The notes under the pieces: model-generated
Told to the model about the DNA's origin: nothing
The model's input: only the letters and a program-made list of their open reading frames with translations
The model's database searches: none
Part shown: piece after piece, positions 1 through 64,000 of the stretch
Layout: every line of letters begins with the position of its first letter
Numbering within the stretch: position 1 is the first letter of the stretch
DNA from: Candidatus Dormiibacterota bacterium
GTDB lineage: Bacteria > Chloroflexota > Dormibacteria > Aeolococcales > Bog-877
NCBI GenBank assembly: GCA_027339635.1
Contig: DAHWNZ010000006.1
Span: forward strand, 6,500 to 70,499
Direction: 5' to 3'
DNA length: 64,000 nt
Program-made: the position numbers and the translations under genes

Positions 1-102
1 AGACTGTAGCGAATGAGGGCGAGCGGAGTCTGACGGAATTGCCCTGTTTGCGGTAACCTGCCGCCGTCACCTCCGAAGGGGGGCGAGATTGAGGAGGCCG
101 CC

Positions 103-1659
103 ATGAGCAGGACAGTCCACGCCGAAATCCCGAGCGCCAAGTCGATCCGCCGGGGCCCGACCCAGGCGGAGCTGCGCGCCTTCACGGCCGCGATGCCGAC
201 GGCCAGGCACACGGCCTACGACAACTACAACGTCCAGACCAAGGTCCTGGCGCGGAGCACCGAGTCCACCTACATTGTCACAGACGATCCAGGCTCCACC
301 TCCAGCAAGACCATCACCAGGGCGGAGGGGCTGAGGGTCAAGGAGCTCCAGGAGCGGCACCTCCTCGACAGGGACGTCTTGGTGGTCGAGGGTTACATCG
401 GCAATGACGAAGACTTTCGGTGCCCCGCGCGGCTGGTGATGGATAGGGCCTGGGCCAACATCGCAGGCATGCAGGACCACCTGCTGTTTCGGGATGAGAC
501 GGTGGGTGAGGACTTCGAACCCTGGTTCACAGTCATCTACACCCCCGGGCTCATTGCGGAGGGCTACCCCAAGGACCGGCTGATCGCGGTGGACCTTGAG
601 GAGGGGGTGACCCGGGTCCTCAACTCGGACTACTTCGGAGAGTCGAAGAAGGGGCTCCTCAGGATGTGGAACCGCCTCGTGTACGAGCGTGGCGGACTGG
701 CTCTCCATGCGGGCTGCAAGGTGATCCCCACCGCCAACGGTGAGCGCACCATACTCATCGTCGGGCTGTCGGGGACCGGCAAGACGACCACCACGTTCAC
801 CCGCCAGAACGACAGCAAGCCAGTTCAGGACGACTTCGTTGCCCTGATGCCGGGCGGGCGCGTCTACGGCACAGAGAATGGCTGCTTCGCGAAGACGTAC
901 GCGCTCAGCGCCGAGGATGAACCCACGATCCACGCCGCGGTCACCTCCCCGGTCGCCTACCTGGAGAACGTCTCCCAGCACGAGGCCGATGGACCCGTCG
1001 ACTTCTTCGACGAGAGCTACACCCAGAATGGCAGGGCGGTGTTCCCCATGAGCGCTTTGGGCTGGTCCAGGGATGCCCGCGACGCGCCAGCGGTCTCCGC
1101 GCTCCTGATTCTCAACCGCAACGATGGGATAATTCCGGCCGTCGCCCGCCTCTCGGTGGATCAAGCGGCCGCGTACTTCATGCTCGGTGAGACCAAAGGG
1201 ACGGCGGCGGGAGGCGCCGCGGAAGCCGGCAGGTCCCTGCGCGTGCCCGGCACCAATCCCTTCTTTCCCCTGCTCCATGCGCAGCAGGGCAACCGCTTCC
1301 TGGACCTGCACCGCAGCGGCCAGTTTGAGGTGTTCTTGCTCAACACGGGCGGCGTGGGAGGGGACGAGAAGGCGCCTCACGCCAAGAAGGTGAGGATCGC
1401 CGACTCCTCCGCGGTGGTCAAGGCGATCGCCGAGGGCACGATCACCTGGGAGATCGATCCCGACTTCTCCTACGAGGTGGCGACCCGGGTGCCGGGCGTT
1501 GACGACCCGGAACTGCTGAGGCCGCGGCTGCTCTACGAGCGCCAGGGCCGGATGGACGAGTACCGCTCCATCGTGAGCCGACTGGCGAAGGAGCGCCGGG
1601 AGTACCTGGAGAGCTTCCCCGGGCTCGATCCCCTCCTGCTGCAGGCGATGGAGCGGTGA
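103..1659 (+). CDS. pckA: Phosphoenolpyruvate carboxykinase (ATP)
   Basis: 518-aa ORF; ATP-PEPCK kinase-1a motif GLSGTGKTT; GGAGG SD 6-8 nt upstream of ATG. Confidence 0.9.
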   Translation: MSRTVHAEIPSAKSIRRGPTQAELRAFTAAMPTARHTAYDNYNVQTKVLARSTESTYIVTDDPGSTSSKTITRAEGLRVKELQERHLLDRDVLVVEGYIGNDEDFRCPARLVMDRAWANIAGMQDHLLFRDETVGEDFEPWFTVIYTPGLIAEGYPKDRLIAVDLEEGVTRVLNSDYFGESKKGLLRMWNRLVYERGGLALHAGCKVIPTANGERTILIVGLSGTGKTTTTFTRQNDSKPVQDDFVALMPGGRVYGTENGCFAKTYALSAEDEPTIHAAVTSPVAYLENVSQHEADGPVDFFDESYTQNGRAVFPMSALGWSRDARDAPAVSALLILNRNDGIIPAVARLSVDQAAAYFMLGETKGTAAGGAAEAGRSLRVPGTNPFFPLLHAQQGNRFLDLHRSGQFEVFLLNTGGVGGDEKAPHAKKVRIADSSAVVKAIAEGTITWEIDPDFSYEVATRVPGVDDPELLRPRLLYERQGRMDEYRSIVSRLAKERREYLESFPGLDPLLLQAMER

Positions 1660-2228
1660 TGAGCGGTCTTCATCCTGGATCCTTGAGCGCCCTGGTCGTG
1701 ATCGACGTGCAGAGGGGATTCGACGCCCCAGCCTGGGGCCAGCGCAACAACCTGTCCTGCGAGGACAATGTCGCCACCCTCATCTCAGCCTATCGCCGGG
1801 CCGGCCAGCGGACAGTGTTCGTGCGCCACGACTCACGGGCGGCGAATTCGCCGCTGGCACCTGGAACTCCCGGCAACCGGTTCAAGGAGGTCGTCTCGGG
1901 TGAGCCGGATCTGTTGATCACCAAGCATGTCCACTCCGCTTTCTACGGCACCCCAGACCTGGACCGCTGGCTACAGGAACAGGGGATCCAGACCATCGCC
2001 ATCTGTGGAATCGCCACCGACCACTGCTGCGAGACCACTGCCCGCATGGCGGGGGACCTCGGTTACGACACCCTCTTCGTGCTGGACGCGACCCACACCT
2101 TTGATCGTGCCGCGCCCGGAGGCGAGGTGCTCTCCGGAGATCTCATCGCCAGGGCGGCCGCCGCCAGCCTGGATGGCGAGTTCGCCAGGGTGGTCACCAC
2201 AGAGCAGGTCTTGGAGCGACTCTCCTGA
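1656..2228 (+). CDS. Isochorismatase-family cysteine hydrolase
   Basis: 190-aa ORF; 4-nt overlap (ATGA) with pckA stop; isochorismatase-like D...K...C context (VIDVQRGF, ICGIATDHC). Confidence 0.75.
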   Translation: MMSGLHPGSLSALVVIDVQRGFDAPAWGQRNNLSCEDNVATLISAYRRAGQRTVFVRHDSRAANSPLAPGTPGNRFKEVVSGEPDLLITKHVHSAFYGTPDLDRWLQEQGIQTIAICGIATDHCCETTARMAGDLGYDTLFVLDATHTFDRAAPGGEVLSGDLIARAAAASLDGEFARVVTTEQVLERLS

Positions 2229-2287
2229 GTGTTTCCACCCAACCCCTGTCAAACTGAGGGGATGAGAACATCCCGGCGGAAGAGCCG

Positions 2288-2845
2288 GTGAGCGGGGAGC
2301 TCTTCGCGCGCCCCAGCAAGCAGGAGTACCTGATGCTGCTGGCGCTGGCTGCCAGGACCAGGGCTGACTGTCTCGGACGCCGGGTGGGCGCGGTCGTGGT
2401 GCGTGATGACCGGGTGCTGAGCACGGGCTACAACGGCACCCCCATAGGCATGCCCAACTGCTCGGAGGGCGGCTGCCACCGTTGCGCCCACCGGGCGACC
2501 GACAGATATCCAGAGGGCCGGGCCTACGACCTCTGCGTCTGCGTTCACGCGGAGCAGAACGCACTTCTCGCCGCCGCCAGGTTCGGTCAATCGACTTTGG
2601 GAGCAACCCTCCACACCACGATGCGGCCATGCTTCGGATGTCTGAAGGAGGCCCTGCAGGCAGGGATCATCGCGGTGCACTACATGACGGACTGGTCGGC
2701 CATGGACGGTGACGACCGGGAGGCGCTGGACACCCAGTACGCCAGCCTGCGCTCCCGCTTTCAGGAGTTTCAACGAGTCGAGGCACCCCGGGCGGCTTCG
2801 ACGCCGCTGCTGGCATCTTCTCTCCAAGAGGGAGGGGCATCTTGA
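2288..2845 (+). CDS. dCMP/cytidine deaminase family zinc-binding protein
   Basis: HAEQNAL and PCFGC zinc-ligand motifs of the CDA fold. Confidence 0.8.
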   Translation: MSGELFARPSKQEYLMLLALAARTRADCLGRRVGAVVVRDDRVLSTGYNGTPIGMPNCSEGGCHRCAHRATDRYPEGRAYDLCVCVHAEQNALLAAARFGQSTLGATLHTTMRPCFGCLKEALQAGIIAVHYMTDWSAMDGDDREALDTQYASLRSRFQEFQRVEAPRAASTPLLASSLQEGGAS

Positions 2846-3411
2846 GCGAAGACGACCGCTGCGAGGCACCGGAGGTGCGCGGCTCCTGGCGCTGCGCCGT
2901 GCTCACCGTGAGCGACTCTGGGGCGGCCGGCCGCCGTGAGGACAGAAGTGGGGATTGGCTCGTGGGACGGCTTCCCGACCTGCCGGCGGCCGTGGTGACT
3001 AGAGGTCTGGTGCCGGATGAGCCTGACCAGATCGAGGCGTGGATCCGGAGGGTGATCGCGGAGGTGCGCCCCGCGCTCCTGGTCTGCACCGGTGGCACCG
3101 GGCTCCATCCCCGGGATCGGACGCCGGAGGCAGTCCTCGCGGTCGGCGACTACCTCATACCGGGCTTCGGCGAGGCGATGCGGCAGGCGGGGCTGCAGCA
3201 CACACCCCATGCCATCCTCTCGCGCCAGGTGGCGGTGGTGGTTGGATCCACTCTGGTGATCGCCCTGCCGGGAGCGGCGCGGGCTACCCAGGAGAGCCTT
3301 GAGGCGGTCTGGCCCGCCCTGCCCCACGCCTTGGAGATGATCGCCGGGCTGCCCAAGGCGAGCACCGATGCCGCTCACTCGGGCCGGGCTTCGGGGCCGG
3401 CATCCCACTAG
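2842..3411 (+). CDS. MogA/MoaB-family molybdopterin adenylyltransferase-like protein
   Basis: GGTG motif (VCTGGTGLHPRD); 4-nt overlap with upstream gene. Confidence 0.75.
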   Translation: MSEDDRCEAPEVRGSWRCAVLTVSDSGAAGRREDRSGDWLVGRLPDLPAAVVTRGLVPDEPDQIEAWIRRVIAEVRPALLVCTGGTGLHPRDRTPEAVLAVGDYLIPGFGEAMRQAGLQHTPHAILSRQVAVVVGSTLVIALPGAARATQESLEAVWPALPHALEMIAGLPKASTDAAHSGRASGPASH

Positions 3412-3420
3412 AATTCACGT

Positions 3421-4116
3421 GTGCCGTACCGTGGCGTCATCTTCGACCTCTACGGCACCCTGATCGACGGTTGGGACAAGGAGCAGGCCAATCGTCGGAC
3501 CCTGGCTCTGGCCCAGGCGCTGGAGGTCCCGGCAGGTCCATTCCAAGCGCTGATGGAAGCCACCTACACCGAGCGAGCGACCGCAGCTCTGGGCGACCTG
3601 CCCGACATGCTACTTCGCCTGTGTCGGCTGGTGGGACACGAGCCCACACCGGCGGCGCTGGCGCGGGCTGAGACCCTTCGCACCGAGCAGTTCCGGGAGG
3701 TTCTGAGCCGGCCGCGAGAGGAGACCCCTTCTCTCCTCGCTACCCTGCGCTCGCGCGAAGTGGGGGTCGGCGTCATCAGCGACTCGTCCTCGGAGACGCC
3801 CTTGATCTGGCCGACCCTGCGCTGGGCCGACCCCGTGCAGGTGGCCCTGTTCTCCTGGACAGAGGGGCGGCGCAAGCCAGCTCCCGAGCTGTACCTCAAA
3901 GCCCTCTCCAGCCTCGAAATGGAACCCAACGAAGTGGTATATGTCGGCGACGGGGGCAGCCATGAGCTAAGCGGAGCGACGGCGGTCGGGCTGCTCGCGC
4001 TCAGGGTCGTCCACCATCCGGACGACCCCGAGGCCCATCTGCAGTACGACCCTGACTCCGCATGGCGTGGCCGGGAGATCGGGACCCTGAGCGAGGTGCT
4101 CTCCCTGTTCGGTTAG
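3421..4116 (+). CDS. HAD-IA hydrolase, L-2-haloacid-dehalogenase-like
   Basis: N-terminal nucleophile motif FDLYGTL (DxYGT as in L-DEX type HADs); C-terminal VGDG motif IV. Confidence 0.75.
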   Translation: MPYRGVIFDLYGTLIDGWDKEQANRRTLALAQALEVPAGPFQALMEATYTERATAALGDLPDMLLRLCRLVGHEPTPAALARAETLRTEQFREVLSRPREETPSLLATLRSREVGVGVISDSSSETPLIWPTLRWADPVQVALFSWTEGRRKPAPELYLKALSSLEMEPNEVVYVGDGGSHELSGATAVGLLALRVVHHPDDPEAHLQYDPDSAWRGREIGTLSEVLSLFG

Positions 4117-4134
4117 CGCCCGGCCGGCTCCTGG

Positions 4135-4848
4135 GTGCGGTGGCCATGGGCGATACTGGGCCCGAGTCAATCGGTGGAGAGCAAGGTGGACAGCAGACCT
4201 GCGGTCGTCACCATCTCATCGGTCTACGGCACACGGGGAGAGTACGTGGGCCGGGAGGTCGCCGCCCGTCTCAACCTGCCCTTTCTCGACCGCGCCATCC
4301 CCGCGACGGTCGCCTCGGAGGTGATGAGCTCCTTTGCGGAGATCAGCTATCGCGAGCACCACCCAGTGCACGGGCTCAGCCAATGGATGAGCTTCTTCTC
4401 ACCTCTGGGCTCGGCCTGGCTCGGCATTCCAGAGCCGCTTGAGCCCTGGCGGAGCGAGCGAGAGTACCTGGATCACACCGAGGCCGTGATGCGCCGGGCG
4501 GCCGGGCGCGGGGTGGTGATCCTGGGCCGCGGGGCCGCGGTCGTGCTCCGCGACCACCCGGCCGCGCTGCACGTCAGGCTGGACGGACCGCCCGCGAAGA
4601 GGCTGGCGCAAGCGCTCAGCCTGGGGGCCGGGGACGAGGCGCAGGCCCGGCGCGCCCAGAAGGAGACCGACTCCGCCCGGCGCCAGTATCTGCAGCACTT
4701 CTACCGGGTTGACGTCAGAGAGCCGAGCCTGTACCACCTGTACCTCGACGCCACGGCGATCCCCACGACCAGCTGCGTGGATCTCATCGTCGCGGCGGCC
4801 TTGGCCCGGGTTGAGGCCTGCGGCCGCCAGGACGGTGAGATGGAGTAG
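4135..4848 (+). CDS. Cytidylate kinase-like family protein (true start may be downstream)
   Basis: ISSVYGTRGEYVGREVAARLNLPFLDRAI resembles cytidylate-kinase-like family N-terminus. Confidence 0.6.
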   Translation: MRWPWAILGPSQSVESKVDSRPAVVTISSVYGTRGEYVGREVAARLNLPFLDRAIPATVASEVMSSFAEISYREHHPVHGLSQWMSFFSPLGSAWLGIPEPLEPWRSEREYLDHTEAVMRRAAGRGVVILGRGAAVVLRDHPAALHVRLDGPPAKRLAQALSLGAGDEAQARRAQKETDSARRQYLQHFYRVDVREPSLYHLYLDATAIPTTSCVDLIVAAALARVEACGRQDGEME

Positions 4849-5023
4849 CCGGCGCCGGGACGGCCTAACGTCCGTGGTCGAAGCGGTTGCCAAGCGGAGC
4901 GCGAACGCCCATACTCGGGGCGGCGATCCACTGCCACGCGGTGGGTGCGGCGCCGATGCCGAGGCGATCAACCCGATGACGCATCCTCGCCGCGACTGGC
5001 ACTGGTTGTGAGGGAGGTTGAGG

Positions 5024-5521
5024 ATGACTCAGCGCTTGCGGCTCACGGTCAACGGCTCCCAGAGAGAGGAGGAGGTGGAACCCCGGACGCTGCTGGTCCA
5101 CTTCCTCAGAGAGCGCTGCGGGTTGACCGGCACCCATGTCGGCTGCGACACCAGCCAGTGCGGGGCGTGCACCGTGCTCTGTGACGGAGAGCCGGTGAAG
5201 TCCTGCTCCATGCTGGCACTGCAGGCCGAAGGCATGGCCATAACCACCATCGAGGGGCTCGCCCCGATCGGTGGGATGCATCCGCTGCAGACGGCCTTCT
5301 GGGAGTCCCACGGGCTCCAGTGCGGATTCTGCACCCCCGGATTCATCATGGCGGCCGCGGCCCTGCTGGCCCGGAACCCCGATCCGACCGACGAGGAGAT
5401 CGGCCGAGGGCTGGAGGGCAACCTCTGCCGCTGCACCGGCTACGTGAACATCCGCAAGGCGGTCCGCGCGGCGGCGGCGGCCATCCGCGACGAATCCGCC
5501 CCGGCTTCGATCGGAGGGTAG
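5024..5521 (+). CDS. (2Fe-2S)-binding small subunit of xanthine dehydrogenase/CO dehydrogenase family molybdoenzyme
   Basis: Two Cys clusters ([11 protein letters not shown]; CGFCTPG...CRCTGY); AGGGAGG SD 6 nt before ATG 5024 (the ORF-track start at 5018 is TTG). Confidence 0.85.
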
Positions 5522-5525
5522 GCAG

Positions 5526-7871
5526 ATGGCAGTGAGTCAGCTCATCGGATCGCGCGTGCAGCGGCGCGAGGACCCCCGCCTCATCACCGGCCACGGCCGC
5601 TACATAGAGGACCGCAACCCCGCCGGCCTGCTGCATCTGGCGGTCGTCCGCAGCCCGCACGCCCATGCCCGAATACTGTCCATCGACGGGTCCCAGGCGG
5701 CAGCCCTCAAGGGTGTCCTGGCGGTATTGGTGGCCAAGGACTTCCGCGCCCAACTGCAGGGGGCGATGCCGGTCACCCCGAGCTTCGTCCCAGAGAAGAA
5801 ATACGTGCCGGAACGCTTCCCGATCGCGGAGCGGGAGGTCTGCTTCCAGGGAGAGCCGGTCGCGGTGGTGGTGGCCGAGAGCAGGCAGCTGGCGGCCGAC
5901 GCCGCCGACCTGGTGACGGTCGAGTACTCGCCCCTTCCGGCCGTGGTGGACCCCGAGGCTGCGCTGGTGGCCCGGAGCCCTCTGACCCACAGCGATGGGC
6001 CCGACAACATCGGGTGGGACATGACCTTCGCCGGAGGCGACATCGAGGCGGCGTTCGCCAGGGCCGAGGTGCGGGTGACCGGACGGATCCTCCAGCAACG
6101 CCTGGCGCCGACGCCGATGGAACCGCGTGGGGTGCTGGCCGACTACTCGACCTACGACCACACCCTCACCATCTGGTTGAGCAGCCAGAATCCTCACTTC
6201 ATCCGTCTTTTCATCTCGGGCGCCATGGGTTTGCCCGAGAGCCGGGTGCGGGTGGTGTCAGAGGACGTCGGGGGAGGCTTTGGCAGCAAGATCAGTCCCT
6301 ACCCCGAGGACTATCTGGTGCCCGCCGCGTCCCGCCTGTTGGGACGGCCGGTGCGCTGGATCGAGACCAGGACGGAGAGCGTCCTCACCAGCTACCACGG
6401 TCGCGGCCAGGTCTTCACCGCCGAGGCCGCGGCACTTCGGGATGGCACCTTGCTGGGCCTGCGGCTGACCCAGATCCTGGACCTTGGCGCCTACCACGGC
6501 ACGTTCGGAGCGTTCCAGGCCTGCGCCTGCCTCATGGCGGGAGGAGTCTACCGCTGGGAGGCCGTGCACGCACGGACCGTGGGAGTCCTCACCAACAAGG
6601 TGCCCACCGACCCATATCGCGGAGCCGGGCGCCCGGAGGGCACCCACCTTTGCGAGCGGATGGTCGACCTTGTGGCCCAGGAGATCGGAATGGACCCGGC
6701 GGAGGTGCGCCGTAAGAACTTCGCTCGGGAGTTCCCCTTCGTCAACAACTTCGGCCTGACCTACGACTCCGGAAACTACGACGGCTCACTCGACCGCGCC
6801 ATGGAGCTCGTGGACTACCAGGGCTGGCGACAACGCCAGGAGGAGGCAAGAAAGGAGGGCCGCCTCATCGGGATTGGGCTCTCGACATGGGTGGAGATCT
6901 GCGGCTTTGGCCCCAGCGAGGCGACCGCAGCCGCCACCGGGGGCATCTCGCTGGTGGAGGCTGCCCAGATCCGCTTTCTGCCGTCGGGCTCAGTCGCGGC
7001 CTACGTCGGCACCCACTCTCACGGACAGGGACACGACACCACCTTCGCCCAGATCGTGGCCGACACCCTGGGCCTTCCCCTGGACATGGTGGAGCTGCGC
7101 CATGGGGATACCGCCGAGGGCCCGTCATTCGGATACGGGACCTACGGCAGCCGCAGCCTCTCCGTGGGCGGCATGGCGCTGCACAAGGCGGCCCTGGTGG
7201 TGCGCGAGAAGGCGAAGAGGCTGGCGGCGCACATGCTTGAGGTCTCCGCGGAAGACCTCGTGTTCGAGCAGGGAGCTTTTCAGGTCCGCGGCGACCCGCG
7301 GGCACACAAGACGATTCAGGAGGTGGCCCTGGCGGCCTACGGGCCGGGATTGCCCGAAGGTATGGAGCAGGGGCTGGAGGCGGTGAGCTACTTCGACCCG
7401 CCGAACTTCGTCTGGCCCTTCGGAGCCCACATCTGCGTGGCCGAGGTGGATCGGGAGACCGGGACGACCCAGATCCTGAAGTACGTGGCGGTGGACGATT
7501 GCGGGAACGTGATCAATCCGATGATCGTGGAGGGTCAGTTGCACGGGGGCATAGCCCAGGGCATGGCCCAGGCACTATTCGAAGAGGTGGCGTACGACCT
7601 GGACTCGGGCCAGCTCCTCACGGGATCTCTGACCGACTACCTGATCCCGACGATGAACGAGATTCCGGAGTTGACCCTCGACCGCACGGTCACCCCGAGT
7701 CCCACCAACCCCCTGGGGGTCAAGGGTATCGGCGAGGCCGGGACGATCGCGTCGTCGGCCGCTGTCATCAATGCGATCAGCGACGCATTGAGCCCGCTCG
7801 GCATCCACCACGTGGACATGCCCGCGAGCCCAGCCAGGATCTGGAAGATGATTCAGGAGGCGGAGTCGTGA
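5526..7871 (+). CDS. Molybdopterin-binding large subunit (xanthine dehydrogenase family, form-II-like active-site loop PYRGAGR)
   Basis: 781-aa ORF; PYRGAGRPEG loop; follows the small subunit by 4 nt. Confidence 0.85.
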   Translation: MAVSQLIGSRVQRREDPRLITGHGRYIEDRNPAGLLHLAVVRSPHAHARILSIDGSQAAALKGVLAVLVAKDFRAQLQGAMPVTPSFVPEKKYVPERFPIAEREVCFQGEPVAVVVAESRQLAADAADLVTVEYSPLPAVVDPEAALVARSPLTHSDGPDNIGWDMTFAGGDIEAAFARAEVRVTGRILQQRLAPTPMEPRGVLADYSTYDHTLTIWLSSQNPHFIRLFISGAMGLPESRVRVVSEDVGGGFGSKISPYPEDYLVPAASRLLGRPVRWIETRTESVLTSYHGRGQVFTAEAAALRDGTLLGLRLTQILDLGAYHGTFGAFQACACLMAGGVYRWEAVHARTVGVLTNKVPTDPYRGAGRPEGTHLCERMVDLVAQEIGMDPAEVRRKNFAREFPFVNNFGLTYDSGNYDGSLDRAMELVDYQGWRQRQEEARKEGRLIGIGLSTWVEICGFGPSEATAAATGGISLVEAAQIRFLPSGSVAAYVGTHSHGQGHDTTFAQIVADTLGLPLDMVELRHGDTAEGPSFGYGTYGSRSLSVGGMALHKAALVVREKAKRLAAHMLEVSAEDLVFEQGAFQVRGDPRAHKTIQEVALAAYGPGLPEGMEQGLEAVSYFDPPNFVWPFGAHICVAEVDRETGTTQILKYVAVDDCGNVINPMIVEGQLHGGIAQGMAQALFEEVAYDLDSGQLLTGSLTDYLIPTMNEIPELTLDRTVTPSPTNPLGVKGIGEAGTIASSAAVINAISDALSPLGIHHVDMPASPARIWKMIQEAES

Positions 7872-8674
7872 TTCCTGCGGCCTTCGAGTATTCCAGGGCC
7901 ACGTCGGTGGCCGACGCGGTTTCTCAGCTGAGGTCGGGTGGACCGGAGGCCAAGGTCATCGCGGGGGGCCAGAGCCTGCTCCCCATGATGCGGCTGCGGC
8001 TGGCGCAGCCGCCCCATCTGGTCGACGTCAACCACATCCGCGAACTCGACCACATCACGATCAAGGACGGCCGCCTCCGGGTCGGGGGGCTGACACGCCA
8101 CGCCACCCTGGTCACGTCGGATGTGGTGCGGGCCAACCTGCCGCTTCTAGCGGAGATGGCCTCCGAGGTCGGTGACCCCCAGGTGCGGACCCGAGGCACG
8201 CTGGGCGGCGTGATGGCCCACGCCGACGCGGCCGGGGACTACCCGACCATAGCCGTCATGCTCGACGCCACCATCGTCACCGACCGGCGCGAGATTCCCG
8301 CTAGGGACTTCTTCCAGCATCTGTTCACGACGGCCCTGGAGCCCGACGAGCTGGTCTGCGAGGTTGTGTTCCCCCTAGCGACCGGCCCGCATCGCTACCT
8401 GAAGTTCCGCCGCCGTCTATTCGATTGGGCGATCGTGGCGGTAGGGGTCCAGTTGACCGATAGCGGATGGCGGGTTGGCATCACCCACGCGGCGCCTACC
8501 GCAACCAGAGCCCACTCGGTTGAGGAGGCCCTGCGCTCCGGCGCGGACTTTCACGAGGCGGCCAGGCGGGCCGCCGATGGGCTCCACCCGAGCAGCGACG
8601 TCCATGCCTCGTCCGAGTACCGGCTGCACCTGGCCGAGGTGCTGACCAGACGAGCGCTGGAACAGGCGGCCTGA
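7868..8674 (+). CDS. FAD-binding medium subunit (CoxM/CutM-like)
   Basis: GTG start overlapping large-subunit stop (GTGA); AGGQSLLPMMRLR FAD-binding motif; the longer ORF-track N-extension lies inside the large-subunit gene and is rejected. Confidence 0.8.
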   Translation: MIPAAFEYSRATSVADAVSQLRSGGPEAKVIAGGQSLLPMMRLRLAQPPHLVDVNHIRELDHITIKDGRLRVGGLTRHATLVTSDVVRANLPLLAEMASEVGDPQVRTRGTLGGVMAHADAAGDYPTIAVMLDATIVTDRREIPARDFFQHLFTTALEPDELVCEVVFPLATGPHRYLKFRRRLFDWAIVAVGVQLTDSGWRVGITHAAPTATRAHSVEEALRSGADFHEAARRAADGLHPSSDVHASSEYRLHLAEVLTRRALEQAA

Positions 8675-8707
8675 GGTGATGAGCGCCCTCTTACACGCCG
8701 CCATCCC

Positions 8708-9274
8708 TTGATCCCGGCGCTGGCGAGTGCCACGATATCCGGGCCCCCGGTCTCGGCCGTGGGCAGTCTGGCGCTCGGGCTTGCGGTACTGGCACTCCTG
8801 CTCTACCGCCAACTACGCCCCCGCGGGGTCCGCACGAGTCCCATCCTGCCGGTGGTGCTGCTGGTGCTCGGTCTGGCCGAGCTTGACGGGTTCGCCGCCA
8901 AACACCCGCTGACGCCGCTGGAGAGCGGGCTCTTGGCCATGAGCCTGATCGTGTTCGCGATCGGGTTGGCCGGCGTGCGCGCGTTCACGGTCCGTATCTT
9001 CCTGGAGGGCGGTCGGCTGATGCGCCAGGGGACCTGGGTGACTGTCGCCATCTGGCTGGTGGCCGTTGGTTTGCACCTGGGGGTTGACGCGGTCAACGGG
9101 GTCGGTGAGGCTAGCCTGCTTCTCTACCTGGGCCTGGCCCTGGGCACCCAGCAGCTGGTGGTGCAGTGGCGGGCACGGCAGCTGGTCCGAACCTGGGCCG
9201 TCTCGGTACCCACCGGAGTGGTGAAGGAAGAGTTGGCACGCGATTCTGCCGCAGGGAGCACGGACGAGGGCTGA
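8708..9274 (+). CDS. Hypothetical membrane protein (4-5 TM)
   Basis: Hydrophobic 188-aa ORF directly downstream of the molybdoenzyme genes. Confidence 0.5.
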   Translation: MIPALASATISGPPVSAVGSLALGLAVLALLLYRQLRPRGVRTSPILPVVLLVLGLAELDGFAAKHPLTPLESGLLAMSLIVFAIGLAGVRAFTVRIFLEGGRLMRQGTWVTVAIWLVAVGLHLGVDAVNGVGEASLLLYLGLALGTQQLVVQWRARQLVRTWAVSVPTGVVKEELARDSAAGSTDEG

Positions 9275-9428
9275 GCGCATCGCATCGGCTCCTTCACCCG
9301 TGTGCGGGGCACCTCCGGCCGTCGGCCCGGCGGAGCATCCTCACGCCATGAGCGGTAGGTCGAGCCTGCGATTGCCGGACAGCCGCCAGCCCCGGGTTCC
9401 GGCCTGGGGCTGGCGCGCCCAAACCCGG

Positions 9429-10661
9429 TCAGGACGCGGGTTCGGGGTCCGCCTCCAAGATCGGGCTCAGCTCGGGACGGGTGAACAGATAGCCTGAGGC
9501 GGCAGCGCAGACAGCCCCAACCGCAAGCAGGCAGGGCACGTACCCGATCGTCGCGACCAGCAGGGCCCCGATCGCAATCGAGATGGTCTGGAACCCGCCC
9601 AGGAGCAGTCCATACGCGGCATCCACCCGCCCCTGCAGTTGAAGTGGGGTACGGCGCTGAATCAGGGTCGCGGAGCCGACGATGAGCCAAGGGAGGGAGC
9701 AACCGGCCAGGATGCTGCCGCAGACCACGACCGCCATGGGCAGTGCTCCCGCGGAAAATGCGGGGACGATGCAGATGCCGGCACCTAGAGCCAGCAGCAT
9801 GATCCCGATGGCGGTCAGCCGGGTTTCCAGGATCCGCCGCATCAGGGGCGCTGCCGAGAGGCCGCCGGCGACCGCGCCCGCACCCTGGATGGAGATCAGA
9901 ACGCCCACGAAGGCCGCCGGGCGGTGCAACCCTGCGGTGACGACCCCGAAGAAGGCGGTCTCGAGAAACCCCACCACGCCCATCACCAGCACCAGCGCGA
10001 TCATGATCCGTCGCAGGGGTAGGGTCGACCATACGTGGCGGTACCCGGCGGCCGCGTCGGCGAGCCAGTGCTGCTGAGTCGGGACGAGGACGGGCTCCTT
10101 CACCTGCAGCCATAGGAGCGTGACGACTGCCACTGCAAACGTGCCCGCGTCGAGCTCGGCGACCACCGCTCCACCGGCCAGGGTGAATAGCCCTGCCCCC
10201 ACGAGCGGAGTGACCAGTCTCAGGCCCTCCGCCATCGTGTTGAGAAAGCCATTGGCATCACCGAGCAGCTCCGACGGCACGATGGTGACCATCAGAGCGG
10301 ACTTGGCGGCGCTGATGAAGGTGGCTATGGTCCCGTAGGCGAACATGACCAGCCAGATGAGCCACACCTGCTCGCGACCGTGCACCAGGACCAGCAGCAG
10401 CACCACCAGTGCGCCGGCTATGTCGCAGGCGATCAGCAGCGGCTTGCGCCGGACCCTGTCCGCCACCAGCCCGGCCAAGGGCGAGACGACCATCTGTGGC
10501 AACGCGAAGAAGAAGAAGGTCAACCCTGCTTCGGAGTTGCTGCCCGTCAGGACCCTGACCCAGATCCCGGCGGCAAGGAACAAGAATCTGTCGCCAAAGG
10601 TGGAAAGGACCGACTGGAACAGATAAGTTCGGGAGATTCGGTCGCGCAGGAGACGGCCCAT
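9429..10661 (-). CDS. MFS transporter
   Basis: 12-TM hydrophobic profile; start placed at ATG 10659-10661 (MGRLLRD), 1 nt after the ArsR stop; longer ORF-track extension rejected. Confidence 0.8.
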   Translation of the reverse strand: MGRLLRDRISRTYLFQSVLSTFGDRFLFLAAGIWVRVLTGSNSEAGLTFFFFALPQMVVSPLAGLVADRVRRKPLLIACDIAGALVVLLLVLVHGREQVWLIWLVMFAYGTIATFISAAKSALMVTIVPSELLGDANGFLNTMAEGLRLVTPLVGAGLFTLAGGAVVAELDAGTFAVAVVTLLWLQVKEPVLVPTQQHWLADAAAGYRHVWSTLPLRRIMIALVLVMGVVGFLETAFFGVVTAGLHRPAAFVGVLISIQGAGAVAGGLSAAPLMRRILETRLTAIGIMLLALGAGICIVPAFSAGALPMAVVVCGSILAGCSLPWLIVGSATLIQRRTPLQLQGRVDAAYGLLLGGFQTISIAIGALLVATIGYVPCLLAVGAVCAAASGYLFTRPELSPILEADPEPAS

Positions 10662-10662
10662 T

Positions 10663-11235
10663 TCAGCGGGGCAAGGGGTCGGACCCACCCGGCGGGTCCG
10701 GCATAAGGTTGTCCAGCTCCAGGGGGAAAATGAACTGGAGTACCTTGATAAGCCTGGCGCCATCCGGCCGGCTCGAGCGGTCGGTGAGCCGGCCCTGGAA
10801 GCGCAGCAACACCTGCGCCAGGTCTCTCTCGATCTGCTCCAGCTCGTCTGGGGTGACGCACAGAGCGTAGTCGCCAGTCGATGCCAGGTCCCGCCACACC
10901 TTCTGGTAGGTGGCTCTGGAGTCCCTATACGCCTGGAACCGCCTCAGATTCCTCTCGATCACGATCCGTTCCAGGGCCTCGGCCGCCAGGTTCGCACCGG
11001 GATCCTCTTCGGCCTCGACCGTCATGCCCATCGAGGGAACCCGCCAGGGTCGGTTGCGCCCCGGGGCTTTGCCCGCCTCCTCCACCAAGCCATATTTGGC
11101 CAGCTGCCGCAGGTGGAAGGAACATGTGGTCGGGCTCTCTCCCAGCCGTTCCCCCGCCTCGGTTGCCGTCATTGGCCCATCCAAAGTCAACAGCTCCATC
11201 AGGGAGATGCGCAATGGGTGCGCGAGCGCACGCAT
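10663..11235 (-). CDS. ArsR-family winged-helix transcriptional regulator
   Basis: MRALAHPLRISLMELL...CSFHLRQLAKYGLV HTH; start moved to ATG 11233-11235 because a sigma70-like -10 lies 7 nt from the ORF-track start. Confidence 0.7.
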   Translation of the reverse strand: MRALAHPLRISLMELLTLDGPMTATEAGERLGESPTTCSFHLRQLAKYGLVEEAGKAPGRNRPWRVPSMGMTVEAEEDPGANLAAEALERIVIERNLRRFQAYRDSRATYQKVWRDLASTGDYALCVTPDELEQIERDLAQVLLRFQGRLTDRSSRPDGARLIKVLQFIFPLELDNLMPDPPGGSDPLPR

Positions 11236-11304
11236 CGTCGTGGCGTCGCTCAGCCGCCGGAGGGACGCCGGGGAGCTCTGCTTGTGGGAGCTTGGCACGA
11301 GTCG

Positions 11305-11333
11305 AGAGTAACCTCTCGATAGATTGTTGTCAA
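11305..11333 (-). promoter_or_regulatory. Putative promoter of arsR-MFS operon (-35 TTGACA, 17-nt spacer, -10 TACTCT)
   Basis: Minus-strand read: TTGACA (11333-11328) ACAATCTATCGAGAGGT TACTCT (11310-11305). Confidence 0.35.
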
Positions 11334-11591
11334 CAGGTTTCTCTCAAACCATCTCGCTGGACCTGGGAGCCTAGCCAGAGTGGATCAGGCAACCACGCCC
11401 AGAGATGGGCCAGGCGCCGATGGTGATCCGGCGGGGCACAGGTGCCGGGACCGCTTTGGAAACGCGGATCCGCTCACCGGCGCCGCCGCTCGGGACCCAG
11501 CCGAGCGCCTCACAGATTCCCAACTCCGACGGCCCGAGGCGACCTGGGTCCCGCGAGCATCCCCGGAAGCTGATGTCGGTACCCGACCGGC

Positions 11592-13364
11592 TCAGTCCGG
11601 CAGTAGGCTCCTGGCCCTCAGGGCGACTCCGATGACCACTCTAGCCTCGGGATCATCCAGGGCCATCCCCAAGAGCGCCTCGATGCGCTGCACACGATAG
11701 GCCAGGGTGTTGATATGGATCCGCAACGACCTGGCGGTCGCGCTCTGATTCCAGCCATGGGAGGCCAGCCCCTCTAGAGTCGGCAGCAGAGGTGTCCGGT
11801 GGCTCTCCTGGTACCCGAGCAGGGGACCCAGGCTCTCCTCAACGAAGCGTCGCAGAACCTCTGGATCGCGCACCTCAAGCAGCAGCCGAAACGCCCCTAG
11901 CGACCGGTAGGAGGTGACTGCCGCACGTTGTTTTGCCCGATGGATGAGGCGCAGAGCCTCACGCGCCTCCTCATGCGCCCGGTGCAACCCCTGCGGCGAA
12001 CTCGTCCTGCCCCCGATTCCGACGGAGAGGGACAGGGCCTTCTCAAGACCTCCGGCCAGGGCTTGGATTCTGCGGCCCAGCTCCTCCATGGCCTCAAGGT
12101 TTCGCGTGGAACCTGTTTCCCCCGGAGGAGCGGTGGGGACCAGGAGCACAAGCGAGGTGGCCCGAACCACCAACATTGAGCCCGGAGCGACCAGGGCGCA
12201 CAGCCGCTCCAGGTCGCGCTGGAAGCGGTCCTGAAGGGGATGACCCTGCATCGCCAGCGCCGCGCGCTCGTCATCCGGCTCCAGCACGACCACCCATGCC
12301 TGCTCCGGTATCCGGTAACCCAGACGCTCGGCCGCGATGGCCAACCTCCGGATCTCCGCCGGATCCCTCTGATCCGCCAGCAATCCCTCGAGGAGGTCGC
12401 CCCTGAGGCGGCGCTCCACCTCGGCTGCCGCTCGCTCCTTCAGCAGCTCCAGAGCGATCACGGTCGCCCCGTGCTCCAGGGCGCGCCGGCGGCCCGGTGA
12501 CGCCTGGGCCAGAGACCCCTCCAGGGCCAGGACCGCCGCGAGCGCAGCCCCGGCGCGGACGGGGGTCAGGGTCATGGGCGAGCGGCCCCTCGGACCCCGC
12601 TGCTCGATCGGGGTCGAGGCTGACGAAAGCGCGGCCGGTATCGGGATCCTACGGGCAGGCAGCCCACCGCCCGCGCCGTGCTCAAAGCGAAAGCCCGCAG
12701 GGTCGTACAGCCCCACCGGGCCCTGGGCAAGGCTGGCGATGGCATCGAGGATGTTGTCCAGGCCGGCGCCCTGGAGCACGAGCTGGGTGAATCGCTCATG
12801 GACTGTCTGGGAGCGTCGGATCTCCTCAAGCTGCCCCTCCAACTGCCGTTGTAGTTCGCTGCGTTCGAGGACTCCGGCGATGGCGCCGGCGATGGCGGAG
12901 AGGAAGGCGACCTCGTCCTGCCTGAAGTCGCGGCGGGCCGAAGACTGTACGTTGAGAACCCCCACGATCCGAGGCCCGGCCTCGATGGGCACCGAAAGCA
13001 TCGAGGTGAACCGCTCCTCGTCAACTCCCTCTATCCACTTGAAGCGGGGCTCCCTGGATACCTCCGGGACCACCAGGGCTCGTCGCTCCGCGGCGACGGT
13101 TCCCGTCACCCCCTCCCCCACCCGCATGAGAAACCGCCCCACCGCCTCCTGCTGCAGGCCATTGGTCGCCGTGAGCACCAGCCCATCCTGCTCGCGGTCG
13201 TAGAGGTAGAGGGAGCAGACGTCAGCCTCCATGGCGAGGGTTGTCTCCCGGATCACCAGCTGCAGGAGATCGTCCCTCCCCATGGTCGAGGCGGCGGTGA
13301 CCGAGAGGCGCTGCAGGAACAGGAGCTCCCGAAGTTGGCGGTCCGGGGGCGTGGATGCCTGCAC
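11592..13364 (-). CDS. GAF-domain / PucR-family (CdaR-like) transcriptional regulator
   Basis: N-terminal GAF-like region; C-terminal PucR HTH (SLRIHINTLAYRVQRIEALLGMALDDPEARV). Confidence 0.8.
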   Translation of the reverse strand: MQASTPPDRQLRELLFLQRLSVTAASTMGRDDLLQLVIRETTLAMEADVCSLYLYDREQDGLVLTATNGLQQEAVGRFLMRVGEGVTGTVAAERRALVVPEVSREPRFKWIEGVDEERFTSMLSVPIEAGPRIVGVLNVQSSARRDFRQDEVAFLSAIAGAIAGVLERSELQRQLEGQLEEIRRSQTVHERFTQLVLQGAGLDNILDAIASLAQGPVGLYDPAGFRFEHGAGGGLPARRIPIPAALSSASTPIEQRGPRGRSPMTLTPVRAGAALAAVLALEGSLAQASPGRRRALEHGATVIALELLKERAAAEVERRLRGDLLEGLLADQRDPAEIRRLAIAAERLGYRIPEQAWVVVLEPDDERAALAMQGHPLQDRFQRDLERLCALVAPGSMLVVRATSLVLLVPTAPPGETGSTRNLEAMEELGRRIQALAGGLEKALSLSVGIGGRTSSPQGLHRAHEEAREALRLIHRAKQRAAVTSYRSLGAFRLLLEVRDPEVLRRFVEESLGPLLGYQESHRTPLLPTLEGLASHGWNQSATARSLRIHINTLAYRVQRIEALLGMALDDPEARVVIGVALRARSLLPD

Positions 13365-13886
13365 TCAGCGGGTCCCTTCGGTGCCCCCGCCGGGGCGCCG
13401 GACGGCTCCCGAGCGGCCTCCGCTCTTGGACTCCATCCGGACTCCACCGATCTCCGCCCAGGGGTCAAGGCTCTTGACCATGTCGATCACGGTGAGCCCA
13501 GCGACGGCGATGGCGGTGAGTGCCTCCATCTCGACTCCCGTCGCGTCCCGGCAGCGGACCGTGGCTCGCAGGAGCACGCGCTGAGTGGCACGGTCAAGGT
13601 CAGCGTCGACCGCGATGTGGCTGATCGCGATCGGGTGGCAGAGCGGAATCAGGTCATGGGTACGCTTCGCCGCCATGATGCCCGCCACCCGGCAGATCTC
13701 GAGCACGTCACCCTTGGTCACCTCCCCATCGGAGATGGCTCCGCACGCGCTCGCGCTGAGCTGCACGAAGCCGGACGCCGTCGCCTGTCTGTCGGAGACC
13801 GCGCGCTCCCCGACATCCACCATCCGCACCCTGCCGGCACGGTCAAGGTGCGAGAGCCGAGCCTGGTCGCCCCGATCCGTGCTCAC
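13365..13886 (-). CDS. moaC: Cyclic pyranopterin monophosphate synthase accessory protein MoaC
   Basis: LSHLDRAGRVRMVDVGERAV...GDVLEICRVAGIMAAKRTHDLIPLCHP; GTG start 13886 overlaps upstream stop (GTGA). Confidence 0.8.
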   Translation of the reverse strand: MSTDRGDQARLSHLDRAGRVRMVDVGERAVSDRQATASGFVQLSASACGAISDGEVTKGDVLEICRVAGIMAAKRTHDLIPLCHPIAISHIAVDADLDRATQRVLLRATVRCRDATGVEMEALTAIAVAGLTVIDMVKSLDPWAEIGGVRMESKSGGRSGAVRRPGGGTEGTR

Positions 13887-14512
13887 GCCGCCGCCGCACA
13901 GGAGGCCGCAGCCTTGGGATCGGACGCTGAAGAGTAGAGGATCCCTATCGTCAGCGAATCTGGGGCCGCTGCGGAACAGGCGAAGCGGAGGTCTCGCCCG
14001 GGAGCGATCAGGGCGAGGTTGAAGGCCGGACGCAGGCCATGGGAGATGAGCTGGGGGAGCAGCTGGGGCAGGCCGAGCTGCCCCACCCACAGCCCGTGAA
14101 AAGTCAAATCGACTATTGAGCCGCCGCCGGAGTTCAGGGTCACCGGCCCGCTTATCACCAGCGGATGGGACAGGACTGCCGTCTGTCCACTCACGACCAC
14201 CTCGCCTCGTTCGATGTGAACCTGAAGATCCGCCAGGCCGACATACCCGCCCAGGGATTGCTGCAGCAGGGCCGTGGCCTCCTGGTCGTCAATCTGCACC
14301 AGGGCGACGGGGGTTTGCGTCGCCAGCGCCTGTTCGATCCCGCGCGCCGCCGACAGCTGCACCGTCGCCGCCGAAGCCGGGGACACCTGCTGGTAGGCCG
14401 GGGGAGTCGTCATCAGGTGCACCCCGTAGGCGATCGCGGCCGCGACTATCAGCACCGGCACCAGGCAACCGAGACAACTCATGGTGCAGCTGCGGCGCAC
14501 CATCCGCAGCAC
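13883..14512 (-). CDS. Membrane-anchored hypothetical protein (possibly DUF2993/LmeA-like)
   Basis: N-terminal TM helix then soluble beta-rich domain; family assignment from memory only. Confidence 0.5.
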   Translation of the reverse strand: MLRMVRRSCTMSCLGCLVPVLIVAAAIAYGVHLMTTPPAYQQVSPASAATVQLSAARGIEQALATQTPVALVQIDDQEATALLQQSLGGYVGLADLQVHIERGEVVVSGQTAVLSHPLVISGPVTLNSGGGSIVDLTFHGLWVGQLGLPQLLPQLISHGLRPAFNLALIAPGRDLRFACSAAAPDSLTIGILYSSASDPKAAASCAAAA

Positions 14513-14513
14513 C

Positions 14514-15032
14514 TCAGATCACCTCGGCGACGCCGCTGCGCCAGGCGCGCACGGCCATGCGGTGCGACGAGAAAGCGAGCTCGGGCAGCTCGTCGCTGCC
14601 AAACCAGCCCAGTTCCGGCGCCTCCTCCGTCGGGGCGGGCGTGCCTCCCACGAACGGCCCCCCGTAGGCGAGAACCAAGAGCCCGCCCTCAGAGGTCATC
14701 ACGTGGTGGATGCAGGCCAGCCGTTCGATCTCCACAAGGCAGTTCGTCTCCTCGAGGCATTCCCGTCTGGCCCCGTCGGCGGGGGTCTCACCAGCATCCA
14801 GGTACCCCCCCGGCAGGGCCCACTGCCCGAGCCCCGGGGCTATCCCCCGACGGATGGCGAGCAAACGCCCCTCTTCATCCTCGACGACCACCGCGACGGC
14901 CACCTTGGGATCGGGCCACGCGACGAATTCGCACGCCGGGCACGCCGGCAATCCGCGACCCTCCAGAAGCCGCTCCACCAGGCGCGCTCCACAGCCGGGG
15001 CAGAAGCGATACTCGACCCTCATTGGTCCCAC
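14514..15032 (-). CDS. NUDIX hydrolase with N-terminal C4 zinc ribbon
   Basis: CPGCG...CPAC ribbon; Nudix box GGYLDAGETPADGARRECLEETN. Confidence 0.8.
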   Translation of the reverse strand: MGPMRVEYRFCPGCGARLVERLLEGRGLPACPACEFVAWPDPKVAVAVVVEDEEGRLLAIRRGIAPGLGQWALPGGYLDAGETPADGARRECLEETNCLVEIERLACIHHVMTSEGGLLVLAYGGPFVGGTPAPTEEAPELGWFGSDELPELAFSSHRMAVRAWRSGVAEVI

Positions 15033-15312
15033 ACAATGCGCAGGATTTTGACCTCGCGGGAGAACCCCGCCAGCGCCCTGACGCGCGCGGCCACATAACG
15101 ACCGTCCCCTGGGCGCAGCAAGATTGCGCCCTCTGAACTCTCGGGAACGACCCGCCCGGGGCCCCGGCGGTGGACCGTGATCGGTTCGGCTAGGCGCTGG
15201 CGCAGGAAATCCGCGAAGTCCGCGTCCTCGGACTCCACGTGACCGTCCTCCCGGACGACCGCGACCCTGCCATCTCGCTCGAGCTCCCAGCCCAGCACGT
15301 CGGTTCTCTGGG
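15020..15312 (-). CDS. Hypothetical small protein between dinB and the Nudix gene (start uncertain)
   Basis: ORF overlaps Nudix start by 13 nt; must start below dinB stop (15357); TTG at 15310-15312 is the first candidate. Confidence 0.3.
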
Positions 15313-15356
15313 TCAAAGCCCCTCGATGATACGGCCCCCAGAGCCGAGGACCCGGC

Positions 15357-16595
15357 TCAGGAGGGCCGAAGCTGGCCCAGGTGATCGCTATTCCAATCGG
15401 GCGAGTCCTCCAGGGCCGCGGTCCCCCGCGCGATGGCAGACCCGCCAAAGCGTCGCCGGAGCTCGTCCATGGCTCGGTCCACCCGCTCCGAGCGGCGCTC
15501 CACTTGGTCGAACAGCCCCATCTGCGAATCGAGCCGCGCCAGCTGCTCCACCCCTACTCCCAGCAGCCTCACCGGCCGCCCGGCTGGGACGGTGGCCCTC
15601 AGCAGCGGCCGCGCGGCCCGGAAGATTTCGACGTCGGCGCAGGTGGGCTGGCCCAGGGGACCCCTTCTAGCGACGGTCTCGAAGTCCGCGAACCGGACCT
15701 TGATGGCAACCGTCGCGGCGGTGAGACCGTTGGTCCGGAGGCGGCTTCCGACGCCCGCCGCTAGCAAACGGAGCCTCTCCTCAAGGATGGCCTCGTCCGC
15801 CACGTCCTCATCGAAGGTCGTCTCCCTGCTGATCGATTTGGGCGCCGTGGGCACCACCACCGGAGCGGGGTCCACTCCCCGCGCGCGCGCCCTCAAGCCC
15901 TCGCCACCCGGGCCCAGAACCTCGACCAGAAGAGAGGTCGGGGCCGCGGCCAGTGCCCCCAGGGTGTGGATCCCCAAGAGACGCAGGCGTTCGGTGGTCT
16001 TGGGCCCAGCCCCGGGCAGGCGTGCCACCGGCAGCGGAGCCAGAAAGCGCTCTTCGTCGCCTGGATGGACTACCACCAGGCCGCGCGGCTTACGCAGGTC
16101 CGAGGCTATCTTGGCGACGGTCTTGGAGGTGGCCACGCCCACCGAGGCGGGGAGGCTTAGCTCGCTAGCTATCCTGCCCTGGATCTCGCGGGCAATGTCC
16201 GGGCCGCTCCCGTGGAGGAGTTCGCAGCCACTCACGTCCAGAAAGGCCTCGTCCAGAGAGCCCGGCTCCACCAGCGGCGTGTAGTCGGAAAAGATGCCGA
16301 AAACCTCCTTGGAGACCGCCGCATAGTGCCCGATGTCAACCGGCAGCACGATCAACTCAGGACAGCGGCGGAAGGCCTCGGACAGGGACACGGCCGAGCG
16401 CACTCCCCGTGGCCTGGCCTCGTAGGAAGCGGCGGCGACCACGCCACGGCCGGGGCGCCGCCTCTCTCCGGGGTGGGACTCGACGCCTCCTCCGACCGCC
16501 AGCGGTCGACCGGCCAGCTCTGGCCGCCGCCTCAGCTCGCAGGAAGCGAAGAAAGCGTCCAGATCAACGTGGAGGATGGTGCGCGGGTACGGCAA
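15357..16595 (-). CDS. dinB: DNA polymerase IV (Y-family)
   Basis: MPYPRTILHVDLDAFFASCE N-terminus; 412 aa. Confidence 0.9.
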   Translation of the reverse strand: MPYPRTILHVDLDAFFASCELRRRPELAGRPLAVGGGVESHPGERRRPGRGVVAAASYEARPRGVRSAVSLSEAFRRCPELIVLPVDIGHYAAVSKEVFGIFSDYTPLVEPGSLDEAFLDVSGCELLHGSGPDIAREIQGRIASELSLPASVGVATSKTVAKIASDLRKPRGLVVVHPGDEERFLAPLPVARLPGAGPKTTERLRLLGIHTLGALAAAPTSLLVEVLGPGGEGLRARARGVDPAPVVVPTAPKSISRETTFDEDVADEAILEERLRLLAAGVGSRLRTNGLTAATVAIKVRFADFETVARRGPLGQPTCADVEIFRAARPLLRATVPAGRPVRLLGVGVEQLARLDSQMGLFDQVERRSERVDRAMDELRRRFGGSAIARGTAALEDSPDWNSDHLGQLRPS

Positions 16596-16613
16596 CGGCG
16601 ATTCCTCAACGCT

Positions 16614-18404
16614 TCAGCTGGGATCCCCCAGGGTGGCGGAAATCAGCTGCTCCACCGGCTCCATCCTATGCCTCAGGGATGCCTCGAGCTCCGCCGCCAG
16701 GAGCCCCAGTTCCTCCCGGATTGCCCCTAGCGCATGCTCTCGGGTCACGACGAACGGCTCGCCTGAGCGCCGCTTCAATTCGACCCCTCCGGCATCCAGG
16801 GAGCGCGGGGAGATGGTCACCCGAAGCGGCATGCCGCGCAGGTCGGCGTCGGCGAACTTCACCCCGGGGCTGATATCCCGATCGTCATAGAGAACCTCGA
16901 TGCCGAAGGCCACCATCTCCTCATAGAGGGCGTCGGCCGCGGCCCGGACATCCTCACGGCCTCCGACCGCCACCAGGGCGACCGCGAAGGGGGCGAGAGA
17001 GATGGGCAGGGCCAGGCCACGCTCGTCGTGGTGTTCCTCAGCCGCGCAGGCCAGCATCCTTCCCAGGCCTATCCCATAGGAGCCCATGACGACCAGGCGC
17101 TCGCGCCCCTCCTCATCGGCATAGGTCGCGCCCATTGCCCGGCTGTAATCGGTACCGAGCTGAAAGATATTGCCGAACTCTATCCCGCGACGCAACTGCA
17201 GCTTTCCAGGGCAATTTGGGCAGGGCTCGCCGTCCTGGGCAGAGGCCAGCCTGGCAAGGCGCGCGTCCGCCGCGTCGCGGAGGAGGTTGAAGTTACGAAC
17301 ATGCCAGCCGGGACGGTTGGCACCAGTGACCAGATTGCGTCGCCTGGCAAGGACCTCGTCCGCGACCACCGTCACCCCCTGCAGGCCCAGTGGAGACATG
17401 TATCCGGGTACCCCGCCGGAAGCGGCGATCTCCTCGGCCGTGGCCGGGCGCAGCTCCAGGGCCGAGGTGGCGTTGCGCAACTTCGCCAGGTTGACCTCGG
17501 AGTTACCCGGCACCAGCGCCAGGACCAGCTCGCCCTCCTGGTCACGGGCCCGCTGGACCCAGTAGGCGACACTCTTTGAGATCCGCTCCGGGGCGATCTC
17601 GAGGAGTCGCGACACGTCGGCCACAGTCGTGGCCGATGGGGTCTCGACCTCCTCCAGCGGCAGCTCCGGCTCGGTCTCCGGCTCTGGCAGGCGGGGTTCA
17701 GCCACCTCCTGGTTGGCGGCGTAGCCACAGTCCGCACAGAAGATCAGGGTGTCCTCGCCGACGTCTGACAGATACATGAACTCATGGGCCATCCGACCCC
17801 CCATCATGCCCACGTCTGAGAGCACGGCCGCCACCGGCAATCCCGCCCTTGAGGCGATGCGGAAGTAGGCCCGGAAGTGGAGGCGGTAAGCCCTGCCGAG
17901 GCCTTCCTCGTCCCGATCCAGGGAGTAGGCGTCCTTCATCACGAACTCTCTGGTTCGGATCAACCCGCCGCGAGAGCGGGGCTCGTCGCGGAACTTGGTC
18001 TGAATCTGATAGACGATGCGCGGCAGGTCTCGGTACGACGAGACCTGGGAAGCGGTCAGGTCGGCCACCACCTCCTCATGGGTCATCGCGAGCGCCATGT
18101 CCCGCCCGCGACGATCCTGGAAGCGGACCAGGGTGGCATCCACCTTGTCCCAGCGCCCGCTGCGCCGCCAGATCTCGCCCGGATGGACCACAGGCATGGA
18201 GATCTCCTGCCCCCCGATCGCATCCATCTCCTGGCGCAGGATGGTCCTGATCTTCTCCATGGACCGTGCCCCGAGGGGCAGCAGGCTGAATATGCCCGCC
18301 GCCAGCTGCTGTATGTATCCCGCCCGCAGAAGCAGCTGATGGGAGACGAGCTCTCCCTCAGGGGCAGAGCGCAAGGTGGTGCCGAACATCTGAGTGACGC
18401 GCAT
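16614..18404 (-). CDS. proS: Proline--tRNA ligase (bacterial type with editing domain)
   Basis: Class II aaRS motifs; start placed at ATG 18402-18404 (MRVTQMFGTT); 68-aa ORF-track N-extension rejected. Confidence 0.9.
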   Translation of the reverse strand: MRVTQMFGTTLRSAPEGELVSHQLLLRAGYIQQLAAGIFSLLPLGARSMEKIRTILRQEMDAIGGQEISMPVVHPGEIWRRSGRWDKVDATLVRFQDRRGRDMALAMTHEEVVADLTASQVSSYRDLPRIVYQIQTKFRDEPRSRGGLIRTREFVMKDAYSLDRDEEGLGRAYRLHFRAYFRIASRAGLPVAAVLSDVGMMGGRMAHEFMYLSDVGEDTLIFCADCGYAANQEVAEPRLPEPETEPELPLEEVETPSATTVADVSRLLEIAPERISKSVAYWVQRARDQEGELVLALVPGNSEVNLAKLRNATSALELRPATAEEIAASGGVPGYMSPLGLQGVTVVADEVLARRRNLVTGANRPGWHVRNFNLLRDAADARLARLASAQDGEPCPNCPGKLQLRRGIEFGNIFQLGTDYSRAMGATYADEEGRERLVVMGSYGIGLGRMLACAAEEHHDERGLALPISLAPFAVALVAVGGREDVRAAADALYEEMVAFGIEVLYDDRDISPGVKFADADLRGMPLRVTISPRSLDAGGVELKRRSGEPFVVTREHALGAIREELGLLAAELEASLRHRMEPVEQLISATLGDPS

Positions 18405-18445
18405 GGAGCACAAGTGTACGAGCGCCGTCCGCCGTCCTGGGAGCG

Positions 18446-19183
18446 CTACGCCCGACTCGCCTCCACCAGCCGGGGAAGCTCCTCCCAGGTGCCCAGTTGG
18501 GGCTGGTACGACCCGGGGGGCAGGGCTCCCGGGGCAGCGATCGCGGTCATACCCATCGCGGTCGCTCCCTTGAGATCCGCCTCCATCTCGTCGCCAACGA
18601 ACCAGCACCTGGAGGCCGCCACCCCGAGCTGAGACAGCAGCGCTCGAAACACCTCCGGTGAGGGCTTGCGCCAGCCCACCTCACTGCTCAGGACGATCGT
18701 GTCGAAGCTTTGGGCGAGCCCCTGGCGCTCAAACATCGCACGCATAGTCTTGGCCGGATACGGAGCGTTCGACAGCATGCCCAGGCGGAGTCCCTGGCGC
18801 CTCAGCAGGGGCAGGGTGGCGACCGCCCCTCGGTCCGCCTCCACCGATCCTCCCCATGCCCCCTGCAGGACCTCGCAGGCCAGCTCCACCTGGCTCTCGC
18901 GAATGGTCTTGCCCAGCAGCCCGCGCAGCACCTGGCCGTAGATGTCGAGGATCTGCACCTCGTGCCTGGGGTCCCGGTTGTGAGCCTCATCCACGAGCCG
19001 GTCCACCTCCTCCTCGACCCGGTTGCCGAAATCGCTCTCCGGTACTGGGAGGTGGCTACTGTCCACCTCAAGCAACGTCAGCACGGCCTGGCCGGCCGCG
19101 ACCAGAGCGCCGCCTGGATGCACGATCCTGGCGAGTGTCCTCCCGTAGTCGAAGCCGATGGCGTCCGGCGCCGGGAGGGTCAA
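18446..19183 (-). CDS. HAD-family hydrolase (haloacid-dehalogenase-like, DxYG nucleophile motif)
   Basis: IGFDYGRTL motif I; WFVGDEMEADLKGA motif IV. Confidence 0.7.
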   Translation of the reverse strand: MTLPAPDAIGFDYGRTLARIVHPGGALVAAGQAVLTLLEVDSSHLPVPESDFGNRVEEEVDRLVDEAHNRDPRHEVQILDIYGQVLRGLLGKTIRESQVELACEVLQGAWGGSVEADRGAVATLPLLRRQGLRLGMLSNAPYPAKTMRAMFERQGLAQSFDTIVLSSEVGWRKPSPEVFRALLSQLGVAASRCWFVGDEMEADLKGATAMGMTAIAAPGALPPGSYQPQLGTWEELPRLVEASRA

Positions 19184-19683
19184 GTCGCGGGGACTCCTCC
19201 GCCCGCGCCCCCTCTCGGCCGCCGCCGTCGCCGCCGTCGCTTAGCCCCGCCCGGTGCCGGGGCGGTCCCGTTGGTGGCGGGGGCCGCCGGGACCGGGGCT
19301 GCCTTGAGGCGGCGTGGCTGCGGGCTTTTGAGCTGCGGCGCCACCGGGGACGTCTGTCGCGCCGGCCCCTGGCCGCGACGGCGTCTGCGTCTGGGGCGGG
19401 CTGGCCCGGGCGAGGAGAAGTGAGCCAGAAGTTGCTCCTGGCGCCCAGGATCCCAGCTGGGCGTGGGCAGCTCTCCATAGTCGCTGAGTCGCAACTCCAG
19501 CTCGGCCATGAACTCGGCCAGCGGCCTCTTGTCCTTGGAGGCGTTGGAGATCTGCTTCTCCGCCCAGGGCTGATAGTGGACCGACTCAGGGTTGAGGAAC
19601 TCCGGCAGAGCTCCGGGGTCACTCCCAGCGGGGCCCGGGGCGGGCTCACCCGCTGCCTCAGTCGGAGGATCGGCTTCGGCCAT
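19180..19683 (-). CDS. Hypothetical protein with poly-Arg C-terminal tail
   Basis: Stop overlaps HAD start; conserved-looking N-domain (FLNPESVHYQPWAEKQI...FMAELELRLSDYGEL) followed by RRRRRR stretches. Confidence 0.45.
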   Translation of the reverse strand: MAEADPPTEAAGEPAPGPAGSDPGALPEFLNPESVHYQPWAEKQISNASKDKRPLAEFMAELELRLSDYGELPTPSWDPGRQEQLLAHFSSPGPARPRRRRRRGQGPARQTSPVAPQLKSPQPRRLKAAPVPAAPATNGTAPAPGGAKRRRRRRRPRGGAGGGVPAT

Positions 19684-19754
19684 CGCCTGAGTATATGTCC
19701 ACTCTCATTCCAACCCTGGATGCGCGGCCGCCGACTCGGGCCCCGATCGCGGGG

Positions 19755-20303
19755 TCAGGCCGGCGCCCCGGAGGGCGGGGCCATGGGTCGGAACAGAACC
19801 CGCTGGTAGAGGCCGAACTTCAAGACCCAAAGCACCGCGTAGGTACCCAGGTAGGCGAGGCCGACAAGCGCGGTGCGCCCGGGACCCTGGCCCGCGATGT
19901 GGGCCGCCGCCTCGCTGGTGACCCAAGTCGAGGCCAGGAGCCCGAGGATCGTTATGCCCCAGTAGAACACGAACTGTCTGCCCGGACGGCGCCTGTCAGC
20001 CTCCGCCCAGATCCAGTAGCGGCTTAGGAGGTATGAAAGCATCCCGCCCACTACGGTCGCGGCCACCGCTGCCTCGGCCGCCGTCGCCAGGTGGAACCCG
20101 AACAGGGCCAGCAACACCAGCTCGCTGGCGACTGTGGAGGCGACCGAGGTCCCCGCATACCGCAGCACCCGACCGAGCAGGGGCGAGTGCTCGGACCTGG
20201 TTGGCTTGAGCCGGCTCATGTCGGGGAGCGAGCTGACGGGCAAGCCCCTCTCAGATCCTTCTGAACCCGCCTCCAGCGGGGGCGCCATCTCTTGAACGGT
20301 CAC
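19755..20303 (-). CDS. GtrA-family membrane protein
   Basis: 4-TM GtrA-like pattern (RYAGTSVASTVASELVLLALF...); 4-nt overlap with upstream ABC ATPase. Confidence 0.65.
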   Translation of the reverse strand: MTVQEMAPPLEAGSEGSERGLPVSSLPDMSRLKPTRSEHSPLLGRVLRYAGTSVASTVASELVLLALFGFHLATAAEAAVAATVVGGMLSYLLSRYWIWAEADRRRPGRQFVFYWGITILGLLASTWVTSEAAAHIAGQGPGRTALVGLAYLGTYAVLWVLKFGLYQRVLFRPMAPPSGAPA

Positions 20304-21013
20304 GAAGTCTCCAAATCTGCCGCGGTCTGTCCCTTCAGCGGGTTCTTCTTCAGGGTGAGCTGCCCGCGATTCACCATCGCGGTCCGGGGTGCCTGGCGCG
20401 CCACCTTGGAATCGTGGGTCGCGATCACCAGCGTCAGCTCCCGGTTCGCCCGCACCGTCTGAAGCAGGCCCATGATCTCAGATCGGGTGCCCTCGTCGAG
20501 GTTTCCCGTTGGCTCGTCGGCGAGAAGAACCCTCGGCTCCTTGACCAGGGCCCGAGCGATCGCGACCCGCTGCTGCTCGCCGCCCGACAGCTCGGCGGGA
20601 AAGTGCCCGGCTCGGTCACCGAGCCCCACCCCTTCGAGGGCCTCCATCGAGCGCCGGCGCGCATCGTCTCCGCCGATCCCCAGGGGTACCAGGGCGGCCT
20701 GGACGTTCTCGACCGCGCTGAGGGTGGGCATCAGATTGTAATTCTGGAACACGAAGCCCAGGGTTCGTGCCCTCAGGTCCCCAAGGCGCCCCTCCCCCAG
20801 CTTGGAGGTGTCCTGGCCGTCGAGAACCAGGGAGCCCGATGTCGGCCGGTCCAGGGCACCCATGAGCAGGAGCAGGGTTGTCTTCCCGCTTCCGGTTGGG
20901 CCCTGGATGGTGAGGAAATCGCCGTCTTCGACGGTGAGATTCACCCGGCGCAGGGCGTTAACCTCGGCCCTCCCCTTGTGGTAGAGCTTCGAGACATCGG
21001 TCAGCTGGTACAA
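20300..21013 (-). CDS. ABC transporter ATP-binding protein (MacB/LolD type)
   Basis: Walker [10 protein letters not shown], signature LSGGEQQR, Walker B LLADEPT. Confidence 0.9.
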
Positions 21014-21070
21014 GTGGACGCTCCCTTCTGCTGGTAAGACCGGGTCACGCTGGGGGAGTTGGTCACGTGC

Positions 21071-22555
21071 CTACTCCACCCGCCTCAGAGCATCGGCAGG
21101 GCGCAGCCGCGCAACTCGCCAGCCTCCGATGGCGCCCGCCAGAAGGCCGCCCGCCAGAGCCAGCAGGATGGCGAGGCCGACTACGTCCCAGGAGATGGGG
21201 GCGGTGAGGTGAACGGTCACCGTGTGCGCGGCAGCACCCAGGTTGTGAAGGAAGCTGGGGCGACCGCCCCCGAAGGCGCCGGCCCCGGCCCCCGCCGCGG
21301 GAAAGTGGGCCGCGGTCGTGGCTCCGACCGGAACCTTGACCGTGCCCCCAACCCGCTCGACCAGGAACGCGCCCAGGAAGCCAAGTCCGACTCCTACCGC
21401 CGCACCTAGCACGCCCTGAACCAGGCCCTCGCCCACGATCTGGGCGACGATCCGGCGACTCTTCCAACCCAGGGCCTTGAGGGTGCCGAACTCGCGCACG
21501 CGGCCCGACACCGATGAGAGTGTCAGCATCGCCGCCAGGGCGAAGGCGACCACCAGCACGATCGCGGCCAGCCACTTGCCCAAGGAGCTGGCCAGGCTCG
21601 AGGCCGTCCCCAAGGAGCTGGACACCTGGCTCGCCAGGTCCGCCGCGGTGGTCACGGTCAGCCCTGGAGTCGTCTTGTCGATCTCGCCCTTCACCGCGCC
21701 GATGGCGGAGTTGTTGTCCGCCTCGACGTAGATCGTGTTGACGTCGTCCTTGTCGCCGGCCACGGCCTGGGCCCGGGCGAGCGGGACGTACACATCTGAG
21801 CCGGAGCTGCCACTTGCGGGGGTGACTATCCCAATCACCTTGTACGAGGTGTCTGAGATGGTCACCTTTGAGCCGACCTTGAGGCCCTCCTGCTTGGCGT
21901 AGGAGGAGTCGACAAGTGCCACGTCCGAGTTCAGATCGGAGCTTGAGAAGTAGCCCCCCGAGGTGACGCTCGCCCCGCTGAGCGGACCGAGTCCGGGGGC
22001 GGAGATGTCGACCCCCTCGATCGTGAAGGAGTTGGCCTTGAAGGAGGTTCTCGAGCCGGAGGAGGAGCCGCTGGGCGTCGAGCCCGGCGCGAATCCGGAA
22101 CCCGGCTGGAACGAGCCCGTGAAGGTGAAGTCACTGAGGGCGAGGCCTCCGGCCGCGTCACTCACCCCCTTGAGCTTGGTGATCTTGCTGACATCGGTAG
22201 CCGGGATGACCGCCAGACCGGGGCTGGCGGACACGTGCTGGCCCGAGATCGACGTCGGTCTGGCACCGGTTGGTGGGCCACCGAAAGAGAATGGGCCGCC
22301 CGATCCGAAGCTCGGCGCCTTGGTTACGGTCAGATCGGTGCCGACACCGTAGAGGGAGTGCAGCACCTGCCCCTGAGCGGCGTTGACGCCGCTCGAGGCC
22401 GCGGCCACGGTGACGACCAGCCCCACTCCGACCGCTAGGCCGATTGCGACCAGGCTGGCCTGACGGCGGCGGCGCCGGAGCTCCCGCCACAGATACGTGA
22501 GATACAAGTCCGCTCCTTCAAAGCAGGCCGGGGTGATTCCCTGCTTCCAACTCAA
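21071..22555 (-). CDS. ABC transporter permease, FtsX/MacB-like with large extracytoplasmic domain
   Basis: TM1, long periplasmic-like domain, then 3 C-terminal TM helices typical of the MacB/FtsX fold. Confidence 0.85.
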   Translation of the reverse strand: MSWKQGITPACFEGADLYLTYLWRELRRRRRQASLVAIGLAVGVGLVVTVAAASSGVNAAQGQVLHSLYGVGTDLTVTKAPSFGSGGPFSFGGPPTGARPTSISGQHVSASPGLAVIPATDVSKITKLKGVSDAAGGLALSDFTFTGSFQPGSGFAPGSTPSGSSSGSRTSFKANSFTIEGVDISAPGLGPLSGASVTSGGYFSSSDLNSDVALVDSSYAKQEGLKVGSKVTISDTSYKVIGIVTPASGSSGSDVYVPLARAQAVAGDKDDVNTIYVEADNNSAIGAVKGEIDKTTPGLTVTTAADLASQVSSSLGTASSLASSLGKWLAAIVLVVAFALAAMLTLSSVSGRVREFGTLKALGWKSRRIVAQIVGEGLVQGVLGAAVGVGLGFLGAFLVERVGGTVKVPVGATTAAHFPAAGAGAGAFGGGRPSFLHNLGAAAHTVTVHLTAPISWDVVGLAILLALAGGLLAGAIGGWRVARLRPADALRRVE

Positions 22556-22659
22556 ACGGCCCGCTCTGGGAGCCCCATCGGAAGGCTCTTAGAGAAAACT
22601 GAGAGTCGCCTGCTGAGGTGGATCTAAACTCCAGGTGACTGGGCAAGCTGTCGGCAGAA

Positions 22660-23613
22660 GTGGTGCAGGACTTGGAGGAGTTGGCCGTGGACCGCCTGAT
22701 CGCGCCGGGAATTTGGCAGATAGACACCGAGCTCGGCGGCTGGACCGAGTTGAATGCGGTCTTTCTCATCGAGGGGCAGCGCCCCTGCCTGGTCGAGACC
22801 GGTCCCCAAAGGGACGCCGGCAGGGTCCTCGCAGCGTTGGCCGCCAGGGGCCTCGACGCCAAGGATCTGGCGTACGTGGTCCTGACCCACATCCACCTCG
22901 ACCATGGCGGAGCGGTGGGCGAGGTGGCGCAGCGCTACCCCGGGGCCCGGGTGATCTGCCATCCCAAGGGCCTGCGCCACCTGGCGGACCCGACTCGCCT
23001 GGTGGCCGCCGCCGGGCAGGTGTACGGCGACCGTCTGGATCCCCTCTATGGGCGGATGACCCCAGTAGACGTGGCCAGCCTGGTGGGCGCCGAGGACATG
23101 CAGGTGTTGGACCTCGGGGGCCGCAAGCTGACCCTTGTGCACTCCCCCGGGCACGCCAAGCACCATATCGCCATCCTGGACGACCTGAGCGGGGTGATCC
23201 TCGTGGGTGACGCGGTCGGGGTGAAGGTTCCGGGTGGCGGCCCGCTGCGGCCCGCGATGCCTCCGGACGACTTCGATCTGGAGCTGGCCATCGGGTCGCT
23301 CCACAAGTTCGCCGCCCTCGGGCCCGCGCAGGTGGTTCTCACCCATTTCGGCCCGGCCGGGGAGCCCCAGGAGGTCCTCCACGAGGCGGAGGCCACAATG
23401 CGGCGCTGGTGCCAGGTGGCCGAGTCCGCTTACGCCGAGGTGCCCACCGTCGACCACATCGAGCGCGCCCTCCTGGAGCGGGTGTTCGAGCCGGCGGAGG
23501 ACGCTTCGCGCCAGGAGGTCGTGGACACCCTGAACGGCTTCGCTTCGAACGCGGCTGGAATGCACGGTTGGCTCCGGAGACGGGCGCAGGCTGCCGGGAG
23601 CGACAAGCCCTGA
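22660..23613 (+). CDS. MBL-fold metallo-hydrolase
   Basis: THIHLDHGG metal-binding motif. Confidence 0.8.
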   Translation: MVQDLEELAVDRLIAPGIWQIDTELGGWTELNAVFLIEGQRPCLVETGPQRDAGRVLAALAARGLDAKDLAYVVLTHIHLDHGGAVGEVAQRYPGARVICHPKGLRHLADPTRLVAAAGQVYGDRLDPLYGRMTPVDVASLVGAEDMQVLDLGGRKLTLVHSPGHAKHHIAILDDLSGVILVGDAVGVKVPGGGPLRPAMPPDDFDLELAIGSLHKFAALGPAQVVLTHFGPAGEPQEVLHEAEATMRRWCQVAESAYAEVPTVDHIERALLERVFEPAEDASRQEVVDTLNGFASNAAGMHGWLRRRAQAAGSDKP

Positions 23614-23621
23614 GCGCTTCC

Positions 23622-23642
23622 GGACCCCCTCGCCAGGGGTCC
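23622..23642 (+). terminator. Weak hairpin after MBL gene (GGACCCC-N7-GGGGTCC then TCTC)
   Basis: 7-bp GC stem 9 nt after the stop; poor U-tract. Confidence 0.25.
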
Positions 23643-23766
23643 TCTCAGAGCGCGCGGGAGAGGCTCCAGCCTACTTGACGTTGCGGCAGATGGGAAGTCC
23701 CAATACAATGCGGCTGTTCGCCCGGCGCCTGAGTTCGGGTCCCAAGTCCAGCGGAGGGGTACTGAT

Positions 23767-23916
23767 ATGGCCGTAACCGGCTTCTGCATGAAGTGCAAGA
23801 CGGCGAGGGAGATCTCCAACCCCCAGCCTACCCAGCTGAAGAACGGCAAGCCGGCAACCACCGGCACCTGCCCGGTCTGCGGCACCAAGATCTTCAAGAT
23901 CGGGAAGGCAGCCTGA
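23767..23916 (+). CDS. DUF5679-like small zinc-ribbon protein (49 aa)
   Basis: MAVTGFCMKCKTAREISNPQPTQLKNGKPATTGTCPVCGTKIFKIGKAA; CxxC...CxxC; GGAGGGG SD; absent from ORF track (<60 aa). Confidence 0.7.
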   Translation: MAVTGFCMKCKTAREISNPQPTQLKNGKPATTGTCPVCGTKIFKIGKAA

Positions 23917-23947
23917 TCCGGCACGGCGCCGGCCGGGGTCGAGCCCT

Positions 23948-25363
23948 GTGGCTGGGCCCCGGCCGGTGAGTGGCGGAGAGGAGCACGTCGCCGCCGCCAT
24001 AGCGGCACGGGAACGTGCCCTTGTCGCGGGCTTGAAGCGGTGGGTGGAGATCCCATCGATCAGCACCGACCCGAGCCACGCCTCGGACTGTGTGCGTTCG
24101 GCGGAGTTCCTGAAGGAGTACGCGCTGGCGTGCGGCATGACCAGGGCCGAGATCTGGCCCACGGCCGGGCACCCGGCGGTATTTGCCGAGCGGCTGGAGG
24201 ACCCCTCCCTGCCTACCGTTTTGGTGTACGGGCACCATGACGTGCAGCCGGTCGACCCGGTCGAGGAGTGGGAGGCGGCCCCCTTTCAACCGCTCGAACG
24301 CGACGGGCTCCTCCTTGGGAGGGGCACCGCGGATGACAAGGGCCACATCCTCATGCACCTGGAGGCGGTTCGGGGCATCCTCGACGCCGAGGGCCGCCTG
24401 CCAGTCAATCTCAAGCTGATCGCCGAGGGCGAGGAGGAGAACGGGTCCGAGCACTTCGAGTCCGTCCTGAAGGAGCACCTGGGCCAGCTCGAGGCCGATG
24501 TCGCGGTCATCAGCGACACGGGCATGCTGTCCAGGGAGCAGCCGGCGCTCACCATCGCCCTGCGGGGGATGGCCTACTGGGAGGTGCGGGTCAGAACCTC
24601 CGACACGGACCTCCACTCGGGCGTTTACGGCGGCGCCGTCCTCAACCCAATCGCGGTCCTGTGCCAGATGCTGGCGGGGCTCCACGACGACGCGGGCCGG
24701 GTCACGGTGCCAGGATTCTACGATCAAGTCCGCAGCCTCTCGACGGCTGAACGGGACGAGCTGGCCCAGGTGCCGTTCGACGAGGACTCGTTCCTGCGGC
24801 CGGTGGGCGCGATCTCGGGGGGAGAGGCCGGCTACAGCCTGATGGAGAGACGTACCATCCGGCCCACCCTGGAGATCTGCGGAATCTGGGGCGGCTACCA
24901 GGGGGAGGGTGCCAAGACGGTGATCCCGGCGCGGGCTGGAGCGAAGCTGTCCTCGCGGCTGGTGCCGGATCAGACAGCCGATGAGGTGACCCTTCTGGTC
25001 GGCAACCATCTGCGCCGAACCGCCCCGGCGGGCGTGCAGGTCGAGTTCGAGCTGATCCACGACGGCCGCTGGGTTCTCACCCCGGCCTCCCATCCCGCAG
25101 TTGACGCGGCGGCTGACGCCCTGGCCGCGGTGTGGGGAAGAAGACCGTCCTACATCAGGGAGGGCGGGAGCATTCCCCCGGTGGCGACGATCGCCGAGCT
25201 GCTCAGCGTGCCCTGCGTGCTGCTGGGCGTGGGATTGCCCGAGGACCACATACACGCCCCCAACGAGAGGGTCGACCTGGGCCAGCTGTTTCGCGGAATG
25301 CAGAGCCTGGGGAGGCTCTGGCAGGCCTACTCGGAGCTGGGTCGAGAAAGGCTCAGCGGCTGA
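23948..25363 (+). CDS. M20-family dipeptidase/metallo-hydrolase
   Basis: YGHHDVQPVDP and GRGTADDKG motifs of M20/ArgE/DapE-type peptidases. Confidence 0.85.
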   Translation: MAGPRPVSGGEEHVAAAIAARERALVAGLKRWVEIPSISTDPSHASDCVRSAEFLKEYALACGMTRAEIWPTAGHPAVFAERLEDPSLPTVLVYGHHDVQPVDPVEEWEAAPFQPLERDGLLLGRGTADDKGHILMHLEAVRGILDAEGRLPVNLKLIAEGEEENGSEHFESVLKEHLGQLEADVAVISDTGMLSREQPALTIALRGMAYWEVRVRTSDTDLHSGVYGGAVLNPIAVLCQMLAGLHDDAGRVTVPGFYDQVRSLSTAERDELAQVPFDEDSFLRPVGAISGGEAGYSLMERRTIRPTLEICGIWGGYQGEGAKTVIPARAGAKLSSRLVPDQTADEVTLLVGNHLRRTAPAGVQVEFELIHDGRWVLTPASHPAVDAAADALAAVWGRRPSYIREGGSIPPVATIAELLSVPCVLLGVGLPEDHIHAPNERVDLGQLFRGMQSLGRLWQAYSELGRERLSG

Positions 25364-26036
25364 TCGGAGCGAGTTCGGTCGGGGTTCCGAGCAGGAAGTC
25401 GGAGCTCGGGCGATCGGTGAATATCAGGATCTGATCTCCCACCGCAAGCGGCGAGTCCCCGTCCACCTCCTGGCCATCTCGTAGCGTGAGAAGCACCCGT
25501 TCACGGGCGAAGGCCGGCACCTCCGAGGGCCGGCGGCCCACCGCCTCCCCCATGGGAACCGTGATGCGCATCACGGCCCGGTCGGTGCCCTCCATGGGCA
25601 TGCGCTCGATGTCCGTGCTGTTCACCAGGGCGGTGTCAATCTGGTTCAAAATGAGCTCGGTCGCTGACACCGCGATGTCGACTCCGAGCTTCTGGAAGAG
25701 CGGCACGTTGCTCGGGTTGTTGACCCGGGCTATTGTGTGGGGCACCTTGAAGTTGAGCTTCGCCAGCTGGCAGGCCACCAGGTTGTCCTCGTCGTCGCCG
25801 GTGACTGCAGCTAGGACGTCCGCCCGCTCGATCCCGCTGGTGGCCAGAAATGCCATCTCGTCACCGTCTCCGACCAGACAGGCGCAGCTTCCCAGCTGGG
25901 CCGAGATGGAGGAAGCCCGGATGCGGTCCTTCTCGATCAGGGCGACCTCGTATCCGGCCTTGAGGAGGCGGTGGGTCAGATAGAACCCTACCTTGCCACC
26001 CCCGACCACTATCACGTAGGCGGGCCGCTCAGCCAT
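25353..26036 (-). CDS. TrkA/RCK-family K+ transport regulatory protein (RCK_N + RCK_C)
   Basis: VIVVGGGKVGFYL Rossmann motif; C-terminal TrkA_C-like segment. Confidence 0.85.
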   Translation of the reverse strand: MAERPAYVIVVGGGKVGFYLTHRLLKAGYEVALIEKDRIRASSISAQLGSCACLVGDGDEMAFLATSGIERADVLAAVTGDDEDNLVACQLAKLNFKVPHTIARVNNPSNVPLFQKLGVDIAVSATELILNQIDTALVNSTDIERMPMEGTDRAVMRITVPMGEAVGRRPSEVPAFARERVLLTLRDGQEVDGDSPLAVGDQILIFTDRPSSDFLLGTPTELAPISR

Positions 26037-26547
26037 CCGCCACCCCCGACACGGTCACGGCGGCACGGGCGCGGTCAGCCGCCTCCGGCCCCTCCTCGAA
26101 GAAGGTCTTCGCTATGGCGGCCCCGACCACGGTCGGACAGTAGGTGTAAAGGCCCATCTCGCGATACACCCTCTCGCGGATGGGATCGTAGATCCTGGTC
26201 ATGACCCGCGGGATATGGAAGATCGCCCTCGCTACCTGGGCGCTCATGATGTTGCGGTTGTCGCCATTGGTCACGGATATGAACCAATCGGTCTGGGCCG
26301 CGCCGGCCTCCTCCAGGACATGCTGATCGGTGCCGTTTCCCAAGACCATACGGCCCTTGAAGCTCTCGCCTAGACGGTCGAATGCCTGCCGGGAGCTGTC
26401 GACCACCGTCACCTGGTGACCCTCCTCGGCTAGGGCCAGGGCGAGACGGGCACCCACCCTACCGCAGCCCACGATCAGGACCCTCACCTGTCGGAGTATA
26501 GCCGCGAGTGGGACAGGATCCTCTCGCCCTGGCCCGGCGGTGGGCAC
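26029..26547 (-). CDS. TrkA_N (RCK N-terminal, NAD-binding) domain protein
   Basis: VLIVGCGRVGARLA Rossmann motif; 8-nt overlap with downstream TrkA gene. Confidence 0.75.
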   Translation of the reverse strand: MPTAGPGREDPVPLAAILRQVRVLIVGCGRVGARLALALAEEGHQVTVVDSSRQAFDRLGESFKGRMVLGNGTDQHVLEEAGAAQTDWFISVTNGDNRNIMSAQVARAIFHIPRVMTRIYDPIRERVYREMGLYTYCPTVVGAAIAKTFFEEGPEAADRARAAVTVSGVADG

Positions 26548-26610
26548 CTGCCGGTTGGGCCGGCGCGCCGTGACTCGAAACCAGGGTCGGCCGGTGGCCG
26601 TTGCAGGAGC

Positions 26611-28716
26611 ATGGCGCCAAGTCGACAGCGCGCCCGGCTCTTGCCTGGTTGGAGCCGGCGTGCGCTAACTCCTTTTCCGGTGCTGCTCGTACTCACCACT
26701 GTGCTCACGAGTGGGTGCGCCACCGCCGCCCGAACGCAACCATCCCGGCTCCCGCGCGCGGTACTGTTCCAAGTCATCCCCACCCCGGGCCGGCAGCCAG
26801 ATTGCGGGAACCCGGCGGGCGGGTCCGGAGTCGCGCCCGCCGGAGGGCCCCTCGTCAACTACGTCACGGCGGAGGCCCCGGGTGGCGAGGCCTTCGCCGA
26901 CTGCAACCTCGTGGCGACCCGACCAGATGGCTCCTCGCAGTGGCACTTCCATCACCTCCAGATGGACGTGATGGGGCTCAGCGTCCTGAGTGATGGGCGG
27001 GTGCTGGGCTTCGGATTCAACCCAGCGGGGACCTCGGTCACCTGGTCGATGGTGTCAGGACCGGTGGCTTCCGGGAGGTGGACCGCGACCCGCCTCACCG
27101 GGATCGGCCCGTCGACGTACGACTCCCTGAGCTGCAGCCTGAGCGGTCAGGTCTGTGTCGCCTTCCCCGCTCCCGACGTGGTCTGGGAAGGGCTCTGTCC
27201 GACGCCGGTCATGGGAGCGCCGACTCCGCCCCCGGCGACGCCGACAGGGCCGGTGTTCGTTTACCGGCCAGGCTCCGGGTGGGCGGCCATCACAGGGCTG
27301 CCCGCCAACCTGAGCACGATGACGGGTGCCGTCACCTCGGACGGCGCCATCATCCTCGGCGGATCTGAGGATGGCAGAGGGGTAATTCTCACGAGCGAGA
27401 ACCAGGGATTGACGTTCGTTCCCAGGGCCACCCCGCCGGCCCCCGTGACAGCCATCGCCGCCAACTCCCAACGCGTCGTGGCCGTGGGTGGCACTCCAAG
27501 CTGCGACTTCGGACCCACGACCGACGGGGACACTCAGGAGATCTACTCCAGCTCTGCCTCCGGGACGAGCTGGACCAAGGACCTGGATCTGACGGCCACC
27601 TCCGCTCCGCTCACCGGGGTTGCCCTTACCGGCTCCGGCTCTGCTGTGATAGCCGCAGGGTCGTCGACCCAGTGCGGTCTGGCCGACGACGGGTTCTGTT
27701 TCCAGGAGATAGCGGAGGCGCCGCCCTCTCTCACGTCCCTGGTCAGGCCTGCCCACTTTGACCAGCTCGAATTGGTCAGCTTCGCGGCGAGTGGGAGTCG
27801 GGTTCTGGCGGTGAACTCCCAAGGTTTGCTTGAAGCGGGGGCCCCCAGCCTCGGGCGGTGGACCGTCCAGGGCGCGGTCACGGAGCCCGCCCTGGAGAAC
27901 GTGAACTTCTTCCCCTCACACCCCACCATGGGGGTGGCTGAGCTCTCGCTCGGGTCTGAGACCGCCGCCGTCGAGACCGACGACGGCGGCTTCCACTGGA
28001 CTTCCGGGCCCGTCCAGCCTCGATCGGCCGCGGGCCCCATCGCCTGGGCATCTTTCAGAGTCGGCTTCGCCGTCGGCCAGGATCCCAAGGCCGGGCTTCT
28101 GGTCACGACTGACGGCGGCCACCATTGGCGCTCCTACTCCTGGCCCGGTGACGACGAGGAGGTGAGCTGGCTGTACTTTCAGAGTCCCAAGGTTGGTTTC
28201 GCCGCCCTGGACACGGCGGGAGGAATGATGCACCTCATCGCGACCTCCGACGGTGGCCGACAGTGGCGCCCTGTGGCTCACTCCGATCAGAAGCTGGCGG
28301 ATCTACCCGCCGACATCGCGGCCGTTCGCTCCGGCGGAGAGACAACGATCGCAGTCCTTCGCGAGTGGGGATGGCGGCTGATCACCGACGGCAGGACGGT
28401 GTCGACCACGACCTTCCGAGGCCCGGTGGCGGTCAGTGCCGTGGCCCTGCAACCCGGAGGGCTGGTGTGGGCGGCGGGTACCAGCAGCTGGTGGTACGCA
28501 CCCAGCCCGATCCTGCTAGTGAGCGCCGGAGGACACCGCGGCCGCCGTATCGGGGAGCTTCCCTTCGACTCCGCCCCCCAGGAGATGGAGTTCAGCACCG
28601 CTCGAGATGGCTGGATGGTTGATCAGGGCCAGCTCTTCACGACCCAAGACGGAGGGCTTGACTGGAAGCAGGTGCCCCTTCGCGCGGTTGCCGTCGCCGG
28701 CTATTCGGTGAGCTGA
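26611..28716 (+). CDS. Large lipoprotein with BNR/Asp-box (Ycf48-like beta-propeller) repeats
   Basis: Lipobox LTSGC; repeated SxDGGxxW motifs (TDGGHHW, SDGGRQW, QDGGLDW, DDGGFHW, SGTSWT). Confidence 0.7.
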   Translation: MAPSRQRARLLPGWSRRALTPFPVLLVLTTVLTSGCATAARTQPSRLPRAVLFQVIPTPGRQPDCGNPAGGSGVAPAGGPLVNYVTAEAPGGEAFADCNLVATRPDGSSQWHFHHLQMDVMGLSVLSDGRVLGFGFNPAGTSVTWSMVSGPVASGRWTATRLTGIGPSTYDSLSCSLSGQVCVAFPAPDVVWEGLCPTPVMGAPTPPPATPTGPVFVYRPGSGWAAITGLPANLSTMTGAVTSDGAIILGGSEDGRGVILTSENQGLTFVPRATPPAPVTAIAANSQRVVAVGGTPSCDFGPTTDGDTQEIYSSSASGTSWTKDLDLTATSAPLTGVALTGSGSAVIAAGSSTQCGLADDGFCFQEIAEAPPSLTSLVRPAHFDQLELVSFAASGSRVLAVNSQGLLEAGAPSLGRWTVQGAVTEPALENVNFFPSHPTMGVAELSLGSETAAVETDDGGFHWTSGPVQPRSAAGPIAWASFRVGFAVGQDPKAGLLVTTDGGHHWRSYSWPGDDEEVSWLYFQSPKVGFAALDTAGGMMHLIATSDGGRQWRPVAHSDQKLADLPADIAAVRSGGETTIAVLREWGWRLITDGRTVSTTTFRGPVAVSAVALQPGGLVWAAGTSSWWYAPSPILLVSAGGHRGRRIGELPFDSAPQEMEFSTARDGWMVDQGQLFTTQDGGLDWKQVPLRAVAVAGYSVS

Positions 28717-28844
28717 GAAGGCTGGGTCGAGCCGAAGACAGTGCAGCGTCTCAAACAGCAGCCGCTGGACCCTGTCGCGGGCACGGAGCCCCGCGGGGGC
28801 GGATCCTGTGCGAGGATGCCCCAGCGCGCCACAATGGAGGACCC

Positions 28845-29375
28845 ATGGCCTCTCGCTTCTTCCGCTCCGGCACAACCACGGCTCCAGATCGCCTGGGGGT
28901 CCTGGGACCGCGCCGGATCGTGGTACCGGTTAAGGGCGACGCGGTCGATGGGGACGCCCTGCGCGCCGCCTGCCGCCTGGCTCGGCCGGCTAGAGCGGAG
29001 ATTCTGGTGATAACCGTTCTGGAGGTGCCCCGGCACCTTCCCTTGACCGTCAACCTGGAGCAGGAGCTTGGGGAGGCCGAGGAGATCCTGGCCCAGATGG
29101 AGCAGCTGGCTGAGAAGCTGGGAACCAGGATCGAGACCACCGTCCTCCAGGCCAGGGAGTCCGGGCCGGCCGTGGTCGACGAGGCCAAGAGGTGGGGGGC
29201 CGACTTGGTGGTGGTGGGGTTGGGAAGCCCCCAGAGGTTCGGGGAATTCGTGCTGGATCGCAATGGCGAGGAGCTGCTCAACCGCGTCCATTGCCGGCTC
29301 ATCATGATCCGCGAGGCTCTTGATGAGACCGATCTTGACCGCAACACGGTGACCGCCCCGACAACACCGGACTGA
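28845..29375 (+). CDS. Universal stress protein (UspA family)
   Basis: C-terminal GADLVVVGLGS...G ATP-binding motif. Confidence 0.8.
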   Translation: MASRFFRSGTTTAPDRLGVLGPRRIVVPVKGDAVDGDALRAACRLARPARAEILVITVLEVPRHLPLTVNLEQELGEAEEILAQMEQLAEKLGTRIETTVLQARESGPAVVDEAKRWGADLVVVGLGSPQRFGEFVLDRNGEELLNRVHCRLIMIREALDETDLDRNTVTAPTTPD

Positions 29376-29379
29376 ACGC

Positions 29380-29985
29380 TCAGCGGGCGCGCCGCAGCAG
29401 CAGTCTCCACCCGACCCAGATCGCGACCGCAACCAGGACCAGCCCCAGGGTGGGCAGCAGGCTCTTGGAACCCAGGTCGAGAATGGTCTTGTAGTTCGCG
29501 CCCAAGGCGTCGCCGACGGAGGTGACGGTGGCGCACCAAACCAGCGCGCCGAGCAGCATGGCGGGATAGAAGACCTTGGGGGGAATGGCCGCGATCCCGG
29601 CAGCGTAGGACGCGATGTTGCGGGCGAAGGGGATGACTCGCGTCAGAAACACCCCGATCCCGCCTCGCCTGCGGACCCAGGTTGCCGCCTCATCGAGTCG
29701 TTTCTCGGAGATCCGAACCCTGGACGCGATCCGGATCACCACCGGGCGTCCGAGAGCGTACCCGATCTGGTACGAGATGGCCGCCCCAATCGCCGACCCG
29801 GCCACGGCGCAGAGGATGAGCGGAACCAGCGACACCGATCCCCGGTGGGCAAGAAAACCCAGCGTGAGCAGGATCGCTTCGTCCGGCAGGGGCAGGCCGA
29901 CCGACTCCCCCGCCAGCCACAAGAGGACGAAGGCATAGACCCCCAGGGGCGGGAGGTGGGTGAGCTGAGAGAGGATGTGGGTCAT
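29380..29985 (-). CDS. DedA-family (SNARE-associated / VTT domain) membrane protein
   Basis: Conserved GESVGLPLPDEAILL N-terminal motif. Confidence 0.8.
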   Translation of the reverse strand: MTHILSQLTHLPPLGVYAFVLLWLAGESVGLPLPDEAILLTLGFLAHRGSVSLVPLILCAVAGSAIGAAISYQIGYALGRPVVIRIASRVRISEKRLDEAATWVRRRGGIGVFLTRVIPFARNIASYAAGIAAIPPKVFYPAMLLGALVWCATVTSVGDALGANYKTILDLGSKSLLPTLGLVLVAVAIWVGWRLLLRRAR

Positions 29986-30045
29986 GATGGGGCTCCCAGG
30001 AGGCTAGTTGAAGACCCTGAGAGCCACCCATGTGCCCTCAGGGGC

Positions 30046-32511
30046 CTATTCCTCCTCGAGGTCGCCGGGGGCGGCGATGCCAGCGATCGAGCCGATCGCG
30101 TCACCCTCGTCGAGGCGCATCAGGATCACGCCCCTGGTCTGGCGGCTGCTTATGCGCACTCCGTCGAGGGGCATGCGGATGATCTGGCCCTTGGTGCTGA
30201 TCAGCATGAGCTCCCCCTCCAGGCTATCCACCATCCTGGCTCCCACAATCTCTCCGACCTTTGAGATCGCGGTCTGATCCAGGGTGTAAACCCCCTGGAT
30301 CGCCCTTCCCTTGACCGGGTACTCGGCGACCGGAGTCAATTTCCCGTATCCGCGGGCTGTCACCACCAGGACGTGGCCCCCCTCGGTGACTATGTCCATG
30401 CCTGCCACCGAGTCGCCGGGGCGGAGACGGACGGCTGTCACGCCCTGGGTGTCGCGGCCCATTGGTCTCACCTCGCGCTCATGGAAGCGAAGCGCCTTGC
30501 CCATCCTGGTGACCAGGAGGATGTGATCCCCGCCGGTGCTGACCTTGACCCAGTCCAGCTCGTCGCCCTCACTCAGATTCATGGCGATGAGGCCATTGCG
30601 ACGCACCGACGCGTAGGCCGCGGCGGGGGTCTTCTTGATGTGCCCGCGGAGGGTTGCCATCACCATGTAGGACTCATCTGAGTACCCGTCGACGGAAAGC
30701 ATCGAGGTCACCCGCTCGCCCTGGTCCATCTCCAGCAGGTTGATCGCGGCCGTGCCCTTGGCCTGCCGACTCACGTCGGGGATCTCGTGGGTCCGAAGCC
30801 GGAACACCCTGCCCTTGTTCGTGAAGAAGAGCATGTCGGAGTGGGTTGACGCCACCCGCAGGAACTCCACGTAGTCCTCCTCTCCGACCCGCTTGGCGCC
30901 CAAGACCCCCTTGCCGCCCCTGCGCTGGGAGCGGTAGTCGCTGATGGGGGTGCGCTTGATGTAACCCCGGTGGGTGAGGGTGACCACCACCTGCTCCTTG
31001 GGGATCAGGTCCTCCTCATTGAGCTCGATGTCACCGTGGCTGATCTCGGTGCGGCGCGCGTCGCCGTACTTCTTGCGCAGCGCCACCAGCTCCTCGCGGA
31101 CCACCGCCATCACGTTCTCGCGGCTGGACAGGATCTCCTCCAGCCCAGCGATCCTCAGCATGAGCTCGGCGTGTTCCTCCTCCAGCCGGTCCCTCTCCAA
31201 ACGCGTCAGGCGACCGAGCCTCATGTCCACGATCGCCTTGCTCTGGCGCTCGGAGAGGTTGAAGCGCTCCTCCATCTGGCGCTGAGCCGTGGCCTCGTCG
31301 GGGGCCGCCCGGATGAGTCGGATGACCTCGTCGAGGTTCTGCAGACAGATGCGCAGCCCCTCGACGATGTGGGCCCTCTCCCTGGCCCTCTCCAGGTCAT
31401 GGCGAGTCCGTCGCTCGACCACCTCGCGGCGGTACTCCAGGTAGTGCTGCAGCATGGCCCTGAGCGACAGCACCTGGGGCCTCCCGTCCACCAGGGCCAG
31501 CAGGATGCAGGTGAAGGTGGACTGGAGCTGGGTGTGCTTGTAGAGGTTGTTCAGCACCGTGTAGGGACGCGCGTCCCGTTTCAGCTCGATCACCAGGCGG
31601 GTTCCCTCACGCCTACCTGTCTCGTTGCGGATGTCGGCGATCCCCTCCAGCTTGCGCTCGTTGACGAGCTCGGCGATCGTCTGCAGCACCCGGCTCGGGT
31701 TCACCTGGTAGGGCAGCTGCGTGACTATGATCTGCTCCCGGCCGGACTTCGACTCCTCGAAGGCGACCCTCGCCCGCTGCACCACCCTGCCATGGCCGGT
31801 GCCGTACACCTGGGGAATGTCCTTGCCATAGACGATGCCGCCGGTCGGGAAGTCAGGGCCCGGAATCAGCTTCATCAGCTCCTCGGTGTCGGCCTCGGGA
31901 TTGTCAATCAGGCGCACCAGCCCGTCGCAGACCTCGCTCAGGTTGTGCGGGGGGATGCTGGTCGCCATGCCCACCGCGATCCCGGCCGCCCCGTTCACCA
32001 GGAGGTTGGGCAGGGCCGCGGGCAGCACCGACGGCTCCTTGGTGCTGGCCGAGTAGTTGTCGACGAAGTCGACCGTGTCCTTGTCGATATCCGCGACCAT
32101 CTCCGCCGCGATCGGGGCCATTCGCGCCTCGGTGTAGCGGTAGGCTGCCGCGGGATCGCCCTCGGGGGACCCGAAGTTGCCCTGTCCGTCCACCAGGGGG
32201 TAGCGCATGACCCAGGGCTGGGCCAAGCGCACCAGGGTGTCGTAAACCGAGATGTCCCCGTGGGGGTGGTAGTTCTTGAGAACCTCACCCACGATGGCTG
32301 CGCACTTCTGGTGGGAGGCCCCGGGGGTCATCCCCTGCTCCTGCATCGCGTAGAGGATCCGCCGCTGCACCGGCTTGAGGCCATCTCTGACGTCGGGGAG
32401 CGCCCTGGCGACGATGACGCTCATGGCGTAGACCAGATACGACTCCCTCATCTCGGTGACCAGCTCCACGCCCCTGGTCTGGCCGGCACCTCCACCCATC
32501 TCAATGGCCAC
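30046..32511 (-). CDS. gyrA: DNA gyrase subunit A
   Basis: 821 aa; active-site region AAMRYTE...; C-terminal beta-pinwheel repeats. Confidence 0.95.
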
Positions 32512-32514
32512 CTG

Positions 32515-35636
<3,122 letters not shown>

Positions 35637-35703
35637 CTAACAGTTGCGAGATGGGAAACCGAGGCCGGAGCGCAGGCGGGTCGCGAGTCCTGGGATCGGC
35701 GGG

Positions 35704-37365
35704 TCAGCGCCTCGCTTCACGACCCTTTACAAGGTCCCAGCTGGGAGAGTCGGCCTCCCGCACGCGGCCGTCCTCGTCGAAGATCACAAAGCGCGTGAAG
35801 GACCTCGCGAACCAACGGTCGTGGGTGACCGCCACGACCGTCCCCTGGAACTCCAGGAGGCCATCCTCCAGTGCTTGAGCGCTGATCATGTCCAGGTTCC
35901 CGGTTGGCTCGTCCAGGACCAGCATGGTGGCCCCGAGCAGCTCCAGCAGCAGGATCTGGAATCGGGCCTGCTGACCGCCGGAGAGGACGTCCAAGGTTCG
36001 CTCACGCTGGGCGTCAAGCTCATAGCGCCTCAGCGCTCCCATGATCTGCCGGTTGTCGAGATGAGCCTCCTCCGCGAGGATCGCGGCGAGCGGGCGGGCG
36101 TCGGGGGGCCCCAACCGCTCGTACGCCTGGGCGAAGTATCCGGGCACCACCCTTGCTCCCAGCCGGCATGAGCCGACCCACTCGGTCCGCTCCCGCTGGC
36201 AGGGGGGTGCCTGGGGCGCGACCCCACCCTGGGCCAAGAGCTCGAGGAATCGAGACTTCCCAGTCCCATTCGCTCCCAGCACGGCCAGCCGTTCGCCGTA
36301 GAAAACCTCGAGGTCGAAGGGGGCGATGAGCCCCGGCAGCCGAAGCCCCCGGCAGGTGAGCGCGCGGACCCCGGTCCTTCCTCCCCGGAGTCGGATGTCG
36401 ACAGCCTGCGCCTTGGGTGGTGAGGGGGGAGGCCCAGCGGCTTCGAAGTGTCGGAGCCTGGTCACCGCCGCGTGGTACCTGCCCGCCATCGCCTGCGACA
36501 CGCGCGCCTGCTCTCGCAGGGTCAGCACCAGCTCCCGCAGCCTCAGGTGCTCCTCGTGCCAGCGGTCCAGCACCTCTGCCTGGCGCTGGTGTCGATCTCG
36601 GCGCGCCTGCGGGTATTCTGCGAACGAGCCGCCGTGCACCCAGCAGCTGCCCTGCTCCAGGGTCACGAGGCGCTGGGCGCAGCGGGAGAGCATCTCCCGA
36701 TCGTGAGAGATAAGAAGAACGGTCTTGGTGGTGGCCAGCAGCTGCTCTTCCAGCCAGCGCTTGGCCGGGACGTCAAGGAAATTGTCGGGCTCGTCGAGGA
36801 GCAGGATGGAGTCCTCCCCGCGCAGCAGGGTCTCCAGGACCAGTCGCTTCTGCTCCCCGCCAGACAGGGTGGCTGCCTGCCGCGACTCCAGCTCTTCCAG
36901 GGTGGTGCCGATCGCACTGGCGCAGCACAGGTCCCAGAGCGCCTCCACCTGGTACCCGCCCAGATCTGCCCAGTCGGCGATCGCCTGAGCGTATCCGAGC
37001 TGGCTCTCCTCTGACGCCTCTTGGGCCATCGCCCGCTCCCAGTGCCGCAGACCACGCGCCGCCCGAGCCATGGGGCCTTGAAGGGTCGTCTCCAGAAGCG
37101 CTCGGATCGACAGCGCCCCCCGCTCCCGACCCAGGGATTGGTGCATCACGGCGACCCGACCACCGACCGTTATCACTCCCTCGCTGGGCTCGAGTTCCCC
37201 CGAGATCAGGCGCATCAGTGTCGTCTTCCCGCCACCGTTGGGTCCGACAAGGGCGGTGCGCGAGCCGGGGCCGACTCGAAACGAGATGTCTCTCAGGAGC
37301 GGGCGGCCGTCCGCAAGCCGGTAGCCGACGTGGGCCAGGTCCAGGTGCGCCATGCGCTCACTCAC
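35704..37365 (-). CDS. ABC-F family ATPase (duplicated ABC domains, no TM)
   Basis: Two Walker A/signature/Walker B sets (GPNGGGKTT...LSGGEQKR; GANGTGKS...LSGGQQAR). Confidence 0.9.
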   Translation of the reverse strand: MSERMAHLDLAHVGYRLADGRPLLRDISFRVGPGSRTALVGPNGGGKTTLMRLISGELEPSEGVITVGGRVAVMHQSLGRERGALSIRALLETTLQGPMARAARGLRHWERAMAQEASEESQLGYAQAIADWADLGGYQVEALWDLCCASAIGTTLEELESRQAATLSGGEQKRLVLETLLRGEDSILLLDEPDNFLDVPAKRWLEEQLLATTKTVLLISHDREMLSRCAQRLVTLEQGSCWVHGGSFAEYPQARRDRHQRQAEVLDRWHEEHLRLRELVLTLREQARVSQAMAGRYHAAVTRLRHFEAAGPPPSPPKAQAVDIRLRGGRTGVRALTCRGLRLPGLIAPFDLEVFYGERLAVLGANGTGKSRFLELLAQGGVAPQAPPCQRERTEWVGSCRLGARVVPGYFAQAYERLGPPDARPLAAILAEEAHLDNRQIMGALRRYELDAQRERTLDVLSGGQQARFQILLLELLGATMLVLDEPTGNLDMISAQALEDGLLEFQGTVVAVTHDRWFARSFTRFVIFDEDGRVREADSPSWDLVKGREARR

Positions 37366-37471
37366 TCAATGGCGGGCGACCGCCCCAGTCTCCGCGCTCA
37401 CCGCCACTCCGGCTTCGACCCGGGGCATCTCGGGGAGTACCCCAACCCGCCCCGCCAAGCTGGGCGAGTCA

Positions 37472-37898
37472 TCAAGCGCGGGACTCGGAGAGCAACAGCC
37501 CCGCCAGGAGGTAGCAGGCCACGGCGGAAAAGGCGAGCAAGGACATGAGCAGCGAGCTGATCTCCTGACCGCCGAAGTCGAGGAAACTGGCGCCGTTGAA
37601 CCCGGCCCCGACAACCAGCAGCGCCGCCACCACCAGAACCACCGCGGCGGCCCCGCCTCTAAGCGCCACGGCCCGTCCCGCCGCCGCCGCGGCCATGACC
37701 ACCAGGGCCAGCCCGAAGGCCGCGTGGATGGCCAGGGCGGGGCCCCCGGAGGTGATCGCCCACGCCAGGCTGCGCGCCGACCCGGTGAGGTAGTTCGCCG
37801 GTTGTGAGCCGGGATGCGCCGCGGGGATCGCCGAGTAGAGATTGACCACCATTCCGAGGGCGAGCTGGACCACGGCACCGATCCCGGCGGCGAAGGTC
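37472..37898 (-). CDS. Hypothetical membrane protein
   Basis: 4 hydrophobic segments; start assumed at MTFAAGIG. Confidence 0.45.
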
Positions 37899-38185
37899 AT
37901 GTACCGCAGCTCCCGCTGGCGGCGACGCGAAGCTGGTGCGACACCCACCCCGCGAGGATACTGGGCCCCAGCTGCGACCCGCGGCAGGGCACGGCGCTGC
38001 AGGGGGATTGGGGGAAAGCCCGCCGCGGCGGGGCCCCGGCGGCGCCATGCTGCACTCCCTGGCTCACGCCGGTTCCTTCGGCGCGGTATCGTGTACGCAG
38101 CAAGCGGCTAGCCGGATGCCGGCCGGGCCAGCTGACAACAGGCTTCGGATGGGGCGGTGACCCAGCCGGGGGACCTTCATCCACA

Positions 38186-38206
38186 GGCCCCAAGGGGCTT
38201 CTTTTG
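38186..38206 (+). terminator. Intrinsic-terminator-like hairpin plus T-tract with no upstream plus-strand gene
   Basis: AGGCCCCAAGGGGCTT (GC stem) then CTTTTG; ~70-95 nt upstream of helicase start. Confidence 0.3.
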
Positions 38207-38277
38207 AATAGGCGGATTCCTTCGGAGGAAGTGGCGCTCTGACGCCCCCCAACCTGACCCTCGAACGGCTTCATCTG

Positions 38278-40866
38278 GTGGTGCCCGAGGGCTCGGAAGC
38301 GATGTCGTTCCTGGAGGCCCTCAACGGCCATGAGAACGGCGACGCCCGCAGCCACTTCGCGGACCAGATCGGCTCCCTGGACGACTTCGTCGTCGTGGCA
38401 GGTGCCGGAGACTCCCCGGCGGTGACTCTGTTGCTGCCCGGGATCGACGTGGCCTGCTCTCCGGTCAAGAAGGCGCGGAGCCAGCCGGCCCAGATGGCGC
38501 TTAGGGTGGAGTCGGTCAGGCCTGCCCCGCCGGCCCGGGAGGGGGTGACGCGCGGCGCCATCAGGGTGCGCTGCGTCCATCCTCTGGTCTCCTCCAAGGA
38601 GGGGACCGCGACCGACACCTACCACCTCCTCAACCTGGCCAAGCTCGCCAGGGGCTCGAAGGAGCCAGATCGGATCCTGCTGCAGACCCTGGCTCTGGTC
38701 GACGGGCTGGAGCAGGCGGAGCGGGGCCGCGCGGCCACCCAAAGGACTCCCTTCGATTCGGTGGTGGAGCTCTGGCGCTGCCGCACCTGCCGCGGCCTCT
38801 GGCGGCCTGATCGCGACGAACGCTGCCCCTCCTGCGGGCGCGAGTTCACCGATGAGGACCGCCACCGCCAGGAGGCGGGAAGGCTGGAGTTTTCGGTGCC
38901 CCCGGACCACCAGATCACGCTCAGCGTGGATGCCGCGGTGATGATCGAGCCTGAGGACGAGCCCCACTACCTGGGCCGGGTGACCAGGATCGACCATCGG
39001 CGCCGGATAGTTGAGGTGGCCTGCAAGGGATACGAGACGGCGGGGAGCGCGGGATGGATCACGCCCTCATTCAACAAGCAGCTTTACGCCGCCAAGAGAA
39101 GCACCCTGGCATCCATCGCGGGCGGGGAGGCGCGAAGCCTGCTGCTGGCCCAGCTCCTGATCGACCCCTCTTCGGTGTACGCCCCCCCGGCGCCCCCCCG
39201 GGGGGACTGGGTGACGCCGGGAATGACGAGCAACCCAGCTCAGGATCGCGCCATCGGGATCATGGTGGCTCTGGACCCGGGCCAGGCCGTCCTGATCCAG
39301 GGGCCGCCCGGGACGGGCAAGACCTCGGTCATCGTGGAGGCGGTCAAGCACCGCCTGCGGGAGAGGCCGGATGAACGCATTCTGGTGTGCTCCCACAGCA
39401 ACCTGGCGGTCGACAACGCCCTGGAGCGTCTGGCCGGCACCCCCGGGCTGCGCGCCGTGAGGATCGCCAAGGCGGAGCGGGTCCACCCCACGGTCGACTC
39501 CTTCAGAGTCGAGGACGAGGACGACGACCGCCTGATACGTGCCAATGTCTTCTTCGCCACCTGTGCGACCGCGGCCACCTCTTCCATCACCACCGACGAG
39601 GCGTTCGACCTCGTGATCCTGGACGAGGCCAACAAGGCCCGGATAGACGAGGCGCTGCCGTGTTTGCGCCTGGGGGCAGCCCTGGTGCTGGTCGGCGACC
39701 ACAAGCAACTGCCGCCGGTGGAGGACGACGCCATCTACCAGATCGTGGAGGAGCGGCCCGACCTGGAGGAGATCGTCGACACGAGCCTCTTCGAGCGCTG
39801 CTGGGAAGGCGGGGTGCCCGATCAGGCCCGGTGTCTGCTGGTAGAGCAGCACCGCATGCACCCGGAGATTGCTCAGTACATCAGCGCCACCTCCTACGAC
39901 AACCAGCTGGAGAATGCGCCCGAGGTCGTCGAGTACAGCTACATCACGAGGCGACCATTCCCGGTGGCGCTGCACATGGTCGATACCACCGGGCTTCGAG
40001 GGGGACGGGAGCGGCGCGGAGCCGGGGGCGCCCTGCGCAATGACGCGGAGGTCAAGGTCTGCGCCCAGGTGGTCCGCCTCCTCGATGAGCGGGTGGACCC
40101 GAGGCTCTCCCTGGCGGTGATCGCGATGTATGCGGATCAGGTGGACCACCTGCGCCACTCTCTCAGCCGCCGCCACTTCCGCCGCCCGGTGAGAATCGAC
40201 ACCGTCGACTCCTTCGAGGGGCGCGAGGAGGACATGGTGGTGATCAGCCTGGTGCGCAGCAATGAGCGCGGCCGGATCGGCTTCCTGCGCGTCCCCAACC
40301 GCCTCAACGTGGCCATCTCCCGCGCCCGCCATCTGGTGGTGTGCGTGGGGGATGCCACCACGCTTCGCGCCGGTGAGGAGACCATGTACGGTCGCCTGGT
40401 CGACGCGGCCAAGGAGTGCGGCGGCTATCTTAAGGCCACTGAACTGCTGGGGAGCCGCAGGGGCAGGTCCCAGCCGCGCCGACAGGGGGTACCACCGGGC
40501 ACGCTCGCGGAGGGCGGCCCCCGCCGCCACCGGCGGCGCCGCAGGCGCCCGGCCGGGACAGCTCTCGGAGGCGCCGCGACGGCTGAGGGTGGCGCGGCCG
40601 CACCAAGCGGAGCCACGCCACCCCCTGGTGGGGACGGCCCGGCGCGCCGGCGTCGGAGAAGGCGACGCAAGCCATTCTCGGGAAACGCTGCCACCAGCCC
40701 GGTCGGTGCCACTGCCACCGGGCCGGCCGCAGGTCCTGATGAGCCGGGGGGTGGTGAGCGGCGGCGGAGCAGGCGCCGGCGGCGGCCCCCGGGAGGGGGC
40801 GGTGCTGATAACGTGCCGAACCAACCGAGGGAGCCGGCCAGCGGCGGTACAGGAGGTGGCGAATGA
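38278..40866 (+). CDS. Upf1/DNA2-like SF1B helicase with unknown N-terminal domain, C4 zinc ribbon and poly-Arg/Gly disordered tail
   Basis: Motif I GPPGTGKT, II VILDEAN, III GDHKQLPPV, V/VI VDSFEGREEDMVVISLVRSN and NRLNVAISRARHLVV; zinc ribbon CRTCRG...CPSCG; alternative ATG start at 38302. Confidence 0.85.
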   Translation: MVPEGSEAMSFLEALNGHENGDARSHFADQIGSLDDFVVVAGAGDSPAVTLLLPGIDVACSPVKKARSQPAQMALRVESVRPAPPAREGVTRGAIRVRCVHPLVSSKEGTATDTYHLLNLAKLARGSKEPDRILLQTLALVDGLEQAERGRAATQRTPFDSVVELWRCRTCRGLWRPDRDERCPSCGREFTDEDRHRQEAGRLEFSVPPDHQITLSVDAAVMIEPEDEPHYLGRVTRIDHRRRIVEVACKGYETAGSAGWITPSFNKQLYAAKRSTLASIAGGEARSLLLAQLLIDPSSVYAPPAPPRGDWVTPGMTSNPAQDRAIGIMVALDPGQAVLIQGPPGTGKTSVIVEAVKHRLRERPDERILVCSHSNLAVDNALERLAGTPGLRAVRIAKAERVHPTVDSFRVEDEDDDRLIRANVFFATCATAATSSITTDEAFDLVILDEANKARIDEALPCLRLGAALVLVGDHKQLPPVEDDAIYQIVEERPDLEEIVDTSLFERCWEGGVPDQARCLLVEQHRMHPEIAQYISATSYDNQLENAPEVVEYSYITRRPFPVALHMVDTTGLRGGRERRGAGGALRNDAEVKVCAQVVRLLDERVDPRLSLAVIAMYADQVDHLRHSLSRRHFRRPVRIDTVDSFEGREEDMVVISLVRSNERGRIGFLRVPNRLNVAISRARHLVVCVGDATTLRAGEETMYGRLVDAAKECGGYLKATELLGSRRGRSQPRRQGVPPGTLAEGGPRRHRRRRRRPAGTALGGAATAEGGAAAPSGATPPPGGDGPARRRRRRRRKPFSGNAATSPVGATATGPAAGPDEPGGGERRRSRRRRRPPGGGGADNVPNQPREPASGGTGGGE

Positions 40867-41723
40867 GTGGGTCCGGGTTCAGGACGGTATTCGTGGCCGG
40901 CGCCGGCTTGATGGGGGCGGGAATCGCCCACACGGTGGCTCAGCACGGGTTGGAGGTCCTTCTTTACGACTCCGCCCCGGGGGCCGCGGAGTCCGCGATC
41001 TCACGGATCCGGCAGCGATTGCAGCGGTCGGAGGAGCAGGGCAGGCTGGAGCAAGGGGCGGCCGCGGCGGCCGGATCCCGGCTGCGGGTCGCCGTCGAGC
41101 CTTCGGGAGTGGAGGGGGCCGACCTGGTCATCGAGGCGATCTCGGAGCAGCTTGAGACCAAGGTCGCCTTCTGGGAGGATCTGGATGGGAGATGTGCTCG
41201 CGAGGTGATCTTCACCAGCAACACCAGCTCCATCCCCATAACCCGGCTGGCGGCAGCGACGGGGCGGCCCGACCGGTTCATGGGCATGCATTTCTACAGC
41301 CCGGTCCCTGTCATGGAGCTGGTTGAGCTGATTCGCGGCCTGACCACATCGGAGGAGACCCACTCGCGGATCGAGAAGCTGGCCCAGGAGCTGGGAAAGA
41401 TTCCGGTGAGTTCCAGCGACACTCCCGGGTTCATCGGCAACCGCATCCTCATCCCCTTCCTCAACGAGGCCATCCAGGCCCTCCAGGAGGGTGTGGGCTC
41501 CGCGCACGACATCGACCAGGTGGCCAAGCTGGGATTCCGCCATCCGATGGGACCGCTCGAGCTCGCCGACTTCATCGGCCTCGATGTGGTCCTGGCGATC
41601 TGCCGGGTCATGCATCGGGGCCTGCACGACAACCGCTACGCCCCCAACCCGCTCCTGGAGCGGATGGTGGAGGCCGGGCGTCTGGGCCGCAAGACTGGGC
41701 GAGGTTTCCACGATTACCAGTAG
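40863..41723 (+). CDS. hbd: 3-hydroxybutyryl-CoA / 3-hydroxyacyl-CoA dehydrogenase
   Basis: NAD Rossmann FVAGAGLMGAGIA; ATGA overlap with helicase stop. Confidence 0.9.
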   Translation: MSGSGFRTVFVAGAGLMGAGIAHTVAQHGLEVLLYDSAPGAAESAISRIRQRLQRSEEQGRLEQGAAAAAGSRLRVAVEPSGVEGADLVIEAISEQLETKVAFWEDLDGRCAREVIFTSNTSSIPITRLAAATGRPDRFMGMHFYSPVPVMELVELIRGLTTSEETHSRIEKLAQELGKIPVSSSDTPGFIGNRILIPFLNEAIQALQEGVGSAHDIDQVAKLGFRHPMGPLELADFIGLDVVLAICRVMHRGLHDNRYAPNPLLERMVEAGRLGRKTGRGFHDYQ

Positions 41724-41743
41724 AACCCACGACGGGCCGGGCC

Positions 41744-42829
41744 CTACAGGTCTCGGCTGAAGACCTCAATCAGGTGGCGGATGCCGGTCGGGTAGCGGTA
41801 CTCGATCCCTCCGTGGCCACCCTCAAACAGCTCCAGACGGATGTCGGCCACGCCCACCCGCTCAAGGGAGGCGCGGACGGCGGTGGCGCCCACCTCGAGA
41901 TGGAACTCGTCCGAGCGGCCGCCGTCGAGGTAGACCGCCTTCAGTTGGGATGCTGCATCCGGGCGAGCCGTCACCATCCGGACCGGGTCCCATTCCAACC
42001 ACCTGTCCCAGACAGCCGGAATCATTTCCCCGGTCTCCACCGAAAAGGGCATCTCCGGGGTACCGTCCGAGGCGGCTGAGTAGCAGGCGGCCATGCAGTA
42101 GCTGTTGACCAGGGTGTGATCGGTGGGACGGGACTGGCCGGGACGGGCCCGGAACTCCTCCCAGAACCTGGCGAATGAGCCTTGATAATGATCCCGGAGC
42201 ACCCTGATGGTCTCGGGAAACTCGGGCAGGTAGCAGAACTCGAACATGGCGTCCCCGGCGTGGCTCGCCAGGCCGGAAAAGAGGTCCGGTCGCAGTAGCG
42301 GGGTGACCATCGCGCCATAGCCCCCGCTGGACTTTCCCGCCACGCCCCGGTGATCGCGATCCGCGATGGTCCTGAGGCGGGCGTCAACCGCTGGGACGAC
42401 CTCGTCACAAAGGTAGCTGTGATACCTACCCGTCCCCGGCGAGTCGAGGAACTGGCTGCCCCCGAGGCTGGTCCAGCAGTCCACAAAGACGAGGATCGCG
42501 GGCGGGGTCGCGGGATCGCTGAACAGCTGGTCGTACAGCTCCATCGGAGTGAGGCGGAAGGCGCTGCGATTCCGCCACATGTCGAGCTGGCCGGTCATCC
42601 CCTGCAGCACGTAGATGGTGGGAAAGCGCCGGCCTGGGTCGCTGCCATAGGCGGGTGGCAGGTACACGTAGAGGGGTCGTCGGGCGGGGTCGCCCAGGCT
42701 GTTGCCGGTCAGCACCCGGCTGTCTATCGCGAACTCCAGCAGCTGCCCCTGCATCGGTCTGGCCCAGGGCGCGCCCAGCTCGCCTGGCGAGGTTAGCTCG
42801 AGGGGCGCCTGCTGGTTAGACCCTTCCAT
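41744..42829 (-). CDS. Putative esterase (alpha/beta hydrolase, enterochelin-esterase / S-formylglutathione-hydrolase-like)
   Basis: GKSSGGYGA nucleophile elbow; PLYVYLPPAY pattern. Confidence 0.8.
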   Translation of the reverse strand: MEGSNQQAPLELTSPGELGAPWARPMQGQLLEFAIDSRVLTGNSLGDPARRPLYVYLPPAYGSDPGRRFPTIYVLQGMTGQLDMWRNRSAFRLTPMELYDQLFSDPATPPAILVFVDCWTSLGGSQFLDSPGTGRYHSYLCDEVVPAVDARLRTIADRDHRGVAGKSSGGYGAMVTPLLRPDLFSGLASHAGDAMFEFCYLPEFPETIRVLRDHYQGSFARFWEEFRARPGQSRPTDHTLVNSYCMAACYSAASDGTPEMPFSVETGEMIPAVWDRWLEWDPVRMVTARPDAASQLKAVYLDGGRSDEFHLEVGATAVRASLERVGVADIRLELFEGGHGGIEYRYPTGIRHLIEVFSRDL

Positions 42830-42912
42830 CCATCAATCTCCTCACGCATTGAGCCAAGTTGAGGCCGGCCCGCAGGCGACCACCCACCGTCCGCCCCATG
42901 ATAGGAGGGAGG

Positions 42913-43635
42913 TCAGCCCGCGCTGAGAATCTGGATGCAGTGGTCGACGTCCTCGGAGTACAGATTCGACGGTGGTGCCGCCGGCAGCGCCCCCCGGTTG
43001 CGGGGCAGGTAGAACCCGAAGGACGGCGACGGGTTCACGACCGCGACCGGAATCGAGGTCTTCACCGGAGGGAAGACCGCTAGCAGCCACACCGAGGCGC
43101 CAGGATTGACGTCGGCGGAACAGACGGAAAGGCGGTTGCTGGCCAGCACCAGGATCGGCCGTATCGGCTGGTAATACGTCTGCTGCAGTGACGTGAGCTT
43201 TCCGGAAGGGTCGAGGTTGTTGGTCCCGCCGAACTTGGCCGCGGTCTCCAGGACCGTCTGGGTCAGGCCTACGCCACAGGTGGACGCCCCCGGGTTTTCG
43301 GCCAGTGCCACGACCTCCAGAAGCTCGCCGAAATGAGACAGGCTGGTGGCATCGCGTTCCTCTGAGGTCGGCAGCAGGGGCAGGACGTCCGCCAGCGGCA
43401 CCAGGCGTGAGTAGTAGAAGTAGATCCTGGTCTGGTCGACGTAGAACCCTCCATCCGGGCTGCAGCTGTCCAGTCCCGAGTCCAGGGGCTTGGCCGAACC
43501 CTTGACGGGCAGGCCGGCGACCAGGTCCTTCACCGCCTGGGACGCCGAGGTCGGCGAGCTGCCGCACGAGCTGACGAGAATTGTTGCGATCACGGCCAGA
43601 AGTAGAGCCGCGATGCTGTGGCGGCGTGCCGGCAA
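42913..43635 (-). CDS. Hypothetical lipoprotein
   Basis: Lipobox ILVSSCGSS after signal peptide. Confidence 0.55.
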   Translation of the reverse strand: MPARRHSIAALLLAVIATILVSSCGSSPTSASQAVKDLVAGLPVKGSAKPLDSGLDSCSPDGGFYVDQTRIYFYYSRLVPLADVLPLLPTSEERDATSLSHFGELLEVVALAENPGASTCGVGLTQTVLETAAKFGGTNNLDPSGKLTSLQQTYYQPIRPILVLASNRLSVCSADVNPGASVWLLAVFPPVKTSIPVAVVNPSPSFGFYLPRNRGALPAAPPSNLYSEDVDHCIQILSAG

Positions 43636-43652
43636 GAACGGCCCCGCCCTGT

Positions 43653-44225
43653 TCAGCTGCTGCCGACCGGCTCGGTCGCCAGCAGGTCGGAGCGGACGAA
43701 GATCGAACGTAAAGCGTAGCCCGCCTCCTCGATCCTGGCCCGCCCTCCTTCCTCGCGGTCCAGCAGGGTGTAGATGGCGACGATCTTGGCTCCCGTCGCC
43801 TCAACCCGCGCCGCGGTCCGCAGCAGAGACCCTCCGGTGGTCAGAGCGTCGTCGACCAGGGCCACGCGGTCTCCCGGCCCTGGCGGCGGGCCGGCGAACG
43901 TGCCCCCGGCCCCGTGCTCTTTCACCTCCTTGCGCACGATGAAAGCGCCGACCCGGGGCGCTCCGTCGAGGGCGCTGCAGAGCGCTATCGCAGTCACCAT
44001 GGGATCGGCACCGAGCGTCGGGCCTCCGACCCTGGAGACCGCGTCCTCCCTGGCCCAGGCGACCATCTCCCGTCCGATCAGGAGGGATCCAACTGGATCC
44101 AGGGTCACCATCCGGCCATCAAAGTAGTAGTTGCTGCGCCGTCCGCTGGCGAGCAGGAAGTCGCCCTCCCTGAAGGCCAGCCCTCGCATCAGGTCTAGCA
44201 GCGTCCTCCTTTGCCCGGCGTCCAT
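43653..44225 (-). CDS. pyrE: Orotate phosphoribosyltransferase
   Basis: PRPP-binding motif VALVDDALTTGGS. Confidence 0.9.
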   Translation of the reverse strand: MDAGQRRTLLDLMRGLAFREGDFLLASGRRSNYYFDGRMVTLDPVGSLLIGREMVAWAREDAVSRVGGPTLGADPMVTAIALCSALDGAPRVGAFIVRKEVKEHGAGGTFAGPPPGPGDRVALVDDALTTGGSLLRTAARVEATGAKIVAIYTLLDREEGGRARIEEAGYALRSIFVRSDLLATEPVGSS

Positions 44226-44227
44226 TC

Positions 44228-45712
44228 TCAGGGCGCCTCGGCTGCTCGCCAGCGCAGGATGGGATTCCTCGCTGCCGTCACCTCGTCGACGCGGCCGACC
44301 GGAGCATTGTGAGGGGCTGTGCGCAGCGATTCGGGGTCCGCTCTTCCCTCGTCGAGGATGGAGATCACAATCCGCGCCAGCTCGTCGAGAGAGCCCTTCG
44401 ACTCGGTCTCTGTGGGCTCGAACATCATGGCTTCAGGAACCGTGATCGGGAAATAGACGGTGGGAGGATAGATGCCGTAGTCGATCATCCGCTTGGCTAT
44501 ATCCAGAGCCCTCAGGTCTGGTTGCGCGGATCGTCTGGGAGTCGCCACGAACTCGTGGAAGCTGTCGCTGTCTACCGCGACTGGGAGCCGGCCCTCAAGC
44601 AGGTGGCGCAGGTATCTTGCGTTCAGGACGGCGTCTGTGGCGACCTGACCGATGCCATCGCCGTAGGCCCTTATGTAGGCGTAGGCCCTCGCCAGCATCC
44701 CGAAATTCCCGTAGAAGGCCCGCACCCGGCCGATGCTCTCGGGCCGGTCAAAGTCGAGGTGGAACGAGTCGCCGTGGCGCACCACCCTCGGCACCGGCAG
44801 ATAGCCGGCCAGAGCAGGGCTGACGCCGACCGGTCCGGCTCCCGGGCCACCGCCCCCGTGGGGCGTCGAGAAGGTCTTGTGCAAGTTGAGATGGACCACG
44901 TCGAACCCCATGTCTCCCGGACGTGCCAGCCCGACCAGGGCATTCAGGTTGGCGCCGTCGTAATAGACCAGCGCACCAGCCTCGTGGGCAAGGCGGGCCA
45001 TCTCCTCGATGTTGCGCTCGAAGATTCCCAGGGTGTTGGGATTGGTCAGCATCACCGCGGCGACCTCCGGGCCGAGCTTGGAGCGCAGGTCGTCCAGGTC
45101 GACGGTCCCATCCCCGGCGCTCTTGACCGTGATCACAGAAAACCCGCACTGCACAGCGCTGGCCGGATTGGTCCCGTGCGCGGTGTCGGGAATGATCACG
45201 GCCCGGCGGGCGTGGTCCTCCCGGCTGCGATGAAACGCCTGGATCATCCGCAGCCCGGTCCATTCGCCGTGGGCCCCGGCCGCTGGCTGCAGCGACACCT
45301 CCCCCATCCCGGTGATCTGGCAGAGGTATCGCTCCAGGTTCCACATCAGCTCAAGCGCCCCCTGGATGGACGACTCCGGCTGCCATGGGTGAATGTCGCT
45401 GAGGCCTTCGAACGAAGCCACCTGCTCATTGACGGCCGGGTTGTACTTCATCGTGCAGGAGCCCAGCGGGTAGGCGCCCTGCTGCAGGTTGTGATTGCGC
45501 CGCGCCAGCCGCCCGAAGTGGCGCGCCAGATGAGGCTCGCTGAGGGCGGGGATCAGCGCTCTGCGGCTTCGGGCCAGCGAGGCTGGCAGCCCCTCGGCCA
45601 ACCCCGGCCCCTGGACGCCAGCCTCCGGAAGCTGGGGCCCGGTCCCCGGCTCCGTGGCCACCTCGAATATGAGTGGCTCCTCTCCGGCCCAGGCGGACGC
45701 GGCGGCGCTCAC
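44228..45712 (-). CDS. gcvPB: Glycine dehydrogenase (decarboxylating) subunit 2
   Basis: PLP-lysine context HLNLHKTFSTPHGGGGPG; GTG start overlapping gcvPA stop (GTGA); 74-aa ORF-track extension rejected. Confidence 0.9.
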   Translation of the reverse strand: MSAAASAWAGEEPLIFEVATEPGTGPQLPEAGVQGPGLAEGLPASLARSRRALIPALSEPHLARHFGRLARRNHNLQQGAYPLGSCTMKYNPAVNEQVASFEGLSDIHPWQPESSIQGALELMWNLERYLCQITGMGEVSLQPAAGAHGEWTGLRMIQAFHRSREDHARRAVIIPDTAHGTNPASAVQCGFSVITVKSAGDGTVDLDDLRSKLGPEVAAVMLTNPNTLGIFERNIEEMARLAHEAGALVYYDGANLNALVGLARPGDMGFDVVHLNLHKTFSTPHGGGGPGAGPVGVSPALAGYLPVPRVVRHGDSFHLDFDRPESIGRVRAFYGNFGMLARAYAYIRAYGDGIGQVATDAVLNARYLRHLLEGRLPVAVDSDSFHEFVATPRRSAQPDLRALDIAKRMIDYGIYPPTVYFPITVPEAMMFEPTETESKGSLDELARIVISILDEGRADPESLRTAPHNAPVGRVDEVTAARNPILRWRAAEAP

Positions 45713-47082
45713 AGTGCCGCTCCAGCCTCGACGAAGGTCGGGGCCATCTCCAGGACGGCCTGCTCGTAGCGGTCCAGGGCGGCCGGGGGAGTCGTCTCCG
45801 TCACAGACACCAGCATCTGGCTCCTTCGGGCGTGGTCGAACCTTCCCAGGGGGAGTCCCGCCAGAATGCCCCGTTCGGCGAGCTTGGCAGCCCACTTCTC
45901 CGCGTCGCCTGGACACTCCAGGACGAATTCCCACAGGAAGTCTCCCCTCGGGTGCGCCACTCCGAATCCAGGAGCGGCCCCCAGCCTACGTGCCAGATCG
46001 TGAGCGCGCCGGTACGAGATGTCAACCACACGGCGCATCCCCGCTTCCCCCATCTTGGCCATGTAGGCGGTGGCGGCAAGCGCCATGAGGGCGTGGTTGG
46101 TGCAGATGTTCGACGTTGCCCGCTCGCGCCGGATGTGCTGCTCGCGGGTCTGCAGCGTGAGGCAGTAGGCCCGACCACCCCGGGCGTCCTTGGTCATCCC
46201 CACGAGCCTGCCGGGCATCCGCCGCAGGAGGTCCTGCCGGCACGCCAGCAGCCCCACCGTGGGACCACCCAGCTGGGCCGGGATTCCCAGCTGCTGTCCC
46301 TCCCCCGCCGCGATGTCAGCCCCCTGGGCGCCCGGAGGCTCGAGCACGACGGAGGCCAGGGGGTCGGCCATGACAAGGGCCAGCGATCCCGCCCCGTGAG
46401 CAAGCTCTACCAGGTCGGCGACCGGCTCTATCAAGCCGAAGAAGTTTGGTTGCCCGACGATCAGGACGGCCGTATCCCGAGCCGCCAGCAGCCGCTCCGC
46501 GGCCCGGGCGTCGGTGACCCCATCCCGGGTTGGGATGAGTTCCAACTCCCCGCCCCGACCGGACGAGTAGGTCTTGAGGACCTCCAGGGTCTCTGGGTGG
46601 AGCGCCGACGAGGCGAGGATCCTTGAGCGCCCCGTGTGAGCCACCGCCAGCAGGGCACCCTCGGCCACCGCCGTGGCCCCGTCGTACATGGAGGCGTTGG
46701 CCACGTCAAGGTCGTAGAGCTCCGCGACCATGGACTGGAACTCAAAGATCGTCTGGAGGTACCCCTGGCTGGCCTCCGCCTGATAGGGGGTGTACGAGGT
46801 GTAGAACTCCGGCCGGCCGATGGTGGCCCGCACGATGGCGGGTACGAACCGGGAGTAGATGCCCCCACCCAAGAAACAGTCCCAGCGGGAGAGCGGGCGG
46901 TTGGCATCCGCCAGACGGCGCATCTCCGCCGTCAGCTCAAGTTCGCTGAGAGGTGGCGGCAGCTCCAGCCTGGGGTTCTGCAGGTGAGCCGGGATCTCCG
47001 CGAACAGGTCGGCGGGGCTGGAGACACCAAGTGCGGCCAGCATCTCCTGGCGGTCGCGGGCGGAGTTGGGCAGGTATGCCAT
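45709..47082 (-). CDS. gcvPA: Glycine dehydrogenase (decarboxylating) subunit 1
   Basis: 457 aa; MAYLPNSARDRQEMLAALGV N-terminus typical of GcvPA. Confidence 0.9.
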   Translation of the reverse strand: MAYLPNSARDRQEMLAALGVSSPADLFAEIPAHLQNPRLELPPPLSELELTAEMRRLADANRPLSRWDCFLGGGIYSRFVPAIVRATIGRPEFYTSYTPYQAEASQGYLQTIFEFQSMVAELYDLDVANASMYDGATAVAEGALLAVAHTGRSRILASSALHPETLEVLKTYSSGRGGELELIPTRDGVTDARAAERLLAARDTAVLIVGQPNFFGLIEPVADLVELAHGAGSLALVMADPLASVVLEPPGAQGADIAAGEGQQLGIPAQLGGPTVGLLACRQDLLRRMPGRLVGMTKDARGGRAYCLTLQTREQHIRRERATSNICTNHALMALAATAYMAKMGEAGMRRVVDISYRRAHDLARRLGAAPGFGVAHPRGDFLWEFVLECPGDAEKWAAKLAERGILAGLPLGRFDHARRSQMLVSVTETTPPAALDRYEQAVLEMAPTFVEAGAAL

Positions 47083-47275
47083 CGGCAGGGGTCCTAAATT
47101 GGGCGCGGTGGGCTCAGCCTGAGTTCAACCTAGAGTTTAGCTGCAGACCGATCCCGTCCCGAGGGGCCAACTCGGGGCCGCGTGGCGGCCGCCAGCCGGT
47201 GTGATCGGGTGCAGGCCGACCCGCGCTTGGCCCGTTCGGCGCCGCTGGTGCCTGGTTCGAGGAGGCCGTTGACGG

Positions 47276-47665
47276 TCAGTGCTGGTCGGCGTCCGCGTAG
47301 GCCTGATAGGCGGCGTCGTCCATCAGCGTGTCCGGAAGCTCCCCGTCGAGCCTCACCTTGACCAACCAACCCCTCTCGTAGGGGTCCTGGTTGACCAGCT
47401 CGGGGGCGTCGTTCACCGCCGCATTGACCTCCAACACTTCCCCGGCTGCGGGGGCGTAGAGATCGCTGGCGGCCTTCACCGACTCGACCGCGCCGAGGCG
47501 AGCCCCCGGCTCCAACCGCGCGCCCACCTGCGGCAGCTCCAAGAAGATCACATCACCCAGCTGCCCCTGAGCGTGATCGGAGATTCCGATGAAAGCCTCG
47601 CCGCCGTCGGCGGGACGCACCCACTCATGGGTCTTGGTGAATTTGAAACCGCTTAGGTCTGGCAA
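47276..47665 (-). CDS. gcvH: Glycine cleavage system H protein
   Basis: Lipoyl-lysine motif ESVKAASD. Confidence 0.9.
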   Translation of the reverse strand: MPDLSGFKFTKTHEWVRPADGGEAFIGISDHAQGQLGDVIFLELPQVGARLEPGARLGAVESVKAASDLYAPAAGEVLEVNAAVNDAPELVNQDPYERGWLVKVRLDGELPDTLMDDAAYQAYADADQH

Positions 47666-47692
47666 CTTGGTCCTCCTCCCTGTGGGAGACTG

Positions 47693-48796
47693 CTACTGTC
47701 CGGGCCGATGGTAGAAAGGTAACGGGACGACCGTCGCCTCCGCCCACAGTTCCGGCTCCTGCCGCAGGCGCACTTTGAGCATGGTGCCTGGGGCGGCCAT
47801 CTCCCGCCTCACGTATCCCATGGCGATGGCGGTGCCGACGGAAAATCCGAAGGAGCCACTGGTCACCACCCCAACCTCCCCGGAGTCGGCGAATATCGCC
47901 TGGTGGGGGCGGGCGATCTGGCGCGGCCCCAGTTGGATTCCCACAAACGCCCGGGTTGGTGCCTCCGAGATACGTCGCAGTGCGGTGCTGCCCAGGAAGG
48001 CTCCCTTGGCCAGTTTGACCACCCACCCCAGTCCGGCCGTGATCGGGTCAGTTCCCTCGTCGATGTCCTGGCCGTAAAGGCGCAGCCCAGCCTCCAGCCG
48101 CAGAGTGTCGCGGGCGCCGAGACCGGCCGGCATGAGGCCGTACTCCTGACCGCGCTCATAGAGCGCTGTCCAGATCGTCTCGGCCGCCTCGGAGGGTCCA
48201 TACAGCTCGAATCCGTCCTCTCCCGTGTAGCCGGTCCTGGATAGGCGCAGCCTGACACCGGCGACCGTGCCCGGGCGGTGGTGGTAGTAGCGGATTTCCT
48301 GCGGGCTGCCCTCGGACACCAGAGGCTCCAGGATCTCCAGAGCCCGTGGCCCCTGCAGCGCAATCAGAAAGGTCTCCGCCGAGCGGTCCAGGAGCTCCAC
48401 CCCCGCGGGGGGCAGATGCTGCCTCATCCACGCGAGGTCGGCGTCGTGGCGGGCGGCGTTGATCACACACATGAACTCTTCACGGTCGCGATAGACCAGG
48501 AGGTCGTCAACGATCCCGCCATCCTCCCGACACATGACCCCATACAGGGCACGCCCCTCGGCCAGCTTGGAGACATCGTTGCTCACCAGGTTCTGGAGAT
48601 AGTCGAGGGCCCCGCTGCCGCGCACCATCACCTCTCCCATGTGGGAAACGTCGAACAGGCCCGCCCGCCGGCGCACGGCTTCGTGCTCCTCCCGGATGCT
48701 GCGGTACTGCATCGGCATGATGTAGCCACCGAAGGGCGTCATGCGCGCGCCGAGCTGGCGATGAATCGCCCCCAAGGGGACTTCTATGTCAGTCAA
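47693..48796 (-). CDS. gcvT: Aminomethyltransferase (glycine cleavage T protein)
   Basis: TTG start overlapping upstream stop (ATTGA); GGAGGA SD; FDVSHMGE motif. Confidence 0.9.
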   Translation of the reverse strand: MTDIEVPLGAIHRQLGARMTPFGGYIMPMQYRSIREEHEAVRRRAGLFDVSHMGEVMVRGSGALDYLQNLVSNDVSKLAEGRALYGVMCREDGGIVDDLLVYRDREEFMCVINAARHDADLAWMRQHLPPAGVELLDRSAETFLIALQGPRALEILEPLVSEGSPQEIRYYHHRPGTVAGVRLRLSRTGYTGEDGFELYGPSEAAETIWTALYERGQEYGLMPAGLGARDTLRLEAGLRLYGQDIDEGTDPITAGLGWVVKLAKGAFLGSTALRRISEAPTRAFVGIQLGPRQIARPHQAIFADSGEVGVVTSGSFGFSVGTAIAMGYVRREMAAPGTMLKVRLRQEPELWAEATVVPLPFYHRPGQ

Positions 48797-49332
48797 TCTT
48801 CCTCCATCTCCTCGAGCGTCTCCAGCAGTTCGCGATCATGTTGGGCGGCGGCTTCCGAGGCGGCCTGACGCAGCTGCCTCACCCGCTCCTCGGGCCACCC
48901 CAGGTGGTCCGCCAGTTGACGGTCGCTCGGGGGGGCTCCAAGCTCTCTGCGCATCTCAACGTCCGCCGCGAACACCACCTCTGCGTCCCGCGCCCACCGC
49001 TCATCCTGCTCTCTGGCGCGCTCCTCCTCCGCCAGGGTGGCGCGGATCGCGGCGGCCACGACCTCGCGTGCCTGGCGCTGAAATTCCGCCGGGGTGAGCG
49101 GGGTCTCCCCGGAGAGCCCGTGCACCAGTTTCAGCAAGGCTGTGGTGCCCTCCTGAAAGAGATCACCGACCGGGGTTCCCGGCCGGTCCACACTGGTCGC
49201 CTGCTCGAGCGCTATCCACAGGTGGTGCTGCACCAACTGCCGCCTCGGGTCCTGGTCGAGGTTCTCGTAACCGACCGTGGCCAGCAGCCCGGCAATCGCC
49301 TGCTCGCCCAGGGGTGGGAACTCCGCGACCAT
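48793..49332 (-). CDS. Truncated sigma-70-like protein (regions 2.1-2.2 and 3.0 only; no region 4)
   Basis: 179 aa, strong GC3 bias; RRQLVQHHLWIALEQA...GDLFQEGTTALLKLVHGL matches sigma region 2.1/2.2; SDRQLADHLGWPEERVRQLRQAA matches region 3.0; translationally coupled to gcvT. Confidence 0.6.
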   Translation of the reverse strand: MVAEFPPLGEQAIAGLLATVGYENLDQDPRRQLVQHHLWIALEQATSVDRPGTPVGDLFQEGTTALLKLVHGLSGETPLTPAEFQRQAREVVAAAIRATLAEEERAREQDERWARDAEVVFAADVEMRRELGAPPSDRQLADHLGWPEERVRQLRQAASEAAAQHDRELLETLEEMEED

Positions 49333-49461
49333 TTCCCTCAGGGTCCGGGTCTCGTCTGACGGCGCCGAAGCGGGCTTGGGAGTGGGCACGGACCCGAGTA
49401 TAGGCTCGGTTCGGCGAACGGGAGGGATCTCGCGGCGGATCGGTATTCGTACACTCAGACG

Positions 49462-50904
49462 GTGCCACCCCGCGCCATGCGAGTACCCCCCGACCAAGAC
49501 CTGGTGGTCTTCGGAGCGACCGGGGACCTGGCCCGCCGCAAGCTGCTGCCCGCACTCTATGAGCTGAGTCGCCAGGGGCTCCTCCCACGCCGCGGGGAGG
49601 TGGTGGGAACTGCGACCCGGGACCTCGACGATGACGGCTTCAGGGCCTTCGCCCACGACGCGATCGAGGAATTTGCCAGAACCGGGCTCGACGAGCCGAG
49701 CTTCGCGGCCTTCGCCAAGCGGCTGCGCTACGTGCCCGCCATCTCCGACCCAGGGCCCAAGCTGGCCAAGGTGCTCAAGCTCCCGCACCGGATCGTGTAC
49801 CTGGCCGTCCCCCCCTCGTCCTTCGCCCCGATCCTGCAGGAGTTGAAGGATGCCGGGCTCTCCAGGGGTGCCTCCCTCATCATCGAGAAGCCGTTCGGGC
49901 ATGACCTGGAGTCCGCCAGAAAGCTGAACCAGGCGCTGCATCGCATCGTGCCCGAGGAGAGGATCTACCGCATCGACCACTACCTGGGCAAGGAGACCGT
50001 CCAGAATCTCCTGGTTTTCAGGTTCGGCAACACCCTTGTGGAGCGCATCTGGAACCGCGATGTGGTATCCCACGTCCAACTGACTGTTGCTGAAGACATT
50101 GGAGTTGAGAATCGGGGACATCTGTATGAGGAGACCGGAGCGCTCAAGGACATAATGCAGAACCACCTCTTCCAGCTCCTCGCCCTCACGTGTATGTCAC
50201 CTCCCAGTTCCTTCGATCCTGAAGCATTGAGAGATGAGAAGGTCAAGGTCCTTCAATCGATTCGGCCGGTGGCCCCAGCGGAGGTGGTCCGGGGTCAATA
50301 CACCAGGGGCTCGGTCAACGGCAAGCTGATGCCGGGGTACCGGGAGCTTGACGGAGTGTCCCCGGATTCGAACACGGAGACGTATATAGCACTCCGACTC
50401 GCGGTCGACTCCTGGGCGTGGGCCGGGGTCCCCTTCTATCTGCGCTGCGGCAAGGCGCTGGTCACCAGGCGCACGGAGATCATGCTCTTCTGCCGGGACG
50501 TGCCCCTGCATCTCTTCGAGGGTACGGGAATAGAGGCTCTGCAGCCCAACCGGGTGACGATCAGGATCCAGCCCGATGAGGGAATCTCATTCTCTTTCGT
50601 GGCCAAGGAGCCGGGGCCTGTGGTCCGGGAGCAGGGGGTGAGGATGGACTTCTCCTACGGGAAGTCATTCAAGACCGAGCCGGCGGAGGCCTACGAGCGG
50701 TTGCTGCACGACGCCCTGCTGGGAGACCACACCCTCTTCATACGGCAGGACGAGACTGAGTGCGCCTGGGCCGCCCTCCAACCCGTGCTGGACAACATGC
50801 CCCCGATCCGGCTTTACCCGGCTGGAAGCGAGGGCCCCGCCGAGGCCCAGAACCTGATGGAGTCGGGGGCCTGGCACAGCCTGGCCCACCACGTCCAGGA
50901 TTAA
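49462..50904 (+). CDS. zwf: Glucose-6-phosphate 1-dehydrogenase
   Basis: VVFGATGDLARRKL, RIDHYLGKE motifs; probably leaderless from GTG 49462 (TACACT -10 six nt upstream); alternative ATG 49477. Confidence 0.9.
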   Translation: MPPRAMRVPPDQDLVVFGATGDLARRKLLPALYELSRQGLLPRRGEVVGTATRDLDDDGFRAFAHDAIEEFARTGLDEPSFAAFAKRLRYVPAISDPGPKLAKVLKLPHRIVYLAVPPSSFAPILQELKDAGLSRGASLIIEKPFGHDLESARKLNQALHRIVPEERIYRIDHYLGKETVQNLLVFRFGNTLVERIWNRDVVSHVQLTVAEDIGVENRGHLYEETGALKDIMQNHLFQLLALTCMSPPSSFDPEALRDEKVKVLQSIRPVAPAEVVRGQYTRGSVNGKLMPGYRELDGVSPDSNTETYIALRLAVDSWAWAGVPFYLRCGKALVTRRTEIMLFCRDVPLHLFEGTGIEALQPNRVTIRIQPDEGISFSFVAKEPGPVVREQGVRMDFSYGKSFKTEPAEAYERLLHDALLGDHTLFIRQDETECAWAALQPVLDNMPPIRLYPAGSEGPAEAQNLMESGAWHSLAHHVQD

Positions 50905-51500
50905 GCGCTGGCGCGCGCCGGGGCCTGGTCGGGGACCAGCTGGTCGGCTTCGATCCATCCGACCTCTGTCTCAGGCTCCTCGCCGGCCCTGACCTGCACC
51001 CACCTGCCCTGCTGCCGCAGCGCCCGCAGGGGAGAGGCCGGACGCACAGACCTGCCGCGCTCGGCTTTGTGGTCAGGCTCCTTGAAGATCGGATATCCGG
51101 TCCCGGCCCAGCTCTGCACTATCGTGCAGGGGCCCGGGGGGATGCTGCGGAAGTGATACACGGTGTGCCCATCCCGCTCGCCACGGCCGAGGATCCTCAG
51201 GAGATTCGTCGCTCGCATGGTGGCGCTGCGCTCGCCGTCGGCGGTGATGGTCACCCTGGTGCCGCTGCTGGTGGACTCGCATTCGATGCGGATGCGGTTC
51301 TTCGGGTAACGCACCTTGGACCACTGGCCGAAGAGCCCATTGGCAAGGTCCTGGACCACTTCCGCGGTGTGGTCATCGACAACCCTGAAGCTGAATGGCG
51401 GCAGGCCAGCCACCTGCTCGGCCACCGCGAACACCTCGCGGGGCGGCGCGAACACCACCGCTTCCCAGCGGTCGTGGCGCTTGGGGCCGAGATAGAGCAT
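50901..51500 (-). CDS. Hypothetical protein with C-terminal SH3b-like segment
   Basis: Start at ATG 51498-51500 (MLYLGPKRH); C-terminal GRWVQVRAGEEPETEVGWIEADQLV. Confidence 0.5.
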   Translation of the reverse strand: MLYLGPKRHDRWEAVVFAPPREVFAVAEQVAGLPPFSFRVVDDHTAEVVQDLANGLFGQWSKVRYPKNRIRIECESTSSGTRVTITADGERSATMRATNLLRILGRGERDGHTVYHFRSIPPGPCTIVQSWAGTGYPIFKEPDHKAERGRSVRPASPLRALRQQGRWVQVRAGEEPETEVGWIEADQLVPDQAPARASA

Positions 51501-51535
51501 GCCCCAGATTGTAATTGGGCGACCAGTTGGTGTGA

Positions 51536-52603
51536 TCAGGTGAGGAGCGGGCGCCGCCGCAACAACCACGCCTCCAGCTGGTGCAGGGCGGGGTCGGCCG
51601 GACCCCACAGTGGGGCCAAGAGCAGACCACTGTGGCTCACCTGCCGCCCACCCCACCTGGTTTTGAAGGTGGCGTAGCCGTGGGCGCTGTTGGCGGGATC
51701 AAAGTGGCGGGGCACTCCCCACATGTCATAGAAGGAACACCCCTGCTGTATGCCCCAGCGGATCATCTCCCAGTGGAGGGCATAGCTGGCTCGGGCCTCG
51801 GGCGCCGTCAAGGAGGTGCCCCCGTAGAGGTAGATCAGGCGCGGGCCGCAGGAGATCGCCATGGCCGCGGCGAGGGGCTGCCCCCGGCGCGAAGCGACGA
51901 AGATGACCCCATCGAGATCGGTCAAAGCGGCCTCGTAGTAGCTCTGCGGGCGGGTGGTGAATCGCTGGCGTCGCACGGTGTCCAGGTGGAGGCGGTAAAA
52001 GCCCTCGACCGCGGACCTTGAACTGTCGGCGGTCACCGTCACCTCGGCCCGGCTCGCGATGCGGATGTTCCTGCGCGTCGACGGGGGAAGCGCCGCGAGC
52101 GTTGCCTGCTCATCCGCCGCCAGGTCAACGACCCAGGAGTTGCGATGCTGGACGTCGAAGCGGGCCGCCCTCAGCCCCAGCCGGGCCCGCAGGGAGTTCA
52201 CGGTTAGCGAGCCGACTGGCCACTCGGGGTCGAGCCGGAGCGCCACGACCCCCCTTGACCGCAGGAACCCGGCCGCCGCTTTGAGCAGCGACTCGGCGGC
52301 CCACGGCTGGGCCAGTGAGCCCAGGACCGGTCCCCGCGGAGCATAAGCCCAGCCCAGCCCACCTGGCCCCAGCGGGCGGCGCAGAACCTGCAGAGCTCCC
52401 ACACAGGCACCGGAGTGGGGATCGCGGGCGAGCCATCGGGTCACCGTCCAGCCGTAACGCGAGCGCAGGACGCCCCATCCCCACGACTGCATCAGCACCC
52501 CCCCGGAGGTCCTGACAAACTCGTCCCACGCCGGGCGCTCCGCCTCTCCCGCTACCGTGATCAAAGGGACTGTCGCGGGGTCCGGTCCGGGGGTTGCTGC
52601 CAC
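51536..52603 (-). CDS. FemAB-family aminoacyltransferase (peptidoglycan bridge formation-like)
   Basis: MQSWGWGVLRSRYGW...IYLYGGTS...HWEMIRWGIQQGCSFYDMWG; start trimmed to GTG 52603 because the ORF-track N-extension is antisense to nfeD. Confidence 0.75.
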   Translation of the reverse strand: MAATPGPDPATVPLITVAGEAERPAWDEFVRTSGGVLMQSWGWGVLRSRYGWTVTRWLARDPHSGACVGALQVLRRPLGPGGLGWAYAPRGPVLGSLAQPWAAESLLKAAAGFLRSRGVVALRLDPEWPVGSLTVNSLRARLGLRAARFDVQHRNSWVVDLAADEQATLAALPPSTRRNIRIASRAEVTVTADSSRSAVEGFYRLHLDTVRRQRFTTRPQSYYEAALTDLDGVIFVASRRGQPLAAAMAISCGPRLIYLYGGTSLTAPEARASYALHWEMIRWGIQQGCSFYDMWGVPRHFDPANSAHGYATFKTRWGGRQVSHSGLLLAPLWGPADPALHQLEAWLLRRRPLLT

Positions 52604-52664
52604 CGGGTGATTATCCTCGGCCCGTTCTCGGCTCCTTCGATTTGGGCGTACACTGAATGTTGCT

Positions 52665-53465
52665 ATGCGCCGTTTGGCGATTGCCGGTGCCGCGTCGGGA
52701 GCGCTCGCCGCCACCCTGGTACTCACGGGTCCAGTCCTGGCGAGCGGCCTCGGTGAGAAGGCACACGCCGGCCCGGTGATCTCGCTTCCTCCTGCCATCG
52801 CTTTCCTGGCGGACCCGACGGTCGCCTTCGGGCTGCTTCTGCTGGCGATGCTGGGCATTGGGGTGGAGGCGATGCACCCCGGCGGCACGGTGCCGGGGGC
52901 TATCGGAGTCGCGGCCGGCCTGCTGGCCGCGCTCGCCCTCTTGGGGTTGTCCCTGAATCCGCTCGGTTTGCTTTTGATAGCAGTCGCGGCAGGACTGTTC
53001 GCGGCGGATCTCATTTCGCCCTCCCACGGGGCCCTGAGTGTGGCTGCGATGGGGGCAGCGGTCGCCGGGGGCGTACTGATGTTCCCTGGCGCAGCCGTGA
53101 ACCCCATAGCCCTGATCGGGGCACCGGTCTCCCTGGGGCTGGTTTGGGTCTTTCTGAGCAGACGGGCACTGAGGGTGCGCCATCGCCCCTATCCCCGCCA
53201 GCCCCAGGAGCTGCTTGGGGATGTGGGAACGGTGCGGGAGTTGCACCGCGGATTGGCCATGGCGCTGGTGGATGGAGAGCTGTGGCACGTGGAGGCTCGC
53301 GATAAGGCTCCTCTGGAACTGGGCAGCGAGGTGGAGGTGCTGGCTCAGGACGGTCTGACCCTGATAGTGAGGGTGGTGGGGCTGCCTGCTCCAGCCGGCG
53401 GCGATATGACTGACCAGGTTCAGCCGGGAATTGCGGCGGGAGCCAAAGGAGGGCTCGGAGAATGA
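52665..53465 (+). CDS. NfeD-family membrane protein
   Basis: Multi-TM N-domain plus C-terminal OB-fold (GDVGTVRELHRG...LWHVEARDK...VEVLAQDGLTLIV); precedes SPFH gene. Confidence 0.8.
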   Translation: MRRLAIAGAASGALAATLVLTGPVLASGLGEKAHAGPVISLPPAIAFLADPTVAFGLLLLAMLGIGVEAMHPGGTVPGAIGVAAGLLAALALLGLSLNPLGLLLIAVAAGLFAADLISPSHGALSVAAMGAAVAGGVLMFPGAAVNPIALIGAPVSLGLVWVFLSRRALRVRHRPYPRQPQELLGDVGTVRELHRGLAMALVDGELWHVEARDKAPLELGSEVEVLAQDGLTLIVRVVGLPAPAGGDMTDQVQPGIAAGAKGGLGE

Positions 53466-54331
53466 GCGGAGCGGTGGTCGCGATCGTGGTGGTGCTGGCG
53501 GTGGTTGCCTTCTTGGTCCTGATGGCGTTCGCCACGGGGTTCCGGGTGATCAACGAGTACGAGCGCGGGGTGGTCCTGAGGCTGGGAAGACTCATTGACG
53601 TCAAGGGCCCGGGTCCGCGACTCATCATTCCCTTCGGGATCGACCGGATGGTCAAGGTGGATCTGCGGGTGATGGTTCATGAGGTGCCGCCGCAGGACGT
53701 GATCACCAGTGACAACGTGACCGTGCGGGTGACGGCGGTCGTCTTCTTCCGGGTGGTGGACGCTCGCGATTCTTACGTCAAGGTGCGCGACTACATGAGC
53801 ACCATCTCGAAGACGGCACAGACGACCCTGAGGTCCACGTTGGGGCAGTCGACCCTGGACGAGCTGCTGAGTCGGCGAGACAAGATCAACGCCGAACTGC
53901 AGGCGGTGATCGATGAGCAGACCGAGCCGTGGGGGGTGAAGGTGACCGCGGTGGAGGTGAAGGACGTTGACCTGCCCCAGTCAATGCAGCGGGCCATGGC
54001 GCTGCAGGCGGAGGCGGAACGGGAGAAGAGGGCCAAGATCATCCGCGCCCAGGGCGAGTTTCAGGCCTCCCAGACCCTCGCCGACGCTGCCCAGGTGATA
54101 GGGACCCAGCCGGCGACCCTGCAGCTCCGCTATCTGCAGACGCTGTCGGAGATTGGCGCCGATCAGAACACGGTTGTGGTCTTCCCGGTGCCGTTGGACA
54201 TGTTCGAGCCCTTCTTTGATCTCAAGAAGGGCCGTGCGGCCAAGAACGGCCATCGCCCGGCGCAAGCTTCCGAGGTGGTTGGGGACGGGATCGAGTCCGC
54301 GACCAGCGTCGGCTCGGAGCCCACTTCCTGA
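53462..54331 (+). CDS. SPFH/Band-7 (stomatin-like) protein
   Basis: N-terminal TM then FRVINEYERGVVLRLGRL... stomatin signature; 4-nt overlap with nfeD. Confidence 0.9.
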   Translation: MSGAVVAIVVVLAVVAFLVLMAFATGFRVINEYERGVVLRLGRLIDVKGPGPRLIIPFGIDRMVKVDLRVMVHEVPPQDVITSDNVTVRVTAVVFFRVVDARDSYVKVRDYMSTISKTAQTTLRSTLGQSTLDELLSRRDKINAELQAVIDEQTEPWGVKVTAVEVKDVDLPQSMQRAMALQAEAEREKRAKIIRAQGEFQASQTLADAAQVIGTQPATLQLRYLQTLSEIGADQNTVVVFPVPLDMFEPFFDLKKGRAAKNGHRPAQASEVVGDGIESATSVGSEPTS

Positions 54332-54384
54332 CACCGGGCGGGGCCCAGGGCTGGGGGAATTCCGTCACGGCTGGGTTTGGGACC

Positions 54385-55074
54385 CTGCTTCTGCTTGGTT
54401 CCGGGGAGTTCGAGCCCTGGGTCGGCCAGACCGAAGTAGACCTGGTGCGGCTGGCCCGGGGCGACAAGCGCGTCTTGGTTCTGGCGACAGCCAGCGCCCC
54501 CGAGGGAGAGGCCGTGTTCCGGCGCTGGAACGAGATGGGAGTAGCCCATTACCGCAGTCTCGGCCTGACCGCCGAGGCCCTCCCGGTCCGCACCAGGGAG
54601 GATGCCCAGGAGGAGAGGTGGGCTGACGCGGTCCGCCGGTCCAGCATGGTCTTCTTCTCAGGAGGCAGCCCGGGCCACCTCAAGCGAGTCCTGGAGGGAA
54701 CGGTGCTGCTGGACGCGATAGCCGATCTGGTCGAGCGCGGCGGAGTCTACGGTGGCTGCAGCGCTGGGGCGATGGTGGCGGGCGAGGGGCTGGTTGGCGG
54801 CAGGGGACCCGCCTCGGGCGCTTTCGGGCAGGGTTTGGGGCTGGTGCCAAGCCACGTGTTCGGGGTCCATTGGGACAGTCCCATCATGCGCCCCTGGCGG
54901 GGCCTGATGGCGCGCCAGGTGCCGGAATCCCTTCATTTCGTGGGAATTCCCGAGAGAACAGCGATAGTGCGGCGGGGCTCCGGATGGGTCACCGTGGGCC
55001 GGGGGGCGGTCGACCATCGCTTCCGGGGCCTGCGGGAGTCCGTGCGCCCCCCCGGAGAGCTCCTGCTGCTGTAA
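54385..55074 (+). CDS. Peptidase S51 (PepE/cyanophycinase-like) - no canonical start covers its conserved N-terminus
   Basis: LLLLGSGEF (cf. PepE MELLLLSNS), FFSGGSPGHL, GGCSAGAM nucleophile; first ATG/GTG/TTG in frame is GTG 54445; CTG 54385 proposed. Confidence 0.6.
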   Translation: MLLLGSGEFEPWVGQTEVDLVRLARGDKRVLVLATASAPEGEAVFRRWNEMGVAHYRSLGLTAEALPVRTREDAQEERWADAVRRSSMVFFSGGSPGHLKRVLEGTVLLDAIADLVERGGVYGGCSAGAMVAGEGLVGGRGPASGAFGQGLGLVPSHVFGVHWDSPIMRPWRGLMARQVPESLHFVGIPERTAIVRRGSGWVTVGRGAVDHRFRGLRESVRPPGELLLL

Positions 55075-55083
55075 CCCGCTCGG

Positions 55084-55099
55084 TGTTTCACGTGAAACA
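55084..55099. promoter_or_regulatory. parS: parS centromere-like site, perfect 16-bp consensus TGTTTCACGTGAAACA
   Basis: Exact palindrome 25 nt upstream of parA start, overlapping the predicted -35 position. Confidence 0.85.
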
Positions 55100-55111
55100 C
55101 TGGGCTGCACC

Positions 55112-55117
55112 TATACT
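55112..55117 (+). promoter_or_regulatory. -10 element TATACT six nt upstream of parA ATG (leaderless parAB mRNA)
   Basis: TATACT TCAGAG ATG. Confidence 0.4.
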
Positions 55118-55123
55118 TCAGAG

Positions 55124-55906
55124 ATGCCTCGGCCCCACGTAATTACCGTTTGCAATCAGAAAGGGGGGGTCGGCAAGACCACAACCGCAATCAACCTCGG
55201 AGCCGCTCTTTGTGAGAAGGGACTCAGGGTTCTATTGGTCGACTGCGACCCCCAGGCCAACGCCACCTCAGGGCTGAGCGTCGACTTCAAGCGGCTGGAT
55301 GCCTCCATATACGACGTCGTTGTGTTGGGTCGACCCCTGCTCGAGGTCGCCATCCCGATCAAACACGTGCCCCGGCTCACCCTGGTCCCCGCAACGGTCG
55401 GGCTGGCGGGTGCCGAACTTGAACTGGCCGACCTTCCCCTGCGGGAGTCCCGGCTCAGGCTGGCCCTGGATGGGCTCAACGACTTCGACTACGTTCTGCT
55501 GGACACCCCACCGTCCCTGGGCCTTCTCACAATCAACTGCCTGGTGGCGGCGGACGCGATGCTGATCCCGCTCCAGTGCGAGTACTACGCACTCGAGGGG
55601 CTCACGCTCCTCACCCACACGCAGTCGCTCGTCCGGCAGTCTCTCAACCCCGGCCTCCGTCTGGCCGGCATAGTCCTCACACTCTTCGATCCCCGAACCG
55701 TACTCAGTTCCCAGGTCGTGGCCGAGGTTCGCAAGCAGTTCGGAACCCAGGCATTCGAAACGGTGATACCGCGGTCTGTGCGCCTCAGCGAGGCGCCGAG
55801 CCACGGCCTGCCAATCACCCAGTACGATCCGACCGGGCGTGGCGCCATCGCGTATCGCGCTCTCGCCGAGGAGCTGGTGCTGCGCAACTCCAAGGTGGCG
55901 GCATGA
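55124..55906 (+). CDS. parA: Chromosome partitioning ATPase ParA/Soj
   Basis: Deviant Walker A KGGVGKTT. Confidence 0.95.
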   Translation: MPRPHVITVCNQKGGVGKTTTAINLGAALCEKGLRVLLVDCDPQANATSGLSVDFKRLDASIYDVVVLGRPLLEVAIPIKHVPRLTLVPATVGLAGAELELADLPLRESRLRLALDGLNDFDYVLLDTPPSLGLLTINCLVAADAMLIPLQCEYYALEGLTLLTHTQSLVRQSLNPGLRLAGIVLTLFDPRTVLSSQVVAEVRKQFGTQAFETVIPRSVRLSEAPSHGLPITQYDPTGRGAIAYRALAEELVLRNSKVAA

Positions 55907-56775
55907 CCAAGCACAGAGGACTGGGGCGAGGGCTGGACCAGCTGATCCCCCCAGGGGCCCCCACTCTAAGTTCGGTGATGAGTGGGCCACCGGTTCACGA
56001 GGTCCCGGTGGAATCCGTCAAGCCTAACCCGCTGCAACCCCGCTCCGAATTCGACGAGGAATCGCTGGAGACGCTTTCCAAGTCCATCGCCGAGTACGGG
56101 GTCCTGCAGCCACTCGTGGTGGAGAGGGATGGCGATGATTACCGTCTGGTGGCCGGGGAGCGCCGTCTTCGCGCCTCGAAGCTGGCCGGGCTGGCCAAGG
56201 TCCCGGTCGTCATCCGAACAGCCGGCCCGGACAGGGCGAGGTTGGAGATGGCGTTGGTGGAGAACATCCAGCGCCGCGACATCTCACCACTCGACGAGGC
56301 ACGTGCCTTCACCAGGTTGTGCGACGAATTCGGGCTCACCCAGGAGGCGGTCGCCCAGCAGCTCGGGCGCAGCCGCTCTTCGGTAACGAACACGATGCGC
56401 CTTCTGCAGGCCACTCCGGCGGTTCAGGACGCGCTGGCCGCAGAGAGGATCTCCGCAGCCCACGCAAGGGCTCTTCTGGGGGTCCCCGACCCCCATCTTC
56501 AGACCAAAACTCTGGCGCATGTTATCGCGCGCCGGCTTTCAGTCCGCGACACCGAGCGCCTGGTTCAGAGGCTTGCGGCATCCGACCTTCCGCGAAGCCG
56601 CGCGGCGGTCGCGCCGCGGCCGGAGATAGTCGCCTTGGAGGCAGCCCTGGCCCGCCGGCTCAGCACCCGGGTGAAGATCCAACCCCGAGCCAGAGGAAGA
56701 GGCAAGATAGTCATCGACTACTTCTCGGAAGATGAGCTTGGGGGACTCTGCGAGGCGCTTGGGATAGATCTCTGA
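55903..56775 (+). CDS. parB: Chromosome partitioning protein ParB/Spo0J
   Basis: ATG overlapping parA stop (ATGA); GLGRGLDQLIP; ParB box GERRLRASKLAG; HTH; longer ORF-track start rejected. Confidence 0.9.
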   Translation: MTKHRGLGRGLDQLIPPGAPTLSSVMSGPPVHEVPVESVKPNPLQPRSEFDEESLETLSKSIAEYGVLQPLVVERDGDDYRLVAGERRLRASKLAGLAKVPVVIRTAGPDRARLEMALVENIQRRDISPLDEARAFTRLCDEFGLTQEAVAQQLGRSRSSVTNTMRLLQATPAVQDALAAERISAAHARALLGVPDPHLQTKTLAHVIARRLSVRDTERLVQRLAASDLPRSRAAVAPRPEIVALEAALARRLSTRVKIQPRARGRGKIVIDYFSEDELGGLCEALGIDL

Positions 56776-56793
56776 GGCCGTCGCCTCCCCGAG

Positions 56794-56820
56794 ACCACGT
56801 GAATGTCGCGTGGTTTCCTC
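56794..56820 (+). terminator. Hairpin after parB (8-bp stem ACCACGTG/CGCGTGGT, 5-nt loop) followed by TTCCTC
   Basis: 19 nt after the parB stop. Confidence 0.35.
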
Positions 56821-57110
56821 GTCTTGCGCCCCGATAGCGCGGCGGGTGAGCGCGCTGGTGCAGCGCGCTCCAAGGGGACGGCCGCTCGCGCCTTCCTGGC
56901 CCGGTCCGCCCGCCCGTCCATCCCGTGCACCCATCGGCCGAAGGGTGTCGGGTCGCCCAGCACCGGTTGGTCGACCACCTCGCCGTGAGCGAAGTCTCAC
57001 GGGAGGCGGGGGACGGTAGGGCCCCATCCTGGCGTGGTACCACTTTGGGATGCAAGCGTGCGCCACCCTCATCCCGGGACCGCGACAGCCTCTCTTCGTA
57101 TACTGCCGCA

Positions 57111-57890
57111 GTGTCCTCAGACCCCGGAACCGCGCCCGTCGCGACCCGGCCGGAGACACCCGAGACTGCGCCGGATTCGGGTGGCCGCAAGTCTCTGGCC
57201 CGCGACCTCCTGGAGGTCGTAGCCCTCGCGGCCATCATCTATCTGGTGATCGCCTTCGCCATCCAGCCGGTCCACGTCGAGGGCACCAGCATGTACCCGG
57301 GGCTGCACAACAACGACCTCCTCATCACCGAGAAGGTGTCCCTCTACTTCTCCGGACCTTCGCGCGGACAGATCGTGATCATCAATCCCCCGATCGCCTC
57401 GCCCAACGATTTCATCAAGCGCGTGATCGGCCTTCCCGGAGAGTGGGTGCGCATCGCCCCCGGGCCGAATGGCATCGGCCATGTGTTCATCTCCAACACC
57501 AAGCCGACCTCCGCCACCGGTGGGCAGGAACTCGACGAGCCGTACGTTAACGGCCCCTGGACCCAGCAGGTGCTGTGCTGCACCAATGCCGGGACCGCCT
57601 CTCCGGCTTTGCCGGCCACCGGACGGTGGGCCCACATCCCCAAGGACGCCTACTTTGTGTTGGGGGACAACCGCAACGTGTCGGAGGACTCCAGGACCTT
57701 CGGCTGGGAGTACCGCACCGGCGTCCAAGCCATCGCCATCTTCAGGTTCTGGCCGCTCACCAGAGTGGGTCCGATTCCGGTCCAGATGCCGACTCTGGCC
57801 GCTGTCGGCGGCGCCGGGCTCGTGATCCCCGTGCGCCGCCGACTTCGGATCAGGGGTAGATCCAGGCGCTCCCGGCGCGCTCCCAGCTGA
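57111..57890 (+). CDS. lepB: Signal peptidase I
   Basis: S box GTSMYPGL, K box, D box [11 protein letters not shown]; start set at GTG 57111, six nt after a TATACT -10 (leaderless); longer ORF-track extension has no support. Confidence 0.75.
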
Positions 57891-58299
57891 CCAGCTCTGC
57901 CGGCGAGAAGAACAGATCTATCTCCTCCTCTGCCCGGGACGGGCTGTCGGATCCGTGGATGATGTTCTGCCCGATGTCTATTCCGTAGTCCCCGCGGATC
58001 GTCCCCGGCTGGGCGCTGGCGGGGTTGGTCGGCCCCATCATCAGGCGTACCAGGCCCACGGCATTCGGGCCCTCCCAGGCCATGGCGACGACCGGGGACG
58101 ACGTGATGAACTCGATCACAGCCTCAAAAAAGGGCCGCTCCCGATGTTCCGCGTAATGGCGCTCCGCCAAGACCCGATCCACCGACAGCAACTTGAGGCC
58201 AACCAGGTGTAGCCCGCGGCGCTCGAACCGGGCCAGGACCTCCCCCACCAGCCCACGCTGGACCCCATCGGGCTTAACCAGCACCAGAGTTCTCTCCAA
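57850..58299 (-). CDS. ndk: Nucleoside diphosphate kinase
   Basis: NIIHGSDS active-site His motif; TTG start with AGGAGGA SD; ORF-track N-extension rejected. Confidence 0.9.
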
Positions 58300-58337
58300 C
58301 TTTGTCTCCTCCTGTCCTACGAATTCGCTGAAGCGGC

Positions 58338-59648
58338 CTAGGTCGCGAGAACCGCGCGGGCCGCCTCGGCCAGCTCTTCCTGCCCCTGGCCTGGCCCGAC
58401 GCCGGCCAGTCTCCACCCGCCCTGGTCTAGCAGGCCGGCTGCCACGGATTGGACATCCGCACCAGATACCGAACGTATGTGCGCCACAACCTCTTCAGGT
58501 GCCAGGATGGTCCCGGTGAGCAGCAGCTGTTGACCGAGGAACTCGCTTAGGGCGCCAGCGCTCTCCATCTGCAGCAGCAGACGTCCTGCCAGCTGATCCT
58601 TGGTCCGCTCCAGGTCGCTTTGCGCAAGGGCCGAGTCCGCCAGCTTGCGAACCTCCAGAAGTGCGGCGCGTACGGCGGTGGCCGCCCTCTCCGGTTGAGT
58701 GGCGACGTAGATCGCCATCGCGCCGGTGTCTCTGTGCCTGGTGGTGAAGGAGTGGACGTCGTACGCGAGCCCTTGGCGCTCGCGCAACTCCATGAATAGT
58801 CGGCTGCTCATGCCGTCTCCCAGGACCGTGTCCAGGACGTCCAGCGACCAACGGTCGGAGGCGAGATATGAGGAGCAGCGGCAACCGATCAGGAGATGGG
58901 TCTGCTCGCCCCGGCGTCGCCTCAGGCGGACCTTCAGATCGGCCTCCGGGGCCTTCGGAGAAGGCCCCTCGAACCTCGATCCGTCCTCCCTCGCGGCGAG
59001 CGTCATGATCGGCTCCAGCCGGCGCTGCACCGCCCCCAGCGCTGCCCCCTCGTCGAGTGCGCCGGCGACTACCACGACCAGCTGTGATGGGTGATAGTTC
59101 GAGTCCCGATAGGTACGTAGCTCCCCGGCGTCTATGCGGGCCAGGGAGGCCTTGGTCCCGCTGGGATCCCGTGCCAGGGGATGGGTGCCCCAGATCAAAT
59201 TGTCAAACGCCATCTGCGCCAGCTCCTGAGGCTGGTCCAGATACATGCCCAGCTCCTCCAGGACGACGCGACGCTCCTTGTCCACCTCGCCGGGCTCGAT
59301 CAGGGGTGCGAAGACCAGGTCGGTGAGAACGTCCACCGCCAGCTCCAAGCGCTGCTCGGGGACCTTGGCCCAGAAGACGGTCATCTCCTTGTCGGTGCTG
59401 GCGTTGAGGACTCCGCCGACACCCTCGATGGCCTCCGACACGGCCCTGCTGTCGCGGTACCGCTCGGTCCCCTTGAAGACGATGTGTTCCAGGAAGTGCG
59501 AAACCCCGGCGATTCGCCGGGGCTCGGACCTGGAGCCCACCCCCATCATGTACGACACCGAGACCGAGTTACGCCCGGGCATGGGCGCCAGCACCAGGCG
59601 CACTCCGGATGGGAGTCGTAGTTCCCGCCAGCTGGTTGAGAGTGCCAA
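58338..59648 (-). CDS. M16-family zinc peptidase (insulinase-like)
   Basis: [11 protein letters not shown] (HxxEH); TTG start 59646-59648 ([19 protein letters not shown]) fits the M16 N-terminus; 120-aa ORF-track extension rejected. Confidence 0.8.
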
Positions 59649-59649
59649 C

Positions 59650-60252
59650 CTAGGATGCCTCGATCGTGTGCTGCTGGCGCTCGGCCAGGGTGATCGCGTA
59701 GCCGACGTCCAGGGTGGCGGCGTTGCCTTCGATCTGGATCCCCGCCACCACGTTGGCCTGGCGCCACGCCACCACGAACGCTTCGTAGCTCGTGCCGTTG
59801 AACTGCTTCTGCAGCACGAATCCGACGGCGCCATCACCGAGGCTACCGGTCGAGATCTGGGTCCCCCCGGCCGTCCTCGCCTGCTCGGCCACAATTCTGA
59901 GTCCCTGGGCGGCACCGGAGTCAGTCCTGTAACTGGCGGCCGAGCTCTCGATAACGACCGGTCCGATGGCCTCTTGGGGACTGGCCGCTCGCTCGAAGTC
60001 AGACTCATATCCCGTGATGCGACCTGCTCTTGCGAGCTCCCGCTCCACCACCTTGCTGCCGGCGGCAGCCCTCTGGTTGGAGTAGGTCCCGGACGAGGGG
60101 GAGCCTGTCTCCACTTGGAAACCTGGATACGGGATCTGCCCCACGGTCAGCACCAGGTCCTTGACGGGCCTATCTATGGTCTGCGAGGGGTGGGTGCCGC
60201 AGCCCGCCAGCAACACCCCCGCGCTCGAGGCCAGAGCCAGCCCCACCCTCAA
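59650..60252 (-). CDS. Hypothetical lipoprotein
   Basis: Lipobox LLAGCG; stop (TAG) 1 nt from M16 start. Confidence 0.55.
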   Translation of the reverse strand: MRVGLALASSAGVLLAGCGTHPSQTIDRPVKDLVLTVGQIPYPGFQVETGSPSSGTYSNQRAAAGSKVVERELARAGRITGYESDFERAASPQEAIGPVVIESSAASYRTDSGAAQGLRIVAEQARTAGGTQISTGSLGDGAVGFVLQKQFNGTSYEAFVVAWRQANVVAGIQIEGNAATLDVGYAITLAERQQHTIEAS

Positions 60253-60278
60253 TCGTCGCGAACGGGGGAGTTCCGGTC

Positions 60279-60980
60279 TCAGCTCCGACCCGTCCCACCC
60301 GCCGGGGACGCTCCTCCCTGCTGTGGCCTGATGACCACCCTGCGGCCCTCGTCAACCCCAGTGCTCTCGGAGGTGACGCCGGGTACCGACGCCAGGGCCA
60401 TGTGGACGGCGCGACGCTCGTAGGGAGGCATCGGGTCCAGCATCACGGTCCGCCCGCTCCGCTGCACATCAGCCGCCAGCCGCTGTGCCATCTGGGTCAC
60501 GGTCCTCTCCCTACGCTCGCGGTAATGGGCGACGTCCACGATCACCCGGGATGTGCCGCCCGGGGCTCCATCCTTGCTCAGCATCAGGTTCACAACCGTC
60601 TGCAGAGCCCGCAGGGACTCTCCGCGCCACCCGATGAGAACCCCGAGGTCGGATCCCTCCACCTGCAGGGCAAAGGGGCTGCCCTCAGCGGGCGAGGACC
60701 CGTCCGGCTGCGACGGTCTTGTGATCTCCACCTCAGCGTCCATGTCCATCAGGCGCAGGAGGTCTTGGAGATGTCGCCGGGCGGCCAGCACCTCATCCGG
60801 GATCACATGTGCGCGGACACACGCCTCGGCCGCGGTGATTCGTTCTCCGGGGACGGCCAGCGCTCCCTGGCTGACAACCTCCACCAGAACACTCTCCCGG
60901 GGCACCCCCGCCTGGGCCAGGGCGCGCGCCACAGCTTGGTCCACGGTTTGTCCGCGCGCCTCGATCACCGGTTCACTCAT
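60279..60980 (-). CDS. Jag/KhpB-family RNA-binding protein (Jag_N, KH, R3H)
   Basis: Conserved origin-region gene downstream of yidC; R3H-like C-terminus. Confidence 0.85.
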   Translation of the reverse strand: MSEPVIEARGQTVDQAVARALAQAGVPRESVLVEVVSQGALAVPGERITAAEACVRAHVIPDEVLAARRHLQDLLRLMDMDAEVEITRPSQPDGSSPAEGSPFALQVEGSDLGVLIGWRGESLRALQTVVNLMLSKDGAPGGTSRVIVDVAHYRERRERTVTQMAQRLAADVQRSGRTVMLDPMPPYERRAVHMALASVPGVTSESTGVDEGRRVVIRPQQGGASPAGGTGRS

Positions 60981-60998
60981 TGATAATCACTCGAGAAT

Positions 60999-62270
60999 TC
61001 ACTTCTGGCGAGGGCGCCGTCTGCCACTGGGGCGAGCATTGGGGTTCCTTGACAGCCCCGGCCTGTCGGCCGTCCCGTTCCCGGGCGGGGCGGGCAGGGA
61101 TCCGTCCACCTTCCCGTTGGGCCCCTTCGAATCCACGCCACCTGGCCGTCCCGGGCGGCCGTTGGAGCCCTTGCTGGCGCTCTTATCGGTCGTGACGGGC
61201 TGGGATCCGTCCACCTTCCCATTGGTCCCCTTCGACGCCACCGCTCCTGGCCGCCCCGGGCGTCCGTTGGAGCCCTTGCTGGCGCTCTTATCGGGTCCCC
61301 CGGGCTGGGCCGGGCCCCGTCCCTGCACAAGGTTCCTGGAGCCACTGCTCTGGAGTTGCCTGCCACCCACCATGCCTGAGGCGTAGTCATCGGGGAACTG
61401 GGCCCGAAACCGGCCCATCGGGGAGTTCGCGGGATACCATCCGGCCCCCGGAACCCAGGAGGGCATCCGCAGCCCGCCCCAGCCCATCATGGTGTACACC
61501 TGGATCACCATGATGGCGCTCTGGGTGATCCAGTAGAGCCCGACACCCTGATAGAAGTTGAGAGCGAAGACGGCGATGAGGACCGGCATCAGGTAGGTCG
61601 TCTGTGACATGACCCGGTACATCTGCCGCTCTGACTCCGTCATGTCCGGCCGGGCGGGCTGCATCATCATCTTCGACTGCATGAAGGTCAGGACCCCGGC
61701 CAGGATCGGGATGATCAGCAGAGCCGGGTGGCCGATGATCCCACCCTTGACCTTGAACGCGACGTCGCTCAGCTGCGGCACCCAGAGAAAGCCACCGTGG
61801 GCGTTGTGGGCCTGGGACAGCTTTTGAATCGCCCCATACAGGGCGTAGATGAAAGGCATCTGGATCAGGAGCGGCATGCAGCCGGAGAGCTGCCCCAGAG
61901 GGTTTATGTTGTGGCGCTTGTAGAGCGCCATCGTCTCCTCGTTGAGCCGGGTGCGGTCCTTCTTGTACTTCTGCTGGATCTCCTTCAGCTCCGGGCCGAT
62001 CAGCCGCTGCTGGGCCTGGATCCGCCACTGCGTCGAGATCTGCCACCGGAAGAGGGGAAAGAGGATCCCGCGGATGATGACCGTGATGGCGATGATCGCC
62101 ACCCCGAAGGCTCCGATCGCGGCCGTTGGCCCAAAAGCCTGAAAGACCGTATCCAAAAAGTGCAGGGCGATCCCGACCGGGGTCAGGAGGATGTAGAAGA
62201 AGATCGCCTCAAAGGGGTTGGACGGCGGCGGCGCCATCGGGTTTACGAAACCCAGCACCTCAATGCCCAT
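60999..62270 (-). CDS. yidC: Membrane protein insertase YidC with repeat-containing basic C-terminal tail
   Basis: YidC/Oxa1 core TM pattern; C-terminus contains two near-identical 35-aa repeats. Confidence 0.9.
   Translation of the reverse strand: MGIEVLGFVNPMAPPPSNPFEAIFFYILLTPVGIALHFLDTVFQAFGPTAAIGAFGVAIIAITVIIRGILFPLFRWQISTQWRIQAQQRLIGPELKEIQQKYKKDRTRLNEETMALYKRHNINPLGQLSGCMPLLIQMPFIYALYGAIQKLSQAHNAHGGFLWVPQLSDVAFKVKGGIIGHPALLIIPILAGVLTFMQSKMMMQPARPDMTESERQMYRVMSQTTYLMPVLIAVFALNFYQGVGLYWITQSAIMVIQVYTMMGWGGLRMPSWVPGAGWYPANSPMGRFRAQFPDDYASGMVGGRQLQSSGSRNLVQGRGPAQPGGPDKSASKGSNGRPGRPGAVASKGTNGKVDGSQPVTTDKSASKGSNGRPGRPGGVDSKGPNGKVDGSLPAPPGNGTADRPGLSRNPNARPSGRRRPRQK
61097..61306. repeat. Direct tandem duplication (2 x ~105 bp) inside yidC 3' region
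   Basis: GGGATCCGTCCACCTTCCC(G/A)TTGG(G/T)CCCCTTCGA...CTTGCTGGCGCTCTTATCGG repeated at 61097 and 61202; in-frame. Confidence 0.7.
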
Positions 62271-62502
62271 GGGCCAGATCCTCGGGCAGTGGGACGGGGT
62301 CGTACCCGCCCTCGTGGAAGGGGTTGCAGCTCACGATCCGCCGGATCCCCATGATCCACCCTCGCCTGAACCCGTAGAGCTGAATGGCCTCGTACGTGTA
62401 ATGGGAGCAACTGGGCTCGTAGCGGCAGCCTCCCACCAGGCCGAGTATGGGACTCAGAGCGACCTGGTAGAAGACGATGAACCAGAGCGACAGCTTCTTC
62501 AC
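62260..62502 (-). CDS. yidD: Membrane protein insertion efficiency factor YidD
   Basis: GTG start ([21 protein letters not shown]...CRYEPSCSHY) overlapping rnpA stop; ORF-track extension rejected. Confidence 0.85.
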   Translation of the reverse strand: MKKLSLWFIVFYQVALSPILGLVGGCRYEPSCSHYTYEAIQLYGFRRGWIMGIRRIVSCNPFHEGGYDPVPLPEDLAHGH

Positions 62503-62834
62503 CTGGCGCGCACCTGCAGGCGGTTCAGGTTGTTGGCCAGAGATGCCTCCAGATCCGAGAACCGGCTCTGGGCGCCCTGCGGAGTGGGGATGAGCACGAT
62601 GTCCACCGCCTGCAGGCTGGGTACTTCGGCAGCCGCCGCCATGAGCAGGCGCCGCCTCACCAGATTGCGCTGCACGGCACATCCCAGACGTTTGCTGGCG
62701 GATATGCCCACCCGGGGGTGGCCGACATCGTTGCCCCTGACCTGCACTCGCAGCAGCCGGTCTCCCGCGGTTCTCCGCTCCGCCCGCACCCGCTCAAAGT
62801 CAGCGGAATTACGGAGCCGGAAGCTGCTGTTCAC
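62499..62834 (-). CDS. rnpA: Ribonuclease P protein component
   Basis: GTG start overlapping rpmH stop (GTGA); [21 protein letters not shown] matches RnpA N-terminus. Confidence 0.85.
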
Positions 62835-62977
62835 CGCACCGGCGCGGGCGTCAGACGCCAGCGACCCTTGAGCCGTCTGCGCTTGAGCACGCGGACACCT
62901 CCTGGGGTCGACATCCGGGCGCGAAACCCGTGCACCTTCCTCCGGTAGCGCTTCTTGGGCTGATAGGTTCTCTTGAT
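62831..62977 (-). CDS. rpmH: 50S ribosomal protein L34 (start codon non-canonical or ambiguous)
   Basis: (V)[48 protein letters not shown]; GAGGAG SD; no in-frame ATG/GTG/TTG, nearest are ATC/GTC. Confidence 0.8.
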
Positions 62978-62980
62978 GAC

Positions 62981-63381
62981 CTGTCTCCTCTGTCAGCTGA
63001 CCCGTCCGCCAAGGGTCGGCGCAGGGTGCATTCATGCTGTGGACTGACCAGTTGAGGATACCAGAGAAACGCGGCGGACCAGATCTCACCCAGGCCTGCG
63101 CCGTGGGCTTGTCCCAATGCGCCTCTTCACCACCCCTGGCCGGCGGCAGCGGGCCCCCACTGGGAGTCGGCGCCATTGGCCATGCCCCAGGGTGGAACGG
63201 ATTGCGCCTCGGCCCCAGCGGTGCTACCATCCCGGAGCGACCGCGGGGGTGGACCAGGCCCGGTCCAAGCTTCTAAATTCCACAGGGTGCATCTTCCCCT
63301 TCAGGTGAGTTTTCCACTCCTGTGCAGAAGGTGTGAATTGCGCTCTGCTTCCCCTGCCCCCATTCGACCTTCGGAGTTCAT
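62981..63381. other. oriC: Putative oriC / dnaA promoter region (rpmH-dnaA spacer) with degenerate DnaA boxes
   Basis: Conserved rpmH<->dnaA synteny; box-like 9-mers TGTGGACTG (63037), CTGTGGAAT (63278-86 complement), TTTTCCACT (63310); relatively AT-richer 63260-63350. Confidence 0.55.
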
Positions 63382-64000
63382 TTGAGCATCTCTCCAGATC
63401 AGCTCTGGACCGCTGCCCAGGAGGAACTGCGCTTTCAGGTCAGCCGGCCTGGTTATGAGGCCTGGCTCAAGAATGCGCGGCTGCTTACCCTCGAGGACGA
63501 TGGGGCGAGGGCTGTCATAGGAGTGCCGACCCCCCTAGCCCGCGACTGGGTCAGCGACCGGTACGCCGCGGTCATCAGGGAGACCCTCTCCGCCATCCTC
63601 AATCGCGACGTGGATGTTGAGTTCGCGGTTCAGGGACAGGCCGTGGACTCATCCCCTCCCATGCAGTTGAGGGGGGAGGTCAGCGAGCGCCGGGCCGACC
63701 CTCCGGAGGCCGTGACCGAGACCGTCCCCGGACTTAACCCGCGCTACACCTTCTCCGCCTTCGTGGTGGGGAACACCTCTCGATTCGCGGAGGCCGCCTG
63801 CCGCGCGGTGGCGGACTCTCCCAGTCGCGCCTACAACCCCTTGTTTCTCTACGGCGGGGTCGGTCTCGGCAAGACCCACCTCATGCACGCCGTGGGGCAC
63901 GCCGTCTGGCAGCGCCACCGCCAGCGTGTCGCCTACGTCACCTCTGAGAGCTTCATGAACCAGATGATCACCTCCATCCAGGAGAACCGGATGGCCGAGT
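63382..64000 (+). CDS. dnaA: Chromosomal replication initiator protein DnaA (5' part; continues beyond window)
   Basis: TTG start; MSISPDQLWTAAQEELRFQV...; Walker A GGVGLGKTHL. Confidence 0.95.
   Translation, partial: MSISPDQLWTAAQEELRFQVSRPGYEAWLKNARLLTLEDDGARAVIGVPTPLARDWVSDRYAAVIRETLSAILNRDVDVEFAVQGQAVDSSPPMQLRGEVSERRADPPEAVTETVPGLNPRYTFSAFVVGNTSRFAEAACRAVADSPSRAYNPLFLYGGVGLGKTHLMHAVGHAVWQRHRQRVAYVTSESFMNQMITSIQENRMAE

Follow-up and report, generated by a model that had tools for sequence, protein, structure and literature searches.

A short sigma-70 homologue without region 4 precedes the glycine-cleavage genes in a Dormibacterota genome

The stretch of DNA analysed here (64 kb, referred to as the window) encodes, directly upstream of its glycine-cleavage genes, a short sigma-70-like protein that we call half-sigma. 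It is a real gene under purifying selection, and its short form is conserved in more than 100 loci of Dormibacterota type. The protein is truly homologous to group 1/2 sigma factors and lacks region 4 and the greater part of the 3.2 linker. The family is undescribed so far; it belongs to the sigma-70 superfamily by homology and fails two features of a working sigma factor, namely the residues that read the −10 element and region 4. The literature on truncated or region-4-less sigma factors, sigma mimics and Dormibacterota sigma factors contains no description of it, it has no name in any curated family model, and its relatives are labelled either "sigma-70 family" or "hypothetical".

The gene and the cluster downstream of it are arranged as follows:
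48793 to 49389, minus strand: half-sigma coding sequence, most likely from GTG 49389 to TGA 48795 to 48793, 198 amino acids plus stop
49330 to 49332, minus strand: ATG chosen in the original prediction, an internal Met codon with GAGGGA before it, not conserved
48793 to 48805, minus strand: half-sigma/gcvT junction, reading GGAGGA (48805 to 48800), aga, TTGA
47693 to 48796, minus strand: gcvT, 367 amino acids (NCBIfam NF001567, 394 bits)
47276 to 47665, minus strand: gcvH, 129 amino acids (NCBIfam TIGR00527, 143 bits)
45709 to 47082, minus strand: gcvPA, 457 amino acids (NCBIfam NF001696, 550 bits)
44228 to 45712, minus strand: gcvPB (NCBIfam NF003346, 681 bits)
43653 to 44225, minus strand: pyrE, orotate phosphoribosyltransferase, with which the cluster ends (NCBIfam TIGR00336, 116.9 bits; cut-off 106.8)

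The genes gcvT, gcvH, gcvPA, gcvPB and pyrE, as well as the divergent zwf upstream of half-sigma (551 bits), all score above the curated cut-offs of NCBIfam, and these identities agree with the order of sigma-like gene, gcvT, gcvH, gcvPA, gcvPB and pyrE that had been read from the DNA before. The 3' end of the half-sigma gene reads GAG GAG ATG GAG GAA GAT TGA. Its stop codon (TGA, 48795 to 48793) overlaps the TTG start of gcvT (48796 to 48794), and GGAGGA lies 3 nt 5' of this TTG, so that the earlier description of an aTTGA overlap with a Shine-Dalgarno sequence inside the last half-sigma codons is confirmed. Similarly, the stop of gcvPA and the GTG start of gcvPB (45712) share the sequence GTGA.

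The minus-strand ORF from 48793 to 49332 that was claimed originally is present in the sequence. Its 179-residue form, starting from the ATG at 49332, is replaced here by one of 198 residues, as GTG 49389 is conserved instead. The start of the gene is most likely this GTG, 57 nt upstream of the earlier ATG: six related loci (L016-L021) have CTG in place of ATG 49332, and in the family alignment homologous residues extend N-terminal of it. Mechanical extension of the ORF to 50166 was discarded as coding, since that stretch is antisense to zwf.

When sequences clustered at 90% were searched, 19 relatives with 58-100% identity were found, every one of them 179-229 aa long. An exhaustive profile search yielded 71 representative clusters below 1e-10. 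The top ~90 matches to the profile are almost all 160-230 aa in length and most cover most of the profile; full-length sigma factors are common only from about 1e-9. Length and motifs of half-sigma stay constant down to ~27% identity. The original prediction had considered that the orthologues might be full-length sigma factors, whereas the relatives found are proteins of 160-230 aa. Pairwise dN/dS in close pairs was 0.10-0.22 for half-sigma and 0.10-0.19 for gcvT in the same pairs, values that are indistinguishable. An assembly or frameshift artefact is ruled out by the more than 100 short relatives and by this gcvT-like dN/dS. An apparent deletion of the 3' half in one related locus (L022) proved to be a 100-N assembly (scaffold) gap.

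Homology to sigma-70 was evaluated with curated models, family profiles and a predicted structure. The window protein matches Pfam Sigma70_r3 with 27.2 bits (cut-off 25.3; residues 124-161 of the 179-aa form) and gives no match to Sigma70_r2; in NCBIfam, the generic sigma-70 model and, over its N-terminal part, the RpoH model match it below threshold. Across the family, Sigma70_r3 matches 65 of 73 members and Sigma70_r2 weakly matches 48 of 73. Thus, of the regional models proposed as a check on the sigma assignment, that of region 3 matches above its cut-off; region 2 is supported by the sub-threshold NCBIfam matches, the weak Sigma70_r2 matches in relatives and the predicted fold (below). 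Weak Sigma70_r4 matches, unmapped to positions, occur in 7 of the 73 members; as members are 160-230 aa long, they have no room for region 4 after region 3.1. In a phmmer search against the PDB, the window protein was colinear with RpoD (E 4e-4). The family profile matched RpoD/SigA in the PDB with E~1e-16, colinear with residues 338-503 of E. coli sigma70, which reach to the end of region 3.1; the group 2 and 3 sigma factors SigB, RpoS, sigmaF and RpoH scored below RpoD/SigA.

The AF2 model of the protein is confident (pLDDT 92.3, pTM 0.79). Its sigma2 fold superposes on known structures at about 2 Å (1.8 Å for domain 2 of M. tuberculosis SigA), which bears out the earlier expectation of structural similarity to sigma region 2. 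Over the whole chain, the rmsd against holoenzyme-bound sigma factors is ~10 Å. The model has one 51-residue helix (100-150) where sigma has two, those of 2.4 and 3.0. Given the fused 2.4/3.0 helix and the poor whole-chain superposition, either sigma2 or sigma3 may fall short of its canonical site.

The layout of the protein comprises a region 1.2-like N-terminus, sigma2 with 2.1-2.2 intact and 2.3-2.4 degenerate, sigma3 (3.0-3.1) and an acidic C-terminal helix. The motif that corresponds to DLIQEG of region 2.2 is encoded at:
49147 to 49164, minus strand: codons of D76-L-F-Q-E-G81 (gat ctc ttt cag gag ggc)

In sigma70, binding to the beta-prime clamp helices depends chiefly on DLIQEG of region 2.2. 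D76-L-F-Q-E-G aligns with D403-L-I-Q-E-G of sigma70 and is the best conserved stretch of the family. Among 73 sequences, L52, L57, D76, L77, Q79, A84, W165, A180 and D185 are invariant, and E80 is near-invariant (at least 90%). The sigma70 residues Y425, Y430, W433, W434, Q437, T440 and R441 recognise and melt the −10 element; in the alignment to RpoD, half-sigma has A, Q, E, V, A, R and A at these positions. The original view that regions 2.1/2.2 and 3.0/3.1 are kept and that the −10-melting aromatics of 2.3/2.4 are replaced is therefore borne out by colinear alignment to RpoD. It had also stated that regions 3.2 and 4 are absent, which holds entirely for region 4 and mostly, rather than completely, for the 3.2 linker: after region 3.1 the window protein ends with only an 18-residue acidic helix, ...HDRELLETLEEMEED, and other family members have longer D/E-rich tails. 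The family as a whole is acidic (median pI 4.4-4.6, net charge −18 to −23), and the segment equivalent to 2.3/2.4 carries a net charge of −4.

Upstream of the gene, two promoter-like elements were identified:
49397 to 49402, minus strand: −10-like hexamer TATACT within the GCCTATACTC box, 7 nt before GTG 49389
49450 to 49464, plus strand: promoter-like box of the divergent zwf, TACACT (49450 to 49455), then 6 nt and GTG 49462

The 200 nt 5' of the gene were aligned for 17 loci, the window and 16 related ones. The arrangement GCCTATACTC-N6/7-GTG is invariant in 17 of 17 loci, the remaining spacer is poorly conserved, and GAGTnTA is conserved on the opposite strand, on the zwf side. The same box was also found in loci L028 and L029. 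The window copy of the box does not share the reading frame of the half-sigma ORF, indicating a DNA signal rather than coding sequence. Several other gene callers ran through the box, which gave relatives a spurious "AYTR" N-terminus. With TATACT 7 nt before its GTG, the half-sigma mRNA is most likely leaderless, and the zwf mRNA is likely to be leaderless too. Before window ORFs of at least 150 codons, TANNNT-Nx-[AG]TG occurs in seven cases with x=6 and in five with x=7, and at each of the other spacings between 0 and 15 in 0-2 cases. This enrichment suggests that leaderless transcripts are common in this genome.

A leaderless start leaves no 5' leader to carry a riboswitch. Indeed, an Rfam E-value search of positions 43000-51000 returned no family at E<=1, glycine riboswitch included; the original prediction had remarked that the sigma-like gene stands where gcv operons usually carry this riboswitch. 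Within the half-sigma gene there is no canonical −35/−10 promoter able to drive gcvT alone. A terminator-like hairpin inside the gene (49187 to 49165) was dismissed, since the counts of such hairpins correspond to chance and related loci do not have it as a conserved feature. The conserved promoter-like box, the stop/start overlap in the clade of the window (clade A, see below) and the lack of a promoter-like site before gcvT uphold the assignment of half-sigma as first cistron. The arrangement of signals indicates that gcvTHP would be expressed from a riboswitch-free leaderless transcript beginning with the half-sigma gene.

Relatives with an organism name come nearly all from Candidatus Dormibacteria, Dormibacteraeota or Dormiibacterota. 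The exceptions in name are a Nanopelagicaceae locus (L015) and a Verrucomicrobiae sequence (P0235). The former has the gene order of the Dormibacterota loci, so its label is probably a binning error, and the latter label may be one as well. The family is apparently restricted to the uncultured phylum Dormibacterota. A BFVD search gave only ordinary phage sigma factors with weak scores, and a phage origin was rejected. The window holds no second family copy, and its dinB (15357 to 16595) is flanked by proS and moaC and is without an SRPBCC-half-sigma pair, the arrangement in which dinB occurs in clade B below. The single member and the lone dinB fit one copy per genome; the seven members with an NCBI locus tag, a small sample, all have different prefixes.

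About 100 loci were typed by their neighbour genes and placed in a neighbour-joining tree with midpoint rooting. Three clades coincide with three gene contexts. In clade A (33 loci including the window), zwf is divergent and half-sigma is followed by gcvT, gcvH, gcvPA, gcvPB and pyrE; an (A/G/T)TGA overlap joins half-sigma and gcvT in every locus. Beside this clade, the L028/L029 lineage keeps zwf and the promoter box, and gcv genes are absent downstream. Clade B, the largest (~52 loci), has the order DUF4081-GNAT, SRPBCC (Polyketide_cyc2), half-sigma and a convergent dinB, and the half-sigma start usually overlaps the SRPBCC stop. In clade C (9 loci), Band7-NfeD is divergent, half-sigma precedes gcvTHPAPB, a TAGAAT or TACAAT box lies 6-9 nt 5' of the start, and gcvT follows the half-sigma stop after a 4-nt gap or overlaps it by 13 nt. 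Clade C proteins are ~28-31% identical to the window protein, and the GcvT proteins ~47%.

The reading of half-sigma that we favour, although we rate it at somewhat below an even chance, is that of a modulator that binds core RNA polymerase, either as a sigma competitor or in a delta-like manner. Half-sigma would dock on core polymerase through its region 2.2 surface on the beta-prime clamp helices. Such binding is suggested by the conservation of DLxQEG, the only observation from which we infer it. As the core-binding surfaces on sigma region 2 often bind anti-sigma factors too, conservation of the motif is no proof of polymerase binding. Being acidic, and having neither −10-reading residues nor a domain that binds the −35 element and the flap, half-sigma should be incapable of promoter-specific initiation. 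One option is that it competes with sigma, so that holoenzyme formation would be shifted or damped; another is a delta-like action in which the acidic tail would help to keep nucleic acid off idle polymerase. Placement in a housekeeping operon (gcvTHP or GNAT-SRPBCC) would set the level of half-sigma, which need not regulate those genes. That the gene context differs between clades speaks for a general role and against a gcv-specific one.

Polymerase need not be the target, and half-sigma could instead be a sigma mimic that titrates an anti-sigma factor or similar regulator, following the logic of PhyR and NepR. We consider this unlikely. Its appeal lies in the sigma fold combined with degenerate DNA-reading residues, and in clade B its translation is coupled to that of a ligand-binding protein of SRPBCC/START type, a possible sensing partner. 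The sigma-like domain of PhyR captures the anti-sigma factor NepR. Sigma mimicry is well established for PhyR, whose promoter- and core-binding determinants are both described as degenerate (PMC8103513). In half-sigma, however, the core-binding motif is the best conserved one. Moreover, half-sigma contains neither a receiver nor any other switch domain, none of its conserved neighbours in clades A and C is anti-sigma-like, and a NepR-like neighbour was found at none of the about 100 typed loci.

Quite unlikely is a split sigma factor, in which a sigma2/sigma3 docking module would work together with an unlinked DNA-recognition or region-4 protein, after the model of gp55 and gp33 in phage T4 or of SigO and RsoA. 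In B. subtilis, SigO and RsoA divide sigma functions between separate polypeptides that are co-encoded in yvrI-yvrHa (PMC8103513), which is not the case here. A region-4-only partner had been proposed in the original prediction; phmmer with three region-4 queries found no region-4-like ORF in the 64-kb window, and none lies adjacent in about 100 loci covering all three contexts. This lack of a nearby region-4-like ORF weakens the analogy to RsoA/SigO. In addition, half-sigma keeps no −10-binding residue, and the equivalent surface is acidic.

Half-sigma opens the gcvTHP operon in two deep clades and is joined to gcvT closely or by an overlap in both, although the GcvT proteins of the two share only ~47% identity. 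This brings up a dedicated regulator of the gcv operon, autoregulatory or glycine-responsive, which would replace the riboswitch that Rfam did not detect between 43000 and 51000. With B and C as sister clades and A across the midpoint root, gcv-linked clades stand on both sides of the root and the linkage may be ancestral. Such linkage across lineages in which half-sigma is ~28% and GcvT ~47% identical could reflect a functional tie to glycine cleavage, which would count against the modulator. We nevertheless regard a dedicated gcv regulator as distinctly unlikely. The link is not family-wide, as the largest clade is located behind GNAT-SRPBCC, and one lineage has kept zwf and lost gcv; both make a gcv-specific role doubtful. 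The wider neighbourhood (ParA, Band7, NfeD ... gcv) is itself syntenic, so that adjacency may be inherited rather than selected and is weak evidence for a gcv-specific function. Furthermore, half-sigma has no recognisable ligand-binding domain, and its acidic surface makes operator binding unlikely.

A functionless, decaying sigma remnant or mis-called ORF, to which the weak matches of the window protein to curated sigma models and the frequent label "hypothetical" might point, is effectively refuted by the dN/dS of close pairs, the constancy of length and motifs, the conserved promoter box and start, and the confident predicted fold. The remaining probability falls to other functions.

To our knowledge, Dormibacterota have no cultured members. 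More tentative than the modulator itself is the broader proposal of a Dormibacterota "pseudo-sigma", present phylum-wide, that would fill the sigma2 and sigma3 sites on core polymerase without reading promoters and would represent a new class of regulator. If true, it could compete with sigma, store polymerase or take part in recycling as delta does, with a possible link to the slow growth or dormancy that has been proposed for Dormibacterota. If half-sigma binds core polymerase, it would provide a protein-based means of tuning how sigma factors compete or how much polymerase is available, different from anti-sigma factors, Rsd/Crl-type proteins and 6S RNA. One small soluble protein would then also offer a tractable biochemical handle on transcription in Dormibacterota.

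Several known systems resemble half-sigma in part. SigO and RsoA together rebuild sigma2 and sigma4, whereas half-sigma carries sigma2 and sigma3, with no sigma4-type gene adjacent or in the window. The late sigma factor gp55 of phage T4 reads a −10-like element in late promoters and depends on gp33 and on the gp45 clamp. Compared to gp55, half-sigma has lost the DNA-binding surface, has no linked partner genes, and is cellular and vertically inherited. Like half-sigma, PhyR has a fold derived from sigma in which promoter reading is lost, and it acts by protein-protein binding (PMC8103513). It consists, however, of ECF-like sigma2 and sigma4 with a receiver, while half-sigma consists of sigma2 and sigma3, with no receiver found. 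The delta subunit of Firmicutes (RpoE), a small protein associated with polymerase, combines a helical N-terminal domain with an acidic C-terminal region, and the latter counteracts non-specific binding of nucleic acid. Delta and half-sigma have unrelated folds and no homology, and we infer no more from the likeness than a possible functional analogue.

The closest relatives are RpoD/SigA, SigB and RpoS, with which half-sigma is homologous and colinear from region 1.2/2.1 to 3.1, and whose DLxQEG motif it has kept. In contrast to them, it is far more acidic, is without region 4, most of 3.2 and all −10-reading residues, and has 2.4 and 3.0 helices that are predicted to be continuous. Accordingly, half-sigma is not expected to be a promoter-specificity factor. 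Sigma factors couple two activities, core docking and promoter reading. A protein inherited vertically across a phylum, with its docking motif under strong selection and its promoter-reading elements discarded, would be a natural separation-of-function sigma.

Both zwf and the half-sigma gene, which are transcribed in opposite directions (window 49397..49464), apparently give rise to leaderless mRNAs, judging from the sequence at their starts. Each is preceded by a -10-like box:

49402..49397, minus strand: TATACT, -10-like box of the half-sigma gene
49450..49455, plus strand: TACACT, -10-like box of zwf

Since these boxes lie just 47 bp apart, the two putative promoters would stand back to back, and the genes could therefore be co-regulated. 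In L028 and L029, two loci of a lineage beside the window's own clade (clade A), gcv has been lost downstream, and the half-sigma gene is still paired with zwf.

Starts of this kind were found across the whole window, where 12 long ORFs open with TANNNT-N6-7-ATG/GTG and other spacings account for 0-2 ORFs each:

3421, 49462, 55124, 57111 and 60525, plus strand: TANNNT-N6-7-ATG/GTG starts
11298, 19683, 23154, 26487, 37948, 49389 and 51500, minus strand: TANNNT-N6-7-ATG/GTG starts

This spacing peak at 6-7 nt suggests that leaderless mRNAs are seemingly frequent in this Dormibacterota genome. Further genes of the window are:

11592..13364, minus strand: GAF-PucR-type regulator
13365..14090, minus strand: moaC
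15357..16595, minus strand: dinB
16614..18608, minus strand: proS
50901..51500, minus strand: ORF (about 199 aa) that matches SH3_3 weakly

The last of these, kept in all clade A loci, has zwf on one side and a FemAB-like gene on the other.

The neighbourhood was also compared in clade B (L023-L026 and L052-L111), the largest group of related loci. Here, two genes, one for a DUF4081-GNAT acetyltransferase and one for an SRPBCC/Polyketide_cyc2 protein, precede the half-sigma gene, which in many loci overlaps or adjoins the SRPBCC stop codon. On the upstream side is a divergent DAHP synthase gene, and on the downstream side a convergent dinB; farther out, past dinB, several of these loci carry an ECF sigma factor.

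Two records bear taxon labels at odds with Dormibacterota. Locus L015 (DATKSV010000115.1) is labelled Candidatus Nanopelagicaceae, which is likely a MAG binning or label error because its gene order is that of the Dormibacterota loci. The Verrucomicrobiae label of the half-sigma protein P0235 (HUY96258.1) may also be wrong, as the zwf-half-sigma arrangement is seen at P0024, which represents its cluster.

Within the half-sigma coding sequence, a GC-rich hairpin of 10 bp with a T-containing tail after it (49165..49187, minus strand) is probably due to chance, since it is restricted to the window and, in partial form, its closest relative.

Another candidate signal was found between gcvH and gcvPA:

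47083..47275: gcvH-gcvPA spacer
about 47134..47139, minus strand: CTAAACT/CTAGACT-type motif

This spacer measures 145-265 nt in the window's sub-clade, and 32-38 nt or nothing in other loci. An Rfam search of 43000-51000 returned no match in it. The long spacers have the CTAAACT/CTAGACT box in common, about 50 nt upstream of gcvPA, and it may be an internal promoter. If so, the gcv cluster would fall into two transcription units.
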